In this document: positions 1 through 64,000 of the stretch, piece after piece | Position numbering within the stretch: the first letter of the stretch is position 1 | How the letters are laid out: each line of letters opens with the position of its first letter | Assembly: GCA_046292385.1 (NCBI GenBank) | Contig: JBKBRF010000035.1 | Location: 13,500 to 77,499, forward strand | Reading direction: 5' to 3' | Source: Armatimonadota bacterium | GTDB lineage: Bacteria > Armatimonadota > SYMT01 | Length of the DNA: 64,000 bases | Made by a program: the position numbers and the translations under genes | The notes under the pieces: model-generated | The model's database searches: none | The model's input: the letters and a program-made list of their open reading frames with translations, nothing else | What the model was told of the DNA's origin: nothing

Positions 1-453
<453 letters not shown>

Positions 454-679
454 GAGAAGGGGGGAGATCTGTCAGCGGGTGAACGGGTAGTACTCCGTTG
501 GACCGGGATGGGGGATGGGTTTTGGCAAGGGAGAGTGGGCGAGTGGGCGAGCTTGAGAAGCCGGCTACGGGAGCGGCTCTCCCACGCGCCGACTCTCCCT
601 TGCTCCCACTCCAACTCGTCAGAAGTAGCTGGATACATCGGTAAACTGATCTGTGGGGAGTGTGAACGGGGAGGTGAGC

Positions 680-946
680 ATGTCGATGACGATCCAACTG
701 CCCGACGGCCTGGACCGGCGTTTGCTTCAGGAAGCGCAGCGTCGGGGCATCAAAGCCGAAGAATGTGCCCGGATCATGCTCGAGGCGCAGCTCGACGCCG
801 CGCGAGCGGAGCGCAACCGGAAGGCCGTGGAGCTAATGCAGTCCTGGCTCGCCGAGCCTCCCAACGAGGAGGACGACCGCTGGCCGGAGTTGGAAGAGGC
901 TCTGGAAGCGAATCGAAGCGGTCAGCGGAAGCTCTTCGGTGCCTGA
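680..946 (+). CDS. Putative antitoxin (RHH-like N-terminus) of a VapBC-type pair
   Basis: GGAGGTGA RBS before ATG 680; MTIQLPDGL start; overlaps the downstream PIN gene by 8 nt. Confidence 0.7.
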   Translation: MSMTIQLPDGLDRRLLQEAQRRGIKAEECARIMLEAQLDAARAERNRKAVELMQSWLAEPPNEEDDRWPELEEALEANRSGQRKLFGA

Positions 947-1388
947 TCGGACCCCACTGGATGCGGGACCCCTGGGACGCCTCTGCCGTCCCAACGCTCG
1001 CCCAGCCCCCAATCGTGAGATCGCGATCTGGTTCACGGAGATCCTCCGCAGCGGCGAGGTGGAGCTCGTCGTCCCAGAGATCTCCGACTTCGAAGTCCGG
1101 CGCGAGCTGATCCGGGCCGGGCTCACGCAGAGCGTGTCGCGCCTGGACGCGCTGAAGAACGACCTGCTCTACCTGCCCCTGGATACACCCACGCTGCACC
1201 GCGCCGCGGAGTTGTGGGCGGAGGCCCGTAACCGCGGCATTCCGACGGGCGATCCGCGCGAGCTGGATTGCGATGTCATCCTGGCGGCGCAGGCTGAACG
1301 GATCGGGCGGACTATCGTGACAGAGAACGTCGGCCACCTCTCCCGTTTTTTAACGACGCGTCACTGGCGAGACCTAGCCTCACCCTAA
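939..1388 (+). CDS. PIN-domain ribonuclease toxin (VapC-like)
   Basis: LDAGPLG, VPEISDFEVRREL, LDCDVILAAQA and IVTENVGHL: acidic PIN residues. Confidence 0.85.
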   Translation: MPDRTPLDAGPLGRLCRPNARPAPNREIAIWFTEILRSGEVELVVPEISDFEVRRELIRAGLTQSVSRLDALKNDLLYLPLDTPTLHRAAELWAEARNRGIPTGDPRELDCDVILAAQAERIGRTIVTENVGHLSRFLTTRHWRDLASP

Positions 1389-1430
1389 ACGGGTGGCCCC
1401 ATTGACTATTGACATCTGATAAGAACTCCG

Positions 1431-2030
1431 ATGCCTGACACCCTCTGCCGCCTGGTAGTCGCTACGAAGAACCCCGGGAAGATCCGCGAGCTGCGCGCGC
1501 TGCTTGCCGACCTGCCGGTGGAGCTGCTCTCCACCGAGGGGATGGATGAGGTGGAGGAGACCGGCTCCACGTTTGCGGAGAACGCGGAGCTGAAGGCGCG
1601 GGCAGCGGCGTCGTGGTCCGGCGAGTGGGCGCTGGCGGACGACTCCGGGTTGGAGGTCGACGCCCTCGACGGCGCGCCCGGGGTCCACTCCAACCGCTTC
1701 GCCGGGGAGAACACCACGGAGGCGCAGCGGAACGAGCGGCTCCTGCAGCTCCTCCAAGGCGTTCCGGCAGAGCAGCGAACCGCCCGCTACCGGGCCGTGG
1801 TGGCGATCGCCGCTCCGGACGGCCGGATCTGGCTCACCGAAGGCGCCTGCGAGGGCGTGATCGTCAACGTCCCGCGAGGGGAAGGCGGCTTCGGCTACGA
1901 CCCGCACTTCTACCTGCCCGAATTCGGCTGCACGATGGCGGAGCTTCCACCGGAGACGAAGAACCGCATCAGCCACCGCGGCAGAGCGCTAGAGGCGGCG
2001 CGGCCGCTGCTGGAACGCCTGGCGGACTGA
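1431..2030 (+). CDS. rdgB: Non-canonical purine NTP pyrophosphatase (RdgB/HAM1)
   Basis: ATKNPGKIRE, ENAELKA, ADDSGL, GFGYDP and KNRISHRGRA motifs. Confidence 0.95.
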   Translation: MPDTLCRLVVATKNPGKIRELRALLADLPVELLSTEGMDEVEETGSTFAENAELKARAAASWSGEWALADDSGLEVDALDGAPGVHSNRFAGENTTEAQRNERLLQLLQGVPAEQRTARYRAVVAIAAPDGRIWLTEGACEGVIVNVPRGEGGFGYDPHFYLPEFGCTMAELPPETKNRISHRGRALEAARPLLERLAD

Positions 2031-2431
2031 GTTCGGAACTTTCAGGAGATAGGGGGATGGGGGAACGGGGATGAGGGGATGGGCACCCCACCCGGACTGA
2101 GCTCCTACTCTTACTCGTTCTTCTACTGCTCTGAGAGTAGCCGTCGCGATGTAGCGCGGCGGGTAAGCACTCCGGCGCGGCCTAACCCCCCAAACCCTCC
2201 CCCGTTCGGGCGACAAGCCTTCCCTGAAGTGGAAGGGGGAGTAGCGGCATCACACCGACAGCTTCGCTCTCCTCTCAGGAGAGGGATCGAGGGTGAGGCC
2301 GCGTGAGCAGGAGCCGCCGACGCACTTCTCCTGGCCGCGGGTGACCTGGACGGTCATCGACAACTCTTACTCAAGAGGCTCCTCGAGCCAGCAGTGGCTG
2401 CGCATAGGGGCGATTTCCGGAGCAACAAGAA

Positions 2432-2465
2432 CGCGCCGGGTGGAGATGATGCTCCACCCGGCGCG
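2432..2465 (-). terminator. Intrinsic terminator of the WD40 gene
   Basis: 14-bp stem CGCGCCGGGTGGAG/CTCCACCCGGCGCG followed by TTCTTGTT on the minus strand. Confidence 0.7.
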
Positions 2466-2492
2466 CTTTGTGTCCGAACTGCGCTTGACGCC

Positions 2493-3932
2493 CTACTTCT
2501 TCGCCGGCGCTGCCTCGGTCTTGGCCGGGGCGGGGGCGGCGGCAGGTTTCGGCTCGGGGGCCTTGGGGAGGTCGATCAGCGTGGCGGCGAGCTTGCCGTC
2601 GGCGGTGTTGAAGACGCGGAGCGTGCCGTCGAAGCCGCCGACCGCCACGAGCTTGCCGTCCGGGCTGAACGCGGCCGAGAGGAGGCCGTCGGTCTGATCC
2701 TTGATCGTCTGGGTCGTGGCGCCGTTGCCGGTGTTCCAGATCTTCATGGAGCGGTCGTCGCTCACGGTCGCCATCAGGCCGCCGTCCGCGGAGTAGACCA
2801 CTTCCTGGATCGTCTTCTCGTGGCCGGTCACGTTCCGCGCCTGCTGGCCCTGCTGGGGGTTCACGTTCCAGGTGCGCACGGTGCGGTCGGCGCCGACGGA
2901 GGTCACCTGGTTACCGGCCTTGTTCCAGGCCACCGAGAAGACCACGTCGGTGTGGCCGCCCAGGGTGTAGATCCGCTTGCCGCTCGCCACGTCCCACATC
3001 TTCACGGAGCGGTCAGCGCTGGCGGAGGCGAGCAGGTTGCCCTCCGGGTTGAACGCCACGCCGTAGACCGCATCGGCGTGGTCCTTCAGCGTCTTCAGCT
3101 CGGAGCCGTTGGCGGTGTCCCAGATCTTGATCAGCTTGTCGTAGCTGCCGGTGGCGAGCGACTTGTCCTCGGCGCCCCAGGAGACGGCGTAGATGCAGTC
3201 GGCGTGGCCGCTGAGGGTGCGGACCAGCTTGCCCGTCTCCACTTCCCAGATCTTCACCTCGCCCTGCTGTGCGATCGGGCCGCCCGCGGCGGCCAGCAGC
3301 TTGCCGCTGCGGCTGAACTGCACGGCATTGACCATGTCGGCGTGGCCGTTCAGCTCGCGGATCGCCTTGCCGGTGGCGGGGTCGAGGAGCTGCACCTTCT
3401 TATAGCTGCCGACCGCCAGGATCTTGCCGTCCGGGCTCCAGGCAAGGGAGGCGACCTGCGGCAGCACCGGCACGTGGGTGGCGATCTTCGGCACCTTGAC
3501 GGCGGGGATGGTGAGCTCGGAGAAGAGCACCTGGTCCGCGGGGACGTCGATCTTGGCGCCCTGGTCCAGCCACGCCTTGACCGTCGCCAGGTCTTCCTTC
3601 TTCATCTCGCCGCCCGGCGGCATCTTCGGCTGGGCGGCGCCGGTCAGCAGCTTGTAGAGGCGGCTGTCCGCGGCCTTGGCGCCGAGCACCTTGCCGGTGC
3701 GGCCGCCCTTCTGGATCTCCGCGAAGGTGGAGACCGAGAAGTTGCCGGTCGCCTGCTTGGTGTTGTGGCACTTGGCGCACTCGGCCTTCAAGATCGGCAC
3801 GACGTCTTTGCTAAAGCTTACCGTCGGCGCCTTCGCGGGCGCCTGCGCAAACGCGGCGACGCTCCACGCCAGCAGTCCGATTCCCGCGCCGATGCCGGCT
3901 CCCAGAACACGCATGGACCAGATCCTCCGCAC
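2493..3932 (-). CDS. Secreted planctomycete-type cytochrome c domain plus WD40 beta-propeller protein
   Basis: Signal peptide; VSFSKDVVPILKAECAKCH (CXXCH) and KMPP; about 7 GH...WD repeats; start may be 3914. Confidence 0.9.
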   Translation of the reverse strand: MRRIWSMRVLGAGIGAGIGLLAWSVAAFAQAPAKAPTVSFSKDVVPILKAECAKCHNTKQATGNFSVSTFAEIQKGGRTGKVLGAKAADSRLYKLLTGAAQPKMPPGGEMKKEDLATVKAWLDQGAKIDVPADQVLFSELTIPAVKVPKIATHVPVLPQVASLAWSPDGKILAVGSYKKVQLLDPATGKAIRELNGHADMVNAVQFSRSGKLLAAAGGPIAQQGEVKIWEVETGKLVRTLSGHADCIYAVSWGAEDKSLATGSYDKLIKIWDTANGSELKTLKDHADAVYGVAFNPEGNLLASASADRSVKMWDVASGKRIYTLGGHTDVVFSVAWNKAGNQVTSVGADRTVRTWNVNPQQGQQARNVTGHEKTIQEVVYSADGGLMATVSDDRSMKIWNTGNGATTQTIKDQTDGLLSAAFSPDGKLVAVGGFDGTLRVFNTADGKLAATLIDLPKAPEPKPAAAPAPAKTEAAPAKK

Positions 3933-4222
3933 GGCCCTCGCCCATCCGGCGCGGCCGATCGTACTACGAAACTAAGTTACCGCTGCGATCCGCCTTCCCC
4001 TCCAGGGGACGGCGCGCAGGCGGAGTGATTCCACAGAGATTTAGCGACCTCGTCTTCGGCTGCCGGCACGGACCGGAGACGAGAAAGGCGGAAGACAAGC
4101 CGCGCTCGGCACAGCCCACCTTCCGCCGATCACTCAGAGCGTAGGGGCTGGGAGCTACGGAACCGCCGCGAAGCGGCACCGCAGCCCCTACACCCTAAAC
4201 GCTACACCCTACACCCTGGCCA

Positions 4223-6952
4223 TCAGTGGTTGAACACGAACTCTTTGCCGTTGATGAGCGCCCAGAGCAGGTCTTCCAGCACCTGGCGGCGCGCCACCGC
4301 GGGATCGAGCTTCGGCTCTTCCTTCTTCATCTCGGCCGGCTTCATTTCAGCCGGCTTGGCTTCCGCAGCCTTGGCTTCCGCAGCCTTGGCTGCGTCGGCG
4401 GCGGGAGCCTCACCCGGCTTGGCGGGAGCCGCCTTCGGGTCGGCGGGCTTCATCTCCGGCTGCGGCGGGTTCATCGCCTCGGCCACGATCTGCACCGCCT
4501 GGTCCAGCTCCGGCTTGGTGGGGAAGCGGCCGAAGCAGGCGAGGTAGAGCTCTTCCACGATCTCCGGGTCTTTCTTCCCGGCCTTGATCAGGGTGGCGAC
4601 GAGGCCGGCGTCGGAGGAGATCTTCTGGTTCACCCCCTGGCCGTTGATCAGGTGGAGCGCCTGCGCCATGTTCGGCTCCTGCGCGCGCTCGCAGTCGCAG
4701 GTGATCTGGCGCGGCGGCCGCCCGAAGACGTCCAGGAAGTAGTTGGAGACCCGCGTATCCGGCAGGTGGATCGCGCGGTAGCCCGCGGGGAGGCCGGGGA
4801 ACTTCTCCGGCTGCCCGGTCACCTGGCAGATCGCGTCGAGCAGCTGCTCCGCGGTGAGCCGCTTCACGAAGTAGCGGCTGTACTGCCGGTCGTCCTTCTT
4901 GTTCTCCGGCCGCGGGCGAGAGGTGAGCTGATAGGTGCGGCTGTTCATGATCTGCCGCATCAGGTGCTTCAGATCGAACTTGTGCTCCACCAGGTCCTTG
5001 CCCAGCGCCTCCATCAGCGGCTCGTTGGAGGCCGGGTTGGTGGCGCGGAGGTCGTCCACCGGCTCGATCAGGCCGCGGCCCATGTAGTGGCGCCAGATCC
5101 GGTTGACGATCGAGCGGACGAAGTACTCGTTCTTCGGCGAGGCGAGCCAGTCCGCCAGGTAGACGCGCCGGTCCTGCGTGGAATCGGTCGCCATCGGCTG
5201 GCCGTCGTACGGCGTCGGAGGAAGCGGCTTCCCGGTCTTGGGGAAGTTGATCTCCCCGCCCGCCGCGGCGGTGATGAAGAGGTCGGACGGATGGTCGCCC
5301 TGCTTTCGGGCCACCCGGGAGAAGAAGTTGGCGAACTCGTAGTAGTTGGCCTGGGTCCACTTCTCGAACGGGTGGTTGTGGCAGCGCGCGCACTGCACGC
5401 GGATGCCGAGGAACGCCTGGCTAACGGTCTCCGTCAGGTCTTCCGGCGTGCGGCTGATCCGGTAGAAGTTGCTGGGGCCGTACTCGAAGTTGCTGCCGTT
5501 GGCGGTCAGCACCTCGTGGACCAGCTGGTCCCACGGCTTGTTCTCCGCCACCGCGTCCCGCAGCCAGCTATAGAACGCCCACATCCCCTTCTCGGTGAGC
5601 GTCTCCCGGTTCACGCGGAGCAGGTCGCCCCACTTGTAGGTCCAGAAGTAGACATACTCCGGCCGCTCCAGGAGCTGGTCCACCAGCTTCGCGCGCTTGT
5701 TCGGGGTCTTGTCTCCCAGGAACGCCCGCACCTCGTCCGGCGTCGGCAGGGTGCCGATCGTGTCGAGATAGGCGCGGCGGAGGAACTCCTCGTCGGACGC
5801 CAGCTCGGACGGCAGAATGCGCAGCTTCTGCAGCTTCGACAGGACCAGCTTGTCGATGTAGGAAGGGGCCGGAATCGCCTGGTACTGCTTCGGATTGACG
5901 TCGTTCGGGAACGGCACCGTCACGTTGGCGAAGCTGACCTGCCCCAGGTACATGATCGTGATCTGGGTCTCGCCCACGCCGGTGGTGGTGACGTTGCCGT
6001 CCTCGCCCACCGTGGCGATCCCTTCCTCGTTGGAGCTGTAGCGCGCCCAGTGGGTCACGTCTTCCACGTGCCCGTCGCTGAAGTGGGCGCGCACCACGAG
6101 CTGCTGCTCCACGCTGGGGGAGAGGGTCCGCTCCCGCGGCAGCACATCCAGCTTCGCCAGCGTCGGGTCTTCCTTGGACGGCCCCGGCATCCCCGCGGCG
6201 ATCCAGCCGGCCAGGACGTTGTACTCCCAGGAGCCGACCTTGAACCGCTGCCCGCCCGCGTGCGGCACGGCGGCAGTCGCCTTCTTCAGGAGGAGGCTGT
6301 TGCCCGGGTCGTTCGGCTGAATGCGGCGCCCCCCGCTCTCGTAGCGCAGGCGCTCGTAGTCGAGATCGGAGTCGTAGCCGCGGAGGGTCAGGCGGAAGCC
6401 GTTCTTGCCCGCCGCCGCGCCGTGGCACGCCCCCATGTTGCACCCGGCTTTGCTGAGCACCGACTGCACGTGGTTCTGGAAATTCCAGGTGAACGGCTGG
6501 CTCACGCCTTTGGCGGTTACCTTCACCGGGACCCGCTTGCCCGCCGCCACGACCACGAGGTCCGCGGCGCCGTCCCCAGTGGGACGCACCACGCCGCCCG
6601 GGTTCATCGCCGCGACCTTCGGATTCTTGCTGAAGAACTTCGCCTGGTGCGTGAGGTCGACGAGGGTGCCGTCTTTCCGCTCCCCGGTCACCAGGAGCTG
6701 CTGCCGCGCCTTCGGCCCCTCCAGCAGCACGTCGGCCGGACCGACGGTGACGGAGACGACCGGCGACACCGCCGGGGCCTTCGGGGCGGCCTTCGCCGCG
6801 GCCGGCTTCGACGCCGCCGCTTTGCCGCGGGCGGGCGCCTTGGCGGCGGGCTTCTTGGCGGGCGCGGCAGGCGCCGGCGCCGTCAGCGCGAGCGCCGCCA
6901 GGGCACTCAGCCCCAGCGCCCAGATCTGCTTCGGCGGTTTCCTACAAACCAT
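4223..6952 (-). CDS. Secreted DUF1549/DUF1553 (PSCyt2/PSD1) protein with Ig-like domains
   Basis: AGGAG RBS before ATG 6952; GCNMGACHG, FLRRAYLD, CARCHNHPF, NRIWRHYMGRG and KEFVFNH motifs. Confidence 0.9.
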   Translation of the reverse strand: MVCRKPPKQIWALGLSALAALALTAPAPAAPAKKPAAKAPARGKAAASKPAAAKAAPKAPAVSPVVSVTVGPADVLLEGPKARQQLLVTGERKDGTLVDLTHQAKFFSKNPKVAAMNPGGVVRPTGDGAADLVVVAAGKRVPVKVTAKGVSQPFTWNFQNHVQSVLSKAGCNMGACHGAAAGKNGFRLTLRGYDSDLDYERLRYESGGRRIQPNDPGNSLLLKKATAAVPHAGGQRFKVGSWEYNVLAGWIAAGMPGPSKEDPTLAKLDVLPRERTLSPSVEQQLVVRAHFSDGHVEDVTHWARYSSNEEGIATVGEDGNVTTTGVGETQITIMYLGQVSFANVTVPFPNDVNPKQYQAIPAPSYIDKLVLSKLQKLRILPSELASDEEFLRRAYLDTIGTLPTPDEVRAFLGDKTPNKRAKLVDQLLERPEYVYFWTYKWGDLLRVNRETLTEKGMWAFYSWLRDAVAENKPWDQLVHEVLTANGSNFEYGPSNFYRISRTPEDLTETVSQAFLGIRVQCARCHNHPFEKWTQANYYEFANFFSRVARKQGDHPSDLFITAAAGGEINFPKTGKPLPPTPYDGQPMATDSTQDRRVYLADWLASPKNEYFVRSIVNRIWRHYMGRGLIEPVDDLRATNPASNEPLMEALGKDLVEHKFDLKHLMRQIMNSRTYQLTSRPRPENKKDDRQYSRYFVKRLTAEQLLDAICQVTGQPEKFPGLPAGYRAIHLPDTRVSNYFLDVFGRPPRQITCDCERAQEPNMAQALHLINGQGVNQKISSDAGLVATLIKAGKKDPEIVEELYLACFGRFPTKPELDQAVQIVAEAMNPPQPEMKPADPKAAPAKPGEAPAADAAKAAEAKAAEAKPAEMKPAEMKKEEPKLDPAVARRQVLEDLLWALINGKEFVFNH

Positions 6953-7153
6953 TGGTGCAACTCCTGCACAGCGTTCCAGGCTGCAGCCCGACTCACTCTC
7001 CACGGCGCAACCGGTGTCTAGAACGGTGGCTCCGAGACCGGGGCCGCGGCTGCCCGATGGGACATAGAACGGGTGACAAAGTTTCGCGTATCTCCCCGTC
7101 CCCGGGCGCGGGCAACATTCTGCCAGTACGGCGGGACTCGCCTGCGCCGCCGG

Positions 7154-7201
7154 GCGGTTGAAACCGCGGCAACCACTGCACGAAGTCCGCCTCCGCGGAC
7201 T
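7154..7201 (+). repeat. REP-like double-hairpin element, copy 1
   Basis: GCGGT-TGAA-ACCGC, GGCAAC, then AGTCCGC-CTCC-GCGGACT; same layout as 27281-27330. Confidence 0.55.
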
Positions 7202-7387
7202 CAGATGGGCCTGATTCGGGCGTCCGGAGGACGCGTGGCCGAAGGCCGTCCAGCGAGGTACTTCCAGTGCCTCGCGAACCACCGAGCGGCACGGCCCACC
7301 GCCCGCCTCACAACGCGGCGCTCCCCAGCCGCCCGCCGCGTAGACCAGGCCGATTCTCCGGCTGGTGGAGCGAAAAGAGCCTGCCGA

Positions 7388-8692
7388 TCACTTACCCTGC
7401 GGAGCGTTAGCCAGGTGGTAGCTCAGCAGCTCCTGCGTGGCGCCCGTCTCGACCGAGTGGCGCTTGACCAGGCCGACTCCCCGGGCGTACCAGGAGGTCG
7501 CCTCCACCTTTCCGTCCGCCGCCAGGTGCTCGATCCGGAGGCAGGGGAACTCCCCGGCGGCGACGCGCACCGTCTCCTCTCCCGCTACCCGGAGGCCGGG
7601 GGTCGAGCCGGCGGGGAGGGCGGTGAAGAGCCCCTCCAGGCGCCACGGAGCGTCGGTCGTCTGCTCTGGGCGGCTGTAGACGCGGTCGCCGGCGGGGGCG
7701 AGCAGCCGGATGCTGCGGACGCCGCTCCCGAGTTGGTACTCCACGCGGAAGACGCCCCGCGGCTCCGAGTCGAGCTCTTCCAGCACCCGGATGCCGATCC
7801 GCAGCTTGCCCTCGCCCACCTGGTAGACCCAGCGGGTACCAGGGCGGAGCGGCAGCCACGCGCACGGCTCCGGCTCGATAGCGTCGAGGCCCGGGAGCCG
7901 GGGTGCGTTCGCGGCGGGTGCGGCGGGCGGCGCCGGCATCGCGGCGCGGGCGCTTTCGCGCTCCTTCAGGTGACGCTCCGCCAGCTCCGTCAGCCGCTTG
8001 ACCCGGCTCTCCGGCAGCGGGTGGCTCCGGAGCAGCGCGGGGATGCCGCTGCCGCCGCCGCTGGCGCGCTGGACCAGCTCCATCGCCTCCACGGCTGCGC
8101 GTGGGTTGTAGCCCGCGCGGGTGAGCACGCGGATTCCGTGCTCGTCCGCGTCGGTCTCGTCCTTACGGGAGAAGTGCATCCCCGCTACCGCCTGCACCAC
8201 GGCGCGGGCGTCGCGGAAGCCGGAAGCGCCGGTGCCCTGCAGGATGGCGGAGATCCCGGCGCTGAGTAGCAGGTTCTTCTCGAACTGGCGGATCGAGTGG
8301 TGGCGTGTGACGTGGCTGATCTCGTGCGCCAGCACGGAGGCGAGCGCGTCGTCGTTGGGGACGAGCTGCAGCAGTCCGCGGAAGACGTAGATGAACCCGC
8401 CCGGCAGTGCGAAGGCGTTCACCTCCGGACTCTCCACCACGTGGAACTCGAACGGGAAGTCCGGGTCGTCGCTGGAGGCGACCAGCCGCCGCCCGATCTG
8501 CCGCACGCGCGCCACGGCGGCGGGATCGGTGTCGACCGGCAGAAACTGCTCGATCGCGGAGGCGGTCTCCCGGCCGATGCTGATCTCCGCCCCGCGGCCG
8601 ATGATCCGCGCCAGCGCGGGAGCGGGCGCCAGGAGCGCCAGGAGTGCCGCGATGGCGAAAGCGGTGGCCAGACCTGTCAGGACGTGCCGCAT
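7388..8692 (-). CDS. M48 family metallopeptidase with a C-terminal beta-rich domain
   Basis: Signal peptide; VNAFALPGG, LAHEISH, FSRKDETDAD and SHP motifs; start taken at MRHVLTG. Confidence 0.9.
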   Translation of the reverse strand: MRHVLTGLATAFAIAALLALLAPAPALARIIGRGAEISIGRETASAIEQFLPVDTDPAAVARVRQIGRRLVASSDDPDFPFEFHVVESPEVNAFALPGGFIYVFRGLLQLVPNDDALASVLAHEISHVTRHHSIRQFEKNLLLSAGISAILQGTGASGFRDARAVVQAVAGMHFSRKDETDADEHGIRVLTRAGYNPRAAVEAMELVQRASGGGSGIPALLRSHPLPESRVKRLTELAERHLKERESARAAMPAPPAAPAANAPRLPGLDAIEPEPCAWLPLRPGTRWVYQVGEGKLRIGIRVLEELDSEPRGVFRVEYQLGSGVRSIRLLAPAGDRVYSRPEQTTDAPWRLEGLFTALPAGSTPGLRVAGEETVRVAAGEFPCLRIEHLAADGKVEATSWYARGVGLVKRHSVETGATQELLSYHLANAPQGK

Positions 8693-8714
8693 ACCGGGAG
8701 CCCTCCGTCCCACG

Positions 8715-11039
8715 TCAGCTTCCGAAGGAGCGGGTCGGCTCCGGTGGGCGCTGGTACGGGTAGTTGCGCTCGTGCTCCAGAAGCTGTGCCTGGGCGGCAT
8801 CCAGGTCGCCGCGGTCGGTGTACAGCTGCGCCAGCTCCAGCCGCGCGGAGGGGTGGAGCGGGTTGATCGCAACGACCGACTTCAGCTCCGACAGGGCGCG
8901 GTCGTCCCGCCCCAGGCGGCGGTAGGCGACCCCGAGCAGGTAGCGCGTCTCCAGGCGGACTCCCGCATCGGCGGCGGCGCGCTCCAGCGCGGGAAGCGCC
9001 AGCCGGGGAAGCCCGAGATCGAGGAGCGCGCTCCCGATGTTGTGCCAGAGCAGCCCGCTCTCCGGCCGCGCCTCCAGCTCCTGCAGCGCCTCCAGGATCG
9101 CCAGGTCCGCGGCGGCTTCCGGGATGCTGAAGCCGGAGACGAGCCGCCGCTTCGGCCCGAAGTAGATGCCGGAGCCGGGGATCGGCAGCCCGGACTCCTC
9201 CATATCGCCCTTGTCGCGTGCCTGCGCCAGCACTTCGACCAGCTCTGTCCGCGCCTCCCCCAGGCTGCCGGCGGCGTAGAGCATCAGGGCATAGTTGTGG
9301 CGCGCCCGCAGGTTGAGCGGCTGGGCCGCGGCCGCCTGGCGGTAGAGCGGCAGCGCCTCCGCGAACTCGCCGCGGTCCCGCAGGGCGTCTCCCAGCGCGA
9401 TCAGCGCCTCCACGTTCTCCGGCGCCAGCTTCAGCGCGTGGCGCAGGTTCGCCAGCGCCTCCGGGTGCCGGTTCAGCGCGCGCAGCTCCAGCCCCAGGTC
9501 GAGGAACGCCCACGGCTGCCCCGGATCGAGCCGCGCCGCCTCGCGGATCTGTGCCACCGCCTCGCCGTGACGGCGGGCGTCGGAGAGCACGCGCGCGTAG
9601 CTCAGTCGCAGGTCGGCGTTCTTCGGGTCCTGGCGGACCTGCGTCTCCATCCGGCGCAGGTTGATCTCCTGCTGGATCTCGTCCGGGATCCGCATCCCGG
9701 CGCCGGCCAGCGCGAGCCAGCGGTCGGTTTCCGCGAAGTTCCCGTGCGCGGCGAAGACCCGGGCCCGGCAGAGCGCCACCATTGCCGGCAGCCGGTTCTT
9801 GCCGGTCACCTGCTCCGCGCCGGCCAGCGCCTCCATCGCCTGCTTCGGATCGCCGCTCTCAATCAGCGCGTGCGCGTAGCGGGTGCGGCCGATCTCGTAG
9901 TCGCGCGGGGAAAGCTCCACCAACCGCCGGAACGAGGCAGCGGCGTCCTTCGGACGGTTGAGCTGCAGGCAGAGGTCGCCGTAGAGCAGGTGCGCCAGCT
10001 CGTAGTCGGGCCGCAGGCGGCGCGCCTCGCCGTAGAGGCGCAGCGCCTCGTCCCGGTCTCCCACGCGCACCGCCGCGAAGCCTTCGGCTACCTTCTCCGC
10101 CGCCGCGCGCTCTGCCGGCACGCGCACTATCTGCAGCAGCACGCGGGTGTCCCGCTGCCGCAGCAGGGAGCGCTCGTCCCGGATCAGGAAGAAGCTCAGC
10201 TCCGTCCAGGTGTCCTGGCTCGTTTTCGGGAGCGTCACCTCCCGGGAGAAGACGACCCGCGTCTCGTCCTTCGGCCCCTTCTCCCGCTTCAGCTCCAGCT
10301 CTTCGTCGACCACGCGGATCGCGGTGCTGGTGGCGTAGGCGCGGTACTTGTAGCCGCGGTCGACCGGCAGCTGCGTGGTGAGAGTGATCCGGACCTTCTC
10401 CCCGGGAGCGGCGATGGCGGGCTCCACGGCGAGGCCTTCCACCACCTCCAGGCGCCGGTTCGTGGGGCTGAAGGAGACGCCGCGGCCGCCCTCCCGGGCC
10501 AGCCAGACGTCGTCCAGCGTGATCGAGAAGCGCTCCGGGTCGGTCCGGGTGGCCCGCACGCGACCCACGAACGGCTGGTAGCCGGTCGCTTCCACCCGCA
10601 CGTTCACCTGCGCCACCTCCACGATCCGCGTCTGCTTGGTGACGGAGCGCGGCGAGAGGAGCAGGCTGATCGGGTGCATCGTGAGGAGGCGGCCCCAATC
10701 GAACTTGGTGGAGATCTTGCCCAGCGGCGCCCGCGCCTCGAAGCGGCCGGTGCGGTCGGTGCGATCGGTCGACTTGCCGGTCTCCGGGAACGCGCCGTCG
10801 ATCTCCACGGCGATCCGCGCCTCCGGGATCGGCCGGCGCGTCTCCGCGTCGAGCACCCAGCCGATCACGCGGCCCCAGTCCGGCCGCTTCAGCACCGGCA
10901 CCGGGGGAGACTTTGCGTCGCCCGGCGGCTCGCCCGCGGCGGCCGGAATCGCCGCGGGCACCACCAGGAGCAGGGCCAGCCAGCGGCGCGCGGAACGACG
11001 ACTCGGCATCGAGATCAGGGTACTGCTTCGCACGCTCAC
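8715..11039 (-). CDS. Secreted tetratricopeptide-repeat protein with an N-terminal carboxypeptidase-regulatory-like domain
   Basis: Signal peptide; GRVIGWVLDAETRRPIPEARI; many 34-aa TPR-like units; start may be 11009. Confidence 0.8.
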   Translation of the reverse strand: MSVRSSTLISMPSRRSARRWLALLLVVPAAIPAAAGEPPGDAKSPPVPVLKRPDWGRVIGWVLDAETRRPIPEARIAVEIDGAFPETGKSTDRTDRTGRFEARAPLGKISTKFDWGRLLTMHPISLLLSPRSVTKQTRIVEVAQVNVRVEATGYQPFVGRVRATRTDPERFSITLDDVWLAREGGRGVSFSPTNRRLEVVEGLAVEPAIAAPGEKVRITLTTQLPVDRGYKYRAYATSTAIRVVDEELELKREKGPKDETRVVFSREVTLPKTSQDTWTELSFFLIRDERSLLRQRDTRVLLQIVRVPAERAAAEKVAEGFAAVRVGDRDEALRLYGEARRLRPDYELAHLLYGDLCLQLNRPKDAAASFRRLVELSPRDYEIGRTRYAHALIESGDPKQAMEALAGAEQVTGKNRLPAMVALCRARVFAAHGNFAETDRWLALAGAGMRIPDEIQQEINLRRMETQVRQDPKNADLRLSYARVLSDARRHGEAVAQIREAARLDPGQPWAFLDLGLELRALNRHPEALANLRHALKLAPENVEALIALGDALRDRGEFAEALPLYRQAAAAQPLNLRARHNYALMLYAAGSLGEARTELVEVLAQARDKGDMEESGLPIPGSGIYFGPKRRLVSGFSIPEAAADLAILEALQELEARPESGLLWHNIGSALLDLGLPRLALPALERAAADAGVRLETRYLLGVAYRRLGRDDRALSELKSVVAINPLHPSARLELAQLYTDRGDLDAAQAQLLEHERNYPYQRPPEPTRSFGS

Positions 11040-11327
11040 TCATTCGCCGCCCGACGAGCGAGTGCCTGCCGGAGGAGGTGTAAGTAGGTGTAAGTAAAGG
11101 AGATAAGGGGATGGGTTGGGGATAACGGGATGGCACCGCACCGGACACAGCGCGGCTGATGCCGCAACCAAACTCAAGGCGGCGGAAGAATACTCGGTTA
11201 GTCGAGATCAGCATCGCGCCGAGGGTCCACCCCGCGCCCTCCCCGCCCGGAGCGGCCCTTCCCGCGTGGGGGCCCTCCGCGGCCCTTTCACGCTCCGGCT
11301 TCGCCTCCGCTAGCGGGCGCTGCGGGC

Positions 11328-11501
11328 GTGCTCCCCGGCGCGCTGCGTTCCGCGTCCGCAGGCGGCGCTTGCAGCGAGACGACGGTTCACGGACCGCTCC
11401 GGACGGCTCAAGCGACCACCCCTACCAGGGGTGGTCACAAGTGAACCCCTCCAGCCCTGCCTCCGGCAGCGCTTCCGGGCTCCTGGGGAGCACTCCCCGG
11501 G
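11328..11501. ncRNA. Candidate structured non-coding RNA (nested rod-like fold)
   Basis: Four nested complementary segment pairs plus a 10-bp apical hairpin in a ~700-bp gap with no credible CDS; family not recognised. Confidence 0.45.
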
Positions 11502-11758
11502 AAGAATGTGCGTGGCTCGACAAGATTCTCGCGGTGAGTAGTACAGGCTCCTACTCTTCCTCCTGCTCGCTGGCGACCTGGTGCGCCGGTATGTTCTCGG
11601 AAGGTGGATCCGGAATCCCCGGGCAGCTCCATCGAGGGATGAGGGATGAGGGATGAGGGATGAACTCCGAACCGCTGCGCCGGAAGAGGTGGCGGGCTTT
11701 GCGATCGGCGGTACCAGGTCGGTGGGGGGTTGAAGGAGCGCCCATCGAGGCGCTCCGG

Positions 11759-12868
11759 CTACTTCGCCGGTTTGGCGGGGGGCGCGCAGAGGGCGCACGC
11801 CTCCCGGCCGCTCCGGTCGGCCTCTCCGGCGTCCGCGAAACGGGTGCGCTGGTCCGCGGGGATCCGGTCCAGCAGCCGGCATCCCGCCCGGTGATACTTT
11901 GCCTGCTTTTCCCCGGCGAAGACCGCGCCCGCCGGGCTGGGCCTGGCTGCCGGCGCCGGGGTCGGCCGGGGGGCCTCGGCCTTCTTTGCCGGAGCGGGCC
12001 CGGGCGAAGAAGGTGCTGGCCTGGTCTCGGCCTTCGGGGCCGGCGCCGGCGGTGATGCGGGCGCCTGGGGTGAGCCGGAGGGCTCCGTCGCGGCGCCTTC
12101 CTGAAGCTCCGGCTCCGGCTGGCTCGCCAGCAGCGGCTGCGGCGCCCGGGGACCGGCGGAGGCGAGCGTAGACTTCTCCGCGCCGGTTTGGGCCTTCACC
12201 GGCCTTGCAGGACCGGGCTGCTCGACCGGCGCGGGAGCGGCCTTCGCCGCGGTGGGAGCCGCCGGCGCGGGAGCTTCCGCCTTCTTCGGCTGATCCAGCG
12301 GGCGGGCGAAGCGGAAGCCGGCAGTCTGGCGGTAGCCGGGCACCACCACCCGGGACGCTTCTTCCACCTCGATCATCTGGAGGGTGTCGAGGGCGGCGGT
12401 CTTCACCACGCCCCCTTCGCGGAAGAGATCGCTCCGGAACCGCGGTGCCTCGCCGATGGCGAGAATCCGGTAGGGTGGGGTGAGCGGCGCTCCGTTGACC
12501 GTGATCCCATCCCCATGATCACGGACCGCCGTGGTGGCGATCACCCGCTCCGGCAGAGCGCCGCCGTCACCCGCCACCGCCAGCGCTTCCGCGCCGGCGC
12601 CGCGCAGGGCGTTCAGCACGGCGGTGACATCCCGCTCGGCGATCCGGAACGACGCGGCGTCGGCTCCCTGCGGCACCGCGCGGGGGCTGTGACGGAGCGT
12701 GACGACGATCCCCGGGCCGGAGACCGCGGTGATCCCCGCCAGCAGCTCCGCCTGCGCCAGGCGCTCCTTCAGCGCGGTGGGGGTGAGCTCCGCCGCGCCG
12801 AGCGGCGAAAGCGCGGCCGTGGCCGAGAGCGCGGCCAGGACCAGGATCGGATGCGAAAACCGCTGCAT
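11759..12868 (-). CDS. DUF881-family protein with Pro/Ala linker and C-terminal Ada-like Zn-binding domain
   Basis: AGITAVSGPGIVVTL, VLNALRGAGAEA and PPYRILAIG motifs; C-terminal YHRAGC...ACALC. Confidence 0.8.
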   Translation of the reverse strand: MQRFSHPILVLAALSATAALSPLGAAELTPTALKERLAQAELLAGITAVSGPGIVVTLRHSPRAVPQGADAASFRIAERDVTAVLNALRGAGAEALAVAGDGGALPERVIATTAVRDHGDGITVNGAPLTPPYRILAIGEAPRFRSDLFREGGVVKTAALDTLQMIEVEEASRVVVPGYRQTAGFRFARPLDQPKKAEAPAPAAPTAAKAAPAPVEQPGPARPVKAQTGAEKSTLASAGPRAPQPLLASQPEPELQEGAATEPSGSPQAPASPPAPAPKAETRPAPSSPGPAPAKKAEAPRPTPAPAARPSPAGAVFAGEKQAKYHRAGCRLLDRIPADQRTRFADAGEADRSGREACALCAPPAKPAK

Positions 12869-12934
12869 GCCTCTTCCTCCGAGACTCCCATCGGCTGCGG
12901 CGCACGGCTTCCGCAGGGTTGCTTCGTGATCGGG

Positions 12935-13429
12935 CTAACTCGCGGTAGCGTTTTCCTCCGAGCTGGAGGCGCTGCGCGCCGCGTCGAGGACCGCTTCGAA
13001 GATCTTGGTGTAGCCGGTGCAGCGACAGAGGTTGCCCTGCAGCCAGTAGCGGATCTCCTCTTCCGAAGGGTCCGGATTCTGTCGCAGCAGGGCGGTGGCG
13101 TTCACCAGGAAGCCGGGGATGCAGATTCCGCACTGGAGAGCCGTGTTGCGGACGAACGCCTGCTGCAGCTCGCTGAGCTGGCCCGGGCGCGCCAGGCCCT
13201 CGACCGTGGTGATCTCGCGGTCCGCCGCGCTCGCCGCCAGCACCAGGCAGGAGGTGACCGGCTCTCCATCCAGCAGCACGGTGCAGGCGCCGCAGTCTCC
13301 GGTGCCGCAGCCCTCTTTAGCGCCGGTGAGCTCCAGCTTGTAGCGCAGCACGTCGAGCAGGCGCTCGCGCGGCTCCACTTCTACCGGTTGGGGCTGTCCG
13401 TTGACCCGCAGGGTGATCAGTTGCTTCAT
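12935..13429 (-). CDS. (2Fe-2S)-binding small subunit of a molybdenum hydroxylase (CoxS/CutS-like)
   Basis: KEGCGTGDCGACTV, QCGICIPG and GNLCRCTGY; start at MKQLITLRV. Confidence 0.95.
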   Translation of the reverse strand: MKQLITLRVNGQPQPVEVEPRERLLDVLRYKLELTGAKEGCGTGDCGACTVLLDGEPVTSCLVLAASAADREITTVEGLARPGQLSELQQAFVRNTALQCGICIPGFLVNATALLRQNPDPSEEEIRYWLQGNLCRCTGYTKIFEAVLDAARSASSSEENATAS

Positions 13430-13466
13430 CAATCGAGATTCCAGAACGGTGACGTTCGACAGCCGG

Positions 13467-14315
13467 TCAGGCGAGCAGTTGGCGCAGGGCTCGGGCGGTG
13501 AGGACGCGGACCATCTCCCGCCGGTAAGCCGCCGAGGCGCGCTGGTCGTCGATCGGAGAGACCGCCGCCTCCGCGAGCGCCGCGGCTTCGTCGCTCGCCG
13601 CCGCGCCGCCGCGCTCGACCGCCGCCTCGGCGTCGACCGCCCGCAGGCAGACCGGCGCCACGGCGCCCAGCGCGATCCGGACGTCGTGAGCCCGGTCGCC
13701 GTCCGGCACCAGCGCGACGCAGACGCCGACCATCGCCAGGTCCATCGCCTTGCGCACCGCGAGCTTGGTGTAGAAGTCCCGGCGTCCGGCGGGGGCGGTG
13801 GGGAGACGGATGGCGGTGACCAGCTCGCCCGGCTCCAGTACCGTCCGGCCGGGACCGGTCCAGAAGTCGCCGACCGGCACCACCCGGCTGCCGGCACTTC
13901 CGCCGGTGATCTCCACCGCCGCGTCGTAGGCGAGCAGGGCAGGGGAGGTGTCCGCGGACGGGGAGGCGTTGCAGAGGTTGCCGGCCAGGGTCGCCAGGTT
14001 GCGGATCTGGACCGAGCCGACCTCCGCGCAGCCCCGCGAGAGGGAGGGATACCGCTCCCGGACGACCGGGTGGTTCTCCACCTGCCGGAGGGTCGCGCCG
14101 GCGCCGATCCGCAGGCCGCCGTCAGCGGTTTCGATTCCGCGGAGCTCCGGGATGCGGCCCAGGTAGACCACCGTCTCCGGCTGCCGCCGGCCGGTCTCCA
14201 TCTGGACGATCAGGTCGGTGCCGCCCGCCAGGATACGGGCGCCGGCGCCGTGCTCCCGGAGCAGCCGCGCCGCCTCGTCGATCGAGCGGGGCTCGAGGTA
14301 GTGAAATGAGTTCAT
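13467..14315 (-). CDS. FAD-binding medium subunit of a molybdenum hydroxylase (CoxM/CutM-like)
   Basis: LAGGTDL, QIRNLATLAGNLCNASPSAD and PIDDQRASAAYR motifs. Confidence 0.95.
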   Translation of the reverse strand: MNSFHYLEPRSIDEAARLLREHGAGARILAGGTDLIVQMETGRRQPETVVYLGRIPELRGIETADGGLRIGAGATLRQVENHPVVRERYPSLSRGCAEVGSVQIRNLATLAGNLCNASPSADTSPALLAYDAAVEITGGSAGSRVVPVGDFWTGPGRTVLEPGELVTAIRLPTAPAGRRDFYTKLAVRKAMDLAMVGVCVALVPDGDRAHDVRIALGAVAPVCLRAVDAEAAVERGGAAASDEAAALAEAAVSPIDDQRASAAYRREMVRVLTARALRQLLA

Positions 14316-14494
14316 GAGTACGCTGCTCGGGCTTCGACCCTGCCCGCGGGGCATAGCCTGCCCAACGGCTCATCGTTGCACGGGCGGAGTGCCGTTCCCT
14401 GCGTAGGCGGTGAGATCATCGCCGGACCGCAGCATGGACTCCAGCAGAGCTCTTAGGCTACCCTGGTGCAGCACTCCAACTGGACCTCCTTATC

Positions 14495-15526
14495 ATGATC
14501 GACCTCCGCAGCGACACCGTAACCCAGCCGACCGATGAGATGCGCGCCGCGATGGCGCGGGCGGAGGTGGGCGACGACGTCTACCTCGAAGACCCGACGG
14601 TGAACGCGCTCCAGGAGGAGGCGGCGGCGCGGCTGGGAAAGGAAGCGGCGCTCTTCGTGCCGTCCGGGACGATGGGCAACCTGTTGGCGGTGAAGTGCCA
14701 TACCCAGCCCGGCGACGAGGTGCTGATCGAGCGGAGCGGTCACCTGGTGCAGTTCGAGATGGGCGGGATGGCCTGGTTCAGCGGCTGCCTGCCGCGGGTG
14801 CTGGACGGCCGCCGGGGGCTTCTCGACCCGGCGGAGGTGCGGGCGAACGTCTTTAGCCAGGTGCCGTACTACCGGGCCCGCACCGGCGTCGTCTGCGTGG
14901 AGAACACCCACAACTGCGGCGGCGGCTCGGTCTACCCGCTGGCGACGCTCGCCGAGATCCACGCCATCGCCCGGGAGCACGGCGTGCCGGTCCACATGGA
15001 CGGCGCCCGCCTCTTCAACGCCGCGGCGGCGCAGGGGGTCTCCGCCGCGGAGATCGCCCGCCATGCCGATTCGGTGATGTTCTGCCTCTCCAAGGGGCTG
15101 TCCGCCCCGGTCGGCTCGATGCTCTGCGGCACACGCGAGCTGGTGGAGCAGGCGCGGCGGCTGCGGCGAGTGGTCGGCGGCGGCATGCGCCAGGCCGGCG
15201 TCCTCGCCGCGGCGGGACTGGTGGCGCTCCGCTCGATGACTGAGCGGCTGGCGGAGGACCACCAGCACGCGCGGCGGCTGGCGGAAGGGCTGGCGGAGGT
15301 GCCGGGGATCGAGATCGATCCGGCGTCCGTGGAGACGAACATCGTGATGCTGCGGGTGGCCGGTGGAGCGCCGGCGTGCGCGTCGCTGCTCTCCGGGCTG
15401 CGGGAGCGGGGCGTGCTGGTGAGCCAGCTTTCGGCCGACTCCCTCCGTCTGGTTACCCACCGGCACATTGGATATAACGAAGTGGCCTCGGCCCTGGCTG
15501 CCTTCCGCGCCTGCTGCCACTCGTAA
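14495..15526 (+). CDS. ltaE: Low-specificity L-threonine aldolase
   Basis: [30 protein letters not shown] and [12 protein letters not shown] (PLP lysine). Confidence 0.95.
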
Positions 15527-15625
15527 AGAGGCACCTGAGAGAGCGCGGCCCGACTCCGCGTGCGAGCCTGTGATGGCCGCCGCGGGCTTCCGCCCACTCT
15601 CCCCTTCTCTCCCTCCGGAGATACC

Positions 15626-16951
15626 ATGGTTTTCGATTTCGATCTCGTCCGCCAGGCGGACCCCAAGGTCTACGAGCTCGCCGTCAGCGAGGCGAAGAAG
15701 CAGGTGGAGCAGATCCGCCTGATCCCGTCCGAGAACTACGCCTCGGCCGCCGTGCTCCAGGCGCTCTGCACCCCGTTCTCCAACAAGTACTCCGAAGGGT
15801 ACGCCGGCAAGCGCTACTACGAGGGGCAGGAGTTCATCGACGAGCTGGAGACGCTCACCATCGAGCGGGCGAAGGCGGTCTTCGGGGCGGATCACGCGAA
15901 CGTCCAGCCCTACTCCGGCTCCCCGGCCAACCTCGCCGTCTACTTCGCGCTGCTGAAGCCGGGGGACAAGGTGATGGGGCTGGATCTGCCATCCGGCGGC
16001 CACCTGACGCACGGCGCGCGGGTGAGCATCACCGGCACCTATTATGAGAGCCATCCCTACGTGGGGAACGAGGACGGCTGGCTCGATTACGACCGCATCC
16101 GGGAGCAGGCGCTCCAGGTGCGGCCGAAGCTCCTCATCGCGGGCGGGACCGCCTACCCGCGGGTCTGGGACTTCGAGAAGCTGGCCGCCATCGCGCGGGA
16201 GGTCGACGCCTACTTCGTCGCCGACATCGCCCACATCAACGGCCTCATCATCGGCAAGGTCCACCCGGACCCGGTACCGCACGCGGACGTCGTCTCCTCC
16301 ACCACCCACAAGATGCTGCGCGGCCCGCGCGGCGGCCTGATCCTGTGCAAGGACGCGCCGCTCAAGGGAGTGGAGGGCGCGGACGCCGAGAAGCGGCTGA
16401 ACCGCCTCCCGGGGCGCCTCGACCGCGCCGTTTTCCCCGGCCTGCAGGGCGGTCCCCACGAGAACCAGATCGCCGCGCTGGCGATCGCGCTCGACGAGGC
16501 GGCGCGTCCCGCCTACACCGAATACGCGCAGCAGATCGTGAAGAATGCGAAGGCGCTGGCGGAAGGGCTGCTCGCCCGCGGCTTCCACCTGGTCACCGGC
16601 GGCACCGACAACCACCTGCTCCTGATCGACATGCTGAAGGGGCGGGGGATTCCCGGCTGGCGCTTCGCGAAGGTGCTCTACGAGGCGAACATCGAGGTGA
16701 ACGCCAACTCGGTGCCGAACGACCCGCTCACCCCGCTCAAGCCGGCCGGCATCCGGATCGGCACCCCGGCGATCACCACCCGCGGGATGAAGGAAGCCGA
16801 GATGGAACTGGTCGCCCGCTGGATGGGCGAGGTTGCGGACGCGATGGACGGCGAGAACGTGGTGAAGCCGCAGGAGATCGCCCGCATCCGCGGCGAGGTG
16901 CTCGAAGTCACCCGCAGCGGCCGCTTCCCCGTCCCCGGCATCGAGTGCTAG
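15626..16951 (+). CDS. glyA: Serine hydroxymethyltransferase
   Basis: SENY, NKYSEGY, GGHLTHG, TTHKMLRGPRGG and GIRIGTPAITTRG; GGAG RBS before 15626. Confidence 0.97.
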   Translation: MVFDFDLVRQADPKVYELAVSEAKKQVEQIRLIPSENYASAAVLQALCTPFSNKYSEGYAGKRYYEGQEFIDELETLTIERAKAVFGADHANVQPYSGSPANLAVYFALLKPGDKVMGLDLPSGGHLTHGARVSITGTYYESHPYVGNEDGWLDYDRIREQALQVRPKLLIAGGTAYPRVWDFEKLAAIAREVDAYFVADIAHINGLIIGKVHPDPVPHADVVSSTTHKMLRGPRGGLILCKDAPLKGVEGADAEKRLNRLPGRLDRAVFPGLQGGPHENQIAALAIALDEAARPAYTEYAQQIVKNAKALAEGLLARGFHLVTGGTDNHLLLIDMLKGRGIPGWRFAKVLYEANIEVNANSVPNDPLTPLKPAGIRIGTPAITTRGMKEAEMELVARWMGEVADAMDGENVVKPQEIARIRGEVLEVTRSGRFPVPGIEC

Positions 16952-17134
16952 GCGCTGCCGGTTAGCAGGTTCGCAAGTTGGCAGGTTGCAGGTTGGGCAT
17001 CCGGTTTCCAGCCTGCAACCCACTTACCTGAGCGGGGTAGGTAGATCGCCCGCTCGCTCTCCGGATACTTCTGCACACGCCTTGAGAGGAGCGCCCGGCG
17101 CACCTGCCTGCCCCTCGATGGCCTGCGTTGTTCT

Positions 17135-17455
17135 TCAGAGGCTCTCTGCCTCGTCGGGCTCCCAGCGGGCTCGGGCCAGATCGACCCGGCCTTCGGCGGT
17201 AAGCGGGACGCCTTCTTCGGCCAGCAGCTCGGCCTGGAGCCCGGAGGCGTGGGAGGGGCAGGTGATCTCGCCCAGGCGGTTCACCACTCGCCACCAGGGC
17301 ACGTCGGATCCTTCCGGCAGGCTGCTGAGCGCCCAGCCGACCTCCCGCGCCGCGCGGGGCGCCCCGGCCAGGCGCGCCACGTCCCCGTAGGTAGCGACGG
17401 AGCCGGAGGGAATCCGGCGTGCTACGGCGAGAATCCGCTCGCGGAGAGAGGTCAT
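17135..17455 (-). CDS. Alkyltransferase-like protein (MGMT/Atl family)
   Basis: IPSGSVATYGDVA and AAREVG; PWWRVVN has Trp in place of the active Cys. Confidence 0.9.
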   Translation of the reverse strand: MTSLRERILAVARRIPSGSVATYGDVARLAGAPRAAREVGWALSSLPEGSDVPWWRVVNRLGEITCPSHASGLQAELLAEEGVPLTAEGRVDLARARWEPDEAESL

Positions 17456-18603
17456 CAGAGGGTGGTGAGCGGATCGAAGAGGCGCCGGTGCTCGTTCAGC
17501 GCCTCGCGGTCGGTCAGGCCCGCCAGGTAGTCGCACACACACCGCGCCAGCGGCTCGTCCTCGCAGAGCGCGGCGGGCGGGAGCTGCTTGGGGTGCTCCA
17601 GGTACGACTCGAAGAGCGAGTCGAGCACCCGCCGGGCCTTGATCGACATCCGGAAGACCCGGTAGTTGCGGTAGACGTTCTCTCGCAAGAAGGCGCGCAG
17701 CTCTTCGTTCAGCTCCGCCATCTCCTCACTCAGGCCGGCGGCCGGCCCGGGCGCGCTGCGGATCCCGTCCGGGCTCTCCAGACCCCACTCGCGGACGCGC
17801 CGCTCCGCCACCTGCGCCACGTCCTGGACCTGCGCGTTGATCAGCGCTCGCACGCCCTGGTACTTCGCCTGCTCCGGCGTCAGCGCCGTGCCGCGGCCGG
17901 CGGTCACCCGCCGCCACAGGCTCACCCGCTCCAGCTCTTCCAGCCGGATCAGGCCGGCGGTCAGGCTGTCGTCCAGGTCGTGCGCGTTGTAAGCGATCTG
18001 GTCCGACACGTCGGCGATCTGGGCCTCCAGCGAGGGCCAGCGCGACCCGGCGAACTCCTGGAACTCCGGGATCGGCGCGGCCGGATCGAAGCGGCGGCTG
18101 TGCTTGGCGATCCCTTCGCGGACTTCCCAGGTGAGGTTGAGGCCGGGGAACTCCGGGTAGCGGCTCTCCAGGTAGTCGACCACGCGGAGACCCTGGCGGT
18201 TGTGCTCGAACCCGCCGTGCTCCCACATCCGCTCTTCCAGCGCCTGCTCGCCGGCGTGCCCGAATGGAGGGTGGCCGACATCGTGGACTAGCGCCACCGC
18301 TTCCGCCAGGTCTTCGTTCAGGCGGAGGAACCGGGCGAGGGTGCGGGTGATCTGCGCGGCTTCCAGCGTGTGGGTGAGCCGGGTGCGGTAGTAGTCGCCC
18401 TCGTGGTTCACGAAGACCTGGGTCTTGTACTCCAGCGTCCGGAACGCCCGGCTGTGGATGATGCGGTCGCGGTCCCGCTCGAAGGGCGAGCGGAGGGGAT
18501 GCTCCTCCTCCGGGTGGCGGCGGCCGCGGGTCTCCGCCGCGCGGCAGGCGTAGGGCGCCAGCTCCCGCCGCTCCCGCTCGAGGTATTCGTCCAGGCTCCG
18601 CAT
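17455..18603 (-). CDS. dgt: Deoxyguanosinetriphosphate triphosphohydrolase (HD family)
   Basis: FERDRDRIIHSRAFR, KTQVF, RTRLTHTLE, HDVGHPPFGHAGE and IAYNAHDLDD. Confidence 0.93.
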   Translation of the reverse strand: MRSLDEYLERERRELAPYACRAAETRGRRHPEEEHPLRSPFERDRDRIIHSRAFRTLEYKTQVFVNHEGDYYRTRLTHTLEAAQITRTLARFLRLNEDLAEAVALVHDVGHPPFGHAGEQALEERMWEHGGFEHNRQGLRVVDYLESRYPEFPGLNLTWEVREGIAKHSRRFDPAAPIPEFQEFAGSRWPSLEAQIADVSDQIAYNAHDLDDSLTAGLIRLEELERVSLWRRVTAGRGTALTPEQAKYQGVRALINAQVQDVAQVAERRVREWGLESPDGIRSAPGPAAGLSEEMAELNEELRAFLRENVYRNYRVFRMSIKARRVLDSLFESYLEHPKQLPPAALCEDEPLARCVCDYLAGLTDREALNEHRRLFDPLTTL

Positions 18604-18614
18604 CCGCGTGGTTC

Positions 18615-19340
18615 TCAGGCGCCCGCTTCGATTTCGGCGACGATCTCCGCCGCCGCCGCGGCCGGGTCGCCCGCGTGCGTGAGGGCGCGGCCGATCACCA
18701 GGTAATCGGCGCCCGCGGCGACCGCCGAGGCGGGCGTGGCGGTGCGGAGCTGGTCGTGCTTCGCCGCGCCGGCGGGCCGGATTCCGGGCGTCACGATCAG
18801 GAACTCCCGGCCGCACGCCTCGCGGATCGCCTCGATCTCGAGCGGGGAGGCAACCACCCCGTCGAGCCCGCTCTCCCGCGCCAGCAGCGCCAGACGGACT
18901 ACGGCGTCGCGGACCTCCCCGTCGACTCCAATCGCGCCGAGCGCCTCGCGGTCGAGGCTCGTCAGCACCGTCACGGCGATCACCAGCGGGCGCGGCACGC
19001 CGGTGCTGGAGGCGTGCTCCACGGCCGCGTCCCGGGCGGCGCGCATGGCGGCGGCCCCGGCCATGGCGTGGACGTTCAGGAGCCACGGGTTCTGGCGGCA
19101 CGTGGAGCGGACCGCCCCCGCGACCGTGTTCGGGATGTCGCTGAACTTGGTGTCGAGGAAGACGCGGTCGGCGCCCGCTTCCTGCACCGCCTCCACCCCC
19201 TGCGGGCCGGCGGCGTGGAGAAACTCAAGTCCCAGCTTGAACGCGCCCACCCGCCCGCGGAGCTGCTGAACCCAGCGGACCGCCTGCTCCACCTCCGGAG
19301 TATCGAGCGCTACGATGATCCGTTCCGCCGCCTGCATCAT
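18615..19340 (-). CDS. pyrF: Orotidine-5'-phosphate decarboxylase
   Basis: IIVALD, FLDTKFSDIPNTV, AVTVLTS and VTPGIRP motifs. Confidence 0.95.
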   Translation of the reverse strand: MMQAAERIIVALDTPEVEQAVRWVQQLRGRVGAFKLGLEFLHAAGPQGVEAVQEAGADRVFLDTKFSDIPNTVAGAVRSTCRQNPWLLNVHAMAGAAAMRAARDAAVEHASSTGVPRPLVIAVTVLTSLDREALGAIGVDGEVRDAVVRLALLARESGLDGVVASPLEIEAIREACGREFLIVTPGIRPAGAAKHDQLRTATPASAVAAGADYLVIGRALTHAGDPAAAAAEIVAEIEAGA

Positions 19341-19440
19341 TCCTCTCACTTGACTGGTATGCGCCGCCAACCCCGGGGGTAGGGGCGGCAGGCCGGTAGA
19401 TGATACCCTGTCACGCAGTTGCAGTTCCCGCCCGGGATCG

Positions 19441-19474
19441 GCTGCCGAGATCCTTCACTGACGTTCAGGATGAC
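19441..19474 (+). repeat. Dispersed REP-like repeat GCTGCCGAGATCCTTCACTGACGTTCAGGATGAC
   Basis: Near-identical to copies at 30084-30113 and 30309-30343, and an inverted copy at about 30186-30210. Confidence 0.7.
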
Positions 19475-19645
19475 TGGGGTGTACTGCGGTTGCGGCCCAG
19501 CACAAGAACTGTCATGTTGAGCCAGCCGCCGCCCGGGCGCGAGGTAGCGGCTGACCTGCGAAACATCTTACCGCCGGGCTCGGAACGCTGCCCCTGCACG
19601 TGCGTTCGACGGTACCCGCGCACCGCACCGTCGGGTACTCGGAGA

Positions 19646-20092
19646 CTAGCTCCCCGCGTAATACTCGCCCGTGACGGCGGCGCGGACCGCCAGCTCGTCG
19701 GCGCGCTCGTTGGCGGGGTGGCCGGAGTGGCCGGCGACCTTGCCCATCTCGAAGCGCGCGCACTCCCGGGCGAGGGCGCGGACCTCGTCGACCAGCTCCT
19801 TGTTCGCCTTCACCTTCCAGTTCTGCGTCAGGCAGCCGATGGCGTAGGCGCTGTCGGTGTAGATCTTCACGCGGGTGCGCGCCCGGTCCTTGACCTTCAA
19901 GAGCGCCTCGCGGATCGCCATCAGCTCCGCCTTCTGGTTGGTGCCGCGCCCGAGCGGGATCGCCCACTCCCGCTCCACCTTGCCGGCCCGCCCAACGATC
20001 CCGGCGCCCATCGGCCCGCCTTCGACCGACTTCCCGTTCCCCGGGCACGCGCCGTCCGTATAGAACTCGATGCTGGTGACCTCGTCTGCCAT
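19646..20092 (-). CDS. rnhA: Ribonuclease HI
   Basis: YTDGACPGN, TNQKAELMA, YTDSAY and GHSGHPANERADELA. Confidence 0.93.
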   Translation of the reverse strand: MADEVTSIEFYTDGACPGNGKSVEGGPMGAGIVGRAGKVEREWAIPLGRGTNQKAELMAIREALLKVKDRARTRVKIYTDSAYAIGCLTQNWKVKANKELVDEVRALARECARFEMGKVAGHSGHPANERADELAVRAAVTGEYYAGS

Positions 20093-20176
20093 TCCTCTTC
20101 CCACCTCTCCGTGGACGCATGCTACACGGTGAACACCGATCCGACTACCCATCTCGTCCGCGAAGTGCGGTCCGGA

Positions 20177-21091
20177 TTACCGCATGAGGAGCACGTCGAC
20201 TGCCACCACGACCAGCAGCCCGAGGCTGACGACGCCGTTCACCGTGAAGAAGGCGGCGTTCACGCGGGAGAGGTCGTTCCACCGCACGAGGCTGTGCTCG
20301 TACACCAGGAGTCCCGCCACCAGCAGCACCCCGCCGTAGTAGACGGCGCCGAGGAGCCGCACCGGCAGCAGCAGCGGGAGCGCCAGCAGCAGCGCCGTGG
20401 TGGCGGCGTGCATCAGGCGGCTCACCCAGAGCGCCCGCGCCACGCCGAGGCGCGCCGGAATCGAGTGGAGCCCCGCGCGGCGGTCGAACTCCGCGTCCTG
20501 GCAGGCGTAGATGATGTCGAACCCGCCGACCCAGAGCAGCACCGCCGCCGTCAGCAGCACCGGCGCCCACTCCAGGCTGCCCCGCACCGCGATCCACGCC
20601 GCGGAGGGGGAGATGCCGATCGCCAGCCCGAGGACGATGTGGCAGAAGCTGGTGAACCGCTTGGTGAAGGAGTAGCCCCAGATGACCGCCAGCGCCACCG
20701 GGCTGAGCGCCAGCGCCAGCGGGTTGAGCTGCCACGCCGCGGCGACGAAGAGCGCCGTGGTGGCCACGACGAAGAGCCAGACCTGCGCCGGCGTGAGCTG
20801 CCCCGCCGGGAGCGCGCGGGTGGCGGTGCGCGGGTTGCGGCGGTCGAACTCCAGGTCGACCAGCCGGTTGAACGCCATCGCGCTGCTGCGGGCGCCGACC
20901 ATCGCCACCACGATCCAGAGCAGCACCCGGCCGGACGGGATGCCTCCCGCCGCCAGCAGCGCCGCGATGAGCGCGAACGGCAAGGCGAAGACGGTGTGCT
21001 CGAACTTGATCATCTCCAGGATGATCCGGAGCTGCCGCCAGCCGCGGCCTATCGGAGAAAGCGCTTCAGCCGACACCTGCTTGCCTCGCAT
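20177..21091 (-). CDS. UbiA-family polyprenyltransferase (futalosine-pathway MqnP-like)
   Basis: IKFEHTVFALPFA, AMAFNRLVD..FDRRNPRT..R.LP, YSFTKRFT and FDIIYACQD. Confidence 0.9.
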   Translation of the reverse strand: MRGKQVSAEALSPIGRGWRQLRIILEMIKFEHTVFALPFALIAALLAAGGIPSGRVLLWIVVAMVGARSSAMAFNRLVDLEFDRRNPRTATRALPAGQLTPAQVWLFVVATTALFVAAAWQLNPLALALSPVALAVIWGYSFTKRFTSFCHIVLGLAIGISPSAAWIAVRGSLEWAPVLLTAAVLLWVGGFDIIYACQDAEFDRRAGLHSIPARLGVARALWVSRLMHAATTALLLALPLLLPVRLLGAVYYGGVLLVAGLLVYEHSLVRWNDLSRVNAAFFTVNGVVSLGLLVVVAVDVLLMR

Positions 21092-21121
21092 CCCTCAGGG
21101 GTCTCGCGTACTTCCCGACCC

Positions 21122-22564
21122 TTAAAGCCCGAGCTGACCCCAGACGCGGTCGACCTTCTTCTTCACGTCCGGGTCCATCACGATGTCCGGCGGCCACTCC
21201 CGCGTGAAGCCTTCGCTGGCCCACTTGATGGTGCCGTCGATGCCCATCTTGCTGCCGAAGAACTGGTTCGTGCTGGCGTGGTCCAGGTGGTCGACCGGCC
21301 CGCGGGTGAAGAGGATGTCGCGCTGGGCGTCGATGTTGTTGCTCACGCGCCAGAGCACCTCGCCGGGGTCGTGCACGTTCACGTCGTGGTCCACCACCAC
21401 GATGCACTTGCAGAACATCATCTGACCCAGGCCCCAGAGCGCGTTCATCACCTTGTAGGCGTGCCCGGGGAAGCGCTTCTTGATCGAGACGATCACCAGG
21501 TTGTGGAAGCAGGCCTCCACCGGGAGGTTCATGTCGACGACTTCCGGCAGCACCAGGCGCAGCAGCGGCAGGAAGATCCGCTCCGTTGCCTTGCCGAGCC
21601 AGGCGTCTTCCATCGGGGGGCGGCCGACGATGGTGCTCGGGTAGATCGGGTTCTTGCGCCGGGTGACGCAGGTGAGGTGGAAGACCGGGAACGCCTCCTG
21701 CAGCGTGTAGTAGCCGGTGTGGTCGCCGAAGGGACCCTCGATCCGCCGCTCCTGCGGATCGATGTAGCCCTCCAGCACGATGTCGCTCTCCGCCGGGACC
21801 TCCAGGTCGGAGGTCTCGCACTTCACCAGCGGGACCGACTTCCCGCGCAGCCAGCCGGAGAAGAGGAGCTCGTCGATCTCCGGCGGCAGCGGCGCGGTGG
21901 CGGCGTAAGTGAGCACCGGGTCGCCGCCGAGGCAGACCGCCACCGGGAAGCGCTCCCGCGCCACCCGCTCGTGCTCCGCGCCGGTCTTGTGGAGCTGCCA
22001 GTGCATCCCGGTGGTGCGGCTGTCGTACTTCTGCATGCGGTACATGCCGACGTTCCGCTTCCCGGTCACCGGATGCCGCGTGACTACCAGCGGGAGCGTG
22101 ATGAACGGACCGCCGTCGTCCGGCCAGCAAGTCTGGATCGGGAGGAAGTCGAGCGACGGGTTCTCCCGCTCGATCACTTCCTTGCAGGGACCGGAGGAGA
22201 CGCGCCGGGGCGGGGCGGAGGTGGCGACGTCGAGCAGCGCGCCGCCGAGGCCGAGCTTGTCGCCGAGCGTCTTCGGCATCCGCATCATGCGGCCGAGCAG
22301 CTCTTCCAGGCGGCGGGCGACGTCGTCGAGATCCTCCGCGCCGAGCGCCATGCTCATCCGCCGGCGGGAGCCGAACGCGTTGGTGAGGAGGGGGATCTCC
22401 GAGCCCTTGGGGCGCTCGAAGAGGAGCGCCGGGCCGCCCGCCTTGACGACGCGGTCGGTAATCTCGGTGATCTCGAGGTGCGGGTCGGCGGGGTAGCTGA
22501 TCCGTTTCAGCTCTCCGGCGCGCTCGAGGCGGTGGACGAACTCTTCGAGGGATGCGTAGGCCAT
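21122..22564 (-). CDS. UbiD-family decarboxylase (menaquinone biosynthesis type)
   Basis: WPDDGGPFIT, NVGMYRMQ, EGPFGDHTGYY and GSKMGID motifs. Confidence 0.93.
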   Translation of the reverse strand: MAYASLEEFVHRLERAGELKRISYPADPHLEITEITDRVVKAGGPALLFERPKGSEIPLLTNAFGSRRRMSMALGAEDLDDVARRLEELLGRMMRMPKTLGDKLGLGGALLDVATSAPPRRVSSGPCKEVIERENPSLDFLPIQTCWPDDGGPFITLPLVVTRHPVTGKRNVGMYRMQKYDSRTTGMHWQLHKTGAEHERVARERFPVAVCLGGDPVLTYAATAPLPPEIDELLFSGWLRGKSVPLVKCETSDLEVPAESDIVLEGYIDPQERRIEGPFGDHTGYYTLQEAFPVFHLTCVTRRKNPIYPSTIVGRPPMEDAWLGKATERIFLPLLRLVLPEVVDMNLPVEACFHNLVIVSIKKRFPGHAYKVMNALWGLGQMMFCKCIVVVDHDVNVHDPGEVLWRVSNNIDAQRDILFTRGPVDHLDHASTNQFFGSKMGIDGTIKWASEGFTREWPPDIVMDPDVKKKVDRVWGQLGL

Positions 22565-22634
22565 GGGGCGCCGGGCGCGATACTGCCCCCGGGGAACGGC
22601 CCGGAAGTGGGTGCCTGGGGGTCTGGTGATTGTA

Positions 22635-23330
22635 TCACCCGGTCCGGGTGGCTCCTCGCGCGTCCTCCCGCTCCCGGCGCGGCGCCAGCGCCCGGAACTG
22701 CTCCACCGGCAGCTTCACCCCGGCGGAGGAGCCGTCGCGGTTCCTCACGGAGAGGATCACCGCGGTCGCATCCGCCGGCACGCGCAGCGGTCCCGCGTAC
22801 GGCGCGCCGGTGAGCACCAGCGAGTCGAGCGCCTTCCCGCCCACGCCGATCGCCTCCAGCTCGACTCTCGTCACGGCCTCGCGCGGACCGGTCCAGCGCA
22901 CGCGGTACGCCTCGTCGTCCTCGCTCGTCACCTGGATCTGCCGCTTCGCCTCGGAGACGAGGTCTCCCGAGGTGCCGCCAATCACCCGCGAGCGACCGCC
23001 GGGCACCTGGTAGCGAAGCGGCAGTGGGTCGAAGGTCCACGCCAGGAACGGGGTGGCCGGATGGTAGAACTGGAAGATCGGCGTGAGTGAGTACGGGTAG
23101 ACGTACGGAACCGCATAGGCGTAGGGGCTCAGCAGCGCGCCGCCGTAGAAACCGGGATAGTAGGAGTAGGCCAGTGGATACCAGGGCGCGTAGCCGGGGT
23201 AGTAGCTGGTCGGCGTGGAGACGTAGACCTGATGGTAGTAGGCAATCGACGGCCCCGCGTAGCCCTGCGACTGCGCGGGGCTCGCGAGCGCCGCCGCGGC
23301 GGCGGCACAGGTCAGGATGAGCCGGTGCAT
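22635..23330 (-). CDS. Secreted protein with Tyr/Pro-rich N-terminus, function unknown
   Basis: GAGGAGG RBS; signal peptide ending AQS; YYPGYAPWYPLAYSYYPGFYG segment; beta-rich C-terminus. Confidence 0.75.
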   Translation of the reverse strand: MHRLILTCAAAAAALASPAQSQGYAGPSIAYYHQVYVSTPTSYYPGYAPWYPLAYSYYPGFYGGALLSPYAYAVPYVYPYSLTPIFQFYHPATPFLAWTFDPLPLRYQVPGGRSRVIGGTSGDLVSEAKRQIQVTSEDDEAYRVRWTGPREAVTRVELEAIGVGGKALDSLVLTGAPYAGPLRVPADATAVILSVRNRDGSSAGVKLPVEQFRALAPRREREDARGATRTG

Positions 23331-23431
23331 CGGTCGGCCTCCTCGCCGCCGCGTTCCCACGGGTGGGATCCGGAGCGGCGTACGTCTGTATTCCCGCGCT
23401 CCCGCTCCGCCGGAAACGCGATCCCGGAAGA

Positions 23432-23842
23432 TTACTTCGCCACGCTGAACGGGAAAGTGAACTTCGCCTCCGGGTGCCCCGGCCGCGCCACGGTAACGTG
23501 GGCCTCCCACTTCCCCTGGAGGCCAGTCGAGACCTCCCGCGCCTCGTAGTGTCCGGGCGCGGCCTCCATCAGCTGCACGGTCGGGCCCTGCTGCTCGCTG
23601 AACGAGAGGTAGGAGGTGGCGACCTCCACCTGCGCCCCGGTGACCGGCTGTCCCGAGTCGGCGAGCGTGAGCACGAAGGCGGTATCGTGACCCACCCGCG
23701 GCGGCGCCGGCTGGGTAGCGAAGTCCGCGGTCAGCGTTCCCTGCGTCTGCTTCGGCTGCAGCGCAGGTTTAGCGCTGCTGCAGCCGCCCGCGAAGAGCGC
23801 CGCGGCGGCGAGCGCGATCGTTGGCAAAGGGAAGAGCTTCAT
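23432..23842 (-). CDS. YtkA/FixH-like lipoprotein
   Basis: Lipobox AGGC; LTLADSGQPVTGAQVEV...PGHYEA...GKWEAHVTV; AGGAGG RBS. Confidence 0.75.
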   Translation of the reverse strand: MKLFPLPTIALAAAALFAGGCSSAKPALQPKQTQGTLTADFATQPAPPRVGHDTAFVLTLADSGQPVTGAQVEVATSYLSFSEQQGPTVQLMEAAPGHYEAREVSTGLQGKWEAHVTVARPGHPEAKFTFPFSVAK

Positions 23843-23915
23843 CAGCGTGCCTCCTACTCCTATAGTGGCAGGAACGACACACTTCTTCCTCTCGCCCGGC
23901 GGCGACGCGCGCGCG

Positions 23916-24950
23916 TCAATCCTCACGTGTCGCGGCGGGCGGGCGACGGACGGCAGCCGGAACGCGTGAGAGCCGCACGATTCCGCAGCCGTAGTAACAG
24001 TTTCCCGCTACATCCGTGGCCAGGTAGGTCCAGCGCATCCTCCAGGCACCGTACTCCTCGCACCAGCTGAATAGCTTGCTGCTCCGAACCATGCTCCGCG
24101 GTGGAATCCAGCCGTTCTCCGTACCGAAGGCGCGGTCGAACTCCGCGGCTCCGAGCGGTGGATCATCCCGGTCTTCCGCCCGCCGCCAGCGGAACCGGTG
24201 TCGCACGGAAGGCCAGAACTCATCGATCTGGAGGGGGACATCCGTATCGTTTCGGACTTCCGTGACGTAGCTCCAGACGTAGCCCTGCTTTTCCGGATCC
24301 CACCTGACCTCGGCGCAGGGATCTGGAGACAGAGCGACCGTCAGGCCGGGCGAGAGGCGGTAGCGGGCCAGAACCAACCGCTCCACCCAGGCCGGCGCGT
24401 CGAGCTTGCGCAGCTGCCAGATCGTGCGCCGCCGCAGCGAGTCGGTGCTCCAGAAGCCCGCGGGGAGCGTGTCCTGCCACTCTCGCTCGTCCCGCAGCTT
24501 CTCCCCGCCCGGCGCGCGGCGCGTGAGGACCTCCACCGCTCGGTTGCAGATCGCCTCTACCCGAGCGCGCAGCGGGGGCTCGTATCCGATCCCCAGGTGG
24601 AAGAGCCAGGCGTGGGTGGCCTCGTGGATCAGGGTGCCGGCCAGCTCCAGCGCGGTGCGTTCCTCTGAAAGGACTACCTGGCGGCAGAGGTAGACCAGCC
24701 CCAGCGATTGCTTCCACTCCCCGGCAGACCCCAGCGGACCAACGATCAAGATCCCGCGGGCGTGGCGGCGCAGGCGCGCGAAGCGGCCGGGGCTGTAGCT
24801 GGAGATCAGGTCGAGCGCCTGCGCCAACTTGGCAAAGGCCCTCTCCTGCTCTTCGCGCGAGTCGAGGCAGGCCGCGACCCGGATTCCGTGCAGCTCGCGA
24901 GCGGGCAGCCTCCTGAACAGGAACGCGTCGAACCGGTCAGGCACGTTCAT
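23916..24950 (-). CDS. Hypothetical protein: HEXXH domain plus ApaG-like C-terminal domain
   Basis: TLIHEATHAW with downstream E..C; WSYVTEVRNDTDVPLQI resembles the first strands of ApaG. Confidence 0.6.
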   Translation of the reverse strand: MNVPDRFDAFLFRRLPARELHGIRVAACLDSREEQERAFAKLAQALDLISSYSPGRFARLRRHARGILIVGPLGSAGEWKQSLGLVYLCRQVVLSEERTALELAGTLIHEATHAWLFHLGIGYEPPLRARVEAICNRAVEVLTRRAPGGEKLRDEREWQDTLPAGFWSTDSLRRRTIWQLRKLDAPAWVERLVLARYRLSPGLTVALSPDPCAEVRWDPEKQGYVWSYVTEVRNDTDVPLQIDEFWPSVRHRFRWRRAEDRDDPPLGAAEFDRAFGTENGWIPPRSMVRSSKLFSWCEEYGAWRMRWTYLATDVAGNCYYGCGIVRLSRVPAAVRRPPAATRED

Positions 24951-25022
24951 AGGCGGGGCGTTTCGTCGTAGATCTCACGCCGAACGCCGGTACGCTACCC
25001 CAACTCACGGGCGGTCGCCCAC

Positions 25023-25742
25023 TTACCCGGCTGGCGGCGGGATGGTGACCGGGACCCGGGCGGTGTTGTTCTCGGTGCTCTTCTCCAGCAGCCGGCCTTC
25101 CGGGTCGAGGCGGACCTCCAGCGTGTAGTCGCCGGGGGGAAGGCCGGTCACGTCGACCCACTGTCCGTAGAGGTTGGCAGGGTAGACGTCCGACCAGCCG
25201 CGGGAGATGCCGGTGACGAAGCCTTTCAGGCTGCGGTTCACGGGGCAGGTCAGGTAATGCGGCTTCCGGCGCGCGCCGGGAAGCGGCGGATCGACCGGCG
25301 CGGTGTCCATCAGGCAGAAGGAGACCTTCTCCCCACCCGCCACCACCGTCTCATCGGCGGCCAGCAGACGGTACTCCGCCACGGCCAGCAGGTGCCAGTG
25401 GTAGTGCTCTTCGTGGAACTCGAACTCGCCCATGGCGCGAGCGCCGCGCTTGCCGCCCCGGTAGAAGAGGGTCTGCTCCGCCAGCATCGGGTCGCTGCGC
25501 CGCTTGCGGCGGCCGACTACCTCCACCGGTGCGTCGCCCAGGTTCAGGATGACCGTGGGAAAGCGCAGCAGCGTGCGGCCCTCTTCCTCGGAGAAGTAGG
25601 TCTCGGCGAGGTGGGCGGCCGACGGGACGAGGTCCGGCAGCAGCGGCTTCCGGGCGGCGGCCGGGGTGGCCCCGGAAGCGGTGGCGAGGCCGGCCAGCGA
25701 GGCGGCGGCGAGGGCGATCCGGCAGACGCGCAGGGTATTCAT
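25023..25742 (-). CDS. Secreted lysyl oxidase family protein, catalytic motifs intact
   Basis: LPDLVP, LRFPT, FHEEHYHWH, KVSFCLMD, GISRGWSDVY, GQWVDVT.LPPGDYTL and E...ENN. Confidence 0.88.
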   Translation of the reverse strand: MNTLRVCRIALAAASLAGLATASGATPAAARKPLLPDLVPSAAHLAETYFSEEEGRTLLRFPTVILNLGDAPVEVVGRRKRRSDPMLAEQTLFYRGGKRGARAMGEFEFHEEHYHWHLLAVAEYRLLAADETVVAGGEKVSFCLMDTAPVDPPLPGARRKPHYLTCPVNRSLKGFVTGISRGWSDVYPANLYGQWVDVTGLPPGDYTLEVRLDPEGRLLEKSTENNTARVPVTIPPPAG

Positions 25743-25799
25743 CCCGCCGATTGTCGGCGGCGGCGGTCGCTCCCTTGCTCCGCGGAGGGTCGATTCTGT

Positions 25800-26132
25800 C
25801 TATTCCGGAATGATCAGCTCTTCCGCCTCGACCGGGCCCTTCGACGCGAGGGCCTCCCGCGCCACGAGCAGCCAGTAGGGCACCCGCTCGCCGGCCGCCT
25901 CCAGCCGGGTGATGGAAGCCGCAGGGACGTGCAGCGCGTCCTCGCGCGGGCCGCCGCCGCAGTCCGGGCAGAGGTACGGCTTGCCGGGGATCTCGGGGCG
26001 GCAGTTGAGGCAGAGCGCCCGGGAGCAGCCGGCGCACTGGCGCGCGGTGCGGAAGCGGCGGCCGTCCGAGGGGCAGAAGGCGCAGTCCGCCATGCTGGCG
26101 CTGGAGAAGCGTTCACCGGTGGAAGAGGGCAT
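25800..26132 (-). CDS. Small protein with four CxxC pairs (putative double Zn finger)
   Basis: CAFC, CAGC, CLNC and CPDC; GAGGT RBS before ATG 26132; alternative start 26093. Confidence 0.7.
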   Translation of the reverse strand: MPSSTGERFSSASMADCAFCPSDGRRFRTARQCAGCSRALCLNCRPEIPGKPYLCPDCGGGPREDALHVPAASITRLEAAGERVPYWLLVAREALASKGPVEAEELIIPE

Positions 26133-26250
26133 CGGAGGGACCTCGCGAGGGGAGTGGATCGCCCTCATGTTACTCCGTAGAGCAGCAAGTGACCGGCCCC
26201 ACATCGCCCGGTTGACAGCGGCGGGAGGGATACGGAATGGTAGGAGTGTT

Positions 26251-26411
26251 CCGTATTCCGTATCGCGTATCGCGTATTGCGTAGCGGAATGCTCTCACCG
26301 CTCTCCAGCACGTCGTGCCGGGCGAGGCGCCGCAAATAGCCTACCGCCCGGCACGACGCTCTCGCCAGGAGAGCCAGGCACGACGCTACGCAATACGAAA
26401 TACGCAATACG
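26251..26411. repeat. Inverted heptamer-repeat element (CGTATYN arrays flanking an internal inverted repeat)
   Basis: CGTATTGCGTAGCG 26273-26286 pairs with 26384-26397; CGTCGTGCCGGGCG 26311-26324 pairs with 26345-26358. Confidence 0.7.
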
Positions 26412-26495
26412 TACCCGGGGTCACAGTCCGCCTCGGCCGCTGTGCCCCCGCCGCGCCCGCCGCGCCACTTTGGGCCGAGAGAGGAGGCACGGTCG

Positions 26496-27179
26496 ATGTT
26501 TCGACTCGAAACCGCCGTCGTCCTGACGACGGCTGCGTTATTCGGCTTTGCCGCCGTAGGTACGGCGGCCCCCGCAAAAGGCAAGAAGGCTCCCGCTAAA
26601 CCGGCGAAGAAGACGACCCCCGCAAAGCCTGCCGCGAAGAAGACGGCCGCGCCGGCCGCGAAGCCGGTCGCCGCCGGGGTGGAGGCGCTCCGCAGCGCCG
26701 GCGTTCACGTGATGGAGCTGGCGCAGAACGACGACCGGCTGGAAGTGAGCTTCCATCTCCTGGGGGCTCAGGTGAAGGACGCCAACCTCGCGCCGCTCGC
26801 CTCGATGAAGAAGGTGGTGCGGGTCAACCTCGCCGGCACCGGGATCACCGACGCCGGTCTCGCCCACCTGAAGGGCCTGACCGACCTGACGAACCTCCAC
26901 CTGGAGAAGACGAAGATCACCGACGCCGGCCTGGCGCACCTGAAGGGCCTCGCCAATCTGGAGTACCTGAACCTCTACGGGACGCAGGTGACCGACGCCG
27001 GGCTGCAGCAGCTCGCCGGCCTCAAGAAGCTGAAGAGCCTCTACGTGTGGCAGACCCGCGTGACGGAGGACGGCGTGGCGAAGCTCCGGCAGACGCTGCC
27101 GCAGGTCGCCGTGATCCGCGGCGTCGACGCCCAGCCCGCCCAGGCAACCGCGACGACCACCGCCGCCGAGAAGAAGTAG
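26496..27179 (+). CDS. Secreted leucine-rich-repeat protein with Lys/Ala/Pro-rich N-terminus
   Basis: GAGGAGG RBS; signal peptide; repeated L.L..T.ITDAGL.HL..L. Confidence 0.9.
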   Translation: MFRLETAVVLTTAALFGFAAVGTAAPAKGKKAPAKPAKKTTPAKPAAKKTAAPAAKPVAAGVEALRSAGVHVMELAQNDDRLEVSFHLLGAQVKDANLAPLASMKKVVRVNLAGTGITDAGLAHLKGLTDLTNLHLEKTKITDAGLAHLKGLANLEYLNLYGTQVTDAGLQQLAGLKKLKSLYVWQTRVTEDGVAKLRQTLPQVAVIRGVDAQPAQATATTTAAEKK

Positions 27180-27280
27180 GGGATGCCAGGCATATTGGGG
27201 CCGCTGTGGGAGTCCGCGGGTGAGTCTCACAGCGGCTCCAGCGCGGCCCCGGGTATCGGGAGTGAGTGGCCGGGTTGTGG

Positions 27281-27330
27281 CCTCGGACTGAAGTCGAGGC
27301 TACAGAAAGCGAAGCCCGCCTGCGCGGGCT
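27281..27330 (+). repeat. REP-like double-hairpin element, copy 2
   Basis: CCTCGGACT-GA-AGTCGAGG, GCTAC, then AGCCCGC-CTGC-GCGGGCT. Confidence 0.55.
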
Positions 27331-27434
27331 GAGGGGCCGAAGCTAGGTCGGGCAGTGGCTACTTTTGATCTCCTCCGGCCGGAAGTTTTCACGTCCACGT
27401 AGGGCGATTCGCTCGGGCGGGACGCGCGGAGTGC

Positions 27435-27869
27435 ATGTCCATGCTCGATCTGGATGCGCCTATAGTCCCCGGCCTATGCGCCGCCGGCATCAGTCTTGGG
27501 GAGAGCGCTGAAACGATTCTCGCGTGGCGGCCAAACCGCGAGTCCATCCTCCCCGATGGTTGCACGCGCCTGGAGTTCGGACCGGTCCACGTGTGGCTGA
27601 AAGATCAGGCAGTGATGCAGATCGGCGTCTACCGCGGCTATACCGGGAGATTGGCGGAGAGGATCGGAATCGCCTCGACTATCGCCGAAGTCGAGTCATT
27701 GCTTGGGCCGGTGATCGAGGACGAAGAAGACAATCTGGTTGTGGCTGCGGTCCCGGGTTGGTGCTTCGAAACCGAGGAATGGGTACGCCAGGGTGGTCCG
27801 CGCAAAAACACGGTCTCCCGGATAGTAGGGATTTTCGTCTTTCAGGCCGATCGCGAGCTCGCGCCATGA
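27435..27869 (+). CDS. Hypothetical protein
   Basis: GGAG RBS; globular-looking 144-aa ORF with less GC-biased codon use. Confidence 0.65.
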   Translation: MSMLDLDAPIVPGLCAAGISLGESAETILAWRPNRESILPDGCTRLEFGPVHVWLKDQAVMQIGVYRGYTGRLAERIGIASTIAEVESLLGPVIEDEEDNLVVAAVPGWCFETEEWVRQGGPRKNTVSRIVGIFVFQADRELAP

Positions 27870-27893
27870 GTGGGAGAGCTCGATCGCTTCTAG

Positions 27894-28754
27894 TCACCGC
27901 TGCCAGAGCTGGGTGAGCCAGTAAATCGCCGGGGCGGCGAAGAGGAGGCTGTCGAAGCGGTCCAGGATCCCGCCGTGGCCCGGCATCAGCGTGCCGAAGT
28001 CTTTCACGCCGATCTCCCGTTTGATGGCGCTCTTGCTCAGGTCCCCGAGCTGCGAGACGACGCCGGTCAGCGCCCCCCCGGCCAGGGCGAAGGCGGTGGG
28101 GAGGCCCAGCAGCGCTCCAAGGCCCCACGCCACCAGCACGGACGCGATAAAGCCGCCGACCGCGCCCTCCCACGTCTTGCCGGGACTCACCTCCGGCGCC
28201 AGCTTGTGGCGGCCCCACCGCTTTCCCACGAGGTAGGCGCCCGTATCGGTAGAGCTGGTGGTCACCAGCACCCAGAGCAGCAGCCAGGCTCCCTCGCCCA
28301 TGGCAGCCATCCAGTCGGGCAGGCCCGTCAGCGGTGTTAGGGGCAGCAACCGCAGCCGAAGCAGGTAGGGGAAGAGCCAGCCGATATAGAAGGCGCCGAA
28401 CCAGGTGGCGGGGAGCGCCTTGAGGGGCGCGCGGTCGCGGCGCAGCGCTTCCCACGCGAGGCTGCCGGTGAGCAGCAGCGTGAGACCGAACTGGAGAGTC
28501 ACGTCCGCAGCGCCGCGGAGCAGGGGAGTGGCCGCGAGGAGGAAGAGCAGCGCCGCGGCGTAGCCGACCCCTTCCCGGGGGAGCAGCCCGGCCTGCCGGC
28601 ACCCGTGATAGAGCTCCCACATCGCCCCGACGGTGAGCAGCAGCACCAGCAGCGCCAGCGGCCAGCCCCGGAACGGCGCGTCCCCACCGGGCCAGAGAAC
28701 CATCCCCAGCACGATCGGGGCGGCGACGAGGGCGCTCAGCAGGCGGACGAGCAT
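27894..28754 (-). CDS. cdsA: Phosphatidate cytidylyltransferase
   Basis: DTGAYLVG, SPGKTWEG and GDLSKSAIKR..GVKDFG.LMPGHGGILDRFDS. Confidence 0.95.
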   Translation of the reverse strand: MLVRLLSALVAAPIVLGMVLWPGGDAPFRGWPLALLVLLLTVGAMWELYHGCRQAGLLPREGVGYAAALLFLLAATPLLRGAADVTLQFGLTLLLTGSLAWEALRRDRAPLKALPATWFGAFYIGWLFPYLLRLRLLPLTPLTGLPDWMAAMGEGAWLLLWVLVTTSSTDTGAYLVGKRWGRHKLAPEVSPGKTWEGAVGGFIASVLVAWGLGALLGLPTAFALAGGALTGVVSQLGDLSKSAIKREIGVKDFGTLMPGHGGILDRFDSLLFAAPAIYWLTQLWQR

Positions 28755-28952
28755 GACGGGTGAGAGGTGCTGGAGTAGGAGGCTGCCGGAGGCCGTGCGG
28801 GCGGAGCCGTGGCTGCGGGAAGGCGGCCGGGCGTTGGATATGTCTTAACACGCCCCGCGCGGGGCGTCCATGCGAACGCAGGTGGCCGGTCGCGGTACGT
28901 TGAAGCTATGCTGTCCGGGGTGGCCCTCCGTCACTCCATGTAAGAGAGAAGT

Positions 28953-29651
28953 ATGCGCAGTCCGTTCCCGCTCTTCGGTGCCCTCTTCGGTCTATCGCTC
29001 CTGATGCTCCCGTCTCCGGCCTCCTCCGGCAAGGGCAAGCGGCTGCTGCTGCCGGACCTGGTGCCCGCGGAAGGGACCGGCGGGCGCATGTTCGTGGAAG
29101 AGCTCGGCTCGCAGAAGCTGCTGCGCTTCGACGCCTACTTCGCCAACGTGGGCGACGGTCCGCTCACTCTCACCGGCCGCGCGAAGAAGGCGAAGAAGCG
29201 GCTTCCCGCCTGGCAGTCGGTGCGGCGCCTGGGGAAGAAGCCGCCGTTCAAGCACCCGATCGGCGAGTTCACCTGGCAGCCGGAGCGGGTGAAGTGGTCG
29301 CTCTTCCCGGTGGCGGAGTACCGCCTCCGGAACGAGGGCGGGCAGGTCGCCGCGCAGACCAAGATCTCGTTCTGCATGGTCGACAACGTGCGCGTGGCGC
29401 CCGACCTCCCCGGCAGCCCCACCGCCGGCGTCTACGTCACCTGCCCCGCTACTTCACGGCGGAAGAGCATCCAGATCGGCGTCTCCGTCGGCTGGGCCGA
29501 CATCTACAAGGCGGAGCACCTGGGCCAGTGGATCGACGTCACGGACGTGCCCCCCGGCGACTACACGCTGGAAGTGGAGATCGATCCGGAAGGCCGCCTG
29601 CTGGAGAAAGACCGGTCGAACAACCGGGTGACCCTGCCGGTCACTCTCTGA
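28953..29651 (+). CDS. Secreted lysyl oxidase family paralogue lacking the copper-binding histidines
   Basis: LPDLVP, LRFD, KISFCMVD, GVSVGWADIY and GQWIDVTDVPPGDYTL; His motif replaced by TWQPERVKWS. Confidence 0.85.
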   Translation: MRSPFPLFGALFGLSLLMLPSPASSGKGKRLLLPDLVPAEGTGGRMFVEELGSQKLLRFDAYFANVGDGPLTLTGRAKKAKKRLPAWQSVRRLGKKPPFKHPIGEFTWQPERVKWSLFPVAEYRLRNEGGQVAAQTKISFCMVDNVRVAPDLPGSPTAGVYVTCPATSRRKSIQIGVSVGWADIYKAEHLGQWIDVTDVPPGDYTLEVEIDPEGRLLEKDRSNNRVTLPVTL

Positions 29652-29762
29652 ACGGGGCCGCGGTTGCAGGTTGGCAAGTAGGCAGGTTGTCAGGTTAGCT
29701 CCCGGGCTGCCGGGTTCCGAACCTGACCCCTAACCCCCGGCCCCTGACCCCTGGCACGGCAC

Positions 29763-29791
29763 TTCCGCCGTAAACGGCAACCTGTTATACT
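29763..29791 (+). promoter_or_regulatory. Sigma70-type promoter of tRNA-Pro
   Basis: TTCCGC, 17-bp spacer, TATACT with extended TG, 16 bp upstream of the tRNA. Confidence 0.55.
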
Positions 29792-29807
29792 GGCTTCGGT
29801 TCCACCA

Positions 29808-29881
29808 CGGGGTGTAGCGCAGCTTGGTAGCGCGCCTGCTTTGGGAGCAGGAGGTCGCAGGTTCGAATCCTGTCGCCCCGA
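29808..29881 (+). tRNA. tRNA-Pro (TGG), CCA not encoded
   Basis: Acceptor CGGGGTG/CGCCCCG+A; D arm TAGCGCAGCTTGGTAGCGC; anticodon arm CCTGC-TTTGGGA-GCAGG; T loop GGTTCGAATCC. Confidence 0.97.
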
Positions 29882-29979
29882 CTTTCCCCCGCCTCCGGTG
29901 TCCGCCCCGGCACCATCTCCCCGTCCAGCCCAGTTCGTGGCACGCAGGTCTTGTTGCGCGTGCACGCGCAGCCCCTCGC

Positions 29980-30455
29980 CAGGGATCTACGTCGCCCCCT
30001 TCGCTCGGGAGCGGGAGGCCTCACGCACGGATGCGCCCGGACGCTAGAGTCCGCGTTACCCGTCTGCGTACTCCGGACCAGTACGGCTGCCGAGATCCTT
30101 CCCTGCGTTCTCAAGAAACTCCCCCTCGAGCCAGCCCCATCGGATCAGCGTCAACCCAGCGTGAGCACAGCTCCGTCCCCGGTGGTCATCCTGACCGCAG
30201 GGAAGGATCTACGTCACTCGGCTCTCCAGAGGTACGGTGAGCACCCGCGTTCGGGAGCGCTCCGTCAGGCCGCGTCCTCGTCACTCCGATGCGTGCGCCG
30301 GACCAAGCCGGCTGCCGAGATTCTTCACTGCGTTCAGAATGACAAATTCGGTGAAAGGTGCCTGGGTCGGAGTGGATGACGGTGATCGATGGGCGACCCT
30401 CCCGTTTCTTCGGGCGGTGGTTGGCCCTCGGCCGTGCCTGCGGCTCAGGATGACT
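29980..30455. repeat. Cluster of alternating-orientation GAGATCCTTCNCTGCGNTCAGGATGAC REP-like repeats
   Basis: Copies at about 30084-30113 (+), 30186-30210 (-) and 30309-30343 (+); partial copies at 29982 (-) and 30437-30454 (+). Confidence 0.7.
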
Positions 30456-30846
30456 AGGGTAGGGGCACGTGAGCGGCCGTTCGTCTCTCGGGGCAGAACC
30501 TACGCTGCGCCCAGGGCTCACCCACTTTACGGCGCGCCACACAAGCCACCGCACTCCACAGACTGCACCGGGATAGTCTCTCCTCAAGCGAAAGAGAATC
30601 CCCTCCGCGCCAGGGGCTGTCGTCTCCCCTGAAGGATCTCCAGCTCGACCACCAGGGGCATCCGGCGATCGCTCTCTCACCAGCGACGGCTATGCGCCGG
30701 GTCCCGCCAACGGCCCCTGCACCCTGCGGCTCCGAGCTTCTTCTACTTAAAAAGCCTTCGAGACTCGACCCACCGCGCCCGTTCGGGCGGATGATTTGGG
30801 AGTGGCGGCTTCGGAGCTGCCGGGGCTTGTCGGGAAGGAGTGGGGG

Positions 30847-32160
30847 ATGGCGGAGCAGGAGCGGCACGAGCCGTGGGAAGCGGGGATTACCTACGTGATC
30901 GGCCACCAGCGGCCGGACACCGACGCCATCGCCTCCGCGCTCGGTTACGCGTGGTACCTCTCGGAGCTGGAAGACTACCCGGTGGTGGCGGCACGGACCG
31001 GCCACCCGGCCGTCCAGACTCAGTTCGCGCTCCGGCGCTTCGAGCTGCGTCCGCCGCGGCTCCTCACCAGCGTGGCACCGACCTTCGGCCACATCGCCGT
31101 CCCGCAGGCGTGTGTCTCCCCTGAATCCGGACTCTCCGCCGCGATGGCGCAGATCGCCGCCGGCGCGCGGGTGGTGCCGGTCGCCCGGGGAGGCGTTCCG
31201 AGAGGCGTGGTCACCCCGATGGCCCTCGCGCACGCCTATGGAGGGGCGGGCCGCCCGGCCGTTTCCTGCGGCGAAGTGGCGGAAGCGGCGCCGGTGTTCG
31301 GCGCGACCGATCGCCTGAGCGACTACGACCGCGCGCTGCTGCGGCGCGATCAATCGGATTACCTCGTCACGGACGGCGACGGGAAGTACCTGGGCCTGGC
31401 GACGCAGGCCGCGATGCTCAACCCGCCGCGGGCTCGACTGGTGCTGGTGGACCACAACGAGCTGACGCAGGCGGTCTCCGGCGCCGCGGAGGCGGAGATC
31501 GTCGGCGTGCTGGACCACCATCGCCTCGGCAACCCGCCCACCTCGATTCCGATCCCGTTCCTCGTCGATCCGGTGGGGAGCACCTGTACGCTGGTGACCG
31601 AGGCGTGCCGGCGGACCGGACTGGTGCCTCCCGCCAGCCTGGCCGGGCTGATGCTCGCGGGGATTCTCTCGGACACGCTGGTCTTCCGGTCGCCCACGGT
31701 GACCGACCGGGATCGGAACGCCGCCGGCTGGCTGGCGAAGCTCGCCGACGTGGACGGCCGGGAGTTCGGCGACGAGCTGCTGCGCGCCAGCCCGGGCCTG
31801 GCGGGGCTGGATCCGGGGGCGATCGTTGACTCGGACCGCAAGAGCTATGAGATGGCGGAGCTCCCCGTCAGCATCGCCCAGATCGAGGTCTCCAGCTTCG
31901 CGGAGCTCTCCGGAGTGAAGGCGGATCTGCTGGCGGCGCTGGAGGACCGGCGGGAGCGGGAAGGGCTGGCGCTGATCGGGCTGATGGTCACGAATATCGT
32001 GAGCGGCCAGAGCCGCTGGCTCTGCGTCGGCGAGCCGCGGCTGCTGATCGCTCTCCCGTTCTCTCGGGTCGACGCCGGCGAGTGGGACCTGGGCGACTTC
32101 GTCTCCCGGAAGAAGCAGCTCGTGCCGGCGCTGGAGAGCGCGCTGGAGTTCGCCGCCTGA
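30847..32160 (+). CDS. ppaC: Manganese-dependent inorganic pyrophosphatase (DHH family) with degenerate CBS-like insert
   Basis: GHQRPDTDAI, LVDHNE, LDHHR, PVGSTCT, ILSDTL.FRSPT and VSRKKQ. Confidence 0.92.
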   Translation: MAEQERHEPWEAGITYVIGHQRPDTDAIASALGYAWYLSELEDYPVVAARTGHPAVQTQFALRRFELRPPRLLTSVAPTFGHIAVPQACVSPESGLSAAMAQIAAGARVVPVARGGVPRGVVTPMALAHAYGGAGRPAVSCGEVAEAAPVFGATDRLSDYDRALLRRDQSDYLVTDGDGKYLGLATQAAMLNPPRARLVLVDHNELTQAVSGAAEAEIVGVLDHHRLGNPPTSIPIPFLVDPVGSTCTLVTEACRRTGLVPPASLAGLMLAGILSDTLVFRSPTVTDRDRNAAGWLAKLADVDGREFGDELLRASPGLAGLDPGAIVDSDRKSYEMAELPVSIAQIEVSSFAELSGVKADLLAALEDRREREGLALIGLMVTNIVSGQSRWLCVGEPRLLIALPFSRVDAGEWDLGDFVSRKKQLVPALESALEFAA

Positions 32161-32416
32161 GGTGACGGGAATCACTGTCGTGTAATCGAATAGAGTAGCC
32201 TTGTCTTGAAAGGTTGGAAGGGGTTCGTTTTCCAGGCGCAGAAACGGCGGGTGGCTAGGCCGGAGTACAAGCGGTTGTCAGAGGATCGTGCTGCCGCCCT
32301 CCGGCGAGCCTCCATCCGGGTCCGATCCGCGGAGTGGGGCCGAATCGCTCCGGCAACCCCGCCGCTCTTCATCTCGCTTCCCGGCGGGCCCCGCTCCATC
32401 TACCAGAGGGAGGCAG

Positions 32417-33190
32417 ATGATGCGTTTCTCACCACTCGGCGCCGGCTTAGCGCTCTTCACGCTGCTCGCCACGGCAGCGGTGCCGGCTGCCCGACCCGCC
32501 GCGGCCCAGGGGGTGGAGACCCAGACCTGGGTCGTCATCGGCAGCGGCAAGAAGACCCCCGGCGCGCTGCGGCCTGCGGTGCTGCTCCAACTCGTCACCA
32601 CCGCGCTGGATGCCCAGACCTTCCCGGTCCGCGAGGTGCCGGCCGAGCTGAACCGGGCAATCCGGGCGCGAGGGCGTCTCTGGGTGACGCCGAAGGGCAG
32701 CACGGTCTTCCGCGGCTTCCTCGGTCGGAAGGCTCGCACCAATGCAAAGGGATGGGGGGACGTCGTCCTTCTGAATAACGTCCCCACACTGCTCCAGAAC
32801 ATGTCGGACGCGACGATGCAGGAGACGGAGGCCCTGGTGGTAGCCGAGGCCGACCCGCCGGACTACGAGACCGCCCACAGCCTGCTGGAAGAGGGACGCC
32901 AGAACCTGCAGGAAGTCCGGGACGAGCTGGCGCCCCCGGAGAGCCCGGGACCGCAGGGCTCGATCGCGCTGACCGGCAAGGCGCTGCGTAAGACGCTGAA
33001 GTCGATCGACAAGATCCTCGAGCGCGACGACCGCGCGCTGGAGTCACTCGAGCGACTGCGAAACGGGAAAGGCACCGAAGCCGACCGGACCGCCGTCCTC
33101 GTCAACCTGAAGAAGGCGCTGAAGGCGAAGCAGAGCGTCAACGAGACGCTCGCGAGCCGCTACCGCCGGGTGACCATGCCGCCCCGATAG
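32417..33190 (+). CDS. Secreted hypothetical protein
   Basis: GGAGG RBS; signal peptide ending AAA; helical C-terminus. Confidence 0.7.
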   Translation: MMRFSPLGAGLALFTLLATAAVPAARPAAAQGVETQTWVVIGSGKKTPGALRPAVLLQLVTTALDAQTFPVREVPAELNRAIRARGRLWVTPKGSTVFRGFLGRKARTNAKGWGDVVLLNNVPTLLQNMSDATMQETEALVVAEADPPDYETAHSLLEEGRQNLQEVRDELAPPESPGPQGSIALTGKALRKTLKSIDKILERDDRALESLERLRNGKGTEADRTAVLVNLKKALKAKQSVNETLASRYRRVTMPPR

Positions 33191-33351
33191 CGGCGCGGCC
33201 CTCCGCCCTGCTGCGGTGACGGAACGGCAGCAGGGCGGGGCGCCTCCGGAGTGGCTTCACGAAGGGAGGGGCCGTGGTCGCCGGCGAACTATCGCTCGGC
33301 CCGGCCTGTCTCCGGCGGAGTCCCCCGCCGCCTCTCCCGTAAGCTCGCCCC

Positions 33352-34107
33352 GTGAGTCGCCTCTCCATCATCATTCCGGCCTACAACGAGGAAGCCACCC
33401 TGGCGACCGTCGTGGGCAAAGCGCTTCAGGTCCCGAATCTCCGAGAGATCGTGCTGGTGGACGACTGCTCCACCGACCGCACCGGGGAGATCGGCCTCCG
33501 CCTCGCCGGCGAGCATTCCCAGCTGCGGTACCTGCGCCTGGAGCGCAACTCCGGCAAGACGGCGGCGCTGCGGGCGGGGTTCGCTGCCAGCACCGGCGAC
33601 GTGGTGATCGTCCAGGACGCCGACCTGGAGTACGATCCGTCGGAGATCCCGAGCGTGATCGAGCCGATCCTGGAGGGGACGGCGGACGTGGTTTACGGCT
33701 CCCGCTTCATGATCCGCCGCGCGGCGCGGGTGCTCTACTTCTACCACTACCTGGCAAATAAGTTCCTGACGTTCCTCTCGGACCTCTTCACCAACCTGAA
33801 CCTGACCGACGTAGAAACCGGCTACAAGGCGTTCCGGGGTGAGATCATCCGAAACATGGTGATCACCTCGAGCGGCTTCGGCTTCGAGATCGAGGTCACG
33901 GCGAAGGTCGCCAAGCTGCGCTGCGCCATCTACGAGACGCCGATCAGCTACTACGGCCGCACGTACGAAGAGGGGAAGAAGATCGGGATGAAGGACGGCC
34001 TGATGGCGATCTACTACATCCTGCGCTTCAATCTCTTCTGCCCGCTGGACGCCTCGTTCCGCAACCTGGACCGGCTGCGGGCGCTGGGCTATCTGCGGGA
34101 GAAGTAA
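33352..34107 (+). CDS. Glycosyltransferase family 2 (DPM-synthase-like)
   Basis: SIIIPAYNEE, VDDCSTD, QDADLEYDP, VYGSRF and LTDVETGYK. Confidence 0.95.
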   Translation: MSRLSIIIPAYNEEATLATVVGKALQVPNLREIVLVDDCSTDRTGEIGLRLAGEHSQLRYLRLERNSGKTAALRAGFAASTGDVVIVQDADLEYDPSEIPSVIEPILEGTADVVYGSRFMIRRAARVLYFYHYLANKFLTFLSDLFTNLNLTDVETGYKAFRGEIIRNMVITSSGFGFEIEVTAKVAKLRCAIYETPISYYGRTYEEGKKIGMKDGLMAIYYILRFNLFCPLDASFRNLDRLRALGYLREK

Positions 34108-34110
34108 GCA

Positions 34111-34141
34111 GCGGGGGAGAAGGGAAGCCCCTCTCCCCCGC
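34111..34141. terminator. Hairpin between convergent genes
   Basis: GCGGGGGAGA...CTCTCCCCCGC stem directly after the GT2 stop codon. Confidence 0.55.
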
Positions 34142-34153
34142 ACGCCGGCAGGT

Positions 34154-35194
34154 CTACTTCTTGCGGACCGGCTTCTTCGCGGGCGCCTTCGCGGGCGCCG
34201 CGGGGACTTCCTGGTAGCTCATGTCCATCAGGCCGTCGATCCGCAGGCCGGACGGCGCGCCCGGCTGTCCCGCGGCTCCGGGAGGGGCCAGGCCGCCCAG
34301 GTCCATCACCATCGACATGTCCATGGTCACCTTACCGGAGACCACCGCTCCGCGCTTGATGTCGAAGCGGGTGAGGCTGGTGTAGTTCTGGCTGATCGAC
34401 CGGACGGCACTCCCCATCTGCTCCGGCGTGCTGGCGCTGCCGACCGACTCGATCAGCGCGTGCTGCTTGCCGCCGGTGGTATCGATCCGCTTGAGAGTGT
34501 GGGTGAACTGGACTTCGAACTCCGGGACTTCCACGCCGGGGGCCGCGGCGCCGCCGCCGGGGAGCGGCGGCTTCACCTTGAGCTGGGTCTCCCAGACGTC
34601 GCCCACCGACACCGGCTCTTCCGGGAGCTCGAAGACGGTGTTCGTGCCGAAGCCGCCCCAGCTTGCCTGGGACTGCTGGACCGCCGCGCCGGTCATCCGC
34701 CCGCGGGTGTCCCGCTTGAACGGCACCGGCTTGCTGCCGCCGAGAATGCCGAGCGACTCGGCATTCATCCCCGGCATCTGCCCTTCTTGCTTCTGTCCGT
34801 TGACCAGGGTGGTCACCTTTCCACCCGCCGCCTTGATCTCGATCTTGTTGCCCAGGGCGTCGGTGGTGATGGTGGCGGTACCCGGCAGCATCGCCACCGA
34901 GGCGACGTTGTCCTTGACGCCGGTCACCTTCTCGCTATAGCTGGCGACCATCGTGACTCCGAACGGGATCGCCCCGACCGCCCCCGCGGCTCCACCTTCC
35001 GGCGTCATGGTCATGTCCATCTTGCCGGACAGCCGGAACTTCTGGATCTGGCCGGCCTTGTGCTTGTACTCCAGCTTTACGCCGGCCGGAGCGGTCTCCG
35101 GCATATCCTGGGCGCGCAGCGCTCCCGCCGTGAGGGTGGTCGCCAGGCCCGCCAGCAGGAGCGGCGCGACCGGGGCTGCCCGTAACAGTCTCAT
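34154..35194 (-). CDS. Secreted beta-rich hypothetical protein
   Basis: Signal peptide; KLEYKHKAGQ and LPEEPVSVGDVWET; Lys/Ala/Pro tail. Confidence 0.75.
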   Translation of the reverse strand: MRLLRAAPVAPLLLAGLATTLTAGALRAQDMPETAPAGVKLEYKHKAGQIQKFRLSGKMDMTMTPEGGAAGAVGAIPFGVTMVASYSEKVTGVKDNVASVAMLPGTATITTDALGNKIEIKAAGGKVTTLVNGQKQEGQMPGMNAESLGILGGSKPVPFKRDTRGRMTGAAVQQSQASWGGFGTNTVFELPEEPVSVGDVWETQLKVKPPLPGGGAAAPGVEVPEFEVQFTHTLKRIDTTGGKQHALIESVGSASTPEQMGSAVRSISQNYTSLTRFDIKRGAVVSGKVTMDMSMVMDLGGLAPPGAAGQPGAPSGLRIDGLMDMSYQEVPAAPAKAPAKKPVRKK

Positions 35195-35341
35195 CGGAAT
35201 TCCTTTCCCTGGAGTCCGGACCCGCCAGGCGGCGTGCCGGCAATCAATCGATACGAGAATAGAACGTGGTTGGAAGATTGTTGGCTGCGGCTGGGTCGGA
35301 GCCCTGCCGGGGCGGCGCATGGAAACGGGGACGGGCGGCGC

Positions 35342-36265
35342 TTACTTCCGGCCGCGGCTCTGGGCTACGTGGAGGAGCGCGGCGTCCTCTCCCACTACCT
35401 GCAGCCCTTCGCGGGCGATGCGGACCGCGTCGGCCGCGCGTCCCCACTCTCGGTAGTTCAGCGCCAGCCAGCGGTAGGCATCCAGTCGTGCTTCCTGCTC
35501 CAGCTCGGTCAGCTCCCGGCCTGTCGGAACGAGCTCCAGCGCGCGGAGCAGGTGGCGCTCCGCCAGGTCGTACCGGCGCTTGTAAACGAGCCAGAAATGC
35601 CCCAGCTCCGTCTGGATCTCGAATGACGCGGGGTTGTGCCGCGCGCCTTCTTCCAGGTAGGCGATCCCGGCGTCGGCATGCTTTCCGGCGCGCGCGATCG
35701 ACTGCGCGCCGACGGTATACCCCTGGATGAAGTGCGGGTCGACCCGCGTCACGAGGCGGTAGAACGGGATCGTCTGGTCGGCGTCTTTGGCGTAGGCGGT
35801 GCCGTCCGGCCCGAGGTACGGCTTGGTCGCGCGCTCCAGGTCGCCCAGCACGCCGCGGAAGTCTTCTCGCGCGGGCGGGATGACGAAGACGTGCCCTGCC
35901 TCCTCTTCGGCGTGCTCTTCGTGCGAGTGCCGGTCGCCGCCCTCGGTGTTCTCTGCGTGAGCGTGGAACTCGCCCTGCCGGCTCTCCCGCTCTCCCGCCC
36001 GCGCCTCCCGCTCCTCCACGCCGGCGTGCAGCACCGCGTGGACCTTCAGCCAGAGGAACTGCGCGGCGAGGCGGCGGCCTTCCCAGGCGGCGCCGTCTTG
36101 CTCCGCCGCCCCGCGTACGGCGCCGAGCGCGGGGGCCACGGCTTCTCCGCCCCAGCCCAGGATCACGAGGCAGGCGACCAGCGCCGCCGCTCGGAGCAAG
36201 TCGGCCCGTCGATGCCGCGCGGGCTGGGCGGGTGACGGGAGGGAGGTAGTGTCGCGCAGTGCCAT
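35342..36265 (-). CDS. Membrane-anchored TPR-like protein with His/Glu-rich insert
   Basis: N-terminal TM helix; AQFLWLKVH, HAHAE...HSHEEH, VTRVDPHF and LEEGARHNP. Confidence 0.75.
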   Translation of the reverse strand: MALRDTTSLPSPAQPARHRRADLLRAAALVACLVILGWGGEAVAPALGAVRGAAEQDGAAWEGRRLAAQFLWLKVHAVLHAGVEEREARAGERESRQGEFHAHAENTEGGDRHSHEEHAEEEAGHVFVIPPAREDFRGVLGDLERATKPYLGPDGTAYAKDADQTIPFYRLVTRVDPHFIQGYTVGAQSIARAGKHADAGIAYLEEGARHNPASFEIQTELGHFWLVYKRRYDLAERHLLRALELVPTGRELTELEQEARLDAYRWLALNYREWGRAADAVRIAREGLQVVGEDAALLHVAQSRGRK

Positions 36266-36268
36266 CGC

Positions 36269-37048
36269 CTACACCGCCATCCGCCGGAAGCGGAGCTCGC
36301 CGAGGCCGAGAAAGACCCCCACGTACGCCGCCGCGTAGCCCGCCAGCGCCAGCAGCACCCACGCCGGCACCGGCGGGTAGTTGTAGGCGGCGCGGGCGGA
36401 GAGATCGAAGAGGTCGAGGTGCGGGAGCACGAAGTAGAGCGCCTTCAGCGGGAGCTGGGCCGCGGGAGATGCCGCCTGGATGGTGTCCGCCAGGGTGCGC
36501 GCGAAGAGGGTCCAGCAGATCGTCAGCAGTCCGGAGAGGACGACCGTCGCCGCGGAAGTAACGAGCAGCGAGAGGGCCATCGTGAGCGCCGCGATCGGCC
36601 CGAACGAGAGCGCCCGCGCGGCGAGATACTGGAAGAAGATCGGCCCGATCTCCGCCTTGAACAGCGCCAGGGCGATCCAGCCGACCCCGGCCAGCACCAG
36701 CAGCGAGGCACACGAGAGGAGCCAGACCGCCACGAACTTGCCGAGCAGCACGTCGAAGCGGCGGACCGGACGCGCCAGGAGCGGGAAGAGCGTCCGCCGG
36801 CTCAGCTCCTCCGGCAGCTGCCGGGCGGCGAGCCAGATGCAGACCGCCGTGGCGAGGAAGTTGACGACGGTGAGGGTGATGTCGCGCAGGAACGTCTCCA
36901 CCCCGCGCACCCCGATCCGCGCCAAGAACGCCCCCGCGCCGAAGCTGAAGACGGCGAGCAGGGCAATGACGTAGAGGTCCTTGCGCCGGACCGTCTCTAC
37001 CAGCGAGGCCCAGGCGATGACCCAGATGTGAACCGCGCGCTCTTTCAT
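36269..37048 (-). CDS. ABC transporter permease
   Basis: ETVRRK and ELSRRTLFPLLARPVRRFDVLLGKF; multiple TM helices. Confidence 0.88.
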   Translation of the reverse strand: MKERAVHIWVIAWASLVETVRRKDLYVIALLAVFSFGAGAFLARIGVRGVETFLRDITLTVVNFLATAVCIWLAARQLPEELSRRTLFPLLARPVRRFDVLLGKFVAVWLLSCASLLVLAGVGWIALALFKAEIGPIFFQYLAARALSFGPIAALTMALSLLVTSAATVVLSGLLTICWTLFARTLADTIQAASPAAQLPLKALYFVLPHLDLFDLSARAAYNYPPVPAWVLLALAGYAAAYVGVFLGLGELRFRRMAV

Positions 37049-37065
37049 CGTTTGGAACCCAGCGA

Positions 37066-37956
37066 TCAAGAAACCTGGTGGACGAAGTACTCTTCCAACG
37101 CGCCTTCGCGCTCGCCGGCGTCGAGCAGCTCCGCGTCCGGCTCCCGCAGGGAGTCGAGTGCCGCCCGCCACTCCGGGAGCGAGCTGAACTCCGCCTCCCA
37201 GAGGTCGCCCTTCCGCTCCGCCGCGAACCGCGGCACCGCCGCCGAGCGGAAGCGGATCCAGTAGCGGCGCAGGTCGCGCAGGAGCTCGTCGACCTTCCGC
37301 TCGTCCCGCACGCGCCCGCGATGCACCAGGATCACCCGGTCGCAGAGCTGCGCCACCTCGGTCAGCTCGTGAGAGGAGAAGAAGAGGGTCACGCCTTTCC
37401 GCTTCTGCTCCAGCAGCAGGTCGCGCAGGTCGCGCCGGCCGAGGGGGTCGAGACCGCTGCTCACCTCGTCCAGGATCAGCAGCTGCGGGTCGCCCAGCAG
37501 CGACTGCGCGATGCCGACGCGCTGCAGCATGCCCTTGGAGAAGCCCTTCAGGCGGTCCCGCTCGCGCCCGCGCAGCCCGACGCGCTCCAGCAGCTCCGCG
37601 CTCTGGCGGCGGGTCTCCTCCGCGGTGAGCCCGGCCAGGCGCCCGTACATCCAGAGCGTCTCCTGCGGGGTGAGCCAGGGGTAGTAGAGCGCGACTTCGG
37701 GCAGGAAGCCGACACGCCGCCGCGCCTCCGGGCTGCCCGCGGGCTGGCCCAGCAGCCGGGCCTCGCCGCCGGACGGGGTGACGAAGCCCATCACCGCCTT
37801 GATCGTCGACGACTTGCCCGCGCCGTTCGGACCGATGAACCCGACCACTTCCCCCGGCGCCACGTGGAACGTGAGGCCGTTCACCGCCTGGTGCGGCTTG
37901 CGCCCCCAGCCGCGGCGGTAGGTAATCTGTAGATCTCTTGCCTCTAACGCCGTCAT
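37066..37956 (-). CDS. ABC transporter ATP-binding protein
   Basis: GPNGAGKSS, FSKGMLQR, LILDE and SSH motifs. Confidence 0.95.
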   Translation of the reverse strand: MTALEARDLQITYRRGWGRKPHQAVNGLTFHVAPGEVVGFIGPNGAGKSSTIKAVMGFVTPSGGEARLLGQPAGSPEARRRVGFLPEVALYYPWLTPQETLWMYGRLAGLTAEETRRQSAELLERVGLRGRERDRLKGFSKGMLQRVGIAQSLLGDPQLLILDEVSSGLDPLGRRDLRDLLLEQKRKGVTLFFSSHELTEVAQLCDRVILVHRGRVRDERKVDELLRDLRRYWIRFRSAAVPRFAAERKGDLWEAEFSSLPEWRAALDSLREPDAELLDAGEREGALEEYFVHQVS

Positions 37957-38250
37957 CAGTCGCTCTATTCGTGTGTCACTCCGCATCGGACCGAGCGAGA
38001 ACGGGTAGAGCCTTTCATGCCCGGCTGCTCCAGCTCGCCGACTTTCCCTTGCTCCCACCCGGTCCGAAAAGTCCCGGCGGGATTATCGGTGAGAAAGTCC
38101 GACTTCTGGAGTAGGGAGGCGCGCCGTTAGAGAGCGCCCGTAGAACTACTCAGCGAGCGTGCGGGGAGGACCGGCCGTCGTAAGCGGCGAAGCGGTCCCC
38201 GTGCCGAGGCTCCACTGGTGGAATCCGGCTCACGCTCTTCCTCCAGCTTC

Positions 38251-40011
38251 ATGAATCATCGATCGCCGCTCCCCGTGTCTGTTGCCGTCCTGCTCACTGC
38301 CATAACGATTGCCGCCGGTGCCGCCGCCGCTCCTCGCGCGAAGGCAAAGCCTGCACGGGCCTCCGGTAAGGCCACCGCGCCCAAGGCGCGCCGCGTGCTC
38401 GACGTGGAAAAGCTGCGCATCGTTACCGCCAGCCCGCGTCCCAATGCGATCCCGACGTGCGACGTACTGGTGATGGGGGGCGGCCTGGGCGGCGTGGCGG
38501 CGGCGGAGGCGCTGGCGAAGCAGGGGCGCACCGTGATCCTGGCGGAGCCGACCTCCTGGCTCGGAGGTCAGCTCACCTCCCAGGGCGTCTCCCTGCCGGA
38601 CGAGAACTCCTACATCGAGCAGAATCCGGGGGTCGGCACCCAGGCGTACCGCTCGCTCCGGGAGGAGCTGCGCGCGAAGTATGCCGCGATGCCGGGGATC
38701 AAGCCGGGGCGAGAGAAGAGCGTCGGCGTGGCGTGGGTGAGTCGCATCACCGGTGAGCCGGCGGTCTGGGAAGAGGTGATCCGCGCCCGCCTGGACGCGC
38801 TGCGGGGCTCCTCCGGCATCCGCGAGATCCACACCCGTACCCAGCTCGTGGAAGTGAAGCGGTTCCCTCACAACAACCGCTACCAGTACGCCGACCTGGT
38901 CCACCTCGATACCGGCCGGATTACGCGCGTGGCGGCGCGGTACCTGCTCGACGCGACCGAGCTGGGAGACGGCGTCGCCCTGGCAGGATCGCCGTGGACG
39001 GTCGGCGCGGAGGCCCGCTCCGCCTACGGGGAGCCGCACGCGCCGGAGACGGCCCGGCCGGACTGGATCCAGAGCTTTACCTACTGCTTCGCCGTGCGGT
39101 GGCAGCCGGAAGGCCCGCACCGCATCGTGGAGAAGCCGGCGGAGTACGAGTACTTCAAGTCGCTCGGCGAGTACACCCTGGGGTACGACTACATCGACCG
39201 TGGCCGGATCTTCTACAAGGTCTTCGAACGGGTGCCCGGCGCGGGCGGCCCGTTCTGGACCTACCGCCGGATCATTGCCGCCTCCAGCTTCGCGAACAAT
39301 CCGAAGTACGCGCAGGACCTGGCGCTCATCAACTGGCGGGGCAACGACTTCCACGAAGAGAACCCGATCGGCAAGCCGCTGGAGGAGCAGGTCCGCATCC
39401 TGAAGCGCGCCAAGGACTTTGCGCAGGGCTTCCTCTACTGGCTCCAGACCGAGTGCCCGCGCGACGATGGCAGCGGGGTCGGCTATCCGGAGATGCAGCT
39501 CGCTGCGGACGCGATGGGCACCGCGGACGGCTTCGCGATGTACCCCTACATCCGGGAGTCGCGCCGGATCAAGGGCCAGTTCACGCTGACCGAGCAGCAC
39601 CTGGCGCCCGATCCGGAGAACCCGGAGAAGAAGTGGGGCGAGGAGTTCTTCGATACGGTCGGCATCGCGCTCTATTCGATGGACATCCATCCTTCCAAGG
39701 GCGAGCCGCCGTTCCTCTCCCGCGCGCTGCCGTACCACCTCCCGCTTGGCTCGTTCATCCCGCGCTCCGGGCCGGACAACGTGCTGCCCGCCGCCAAGAA
39801 CTTCGGCGCCAGCCGGCTGGCGCTCTCCTCGGCCCGCATGCACCCCACCGAGTGGCTGGCCGGCGAGGTGGCGGGTCACCTGGCGGCGTTCTGCCTGGGC
39901 CACCGCGTGCGACCGGAAGAAGTCCGCGGCCAGCCGGAGCTGCTGCGGAAGTTCCAGACGCAGCTGGAGCAGGGCGGCGTGCCTCTGCGCTGGAGCGAGA
40001 TCATCAAGTAA
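38251..40011 (+). CDS. Exported FAD-dependent oxidoreductase
   Basis: Signal peptide; DVLVMGGGLGGVAAA, WLGGQLTSQGV, DATELGD, PYIRESRR and RMHPTEW. Confidence 0.88.
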   Translation: MNHRSPLPVSVAVLLTAITIAAGAAAAPRAKAKPARASGKATAPKARRVLDVEKLRIVTASPRPNAIPTCDVLVMGGGLGGVAAAEALAKQGRTVILAEPTSWLGGQLTSQGVSLPDENSYIEQNPGVGTQAYRSLREELRAKYAAMPGIKPGREKSVGVAWVSRITGEPAVWEEVIRARLDALRGSSGIREIHTRTQLVEVKRFPHNNRYQYADLVHLDTGRITRVAARYLLDATELGDGVALAGSPWTVGAEARSAYGEPHAPETARPDWIQSFTYCFAVRWQPEGPHRIVEKPAEYEYFKSLGEYTLGYDYIDRGRIFYKVFERVPGAGGPFWTYRRIIAASSFANNPKYAQDLALINWRGNDFHEENPIGKPLEEQVRILKRAKDFAQGFLYWLQTECPRDDGSGVGYPEMQLAADAMGTADGFAMYPYIRESRRIKGQFTLTEQHLAPDPENPEKKWGEEFFDTVGIALYSMDIHPSKGEPPFLSRALPYHLPLGSFIPRSGPDNVLPAAKNFGASRLALSSARMHPTEWLAGEVAGHLAAFCLGHRVRPEEVRGQPELLRKFQTQLEQGGVPLRWSEIIK

Positions 40012-40087
40012 GCCCGTCGATGCAGCACCCGCCGCTTCTGCCGGATACTGCATTCAAAGGTCGGCAACCAGTGAGAAGGGAGCTTGC

Positions 40088-40603
40088 ATGATGGTTCGAA
40101 GTCTGGCGCTCACCCTGGCGGTCGGGGCGGCGGTGCTCTCCGCCGGGTCCGCGACCGCGAACGACGCGGTGAAGAAGGCGATCGGAGGTCGCTACAAGCA
40201 GTACGAGCAGGCCTACCAGAAGCGGGACGTTCCCGCGATGATGAAGCTGACCACCTCCGACTTCGTGGTGCACCTGCCCGGCGGCCGGAAATTCACCCGG
40301 AAGCAGGCGGAGACGGAGCTGAAGTCGCAGTTCCAGATGCTGCCGGCGGGCGGCAGTTTCTCGGTGACGATCCGGAAGGTCGAGCTGAAGGGCGCCCAGG
40401 CCACCGTGATCGCCGCGGAGCGAGCGAAGCACACGCTGGCCGGACCGGACGGCAAGAAGATGCCGGTCCTCATCGCGTCCGAGAGCCGGGACGTCTGGGT
40501 GAAGAAGGGGAGCCAGTGGCTGCTGAAGAGCTCCACCATGCTGAACCAGAAGATCACCTCCAACGGCAAGCCGGTGCCGATCCCCACGCCCGCAGGCGGG
40601 TAA
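40088..40603 (+). CDS. Secreted NTF2-like (DUF4440) protein
   Basis: Signal peptide; AYQKRDVPAM...DFV and RDVWVKKGSQW. Confidence 0.8.
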   Translation: MMVRSLALTLAVGAAVLSAGSATANDAVKKAIGGRYKQYEQAYQKRDVPAMMKLTTSDFVVHLPGGRKFTRKQAETELKSQFQMLPAGGSFSVTIRKVELKGAQATVIAAERAKHTLAGPDGKKMPVLIASESRDVWVKKGSQWLLKSSTMLNQKITSNGKPVPIPTPAGG

Positions 40604-40646
40604 CGATCTCCGGAGCCGGGAGCTGCAGAACCGACGCGGCTCCCGG

Positions 40647-41294
40647 CTACTGCCGCGCCCGTTCGGACGCGTGCGGTCCCGCTTCAGCGGTCTGATCTCC
40701 GTTGCTGTCCCACGTGATTACCCGGTAGAGCCACCAGAGCGCGATGCCGCCCAGGATGACCCAGGTGGCGGGCGTGAGGTAGTGCTCCACCGCCTGGTAG
40801 TTCCGCCCCAGAAGCGTCCCGAGCCACGCGAGCACGCCGCTCCAGATGGTGGTCCCCGCCGCGGTGCAGAGCAGGAACGGAGCCAGGTGCATCCGGGCCG
40901 TCCCCGCGGGGATCGAGACGAGCGAGCGGATCCCCGGCACCAGCCGCGCGAAGAAGACGACCGCGCCGCCGTACCGGTCGAACCACTCCCGCGCCTGGTC
41001 GATCTCCTTCGGGGAAATCGCCAGCCACCGGCCATGCCGCTCCGTCCACGCGCGCAGCCGGTCCGGGCCGACGGTCCGCCCCAGGTAGTAAAGCGGGAGC
41101 TGCCCCACCAGGGAACCGAGGGCGCCGGCGGCGATTACCGCCCAGAGGGAGAAGTCGCCGCGCACCGTCAGGAAGCCGGCCAGCGGCATGATCAGCTCGG
41201 AGGGCACGGGCGGAAAGACGTTCTCCAGGAACATGAGGACCGCGACTCCGATCAGCCCCATGCTCCGCACCGTGTCGACGATCCACTCGAACAT
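40647..41294 (-). CDS. DedA family membrane protein
   Basis: ENVFPPVPSELIMPLAG and FFARLVPGIRSLVSIPAG. Confidence 0.95.
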   Translation of the reverse strand: MFEWIVDTVRSMGLIGVAVLMFLENVFPPVPSELIMPLAGFLTVRGDFSLWAVIAAGALGSLVGQLPLYYLGRTVGPDRLRAWTERHGRWLAISPKEIDQAREWFDRYGGAVVFFARLVPGIRSLVSIPAGTARMHLAPFLLCTAAGTTIWSGVLAWLGTLLGRNYQAVEHYLTPATWVILGGIALWWLYRVITWDSNGDQTAEAGPHASERARQ

Positions 41295-41497
41295 CCGCGT
41301 CTGCCTTCCCTCGCGGTGAGCCACATCTAGCGTTCCCTACCCGGCCCACCCAGACGCCAAAACGGCCGCGGGAGAGCGCCTCTCGCCCGAACCGCCGCGC
41401 TTCGAGCGGCAGGTGATCGCGAGAGAACCAAGAACTTTTCAAGACAACGGTTTGCTGTAAAGTGAACCGACCGAGGGCGCGAGGCCGAGCACGGCAA

Positions 41498-41605
41498 TAC
41501 GTCGGTCGATGGATCCGATGCGACCTACACGACGCCGATCCAATGGAGCTTCGCGCGGGCCTACGCTCTGGAAATGCGGAGCAGAGACGATGGTTAAACC
41601 GGTAG
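41498..41605 (+). pseudogene. Remnant C-terminal tip of an Rhs HEXXH-type toxin
   Basis: Frame from 41522 reads DLHDADPMELRAGLRSGNAEQRRWLNR*, matching EAHDANPMEIDADIRSGNSENNRWLNP* at the end of the ORF ending 43170. Confidence 0.75.
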
Positions 41606-41976
41606 CAAGTCTCCTCAAGCTGGACGGCGCCTCTACGCTACCGAGATACAAGCGGTCCGTTGCTTCCCTCGCGGCGGCGTTCACCTGTGCATGCGTGCTT
41701 ACCAGCTGCGCGAAAACAATCCATCTGGAGATTCACAATCAGCTGCGGGGCCCGGTCGAAGTGGTGAAGGTGACCTGGAGAGGTCAGCGGGTTTTGGGGA
41801 CGGTCCCAGCAGGCGGAACTACACGCTTTCGCTCCGCGTTCGCGAGCGGCAACAAGCCGTATCACGTAGTCTTCCGACATGCGCGTGGCAAGACGGTCGG
41901 AGAAGAGTACCGCACGTCTGCCGAAGTGCACGACCGCCTGACGAGCGATAACACCTGGATCATCAATCTTCGCTAA
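41590..41976 (+). CDS. Lipoprotein, putative immunity protein (paralogue of 43155-43559)
   Basis: MVKPVA start overlapping the tip remnant; lipobox LTSC; IHLEIHNQL...DNTWIINLR. Confidence 0.75.
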   Translation: MVKPVASLLKLDGASTLPRYKRSVASLAAAFTCACVLTSCAKTIHLEIHNQLRGPVEVVKVTWRGQRVLGTVPAGGTTRFRSAFASGNKPYHVVFRHARGKTVGEEYRTSAEVHDRLTSDNTWIINLR

Positions 41977-42141
41977 TCAGCCGCGTCGTACTCGGTTCTG
42001 AACGACACCGTCGGCCCCATCCACGCTGTGCTGGAGTCCGTGAGCTCCGGGGCCCGCAAGTTCGCGCCGGTCGAACTCGGCAGACGCGGTGACCCGCAGT
42101 ACCCCTGATTTGGGTGGCTGAAAGCGTCCGGAAGCTGGCCG

Positions 42142-43170
42142 ACGACGCTGGCCTGGGACTACAACCAGAAGCTGACCGGGATCACCTACCCGAACAGCAC
42201 CACCAACAGCTTCGTCACCAACGATCTCGGCAAGCGGGTTAGCAAGACCGACAGCGGCGGGACCACCACGTACCTCTTCGACGGCGACGGCGTGGTGGCG
42301 GACAGCCGCGCCGACTACACCCGGGGCGGCGTGACCGGCCTGATCAGCGAGCGGGAGGGCAGCACCACCCGGACCCACCACGGCGATCAACTCGGCAGCA
42401 CGCGGGGACTGACGGACGGCACGCAGAGCGTCACCCACAGCCGGGAGTACGACGCCTTCGGGATGACGGTCGGTGGCACCGGGCTTCCCACTCCGTTCGG
42501 GTTCGTGGGCGGGCAGGGGTACCAGAAGGATCCGGACAGCGGCTTGATGCTGCTGGGAGCCAGGTACTACGACCCGAGCGTGGGGAGGTTCATCAGTCGA
42601 GATCCGATGGGGTGCGGCGGCGGCGATCCCAATCTGTACCGATACTGCGCCAACAATCCGGTTGCGGCGACGGATCCCAGTGGCGAGGCTGCAATTGTCA
42701 TCGCAGCGCTCGTCGTCCTGGCGGTCGTCTTCGTCGTTACGAGTAGTGGACAAATCGATGAGAGCGAAGGTTGGTCGAAATTCGGTGAGTCGGTCTGGAA
42801 CGGGCTGAACAATGCGATAGGCGCAGTCGCTAGTATCGGAGGAAGTGGATACTATGATGAGCAGCGAGACGTGTTCATCGTAGAAGGAGGCTGGGGGTCG
42901 TACGTCAACAGCGATGTGATGGGCTACGGTGGGATCACCCTCGGTGACGTTATCATCGTGCCCGACCTCAGAAAGCTCAATGATGTGATCGATCATGAAA
43001 TGATCCATGTGGAACAGAGCAGGGTGCTTGGCCCACTTTATCTTCCTGCTTACGTTGGCGGTGCAATCGAGGGATGGCGAAACGGCGAGGCACATGACGC
43101 CAATCCGATGGAGATTGATGCCGACATTCGCTCGGGGAATTCGGAGAATAATCGATGGCTAAACCCGTAG
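42142..43170 (+). pseudogene. Orphan Rhs cassette 1: truncated core plus HEXXH metallopeptidase-like tip
   Basis: GDQLGSTR, YDAFG, ARYYDPSVGRFISRDP and NNPV..TDPSG; tip HEMIHVEQ...NPMEIDA; no full Rhs N-terminus, frame open from 42109. Confidence 0.85.
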
Positions 43171-43559
43171 CCCCCTCGGGGCAGGCTCGACAGAAATGCC
43201 TCTCCTGCCCCGTTGACACTCTGCGTCGGATCTCAGGTGCTGTCACACGCGCGCTCAGTGCGTTAGCTCTCGCCGTAGCTCTCGCTGGATGTCAGAAGTG
43301 CATTCACTTGCAAGTTCATAACCACCTGAAAACACCCGTTGAGGTGGTAACTGCAACACCCAAAAGAAGTGTCGTGGAGGGCATCGTCCTCCCGGGCGGG
43401 TCAGTTCGCTTCAAGTGCGCATTCCTGGGTGGACCGGGTCCGTATCACGTAGTCCTACGGGATCCTGGCGGAAAGAAAATACGCGAAGAGCGGCGTACGC
43501 CCGCGGAGCTTCACGACCACCTGACTCGAGATAACACGTGGATAATTGATCTCAGGTAA
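43155..43559 (+). CDS. Lipoprotein, putative cognate immunity protein of cassette 1
   Basis: Overlaps the toxin stop by 16 nt; MAKPVA start; lipobox LAGC; IHLQVHNHL...DNTWIIDLR. Confidence 0.78.
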   Translation: MAKPVAPSGQARQKCLSCPVDTLRRISGAVTRALSALALAVALAGCQKCIHLQVHNHLKTPVEVVTATPKRSVVEGIVLPGGSVRFKCAFLGGPGPYHVVLRDPGGKKIREERRTPAELHDHLTRDNTWIIDLR

Positions 43560-43722
43560 TTGATTCCATTTAGGCTGCGCCACAGGCTCGGGTATCAACC
43601 GGCAGAAAGTGTCGAGCCATGGCCATGGACGCGTGCCGGATGGAGCGCCAAGAAATCGCTCATTCGCGGTTTCCGAATCAGGTTTCCCTAGCGTCTCCGG
43701 TGTAATCCTTAGGAGAAACTGA

Positions 43723-44948
43723 AGCCGCCCGCGCCAGTTCAGGGCGGAGAGGATCCGGACGAAAGGCGTCACGGAGAGCTGCACCTACGGAGACAACAAC
43801 CAGTTCCTGACGGCGGGGAGCAAGAGCTACGGGTACGACAACGCCGGCAACCTGACGAGCGTCACCCAGAACAGCCAGACCACCACGCTTGCCTGGGACT
43901 ACAACCAGAAGCCCACCGGGATCACCTATCCGAACAGCACGACCAACAGCTTCGTCACCAATGATCTAGGGAAGCGGGTCAGCAAGACCGACAGCGCTGG
44001 CAACACGACCTACCTCTTCGATGGCCACGATGTGGTGGCGGACAGCCGCGCGGACTACACCCGGGGCGGTGTCACCGGCCTGATCAGCGAGCGAGAAGGC
44101 ACCACCACTCGCACCTACCATGGCGACCAGCTCGGCAGCACGCGGGGTCTCACGAGCAGCAGCCAGAGCGTCACGCATAGCCGGGATTACGACGCCTTCG
44201 GGATGACGGTCGGCGGTACCGGGCTACCCACCCCGTTCGGGTTCGTCGGCGGGCAGGGGTACCAAAAGGACCCGGACAGCGGCCTGATGCTGCTGGGGGC
44301 GAGGTACTACGACCCGAGCGTGGGGAGGTTCATCAGCCGGGACCCGATCGGGTACGCGGGCGGGCTGAACCTTTATGGTTACTGTGGGAACAATCCGGTA
44401 GGCGCCTCTGATCCGTCCGGCCTGATATCGCCCGAGGGGATCCTCGGCGGTCTCTTGGGAGGAGGGGTCGCGGCTATCGCGTTCGCAGGATCACCGTTCC
44501 TGATCCCCGCCGTTGTTGTTGGTGCGGCCGTAATGACCGGGTGGGCAGTCTACAACGCATCCGGCGGTGACACTAACCGCGCCATGGGGAAGCAGCCGAA
44601 GCCGGCATGATCGCCCACAGCGTCGCCACGACCGCGCAAAGTGTCGGCGATGGTCTGCGTGGGATAGATGTGTATCGAGTCTGGGGCAACAAGTCACACC
44701 CCTATGGACGCTCATGGACACGAGTGAATCCATCGGACGTCAAGAATTACCGCGATAGTGCCGGCCTACCAGACGTCAACAGCGGCGAGTACATCAGTCA
44801 CGGTCGCATCATAGATCCGTCCGGCATCGAGATCACAGGTGCCAGTCCGCTCGACGGGAACGCCGGTGGGCTCGACGAGCTCATTGTCCCTAACTCCGTG
44901 AAGCAGATTGAACTCATCGGAGTTCACATGCCCGACAATGCATTATGA
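43723..44948 (+). pseudogene. Orphan Rhs cassette 2: truncated core plus frameshifted ADP-ribosyltransferase-like tip
   Basis: YGYDNAGNLT and a core near-identical to cassette 1; DPSGL; one added G at 44586-44589 joins the ORF ending 44610 to 44607-44948 (VYRVWG...SWT...GGLDELIV). Confidence 0.75.
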
Positions 44949-45355
44949 GCGAAGCTAGCGCGCGCGTTCCGGATTTCATCCTAGCGTCAACGGAGCAGTT
45001 TGATTTTCGGTTTCCAACCAAGTGCTTTCGACTTTTTCGAGTTGGTGGTCAAACACGTGACGACTATCTCATCGTCGAACTTGATCCGCCAGTGGCCTAT
45101 ACCCACGACTCTGAATCGCGAATTCTTCGGAGAGTGCTAATCGCTTCACGACACCTACACCGAGGGCTCTTTCCAGTGACGCACTGGCCGACCGCTGTAT
45201 ACGTCTGCGAGTTGCTAACCAACCCGCTTCCAGGCGCAAGGTTACTTCCAACGGAGTATTCGCTGATCGCCTGGGCGGAGATCTATCCGTCTGTGGAGTC
45301 GGCAATCGAGTCTATGCGCCGGACATATGGCGATAACTGGCAGGATCCTGAGTGA
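44945..45355 (+). CDS. Putative cytoplasmic immunity protein of cassette 2
   Basis: ATGA overlap with the toxin stop; lower GC; 136 aa; no signal peptide. Confidence 0.72.
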   Translation: MSEASARVPDFILASTEQFDFRFPTKCFRLFRVGGQTRDDYLIVELDPPVAYTHDSESRILRRVLIASRHLHRGLFPVTHWPTAVYVCELLTNPLPGARLLPTEYSLIAWAEIYPSVESAIESMRRTYGDNWQDPE

Positions 45356-45399
45356 TCGGCGCCGCCGGATCGTAGAATGCGGGTAAATCGTGCCTGGGT

Positions 45400-46109
45400 C
45401 TATGGAGCCGTCAGTCTATAGCTCAATCCCGCTTGGTTGCTGGTTGAGGGCGAGCGAGTGTGATTCTATGGGGGTATGACCCCCGAGAAGCTCACTTCCG
45501 CTTACCAAGCCATCTCTCCCCCTTTCTAAACGAACGCTTCAAGCGGTTGTTGGCCGTCATGCTGGCCCGCTCCTACGGCCTCGGCGGCGTCACCTTATTC
45601 CACGCGGGCCGCGGGCGTAGCTCGCTCCACCATCGAGCGCGGCTTGACGGAACTGGAGCAGTGGGAGTGGGGAGAAGCACTCGCGGGGGACCGGGTCCGC
45701 CGGCCGGGGGGAGGACGCAAGCGCGTCACCGACACCGTTCCCGAGCTCGACGCGGCACTGTCCGCGCTGGTCGACCCCGTGACCCGCGGTGACCCGGAGA
45801 GCCCCCTGGTCTGGGTAGCCAAGAGTACCCGGGCGCTGGCGGCCGCGCTTCGGGAGCAGGGCTATCAGCTCAGCCACGAAACGGTTCGTCAATGGCTCCT
45901 CCAGCACGGCTTTACCCTACAGTCTACGCGCAAGACCACGGAAGGCAAGCAGCACCCGGACCGCAACGCGCAGTTCGAGTATTGGCCCAGCAGGTCCGGA
46001 AGTTCCCGCAGACCTTTCACCCGGAGTGGAACTACGTGATCGTGCCCCGGTCAGAGCTGCCCGACTGGACAGACAGCCCTGAAGCACTTGTTACTTGACG
46101 GGTCCTTAG
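45400..46109 (+). mobile_element. Internally deleted ISAzo13-family insertion sequence
   Basis: LNER..RL, RVRRPGGGRK, TRGDPESPL.W..KS and KTTEGKQHPDRNAQFEY jump directly to the C-terminal FHPEWNY; imperfect TIRs CTATGGAGCCGTCA / TGACGGGTCCTTAG; frameshift near 45595. Confidence 0.85.
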
Positions 46110-46610
46110 CAATTCGGTTCTCCCATGAGTCGGCGATCGCCAGCTCTACTTCGGTTCTCGCTGTCGCCCACTTCTGGCGCGACCGTCGCTCGACTACCGA
46201 CGAGCTTCCAGACGATGGCGCGGTAGGGATCGTAGTGGCGGAGAAGGCCGGCAGCGTCGCTTCGGCACGGGTCACCCGCGCGCAGAAGCGATAGCTCGGC
46301 AGGTGCACCAGATCCTGCGCGTCGAAGCACAGCGCCAACTCCTTCGCGAGCCGGGCAGTATCTGGCGCCCCCACCCGGAAGACCGCGTCCGAGATCCCCG
46401 GCGGCACCTGGTCCAGGTACTGGTGCGAGAGGGTGAGGGAGAGCCGGTACTTTCGGGCTTCCGAGAGGATCGAGACGAAGGCGTCGTTGCCCAAGTGCTG
46501 AAACTCGTCCACGCCGGGGAAGAAGTCCCGCCGCGCCTCCTCCGGCACGTCCGCGCGACTCATCGCGGCGAGCTGAAAGCCGGCGACGAGCAGACCTCCG
46601 AGCGAGCGCA
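46110..46610 (-). pseudogene. C-terminal fragment of a VirD4/TraG/TraD-like coupling ATPase
   Basis: VDEFQHL...ILSEARKYRLSLTLSHQYLDQ...FRVGAPD...DLVHLP...FSATT; no Walker A or start; 3' end abuts the IS. Confidence 0.8.
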
Positions 46611-46747
46611 CCGGACCTCTCCAGCATTGGAGTGCAGCGGTAGAGGGGTGGCGGCAGCATCTTCTGCTGGCGGGCGTAGGGACAGCAAAACGGCCGCGGG
46701 AGAGCTGGTCTCCCACGGCCGTGTTCCTTTGCCGAGCGCGGGTGGTG

Positions 46748-47368
46748 CTACGCCGCGGCGGGGGCGACCTCCGGGTGCGCCTGCTCGTAGGAGCCGATCG
46801 CGCCGGCGTGCTGCAGGGTGAGGCCGATTTCGTCGAGGCCCTGGAGCAGCATCTCCCGGGAGCCGTCCGGGACGGCGAAGCTCTCGGTGACGTCGCCGCC
46901 CGGAAGGTGGGCGGTGACGGTGCGGGTTTCCAGGTCGATCGTGATCTCGCCGGTCCCGGCCTGGAACAGCCGCTCGGCAAATTCCGGGGTCACTTCCACC
47001 GGCAGCAGCCCGTTCTTGTAGCTGTTGTTCCGGAAGATGTCCGCGAAGCCGGGGGTCGCGCCGACCCGCGGCGCCACCACGGCGCGGAAGCCGGCCTGGG
47101 AGATCGCCCAGACCGCGTGCTCCCGGCTGGAGCCGCAGCCGAAGTTCTGGCGCGCCACCAGCACGGAGGCGCCTTCCGCCTCGGGGCGGTTGGTGGTGAA
47201 CTCCGGCACGGGGACGCCGTCCTTCTGCTTCAGGTCCATGAAGAGCAGCTCGCCGTAGCCGACTCGCTCGATCTTCTTCAGGTAGCGGGCAGGAATGATC
47301 GCGTCGGTATCAGTGTTGGCGCGGTCCAGGGTGATGAATTTGCCGCGGTGCTTAACGAATGGCTCCAT
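46748..47368 (-). CDS. leuD: 3-isopropylmalate dehydratase small subunit
   Basis: NTDTDAIIPA, NFGCGSSREHA.WA, FADIF.NN and LLQGLDEIGLT. Confidence 0.96.
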   Translation of the reverse strand: MEPFVKHRGKFITLDRANTDTDAIIPARYLKKIERVGYGELLFMDLKQKDGVPVPEFTTNRPEAEGASVLVARQNFGCGSSREHAVWAISQAGFRAVVAPRVGATPGFADIFRNNSYKNGLLPVEVTPEFAERLFQAGTGEITIDLETRTVTAHLPGGDVTESFAVPDGSREMLLQGLDEIGLTLQHAGAIGSYEQAHPEVAPAAA

Positions 47369-47385
47369 CGCTCTTCTCCTCCTGA

Positions 47386-48798
47386 TCAGCCCAGCGGCTC
47401 GAGCTCGCGGACGTCGACGAAGTGTCCCGCCACCGCGGCGGCGGCGGCCATCTCCGGGCTCACCAGGTGGGTGCGGCCCCCGATGCCCTGCCGGCCCTCG
47501 AAGTTGCGGTTGCTGGTGCTGGCGCTGCGCTGCTGCGGCTTCAGCTGGTCCGGGTTCATCCCCAGGCACATGCTGCAGCCCGCCTGCCGCCACTCCGCGC
47601 CCGCCTCGGTGAAGATCCGGTCCAGCCCCTCGCGCTCGGCTTCGGCGCGGACCTGCTGGGAGCCGGGGACCACCAGCACCTGCACGCCCGGCGCCACGCG
47701 GCGGCCCTTCAAGATCTGGGCGGCGGCGCGAAGGTCGTCGATGCGGCTGTTGGTGCAGGAGCCGATGAAGACGACGTCGACCCCGATCTCCTGGATCGGC
47801 TGGCCCGCTTCCAGGCCCATGTAGCGGAGCGCGCGCTCCACGTCGCTCGGGTTGACGAACGGCACTTCCTCCGGCTGCGGGACCCGCGCGGTGACGTCAG
47901 TGGTCATCGAGGGGCTGGTGCCCCAGGTCACCTGCGGCACCAGCTCGCCGGCATCCAGGGTGTAGGTGGTGTCGAAGACGGCATCGGCGTCGGTCGCCAG
48001 CGTGCGCCAGTACTCGATCGCCCGCTCCAGCTCGGCCCCGCGCGGCGCAAACGGGCGGTCGCCCTCAGCCACGTAGGCGAAAGTGGTCTCGTCCGGCGCG
48101 ATCAGCCCGGCGCGGGCGCCCGCCTCGATCGACATGTTGCAGATCGTCATCCGGCCGGCCATGTTCAGCCGCCGGATCAGCTCGCCGCGGAACTCGATCA
48201 CGTGTCCGGTGGCGCCGCCCGTGCCGATGTCGCGGATCACGCGGAGGATGACGTCCTTCGCGGTTACGCCGAGCGGCAGCTCCCCGTTCACCTCGATCGA
48301 ATAGGTCTTCGACTTCACCGAGCGGAGCGTCTGCGTCGCCATGACGTGCTCCACTTCGCTGGTGCCGATCCCGAACGCCAGGCTGCCGAAGGCGCCGTGG
48401 GTGGAGGTGTGGCTGTCGCCGCAGACGATCGTCTGTCCGGGGAGCGTGATCCCCAGCTCCGGCCCGATGACGTGGACGATCCCCTGCTTGTCGCTCTCCA
48501 TGCCGAAGTAGCGGACGCCGAACTCCTCGCAGTTGCGCTTCAGCGTGGTGATCTGCGTGCGGGAGAGGATGTCCTGGACGTTCAGGCGGTCGCCGTCGGT
48601 CGGGACGTTGTGGTCCGCCGTGGCGAAGGTGAGGTCGGGCCGGCGGAGCTTCCGCCCGGAGAGCCGCAGGCCGTCGAACGCCTGCGGGCTGGTCACCTCG
48701 TGGACCAGGTGGCGGTCCACGTAGAGGAGCGTCTCACCGGAGGGGAGCTCCGTCACGGTGTGCGCGTCCCAGATCTTCTCGTAAAGTGTTTTTCCCAT
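47386..48798 (-). CDS. leuC: 3-isopropylmalate dehydratase large subunit
   Basis: [39 protein letters not shown] and [12 protein letters not shown]. Confidence 0.98.
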
Positions 48799-48910
48799 CG
48801 GCTCTCTCCGTGGAGACGTTCCGGCAGACCGGGCGCGCTTGCCCTCCCCCGGACTCAGGACTCCCACCCCACTGTAGCGGAAGAGGTATGATAATTCCAG
48901 AGGCGGATTT

Positions 48911-48927
48911 GCTATCTATTTGATAGC
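48911..48927. promoter_or_regulatory. LysR-type binding site (T-N11-A palindrome)
   Basis: GCTATC-TATTT-GATAGC between the divergent leuC and LysR genes. Confidence 0.65.
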
Positions 48928-48939
48928 TGAGGATTATCG

Positions 48940-49863
48940 ATGGAGCTCTTCCAACTCCGGTACTTCGTCGCCGCCGCGCGCCGGCTCCACTTCCGCCGGG
49001 CGGCGGAGGAGCTTTACGTCTCGCAGCCGAGCCTGTCGCAGCAGATCGCGCGGCTGGAAGGGGAGCTGGGGACGCCGCTCTTCCACCGGCGGGGGCGCGG
49101 AGTCGTCTTGAGCGACGCGGGCGAGGCGCTCTTGCCGCTGGCGGAGCGGCTGCTGGAGGGAGAGGCGGAGGCGCGGCGGATCGTGCAGCAGGTGGCGGGT
49201 CTGGAGCGCGGGCGGCTCTCCCTCTGCGCGCTGCCGGCGCTCGATCAGCACCTGCTGCCGGGCTGGCTCGCCGCCTTCCGCCGGGAGCACCCGGAGGTGG
49301 AGATCCGGGTCCGGGAGCTGCGTCCCGCCCGGGCGGTGGCGGAGGCGGTGCGGGAGGGGCACGCCGACCTCGGCTTCGTCCACTTCCCCTGCGACACCGA
49401 AGGGCTCTCGTCGCGGCCGCTGCTCCAGGACCCGCTGGTACTGGTAGTGCCGCGGGCGCATCCGCTCGCCAGCCGGGAGGCAGTCCCGCTGATCGAGGCG
49501 GCGGGCGAAGACTGGGTCTGGGTCCACGAGGCCCAGGAGCCGGAGCACCCGCTCTACGCCGCGTGCCTGCGGGCCGGCTTTACCCCGCGCGTGGTCTGCG
49601 AGAGCGGCAGCGCCCAGGGAGTGCTGGCCCTGGTGGAAGCGGAGCTCGGAATCGCGCTGCTGCCCCGGCTCGCGGTCGAGGCTCGAGCGGGCGTGTGCGT
49701 CGTACCGCTGCAGGACGACGGCGCGGCGCGCACCTTGGCGGTGATCTGGGACCCGGAGCGGCTCAGCCACGCCGCGGCCGCGTTCCTGCGCCGCTGCCGG
49801 CCCGGGGAGGTGATTAACGGCTCACTGCCGGGTCCAGGGCAGGGAGCGGCGCGGAGGTCTTGA
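48940..49863 (+). CDS. LysR family transcriptional regulator
   Basis: QLRYF...HFRRAAEELYVSQPSLSQQIARLE.ELG..LF.R HTH; divergent from leuCD. Confidence 0.95.
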   Translation: MELFQLRYFVAAARRLHFRRAAEELYVSQPSLSQQIARLEGELGTPLFHRRGRGVVLSDAGEALLPLAERLLEGEAEARRIVQQVAGLERGRLSLCALPALDQHLLPGWLAAFRREHPEVEIRVRELRPARAVAEAVREGHADLGFVHFPCDTEGLSSRPLLQDPLVLVVPRAHPLASREAVPLIEAAGEDWVWVHEAQEPEHPLYAACLRAGFTPRVVCESGSAQGVLALVEAELGIALLPRLAVEARAGVCVVPLQDDGAARTLAVIWDPERLSHAAAAFLRRCRPGEVINGSLPGPGQGAARRS

Positions 49864-50851
49864 TCCCGCGCTTCACCCCGTCCCAACGGTAGAGGTGCTG
49901 GCGCTCAAGGGGCGGCTCGCCGGGCACGAAGGTCAGCTCCCAGGCGGAGGCATCCCGCCGCGTGCTTAGCGGCCCGATGAAGTTGCCCAGGCTGTAGTGG
50001 ATCAGGCCGCTCCCATAGCGCTCTACCGGCCCGAGGCAGTGCGTGTGATGGCCGATCACCACCTCCGCGCCCCAATCGATGAGGCGGCGTCCCAGCCGCT
50101 GCTGCTTCTCCGTCGCGCCGGGGTAGAGCTCCTTTCCCCAGTGGACGGAGACGAGCACGTGGTCCGCCTGCTCCCGCGCTTCCCGGATCGCGGCCGGCAT
50201 GCGGGATTCGAACTCGGCGCCGCGCGCGGGAGCGACTCCCGGGCTGCGCGCGGTCGCCCAGCTTCCGAGCGGAAGCACGTCCGAGATCGCGAAGAGCGCG
50301 AAGGTCTGGCCGTTCCGCTCGAAGTAGACCGGCGCGAAGGCGGAATCCAGCTCCTCCCCGGCGCCGACGGGTGTAACCCCCGCACCGGTCAGTGCCGCCA
50401 GCGTATCCCGCAGCGCCTCCGGACCGTAATCCATCGTGTGGTTGTTAGCGAGGGAGACGTAGTCGAAGCCGGCCCGGCTCAGCCCGGCCGCCGCGATCGG
50501 AGGGGTGCGAAAGAGAAAGTTGGTCCGGTTCTTCAGGCTCTCCGCGCTCTTTCCCGGCGTCGGGGAGCCGCCGTCCGACAGTGGGGTCTCCAGGTTCCCG
50601 AAGGTGACGTCCGCGCCGGTGAGGAGACGCCGATACTTCCGAAACGGGTAGTCCGGGCCGTGCCGGAGGATCTGGGACTTGACCGACGTGCCGAGCATCA
50701 GGTCGCCCACCGCGAGCAGCCGGACCGGGCGCGGACTCTCCACTGGCTCGGCGGACCCGGTGACCGGTAAGAGCGGGCGCAGCCGGTCGCCACCCACCAG
50801 CACCACCGCCGCCACCGCGCAGAATGTTCCCAGGAGCCGAAGCCTTGCCAT
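49814..50851 (-). CDS. CapA family (poly-gamma-glutamate synthesis-like) metallophosphatase
   Basis: VGDLML, GNLETP, SLANNH.MDYG, VHWG.E, IGHH.H and YSLGNF. Confidence 0.92.
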   Translation of the reverse strand: MARLRLLGTFCAVAAVVLVGGDRLRPLLPVTGSAEPVESPRPVRLLAVGDLMLGTSVKSQILRHGPDYPFRKYRRLLTGADVTFGNLETPLSDGGSPTPGKSAESLKNRTNFLFRTPPIAAAGLSRAGFDYVSLANNHTMDYGPEALRDTLAALTGAGVTPVGAGEELDSAFAPVYFERNGQTFALFAISDVLPLGSWATARSPGVAPARGAEFESRMPAAIREAREQADHVLVSVHWGKELYPGATEKQQRLGRRLIDWGAEVVIGHHTHCLGPVERYGSGLIHYSLGNFIGPLSTRRDASAWELTFVPGEPPLERQHLYRWDGVKRGIKTSAPLPALDPAVSR

Positions 50852-51102
50852 GCTCTCTATATTCGGCCGGGCGGCGGCGGAGCCTCCGGAGGCGGCGTTC
50901 TTAAAAGGCGCTGATCTCCGGCTGCGTGGACCTAGACGCTGAGATTCTCTTGCAGCCTCGGCTGTAGTGCCTTATATCTAAAGCGGCACGGCGGAATTCC
51001 TGGAGGGAGTGGGGAACTGCTTCCTCGGGACCGGCGTCCTAAGTATCGGCGTGGGCGCCGCTGTATGGCCCCCGCACGAGCTGACCGACAACGAGGTGAT
51101 TG

Positions 51103-51522
51103 ATGCACCAGCAACGAGGCAGACTCCTGCTGGTGGACGGAAATGCGGCGCGCGCGCAGCATCTGGCATCCCGTCTCTCCAGTTTCGGCTTCGACATCGA
51201 GGTTGTGGACAACGGAGCGGTGGGGCTGCTGAAGGCTCACGACGTCCATCCGGACGTGGTGGTCGCGGCAGCGCAGACGCCTGTGCTCAACGGCTTCTTG
51301 CTGTTGCAGGCTCTGCGCGAGGATGCGCGAACGAGTAAGATCCCGGTGATCCTGGTAACCGAAGGAAGCTCTCAAAAGGAGCTGACGCGGGGCTGGGAAG
51401 CCGGGGCCGATCTCTGCGTGCCGATGAACCTGGGAGAAGCGGACGTAGTATCGATGCTGCGTCGGGCGCTGCAGAGCGTTCGGCCGGCAGCGGCTTCTCC
51501 CGCTCTGGCGCTGGCTTCATAA
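51103..51522 (+). CDS. Single-domain response regulator, atypical
   Basis: GAGGTGA RBS; LLLVDGN, PDVVVAAAQTPVLNGF and IPVILVT; canonical Asp and Lys replaced. Confidence 0.8.
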   Translation: MHQQRGRLLLVDGNAARAQHLASRLSSFGFDIEVVDNGAVGLLKAHDVHPDVVVAAAQTPVLNGFLLLQALREDARTSKIPVILVTEGSSQKELTRGWEAGADLCVPMNLGEADVVSMLRRALQSVRPAAASPALALAS

Positions 51523-51539
51523 TCTATAAACTCCGGCCA

Positions 51540-52799
51540 TTATCGGAACTTCATCTCAGCGCCATCCACCAGCACGCTACGGACCCGCAGCGTCTCTCTG
51601 AAGAGGGGAGACAGCGGGTCCGTAGTCTCGTCTGGCACTCCCTGCAGCACCTGAATGTCGGCTGCCTTTCCCGGCTCCAGCGAGCCGGTCACCGCTCCGA
51701 GGCCGAGCCCCTCCGCGGCGCCCAGCGTGGCGGCGTGGAGCCAGGTCTCGCGCGGCAGCTCCGGGTGCGCCTCCGCCGCCAGCCGCACCTCGCGCAGCAT
51801 CGTGAGCCCGGCGTTGCTGGCGAGGCTGTCGGTCCCCAGCGCCAGCGGCACTCCCGCGCGCACCAGCCGGCCCGCGGGGTGGTCCCGGTGCCCGAAGAAC
51901 TGGAAGCTGCCCGGGCACCAGGTCGGGCGCAGGCCGCCGCCCCGCAGCAGTGACAGGTCTTCGTCCGTCAGGTAGTTGCAGTGGACCGCGAGGCCGCGGG
52001 CCTCCAGCACCCCGAGATCGGCCAGGTAGCGGACCGGCGAGACGCCGGGCGGGGTCCAGTCCGGGTCCCAGGCATTCCGCTCCTCCAGCAGCTCCCGGAG
52101 CTGGCCGGCGCCGGAGCGGAGGAGCTCCAGCTCCGCGCGGGTCTCGGAAAGGTGGACCGAGAGCGGCACCCGCCGTTCACGGGCGAGCGCGGCGAGGCCC
52201 TGCATCAGCGGGGCGGAGGCGGTGTAGGGGGCGTGGGGCGCCAGGCCGAGGGTAACGCGGCCGGTGCCGGCGGCGCGAATCGCCTCCTCGCCCTGGTCCA
52301 GCCACTCGCCGGCCTGCCGGAGCAGCCCCTCGGCGCGCGCGGCGGGGAAGCCGATCGCCTCGTGGAAGACGATGGAGCGCATCGGGTGGGCGAGGAACGG
52401 CTCCAGCTCCGGCAGCATGTCGACGTGCGCTACCGTGGTGGTGCCGGAGTGCGCCAGGAGGTCCATGCCCGCGACGAGCGACTGCCGCACCAGCGCCGGC
52501 GGCAGGCTCTCCCGGAATCGGATCACCCGCCGCACCCAGTCCGCAAAGCGGTCGGCAGTCCCCGGGATCAATCCCAGCGCGCCGGTGAGGTTCAGGTGGC
52601 AGTGGGCGTTGACCCAGCCGGGCAGGATTAGCGAGCGGGGGAACGTGCGTAGGCGCGCCTTCAGGAATCGCGAGGGCAGCTCCCGCCGCGGACCGACCCA
52701 GGCGATCCGGGTCCCCTCCACGGCGACCACGCCGTCGCGGACCGGCGCGGCGGTGATCGGGAGCACCCACTCGGCGGCGAAGAGCACCGGCTCAGCCAT
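51540..52799 (-). CDS. Amidohydrolase family protein (deaminase-like)
   Basis: PGWVNAHCHL, APHAPYT, HLSET..E, ALGTDS.ASN and GSLEPGK.AD. Confidence 0.9.
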   Translation of the reverse strand: MAEPVLFAAEWVLPITAAPVRDGVVAVEGTRIAWVGPRRELPSRFLKARLRTFPRSLILPGWVNAHCHLNLTGALGLIPGTADRFADWVRRVIRFRESLPPALVRQSLVAGMDLLAHSGTTTVAHVDMLPELEPFLAHPMRSIVFHEAIGFPAARAEGLLRQAGEWLDQGEEAIRAAGTGRVTLGLAPHAPYTASAPLMQGLAALARERRVPLSVHLSETRAELELLRSGAGQLRELLEERNAWDPDWTPPGVSPVRYLADLGVLEARGLAVHCNYLTDEDLSLLRGGGLRPTWCPGSFQFFGHRDHPAGRLVRAGVPLALGTDSLASNAGLTMLREVRLAAEAHPELPRETWLHAATLGAAEGLGLGAVTGSLEPGKAADIQVLQGVPDETTDPLSPLFRETLRVRSVLVDGAEMKFR

Positions 52800-53649
52800 C
52801 GGCACGTACCATGCGGAAGACGGTGACCTCCGGCGGGCAGTTGAACCGCAGCGAGTAGTGGCTCGCCAGCCCGCGGGAAGTGTAGAGGCGGGTCCGACCT
52901 CGCTCCGACCACCCCGCGGCATGGCGGCGGCCGACGCGGGTGTGCGTGATCGGCGGACCGTAGAACGGTACCACCACCTGCCCGCCGTGAGTGTGTCCGC
53001 AGAGCGCGAGCCGCACGCCGCAGTGAGAGAGCTCCGGGAGGAGATCGGGCGAATGGGTCAGGAACAGGTGCGGATCCGGGCAGTCCCGCAGGGCGGCCGG
53101 GAGATCGGCCGTGTCGACTTTGGTGCTCCGCGGGTCCGTCCCCGCCACCCGCAGCCCGCCCGGCAGCTCGACGCCGCGGTTCCGGAGCAGGCCGATCCCC
53201 GCCGACTCGAGCGCCTCCACCACTCCCGGGATCACCCGCCGCGTTCCCGGGACGTAATCGTGATCGCCCAGCACCGCCAGCACCCCGTACCGGGCCCGCA
53301 GCCGCTCCACGTAGCGGATCATCGGGGGAACCTCCCGCGGAAAGCGCATCACGAAGTCCCCGGTGATGGCGATCAGGTCCGGCTCCAGGCCGTTCACCCG
53401 CCGTACCATCCAGCTCAGGAGCTGGTCGCTGCGCGGATCGCCGTAGTGCAGGTCGGAAAGGTGCACCAGCCGCGCGCCGGTCCAGGCGTCGGGCAGACCG
53501 GGCACCGGGAGGTCGAGCTCCTCGACCACCACGCGCTGGGGCTCGATCCAGAACGCGTCCAGGGCGAGCGCTGAGACAACTGCCGCCGCGGCCCCCGCAA
53601 GGAGCGGCAGCAGCCGGGGCGGTTTAGAGCGGTTTTCCTGATCACTCAT
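52792..53649 (-). CDS. Metallophosphoesterase (YkuE/YaeI-like)
   Basis: SDLH, TGDF, LGDHD, HSPD and GHTHGGQ. Confidence 0.92.
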   Translation of the reverse strand: MSDQENRSKPPRLLPLLAGAAAAVVSALALDAFWIEPQRVVVEELDLPVPGLPDAWTGARLVHLSDLHYGDPRSDQLLSWMVRRVNGLEPDLIAITGDFVMRFPREVPPMIRYVERLRARYGVLAVLGDHDYVPGTRRVIPGVVEALESAGIGLLRNRGVELPGGLRVAGTDPRSTKVDTADLPAALRDCPDPHLFLTHSPDLLPELSHCGVRLALCGHTHGGQVVVPFYGPPITHTRVGRRHAAGWSERGRTRLYTSRGLASHYSLRFNCPPEVTVFRMVRADG

Positions 53650-53780
53650 TCGGTAATGGTTGGGCGCGGCGCCCGGGGTCTATTGTGCCCCGCTCCCGGG
53701 GGAGGCGGCAACTCCCGGTACGCCCGATTCTCACACCGGCCAGCAGAGGTGGAATAGCAAACATCTGTGCGTCAGGAGTC

Positions 53781-53810
53781 TTGCTCGAAGGGGGTGATTC
53801 GGGATATAAT
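53781..53810 (+). promoter_or_regulatory. Sigma70-type promoter of gyrA
   Basis: TTGCTC, 18-bp spacer, TATAAT in a GC-rich background. Confidence 0.6.
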
Positions 53811-53969
53811 TCTATGTTCCCGGTCCTGCGTCCGAACGTGGTTTCGGCCCACTTTTGCCGGGGAGCGCGACCGGCGCGAGCGCGCCCATTCTCCCGATTG
53901 AAAGCCCTCGTCGCACGGCTCGAATCGGCGCTCGCGGCACGCACCGGTGAATTGAGATAGGAGACGGAT

Positions 53970-56531
<2,562 letters not shown>

Positions 56532-56555
56532 CGCCTCGCCGCGGAGCTGAGGAAC

Positions 56556-56587
56556 GGAAGGGGTGCCGGGAAACCGGCACCCCTTCC
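56556..56587 (+). terminator. Intrinsic terminator of gyrA
   Basis: 14-bp perfect stem GGAAGGGGTGCCGG-GAAA-CCGGCACCCCTTCC followed by TGTCTTTCT. Confidence 0.8.
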
Positions 56588-56651
56588 TGTCTTTCTGGAT
56601 GAAGGTGCCGGCTGCGTCTGGCTTGTCGCGCGGAGGTTCACCCCGCAGGAA

Positions 56652-56911
56652 GGGCCGCGCAAGGATACTGTTGGCGAAATCAGCGGGGCAGGAAAATCAT
56701 CGGTGGCCGACCCCTTCGGCGAGATTCCCCTGGCGGGGAAGCGGTGGCAAGCCACCGCACTCCACAGACTGCACCGACGCAGTCTCCCTTTCGACGAGAG
56801 GGAATCTCTTCCGGGCTAGCCTGTGGAGTGCGAATGCTTGCTTTCGCGCCCCGCGCCAGCGGGGCACCGGAGAAGCTTCCCGATTTCGCCAACAGTATCC
56901 TTGCGCGGCCC
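56652..56911. mobile_element. MITE-like non-autonomous element with 30-bp perfect inverted repeats
   Basis: GGGCCGCGCAAGGATACTGTTGGCGAAATC at 56652-56681 and its exact reverse complement at 56882-56911; partial copies elsewhere in the window. Confidence 0.75.
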
Positions 56912-57026
56912 GTCTCTCGCTGCGAAGTCGATCCCGTGACGTGCTGGAGCTCCGGAGCGCTTCGTGCGGACCCAGAGCCGGCGGATCACCGCTCCACCTC
57001 CCGAAGCGCCCGCGATCATCCCTGGC

Positions 57027-57857
57027 TCAGTTGTCCCAGCGGTATCCCTTCAGGAACGGGAAGCGCTCGCACTGCTCTTCCACCTCGCGGATCAGCTCCG
57101 GCGGCCAGGTCACCTTCTCGCGCGTGCGGCGCGGTTTCTCGAAGACCATGGAGGCACAGTCGCGGAGGTAGTCTTCGGGAGCGTCGAGGCCGACGAACTG
57201 GCAGAGCTCGGCGAGCTGCCGCTTCGGGTCGGCGATCAGCTCTTCCAGGCGCATCGAGTGCGCTTCGCCCTCCGGGATGCCGGCCAGCAGCTCGGCGTTC
57301 CACTCGCACTTGCGAAAGTACTTCCGGACCGATTTCTCCAAAGTCCGGCTCTCCGGGCGCTTGGAGTACATCGTCGAGACGTTATCGAACGGGTTGCGCG
57401 CCACGTGGACGAAGCGGATGGGGACTCCGACCGTTTTTCGAAGCTGATCCAGCAGATGCGGATGCTGCTGCAGGTGAGCCGTGGTGCCGGAGCCCTTCTT
57501 GTCGCCGATCACCCGCAGCCGCTCGACTCGTCCCTGCCACTGGTTCGGCACCCGGTAGTCGTACCGGCTCCAGTTGCGACCGATCCGCTCGAACCAGCGG
57601 TCCCGCTCCATCATCAGCGCGTACAGTCCGTCCCGGTGGTAGCCGCGGAGCACGTACTGCATCAGGTCCAGCTCATGCGCGATGACCGCGTGCCGGTGGG
57701 CGTTGAGCAGGGAGCCGACCAGGCTGTGGCCGCTGCGGGGATAACCGATGAAGAGGCAGACCTGTTCCACTTGCGGGAAGAGCTGGCGGTGGCGGAGCGT
57801 GCCCAGGAGCGAAGTCGCCCGAGTGGCGGGGGGTTCCAGGAGATCGAGCAGTTTCAT
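57027..57857 (-). CDS. Sulfotransferase family protein
   Basis: FIGYPRSGHSL (PAPS loop), IGDKK, HVARNPFD and LEELIADP. Confidence 0.85.
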   Translation of the reverse strand: MKLLDLLEPPATRATSLLGTLRHRQLFPQVEQVCLFIGYPRSGHSLVGSLLNAHRHAVIAHELDLMQYVLRGYHRDGLYALMMERDRWFERIGRNWSRYDYRVPNQWQGRVERLRVIGDKKGSGTTAHLQQHPHLLDQLRKTVGVPIRFVHVARNPFDNVSTMYSKRPESRTLEKSVRKYFRKCEWNAELLAGIPEGEAHSMRLEELIADPKRQLAELCQFVGLDAPEDYLRDCASMVFEKPRRTREKVTWPPELIREVEEQCERFPFLKGYRWDN

Positions 57858-58272
57858 GCGAGGGTGCGGGGAAGGCGAGTCGAGGGCCGATCCGGGTACG
57901 CGCTCTGCCGGCGCGGGAGGGCGCCCGGCCCCAGGCATTGTCGTCAGTTCGCGCCGGCGGCAGCACCCCGCGCCGGGGTGGCGATTCGAGGCGCCAGGAG
58001 ACTGTCTCTCAGTTGCGGAAGCGATATCCGGCCAGGAACGGGAGGCGGTAACACTTCGCCGCGGCTGCCCGAGGAAGCTCGGGGTTTCCCGAGCGCCGGG
58101 AGGGGGAAGAGGGGCGAGGGTGGCCTACTGCGCAGCGTGTCGCCAGCTTGCTTCCCAAAGCGCCGGTACCTACCGCGACCTCAGTCACGACCCTCCTTCG
58201 GGCAGGGAGTTCGCACCCTGCTGAAGCAGTAGCAAACGAGTCATCCGCTCTACCTCGCATTCGGATTGCAGC

Positions 58273-59076
58273 ATGTCGCTCTACTCGCAGCTCTTTGCCG
58301 TCGACCGGCCGCTGATCGGCATGGTCCACCTCCTCCCGCTCCCCGGCGCGCCGCGCTGGGCCGGCTCCATGGACCGCGTGATCGAGCGGGCTCTCGCCGA
58401 CGCCGCCGCGCTGGAGGCGGCCGGGTTCGACGGCGTGCTGGTGGAGAACTACAACGACGTGCCGTTCTACCCGGATCGCGTGCCGCCGGAGACGCTGGCG
58501 GCAGTCTCGGTCTGCGTGCGCGAGGTGGTGCGGTCGGTTGGCCTGCCGGTGGGCGTGAACCTGCTCCGCAATGACGGAGAAGGCGCCGTGGCGGTAGCCG
58601 CCGCGGCGGGCGCTCGCTTCGTGCGGATCAACGTCCACACCGGCGTCATGGCGGCGGACCAGGGGCTGCTGACCGGCCGCGCCCACGAGACGCTCCGGCT
58701 CCGCGCCCGGCTGGGCGCTGACGTGGCGATCTTTGCGGACCTCTGGGTCAAGCATGCGGTGCCGCTGGGCGGGGGCACGCCGGAGCAGGCGGCGGAAGAC
58801 CTGTACCGGCGAGGCCTGGCGGACGCGCTCATCGTGACCGGCACCGGCACCGGCAAGCAGACCGACCTCTCGCGGGTCGACCTGGCGCGCCGGGCGGTGC
58901 CGGACGCCCCGGTCCTGGTAGGCAGCGGGGTGCGACCGGAGACGGTGGCGGAGGTGCTGGCGGTGGCGAACGGCGCCATCGTAGGGACCGCGCTCTCACA
59001 CCAGGGCGCGGCCGGCTCCGGGATCGATCCGGAGCGGGCCCGCGCGTTCGCGGCAGCCATTCGCGCCCAGGGGTGA
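58273..59076 (+). CDS. BtpA/SgcQ family protein
   Basis: IGMVHL.PLPG.P, VENYNDVPF, GVNLLRND, AD..VKH and IVTG..TG. Confidence 0.93.
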   Translation: MSLYSQLFAVDRPLIGMVHLLPLPGAPRWAGSMDRVIERALADAAALEAAGFDGVLVENYNDVPFYPDRVPPETLAAVSVCVREVVRSVGLPVGVNLLRNDGEGAVAVAAAAGARFVRINVHTGVMAADQGLLTGRAHETLRLRARLGADVAIFADLWVKHAVPLGGGTPEQAAEDLYRRGLADALIVTGTGTGKQTDLSRVDLARRAVPDAPVLVGSGVRPETVAEVLAVANGAIVGTALSHQGAAGSGIDPERARAFAAAIRAQG

Positions 59077-59231
59077 AGCCGCGGCGTTTCCGCCGCCGCG
59101 CGGACCCTGCGCTATCGCCCCCCGGGCCTGACCAAGAGTTGTTCGCTGCAGCGGAGGATTATCAATCCGGATGCGGCAATATCCCGTAAACCCGCCGTGC
59201 TCTCCCCCAGCCGCCCCCCGCGGAGCCCCTC

Positions 59232-59600
59232 ATGCAGCAGTGTGACCCGAACGAGTCCGGACGCGTTGAGATCGCGCTGGTGGACGGCAGTCCCCGCATC
59301 CGCATGACCGGAGATTGCGACATCTCCATGGCCCACAGCCTGGCGGAGCACCTGGAGGTGCTGCTGGAGACCCGGCCCTCCAACCTGGTGCTCGACCTGG
59401 AGATGGTCACCTTTCTGGACAGCAGCATCCTGCGGCTCTTCCTGGCCGCGCGCCGGGAGCTGGAGCCTTCCTCGGTCCCGGTGGTCCTGCTCTGCCGGCC
59501 CGGCTTCGTCCGGCGGCTGCTCTCCCTGCTGGAGCTGGACCAGCTGCTGCACGTCTGCACGCCGGAGGAGTGGCGGCAGAAGGTCGCCAGCGTCCATTAG
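59232..59600 (+). CDS. STAS-domain anti-sigma factor antagonist
   Basis: GDCDI and LVLDLEMVTFLDSS. Confidence 0.85.
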   Translation: MQQCDPNESGRVEIALVDGSPRIRMTGDCDISMAHSLAEHLEVLLETRPSNLVLDLEMVTFLDSSILRLFLAARRELEPSSVPVVLLCRPGFVRRLLSLLELDQLLHVCTPEEWRQKVASVH

Positions 59601-59768
59601 AGCCGGTTCGCATCGGCTCTTAACCCCGGCTTAAATCCTCGCGGCGCACCGGGTGCCGCCGGCGAATCCGGGCTATGGAATGTAAAGGTTCGCCTCCACT
59701 CCGGCTAGAATAGGCGGGATGGAACTCCTGATCTCGCAGATGATCACTTCCGCCTCACCTCATCGGCC

Positions 59769-61571
59769 ATGAGCTCCTTTCGCGCGCTGGCGGTCTGGAA
59801 CGCCTTCCTGGCCACGGCGCTGCCGCTCCTCGCCTTTGGGGCTTTCCTGCTCTGGGACCAGCAGCAGTCCGCGCTCTCCGCGCTCGACCGCTCGCTCTAC
59901 GTGGCGACGACGACCGCCGCCACGCTGCTGGAGCAGGTGCCCTCGGAGCGGCTGCAGGCGGAGATCGAGCCGCTCCGTGCGACCCTGGGGCTGCGCCTCT
60001 CCGTCATCGCGCCGGACGGCCGGGTACTCGCCGACACCGACGCCGACCTCCGGACGCTGGAGAATCACGCCGATCGGCCGGAGGTTCAGGACGCGCTCCG
60101 AACCGGGACGGGCACTGCCCGGCGGGTCAGCGACAGTGTCGACACGGAGCTGCGCTACCTCGCACGGGTGTCGGGGGAGGGGCCGTACCGCCGCATCTAC
60201 CGCGCCGCCGCCCCGATGTCGCCCGCCATCGCTCGCATCCGCCGCACACAGGTGGCACTGGGACTGCTCGTGGTGGTCGTCATCGTGGTGACGCTGGCGC
60301 TCTCGTCCCGCCTCAGCCGGGTCGTCGTCGCGCCGGTCGAAGCGCTCTCGGATGCTGCCGCGCGCTTTGCCGGGGGCGATACCTCCGCCCGCGTGATCCC
60401 GGACGGGCCGGAATCGATCGCCCGTCTCGGCGGCACCTTTAACGAGATGGCGGAACGGATCGATAGCCAGGTCCGGAGCCTGGATGAGGCGCAGGGGTTT
60501 CTGGAGGCGATCGTCCGCCAGATGCCGGACGGCCTGCTGGTTCTCGACTCCCGCGGCGTCATCACCAGCGTCAACGCGGAAGCGGAGCGGCTGCTCGGTA
60601 TCCCGGCTGAGCGCGCGGAAGGGCGACCGCTCCTGGCGGTGTTGATGAGCTACGAGCTCGACCGCGAGGTGGGCTCGCTCCTGGAAGGCCAGCCCGCGGC
60701 GCCCGTGGAGGTCGCCACGGCCGACGGACGCTCGCTCCGTGTTTCCGCGGGGCCCCTGGTGGTGCGCGGGGCCCCGGCCGGGGCGCTGGTGATCTTTCAA
60801 GACGTCTCGGAGCTGCGGCGCGCCGACCGGATGCGGCGGGACTTCGTAGCCAACGTCAGCCACGAGCTCCGCACGCCGGTGACGGCGGTCCGCGCGATGA
60901 TCGAGACTCTGGTGCTCCGCGGCGCGCGCCGCCCGGAGCTCCTTGCCGAATATGGCGAGCGGATCGTCCAGGAGTGCGAGCGGATGGACCGCCTCGTCAG
61001 CGATCTCTTGCTGCTCGCCGAGACCGAGTCCGGACAGCTTCGCCTGCAGCCGGAGCCACTCACCGCCGCGGAAATCGTGGAAGAGATCGTGCGCCAGGTG
61101 GAGCCGGTGGCGGTAGAGACCGGGACCCGGCTGCGGGTGGAGGCGCTGCCGGATGAGCCGTTCTTCGCAGACCGGTTCGCCACCGGGCAGTGTCTCCGCA
61201 ACCTGGTGGATAACGCGATCCGCTATGCCTCCGGGGGGGAGGTCCGAATCGGCGGGCGCCTCGACGACGGGCAGGTAGTGCTCTACGTCTCGGACGACGG
61301 CCCCGGGATTCCCGCTCGCGACCTGCCGCGCATCTTCGAGCGGTTCTACCGGGTAGACAAGGCCCGCTCCCGCGAGGCCGGCGGCACGGGGTTGGGCCTC
61401 TCCATCGTCCGGCACCTCGCCGAGTCCCAGGAAGGCCGGGTCTGGGCGGAGAGCGTGGAGGGTCGGGGAAGCACCTTCTACCTTGCCCTGCCGCGAGCTG
61501 ACCGCGATTCGCACTCTGCCGGCGGGTCGCTGCGCGCGGAGACGGAATCGGCCTCCTCCTCCCCGGAGTAG
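59769..61571 (+). CDS. PhoR-like sensor histidine kinase (HAMP-PAS-HisKA-HATPase)
   Basis: LENHADRPEV, DFVANVSHELRTP, NLVDNAIRY, DDGPGI, IFERFYRVDKARSR and GGTGLGL. Confidence 0.93.
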   Translation: MSSFRALAVWNAFLATALPLLAFGAFLLWDQQQSALSALDRSLYVATTTAATLLEQVPSERLQAEIEPLRATLGLRLSVIAPDGRVLADTDADLRTLENHADRPEVQDALRTGTGTARRVSDSVDTELRYLARVSGEGPYRRIYRAAAPMSPAIARIRRTQVALGLLVVVVIVVTLALSSRLSRVVVAPVEALSDAAARFAGGDTSARVIPDGPESIARLGGTFNEMAERIDSQVRSLDEAQGFLEAIVRQMPDGLLVLDSRGVITSVNAEAERLLGIPAERAEGRPLLAVLMSYELDREVGSLLEGQPAAPVEVATADGRSLRVSAGPLVVRGAPAGALVIFQDVSELRRADRMRRDFVANVSHELRTPVTAVRAMIETLVLRGARRPELLAEYGERIVQECERMDRLVSDLLLLAETESGQLRLQPEPLTAAEIVEEIVRQVEPVAVETGTRLRVEALPDEPFFADRFATGQCLRNLVDNAIRYASGGEVRIGGRLDDGQVVLYVSDDGPGIPARDLPRIFERFYRVDKARSREAGGTGLGLSIVRHLAESQEGRVWAESVEGRGSTFYLALPRADRDSHSAGGSLRAETESASSSPE

Positions 61572-62080
61572 CGCGCCAGCAGCCAGACGGCGCTTCGCTG
61601 CAGGAACACCAGCATCGCGGTGATCGCCACGGCGAGACCGAAGATCGCGATGTTCGATTCGTTCCCTGCCTTGAACGCGAAGCTGACGGAGGTGGAGATG
61701 GCGGGCGGGTGGACGGCGTCGAGCACGATTAACAGGAAGATCGTGATCACCATCGCCGCGCCCGCCGCGGGATAGCCCGGCCCCAGCAGCGAGAAGAGCC
61801 CCCAGCCCAGCAGTGCCGCCAGCATCTGCGAGATCACCAGCGTCCGCACGCGGTTCGCGCCGTGGAGCGGGTCGAGGTAGATCAGGAACGCGCTGGAAGC
61901 GAGCGACGCGAAGAGGAGGCGCTGACGACTGAGCGTCTCCACCAGGGCGAGTACCAGCAGCACGGTGACGGTGGGAAGCAGCGCCAGCGCCAGCTCCCCG
62001 CGGAGGGTCAGGCGCCGCCGCAGCGACCGCATCCGGCGGCCGGACGGCTCCAGGCTCTGCAGCTCCGCGGATTCGTTCAT
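61478..62080 (-). CDS. HPP family membrane protein
   Basis: LFASLASSAFLIY and VHPPA; TM helices; 3' end overlaps the kinase 3' end. Confidence 0.85.
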   Translation of the reverse strand: MNESAELQSLEPSGRRMRSLRRRLTLRGELALALLPTVTVLLVLALVETLSRQRLLFASLASSAFLIYLDPLHGANRVRTLVISQMLAALLGWGLFSLLGPGYPAAGAAMVITIFLLIVLDAVHPPAISTSVSFAFKAGNESNIAIFGLAVAITAMLVFLQRSAVWLLARYSGEEEADSVSARSDPPAECESRSARGRAR

Positions 62081-62558
62081 CACCCCTTCGTTTCCCCGCT
62101 TTCGGCGGCGGTTTACACCAGCAGCCGATCTCCTGTCATCGGGGGTGTCTTCCTTCTTACCGTGGTACAGCGACTATCCCGCGGGACCGCCCCCGCGCCC
62201 TAGTCGGCCGATTCAGCCCTCCCGCGACGAAGGCCCTCCGCGGCCTTTTCACGCCCTTCGGGCTAGCAGGCCGCTCCGGGAGATCACGTCCGTCAGGCTC
62301 TTCCCGCGCCACTGCCCTGCAGAGCGGCCCAGGCCTGGTTCACGGGCTGAATCGGCCGCCGTCGAGCGACGGCCCCTGACGCCCAGGGGCCGTCACAAAG
62401 GCGTCCTCCGGCACCACCTACGGCGGTGCCTCCGAACTCCACAGGTTCCGCGGCGCGCAGCTATCCTCGCCAGAGAGATCGAATAGTTCTCCCGAGGGAA
62501 CCGCGGGGCGCGGGGCGAACCGTGCGAGGAGCGGCGTTGGCCGCTGGGAGAGCAACCG

Positions 62559-63722
62559 ATGAGAATCACTGACGTCCGCACCATTCCGGTCCGGGTTCCG
62601 CTGCGGGTCCCCGCCAAGTGGAGCGGGGGGACCCGGCTCACCGCGCCGGCGGTGCTGGTGGAGATCCGGACGGACGAGGGGCTGACCGGCCTGGGCGAGT
62701 GCGTGGGTCCCACGCTGCCGACGATCCACACCCTGGTGGAGCAGGAGTTGAAGCCGTTCCTGATCGGGTCGGACCCGATGCGCCAGGAGCTGCTGCTGCA
62801 CCAGATGGAAGAGTTCACCGTCAACTACGCTTCCATCGCCGCCTATGCGATCTCCGGGATCGACATCGCGCTCTGGGACCTGAAGGGCAAGGCGCTGAAT
62901 ACGCCCGTCGCCAACCTGCTCGGCGGCGTCTACCGCGAGACGACGAACTGGATGGGCTATCTCTTCATCGAGGAGCCGGCGGTGAACGCCGACCAGGCGC
63001 AGGCGTACGTGGATGAAGGCTACGACACGCTGAAGATCAAGGTCGGCCGCGACGTCGGGCAGGACGTGCGCCGCCTCAAGGCGATCCGCGAGCGGGTGGG
63101 GGACGACGTCCAGCTCCGCGTTGATGCCAACATGGCGTGGAGCCGGAGCACGGCGGTGCGGGCGATCAACCAGCTCGCGGAGTTCGGGATCCAGTACGTG
63201 GAGCAGCCGATCCCGTGCGGCGATCCGGAAGGCATGGCGATGGTGGCGCGCCAGGTGAGCGTGCCGCTGGCGGCCGACGAGGGAATCACCGGCATCAAGG
63301 ACGCCCTGGCGCTGGTCGAGCATCGCGCCGTGGAAGTCTTCGTCCTGTACGTCTCCGAGGCGGGCGGCCTCACTCGCGCGCGAGACATCGTCCACCTCGC
63401 GGACGCTGCAGGGATTGCGTGCGTCACCGGCACCTGGGCGGAGCTGGGGGTCGGCACCGCCGCCGCGGCGCACCTGGTCGCCTCCTCGCGCAACTTCCAG
63501 ATGGCGAACGACACGCACTACTCCATGCAGGACGACGACATCCTGACGGAGATGCTCCCCCTGAAGGGCGGCAAGATGCCGCTGCCGACCGGCCCCGGCC
63601 TGGGAGTGGAGCTGGATCCGGAGAAGGTGGAGCGGTACCACCGGTACGAGGCACGGGAAGCGGTCTTCTACGACCACGACGACCCGTCCTGGATCCCGCG
63701 GGTGGGGCAACTCCTGCGATAG
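62559..63722 (+). CDS. Mandelate racemase / muconate lactonizing enzyme family protein
   Basis: DIALWDLKGK, KIKVG, VDAN, EQP, ADE and PTGPGLG. Confidence 0.92.
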   Translation: MRITDVRTIPVRVPLRVPAKWSGGTRLTAPAVLVEIRTDEGLTGLGECVGPTLPTIHTLVEQELKPFLIGSDPMRQELLLHQMEEFTVNYASIAAYAISGIDIALWDLKGKALNTPVANLLGGVYRETTNWMGYLFIEEPAVNADQAQAYVDEGYDTLKIKVGRDVGQDVRRLKAIRERVGDDVQLRVDANMAWSRSTAVRAINQLAEFGIQYVEQPIPCGDPEGMAMVARQVSVPLAADEGITGIKDALALVEHRAVEVFVLYVSEAGGLTRARDIVHLADAAGIACVTGTWAELGVGTAAAAHLVASSRNFQMANDTHYSMQDDDILTEMLPLKGGKMPLPTGPGLGVELDPEKVERYHRYEAREAVFYDHDDPSWIPRVGQLLR

Positions 63723-63806
63723 CTCTTCGGGAACACAGAGGCTCTGTGGAGCGTGTCCAGCTTTTGGGTGAGCGCGCTCCACGGTTGCGACTTCACGGCG
63801 CAGGAA

Positions 63807-63906
63807 GGGCCGCGCAAGGATACTGTTGGCGAAATCAGCGGGGCAGGAAAATCATCGGTGGCCGACCGCTTCGGCGAGGTTCCCCTGGCGGGGAAGCGGT
63901 GGCAAG
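63807..63906 (+). repeat. Left 100 bp of the MITE-like element at 56652
   Basis: 98 of 100 nt identical to 56652-56751, then diverges abruptly. Confidence 0.9.
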
Positions 63907-64000
63907 TGTCACACGCTGTAAAGTTGGTGCGCCCCGGGGCGCAGAGTATGTTTTGCCGGCTGCAGGGCGGGTACTCGCTTTACAGCCGGAATCAGGGCCG

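Follow-up and report, generated by a model that had tools for sequence, protein, structure and literature searches.

Does the lysyl oxidase (LOX) gene found in the genome of an Armatimonadota bacterium (G000) belong, together with the genes around it, to a dedicated system for the cross-linking of surface proteins, or does it encode an enzyme that stands alone? The window analyzed here, a stretch of 64,000 nucleotides of this genome, was described in a first-pass annotation as containing a candidate locus composed of the enzyme, a possible copper chaperone and possible substrates. The features involved are listed below, with positions counted from the first nucleotide of the window.

22635..23330, minus strand: Tyr/Pro-rich protein, secreted-looking, whose C-terminal domain is conserved; 21 Tyr, 22 Pro and 3 Lys in 231 residues
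23432..23842, minus strand: YtkA-domain lipoprotein (PF13115, 30.0 bits, cut-off 25.9)
23916..24950, minus strand: HExxH protein of 344 amino acids with a HEATH motif and no signal peptide, directly downstream of LOX-A after a 72-nt gap
25023..25742, minus strand: LOX-A, 239 amino acids, secreted-looking, with a lysyl-oxidase-family catalytic domain (PF01186, LOXL2 alignment)
25386..25424, minus strand: copper motif FEFHEEHYHWHLL of LOX-A (residues 107-119), aligned to WIWHDCHRHYHSM of LOXL2
25800..26204, minus strand: zinc-finger (zinc-ribbon-like) protein containing four CxxC pairs and lacking a signal peptide, with 26093 as a possible start
26442..27179, plus strand: secreted-looking leucine-rich repeat (LRR) protein with a Lys/Ala/Pro-rich linker (LRR_8, E 2e-11); its 245 residues include 23 Lys and 44 Ala
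27894..28754, minus strand: CdsA (phosphatidate cytidylyltransferase; PF01148, E 8e-58), a housekeeping gene lying between LOX-A and LOX-B
28953..29651, plus strand: LOX-B, 232 amino acids, a secreted-looking LOX-fold paralogue (PF01186, fold prediction, tree)
29808..29882, plus strand: tRNA-Pro(TGG) (ARAGORN; Rfam, 68.3 bits), 157 nt downstream of LOX-B

The listed genes are open frames with third-position GC of 0.84-0.96, as is typical of coding sequence, against 0.67-0.71 for overlapping alternative frames. Signal peptides were assessed by eye from the N-termini.

The assignment of LOX-A to the LOX family, made initially from short motifs, is borne out by profile searches. The protein matches PF01186 (Lysyl_oxidase) with an E-value of 3.3e-22 (79.5 bits, gathering cut-off 20.4) and human LOXL2 (5ZE3) with a phmmer E-value of 5.8e-12, and the two sequences can be aligned residue by residue. 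All three motifs named in the first-pass annotation as matches to animal LOX are present, and FHEEHYHWH, KVSFCL and WSDVY align with CHRHYH, KASFCL and WDMY of LOXL2. H113, H115 and H117 are in register with His626, His628 and His630, given as the copper ligands of LOXL2 in the structural report (PMC5899467), and H110 is present as well. K139 and Y187, which show no variation across 19 homologues, align with K653 and Y689, the precursor pair of the lysine tyrosylquinone (LTQ) cofactor. The calcium site (D37, L38, E220, N225 and N226, corresponding to D549, L550, E722, N727 and N728) and the cysteine pair C143/C166 (C657-C673, a disulfide in LOXL2) also have counterparts, the LOXL2 residues being those named in the same report (PMC5899467). 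LOX-A is a real, full, secreted-looking LOX-family domain that is apparently intact and lacks none of the catalytic residues.

A course of action can be proposed from the homology to LOXL2 and to HTU-LOX, an archaeal enzyme. LOX-A, consisting of a signal peptide and a catalytic domain of about 205 amino acids, would be exported by the Sec pathway and would bind Cu(II) through His113, His115 and His117. Copper and O2 would then turn Tyr187 into a quinone, which Lys139 would capture to yield LTQ, and the mature enzyme would oxidize extracytoplasmic primary amines, either peptidyl lysine or small amines, to aldehydes, with release of NH3 and H2O2.

The case for a larger system depends on the neighbors, and it is here that the first-pass annotation fares worst. 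A tblastn search (E <= 0.01) with the YtkA, HExxH, zinc-finger, Tyr/Pro-rich and LRR proteins and orf144 found a homolog at none of 80 LOX loci from genomes and at none of 80 from metagenomes, the latter often being so short (median about 3.9 kb) that their flanks probe the nearest genes only. The LOX loci of two genomes of the same family, G004 and G006, likewise lack a homolog of any proposed partner. No YtkA and no HExxH family was detected by a Pfam scan of 129 immediate neighbors of 70 LOX genes, and a custom YtkA HMM, run on 17,973 six-frame ORFs from 173 LOX loci, had the window's own gene as its sole match. The enzymes themselves are well preserved, with HxHxH, K and Y retained in 69 of the 70 LOX ORFs recovered by a crude gene caller from the 80 genome loci (ten loci yielded no ORF and were dropped). 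Their distribution is patchy: LOX-like genes occur in 4 of 41 genomes of relatives and in 13 of 401 across the phylum, counting G000.

The neighbors have histories of their own. Orthologs of the YtkA lipoprotein (42-49% identity) are encoded in G001, G002 and G005, genomes in which no LOX was found, the distance to UbiD being 3.8 kb in G005 and 2.6 kb in G002; the Tyr/Pro-rich protein's C-terminal domain is 42% identical to the product of the gene immediately upstream of UbiD in G002. Judging from these orthologs, the two genes are part of an older, ancestral synteny block on the UbiD side and not of a LOX unit. Zinc-finger orthologs (52-57% identity) are present in G004, G005 and G006, in G004 and G006 away from the LOX contig. 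Those of the LRR protein (50-64% identity) are found in five of the six same-family genomes, with an LRR-repeat match of 39% in the sixth, G002; G001, G003 and G005, in which no LOX was detected, are among these genomes, and none of the orthologs is on a LOX contig. Both appear from this pattern to be family-wide genes that happen to lie nearby, the LRR gene being conserved independently of LOX. In G005, which is 97% complete and has no LOX match, four of the five neighbors (YtkA, Tyr/Pro-rich, LRR and zinc-finger) have orthologs. As for the HExxH gene, it is an orphan specific to this lineage, found in G000 only among 21 genomes and matching nothing but itself in an index of 5.8 billion proteins, and it probably does not belong to a LOX system.

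These comparisons, together with the composition of the proteins, bear on each role that had been proposed. The YtkA lipoprotein was taken for a possible copper chaperone of LOX, which the orthologs in genomes without a detected LOX and the absence of YtkA-like ORFs from the other LOX loci contradict; its annotation as YtkA/FixH-like holds for YtkA, while FixH (18.3) stays under the cut-off of 23. The Tyr/Pro-rich protein had been suggested as a substrate; its Tyr/Pro-rich part contains no lysine at all and would therefore be a poor substrate for LOX, and its gene belongs to the UbiD side. The LRR protein is indeed rich in Lys and Ala, as described, and its conservation apart from LOX speaks against the same suggestion. 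The zinc-finger protein matches no Pfam family. With the neighbors being unrelated passengers, the designation of a cross-linking locus is unsupported, and it fails the check on neighbor conservation among relatives that the first-pass annotation had itself set.

The arrangement of the genes could nonetheless be read in favor of a common function. Five genes lie on one strand with gaps of 57-101 nt, the genes adjoin or stand within 1.5 kb, and no terminator-like sites were found in the gaps between the zinc-finger, LOX-A, HExxH and YtkA genes. Gaps and shared strand would allow co-transcription of these four genes, which counts against a stand-alone enzyme. The co-directional run noted in the first-pass annotation is real, yet it does not stop at the proposed locus and goes on to take in UbiD, UbiA, RNase H, PyrF and a gene resembling dGTPase. 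A functional link specific to this lineage is possible, given an arrangement seen in this genome only, for which comparative genomics is a weak instrument. Opportunistic supply of copper to LOX-A by the YtkA protein is also chemically plausible, as the YtkA family handles copper outside the cytoplasm.

We consider it quite probable, from the sequence comparisons, that LOX-A is a stand-alone, minimal LOX-family enzyme outside any conserved operon and that LOX-B is its diverged paralogue lacking the copper histidines. The dedicated extracytoplasmic copper/LTQ cross-linking system initially envisaged, with YtkA for copper delivery, the HExxH and zinc-finger proteins as accessories and the Tyr/Pro-rich and LRR proteins as substrates, is very improbable. 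The tight spacing, the many Lys among the Ala and Pro of the LRR linker and the implication of the YtkA family in delivering copper to a cuproenzyme (PMC13344008) are outweighed by the failure of the partners to co-occur with LOX at 160 other loci or in the same family, by the persistence of four of five neighbors in genomes without a detected LOX, by the extension of the run into unrelated housekeeping genes, by the lack of signal peptides in the HExxH and zinc-finger proteins and by the lysine-free Tyr/Pro-rich segment.

A smaller module confined to G000 is also improbable. In such a module, the HExxH protein, as a metallopeptidase or a peptide hydroxylase of the aKG-HExxH type, would modify or process LOX-A or its substrate; in animals, lysyl hydroxylase and BMP-1 act upstream of LOX and either offers a loose analogy. 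The two genes share a strand across the 72-nt gap, and both are absent from the syntenic place in relatives; the third-position GC of the HExxH gene (0.84), slightly under that of its neighbors, is consistent with recent arrival. The N-terminal part of the protein weakly matches TIGR04267 (aKG-HExxH peptide beta-hydroxylase; E 8.8e-9), but at 35.6 bits against a cut-off of 40 and over profile positions 1-80 of 177, about half the model. Matches to DUF6782 and SprT-like families are likewise under their cut-offs, and of the earlier label HEXXH/ApaG-like only the HEATH motif endures, no ApaG family (DUF525) being found at E <= 0.1. The fold is not modelable (pLDDT 39, unusable), and the Atlas structural neighbors are hypothetical proteins and DUF6782. 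Moreover, the HExxH protein has no signal peptide, unlike the exported-looking LOX-A, and with no homolog at the 160 LOX loci or in the protein index there is no co-occurrence to link the two.

The second LOX paralogue, reported within 4 kb of the first, does belong to the family (PF01186, E 1.2e-15, 58.2 bits against 20.4) and is 42% identical to LOX-A, but its copper site is absent altogether, which had been overlooked. Q109, R112, K114 and S116 replace H110, H113, H115 and H117 of LOX-A, while K137, Y185, C141/C164 and the calcium-site residues are retained. An AlphaFold2 model of LOX-B, the one of the two LOX genes that was modeled, has a pLDDT of 91.6 and a predicted LOX beta-sandwich fold, with 5ZE3 as the best PDB match in Foldseek (E 1.6e-9, TM 0.59 by query). 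In the tree, LOX-B falls in a His-less clade (support 100/97) that has diverged to 31-48% identity with LTQ Lys and Tyr both retained. On this evidence, LOX-B appears to be a diverged paralogue whose clade has lost the copper ligands and kept the LTQ pair, the calcium site and the predicted fold, and to judge from the replaced ligands it cannot act as a canonical copper enzyme.

Whether LOX-B does anything catalytic is finely balanced, with the odds marginally against its being a dead enzyme retained at the surface in a binding or structural role, with Lys and Tyr kept for its fold. Every copper ligand is gone, LTQ formation in LOXL2 and LOX requires copper according to the published accounts (PMC5899467, PMC11951088), and the 64-kb window contains no MauG-like gene. 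Against this, the LTQ Lys and Tyr are present in 13 of 13 His-deficient representatives, including three lineages with independent histidine loss, and both outlast the divergence of the clade; in the LOXL2 precursor, the Lys is described as lying 16.6 Å from the Tyr, with no obvious structural role (PMC5899467).

A lead comes from beyond the window, where two further members of the His-less clade, LOX-C on contig C78 of G000 and a relative in G004, are directly followed by a MauG-like di-haem gene. The neighbor of LOX-C matches PF03150 (CCP_MauG; 34.3 against 25.6) and falls far short of the equivalog cut-offs for MauG (38.6, cut-off 444) and MbnH (49.4, cut-off 363). Its family has two CxxCH motifs (C73xxC76H and C337xxC340H), invariant in four paralogues, and in the G004 protein Y435 is aligned with the axial ligand Tyr294 of MauG, where the Nitrosomonas europaea CCP has Met. 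The pairing might point to copper-independent maturation of the cofactor.

Comparable pairs are MauG and pre-methylamine dehydrogenase on the one hand and MbnH and MbnP on the other; MauG and MbnH are reported to oxidize residues in a partner protein whose gene is close by (PMC11951088). The two CxxCH motifs, the aligned Tyr and the position of a CCP_MauG-family gene after LOX-C and its G004 relative recall these systems, from which the present case differs in that the fold of the putative partner is that of LOX and not of MADH or MbnP, and that the pairing is seen in only two related genomes, outside the window. No description of a bacterial His-less LOX clade was found in the literature searched. 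The closest counterparts of LOX-B are LOX-like proteins of the acidophilic red algae Cyanidium caldarium and Cyanidioschyzon merolae, described as having LTQ Lys and Tyr without the copper histidines; they differ in being eukaryotic and glycosylated (PMC6508830, PMC4448552).

Bacterial LOX have been known since 2015 (Grau-Bove et al. 2015, PMC4448552), so that the core finding on LOX-A is an ordinary one. As presented in that survey and in the report on HTU-LOX of Haloterrigena turkmenica (PMC6452851), prokaryotic LOX resemble LOX-A in their single LOX domain, with a signal peptide present or absent, the conserved HxHxH copper core and LTQ Lys/Tyr, and a patchy distribution suggestive of horizontal transfer. 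LOX-A differs in possessing H110, the first histidine of the animal motif WxWHxCHxHYH, which bacterial sequences lack according to the 2015 survey (PMC4448552). The refolded archaeal enzyme is reported to be active only with Cu2+, to be inhibited by BAPN and to have relaxed substrate specificity (PMC6452851). The YtkA protein of the window, like CtaK/YtkA of Bacillus subtilis, is a lipoprotein that is anchored in the membrane and carries a YtkA domain; CtaK works in the assembly of CuA in cytochrome caa3 (PMC13344008), whereas nothing links the protein of the window, whose orthologs occur in genomes without a detected LOX, to LOX. The catalytic domain of human LOXL2 (5ZE3), to which LOX-A is similar in sequence and the LOX-B model in predicted structure, belongs to a more elaborate protein: with about 205 residues, LOX-A has neither SRCR domains nor a propeptide and retains one of the five disulfides of that domain.

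LOX-A, a protein of 239 aa encoded at 25023-25742 on the minus strand, was assigned to the lysyl oxidases in the first-pass annotation, and sequence comparison confirms both the observation and the assignment. The Pfam Lysyl_oxidase HMM matches the protein with an E-value of 3.3e-22, human lysyl oxidase-like 2 (LOXL2, structure 5ZE3) with an E-value of 5.8e-12, and the motifs are in register: FHEEHYHWH aligns with HDCHRHYH, KVSFCL with KASFCL, WSDVY with WDMY, LPDLV with APDLV, and EKSTENN with ESDYSNN. In LOXL2, as described in part of PMC5899467, the metal ligands are His626, His628 and His630, the precursors of the Lys-Tyr quinone cofactor (LTQ) are Lys653 and Tyr689, and the counterparts of the aligned LOX-A segments include the Cys657-Cys673 disulfide and the calcium site. 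Across 19 aligned homologues, K139, Y187, D37, E220 and N226 do not vary. The N-terminus, MNTLRVCRIALAAASLAGLATASGA, resembles a Sec signal by eye, and the catalytic domain begins directly after this putative signal, so that LOX-A appears to contain neither a propeptide nor an extra domain.

The source genome comprises 7.0 Mb in 91 contigs, and the GC content around the gene is 0.66-0.72. The genes discussed here are, in map order:

from 17.4 kb, minus strand: dGTPase-like HD protein, PyrF, RNase H, UbiA and UbiD
22635-23330, minus strand: Tyr/Pro-rich protein
23432-23842, minus strand: YtkA lipoprotein
23916-24950, minus strand: HExxH protein
25023-25742, minus strand: LOX-A
25800-26204, minus strand: four-CxxC (zinc-finger) protein
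26442-27179: LRR protein
27435-27869, plus strand: orf144
28953-29651, plus strand: LOX-B, a second LOX-family copy

All convincing genes between 17.4 and 26.2 kb lie on the minus strand, and third-position GC marks their frames as coding (0.84-0.96, versus 0.67-0.71 in overlapping alternative frames). Because this same-strand series extends from the dGTPase-like gene through PyrF, RNase H, UbiA and UbiD, the neighbourhood of LOX-A is not special in being co-directional. The gaps among the five genes from the Tyr/Pro-rich to the zinc-finger gene are 57-101 nt, and that between the Tyr/Pro-rich gene and UbiD is 70 nt. A promoter and terminator scan detected no promoter-like sites and three terminator-like sites, versus 3.1 expected by chance, none of them inside the relevant gaps; no such signal beyond chance separates or joins these genes.

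Several other features of the window were recorded. The putative orf144 matches no family, and its third-position GC is only 0.70, compared with 0.84-0.96 in adjacent genes; it is either a recent acquisition or no genuine gene at all. A single Rfam match to CRISPR-DR28 (27308-27331, plus strand; 35.4 against a threshold of 35), with no repeat array, is most likely due to chance. Downstream of tRNA-Pro, a repeat of about 65 nt occurs at 30049-30110 and 30274-30335; at least 44 copies are present genome-wide, often as pairs with a spacing of about 215-225 nt. One copy is 3.5 kb away from LOX-C, the third LOX-family copy of this genome, on another contig (C78). The RNA structure of the 301-nt repeat unit is not unusual (z -0.9). 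The segment 42001-46000, with a GC content of 0.605-0.62 versus about 0.69 elsewhere and few long ORFs, may be foreign or non-coding DNA.

For the LOX family, an exhaustive HMMER search with a limit of E <= 0.001 gave 5,656 cluster representatives, and pattern scans confirmed LOX loci in species-representative genomes from many phyla (362) and in metagenomes (at least 569); the locus search profile was built from 12 closer sequences, the 19-sequence alignment being too diverse. From 80 genome loci, a crude gene caller retained 70 LOX ORFs (10 loci gave none), 69 of which keep HxHxH, K and Y; the remaining one looks like a mis-called ORF.

The first-pass annotation had proposed a candidate cross-linking locus of LOX-A, a possible copper chaperone and possible substrates, and the comparison of LOX loci does not support this operon, chaperone and substrate interpretation. 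When the window proteins were compared by tblastn with 80 genome loci (flanks of up to 8 kb each) and 80 metagenome loci (about 3.9 kb at the median), LOX itself was matched in all 160, and YtkA, the HExxH protein, the zinc-finger protein, the Tyr/Pro-rich protein, the LRR protein and orf144 in none. Pfam scans of the 129 immediate neighbours of the 70 LOX genes identified no member of the YtkA or HExxH families, and a custom YtkA HMM run against 17,973 six-frame ORFs of 173 LOX loci matched only the window's own gene. LOX-like genes occur in two of the six same-family genomes (G004 and G006), on contigs that carry none of the window's neighbour genes. This negative result on LOX-locus partners is clean and general, and the lack of a copper chaperone beside LOX in about 160 other loci fits copper self-loading outside the cytoplasm.

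Among the same 129 neighbours, Peptidase_M23 was found seven times (L035, L037, L048, L067, L076, L081 and L090), as was GSDH (PF07995, glucose/sorbosone dehydrogenase; L037, L059, L061, L069, L078, L082 and L083), in loci whose record titles come from several phyla. Other candidate associates were too few to retain, namely Cu-oxidase_4 (two of the 129), CdsA (within about 4 kb of LOX in three loci, two titled Propionibacteriaceae) and GT2 (near LOX in two metagenome loci).

YtkA orthologues with 42-49% identity are present in G001, G002 and G005, same-family genomes of 95, 80 and 97% completeness in which no LOX match was found. G005 carries dGTPase, PyrF, RNase H, UbiA and UbiD in that order, followed after two further genes by YtkA; in G002, YtkA, a GHMP-kinase-like gene and a secreted protein rich in Gly, Tyr and Phe precede UbiD, in this order, and the secreted protein matches the Tyr/Pro-rich protein of the window in its C-terminal domain. 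These arrangements in genomes with no LOX match place YtkA and the Tyr/Pro-rich gene in an older block on the UbiD side. LRR orthologues (50-64% identity) occur in five of the six same-family genomes, with a 39% LRR-repeat match in the sixth, G002, and zinc-finger orthologues in three of the six; none of these is on a LOX contig. The two are family genes that are nearby by chance. The HExxH protein was found in the source genome only, among 21 genomes, and a search of an index of 5.8 billion proteins for homologues returned only the protein itself. The HExxH gene and LOX-A are lineage-specific insertions.

Comparative genomics dissolves the attractive chaperone-plus-substrates reading. YtkA/CtaK is described, in part of PMC13344008, as acting in CuA assembly of cytochrome caa3, a role that would explain its persistence in the three genomes with no LOX match; together with the lack of any other YtkA-like ORF in the 173 LOX loci, this distribution argues against a dedicated LOX copper chaperone, and we regard an opportunistic supply of copper to LOX-A by the nearby lipoprotein as very unlikely. 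The substrate idea is weakened because the Tyr/Pro-rich segment contains no lysine and neither the HExxH nor the zinc-finger protein has a signal peptide. We also consider a link between LOX-A and the HExxH protein that is specific to this genome very unlikely. The single-sequence AlphaFold2 model of the HExxH protein is too poor to use, with a pLDDT of only 39.3, and the protein's structural neighbours in the Atlas are hypothetical proteins and DUF6782 only.

LOX-B was noted earlier as a second LOX paralogue, and it is indeed a LOX-family copy, 42% identical to LOX-A; what it lacks is the copper site, with Q109, R112, K114 and S116 replacing H110, H113, H115 and H117 of LOX-A. Lys137, Tyr185, the Cys pair and the calcium-site residues are retained. 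AlphaFold2, given a 44-sequence alignment, models it with confidence (pLDDT 91.6, pTM 0.83), and the predicted fold has 5ZE3 as its best PDB match (E 1.6e-9). LOX-C likewise lacks the copper histidines (His-less). In a maximum-likelihood tree of 32 rows, LOX-B and LOX-C are sisters (support 98/93) inside a six-member His-less clade (100/97), LOX-A falls outside this clade, and two further His-deficient proteins represent independent losses. Overall, 13 of the 172 collected proteins are His-deficient, a set biased by a search profile built from His-less sequences, and all 13 keep the Lys and Tyr; a profile of six His-less proteins yielded only two weak loci in the genome-contig collection. There is a coherent bacterial clade of the LOX fold that has lost the copper site and retained the LTQ Lys and Tyr, with a precedent in the His-less LOX-like proteins of acidophilic red algae mentioned in parts of PMC6508830 and PMC4448552.

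LOX-C and the gene after it lie at L015 1-1826 (minus strand) on C78. This second gene, truncated where the contig stops, has an overlap of about 20 nt with the LOX-C stop and encodes a di-haem CCP_MauG-family protein (PF03150, 34.3 bits versus a cut-off of 25.6). In G004 (contig C173; L014 3607-5711, minus strand), the only LOX-like gene is His-deficient with an in-frame TAG, and may be a pseudogene; 38 nt beyond it lies a 457-aa homologue of the LOX-C neighbour, 51% identical. By tblastn of 226 collected sequences, no homologue was found beside any other LOX locus or in the window, and the His-containing LOX loci examined have no adjacent gene of this family. A C-terminal fragment on contig C90 (1-555) is only 90.5% identical to C78 (1-285) over the 285-nt overlap and was rejected as the rest of the LOX-C neighbour, being another copy; at these two contig ends, the assembly was apparently interrupted by a duplicated region that may hold a further LOX-like gene.

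Two CxxCH motifs are invariant in the di-haem protein, and one of its Tyr residues aligns with MauG Tyr294, where Nitrosomonas CCP has a Met that we take to be its axial ligand. Tyr294 is the axial haem ligand of MauG according to the title of a reference cited in PMC6405878, and part of PMC11951088 states that both MauG and MbnH act by oxidising residues in a partner protein. Given this chemistry and the adjacency in two genomes, a bold reading is that the proteins of the His-less clade (LOX-B, LOX-C, the copy in G004 and relatives from metagenomes) are not dead, and that a di-haem enzyme of MauG/MbnH type, with a Tyr-ligated haem, would install a quinone or Lys-Tyr cross-link by remote oxidation; LOX-B, which has no di-haem neighbour, would rely in trans on one of the di-haem paralogues of its genome, of which there are at least four. 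The protein scores far under the MauG and MbnH equivalog cut-offs, the pairing is confined to two related genomes of one family, and LTQ is described as forming in an autocatalytic reaction that depends on copper (PMC11951088, in part). We therefore consider this reading unlikely; as a side lead, the pairing of the clade with a MauG-like gene is modest and testable. If true, the reading would mean that an LTQ-type cofactor can be made with the help of an enzyme and without copper. The His-less clade with the di-haem gene offers a cheap test of whether such a cofactor can form without copper.

For LOX-A itself, the import is limited. It adds nothing new in kind, because bacterial LOX with intact catalytic residues were reported in 2015 (PMC4448552, in part) and a refolded archaeal LOX is described, in part of PMC6452851, as an amine oxidase that requires copper, is sensitive to BAPN and shows relaxed specificity. 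H110 of LOX-A (25413-25415) corresponds to the first His of the animal WxWHxCHxHYH motif, and all four histidines (HHHH) are present in 49 of 72 rows (the 70 LOX ORFs, LOX-A and LOX-B). LOX-A and many of the collected bacterial homologues thus differ from the account in the relevant part of the 2015 survey (PMC4448552), which describes this first His as absent in bacterial sequences.
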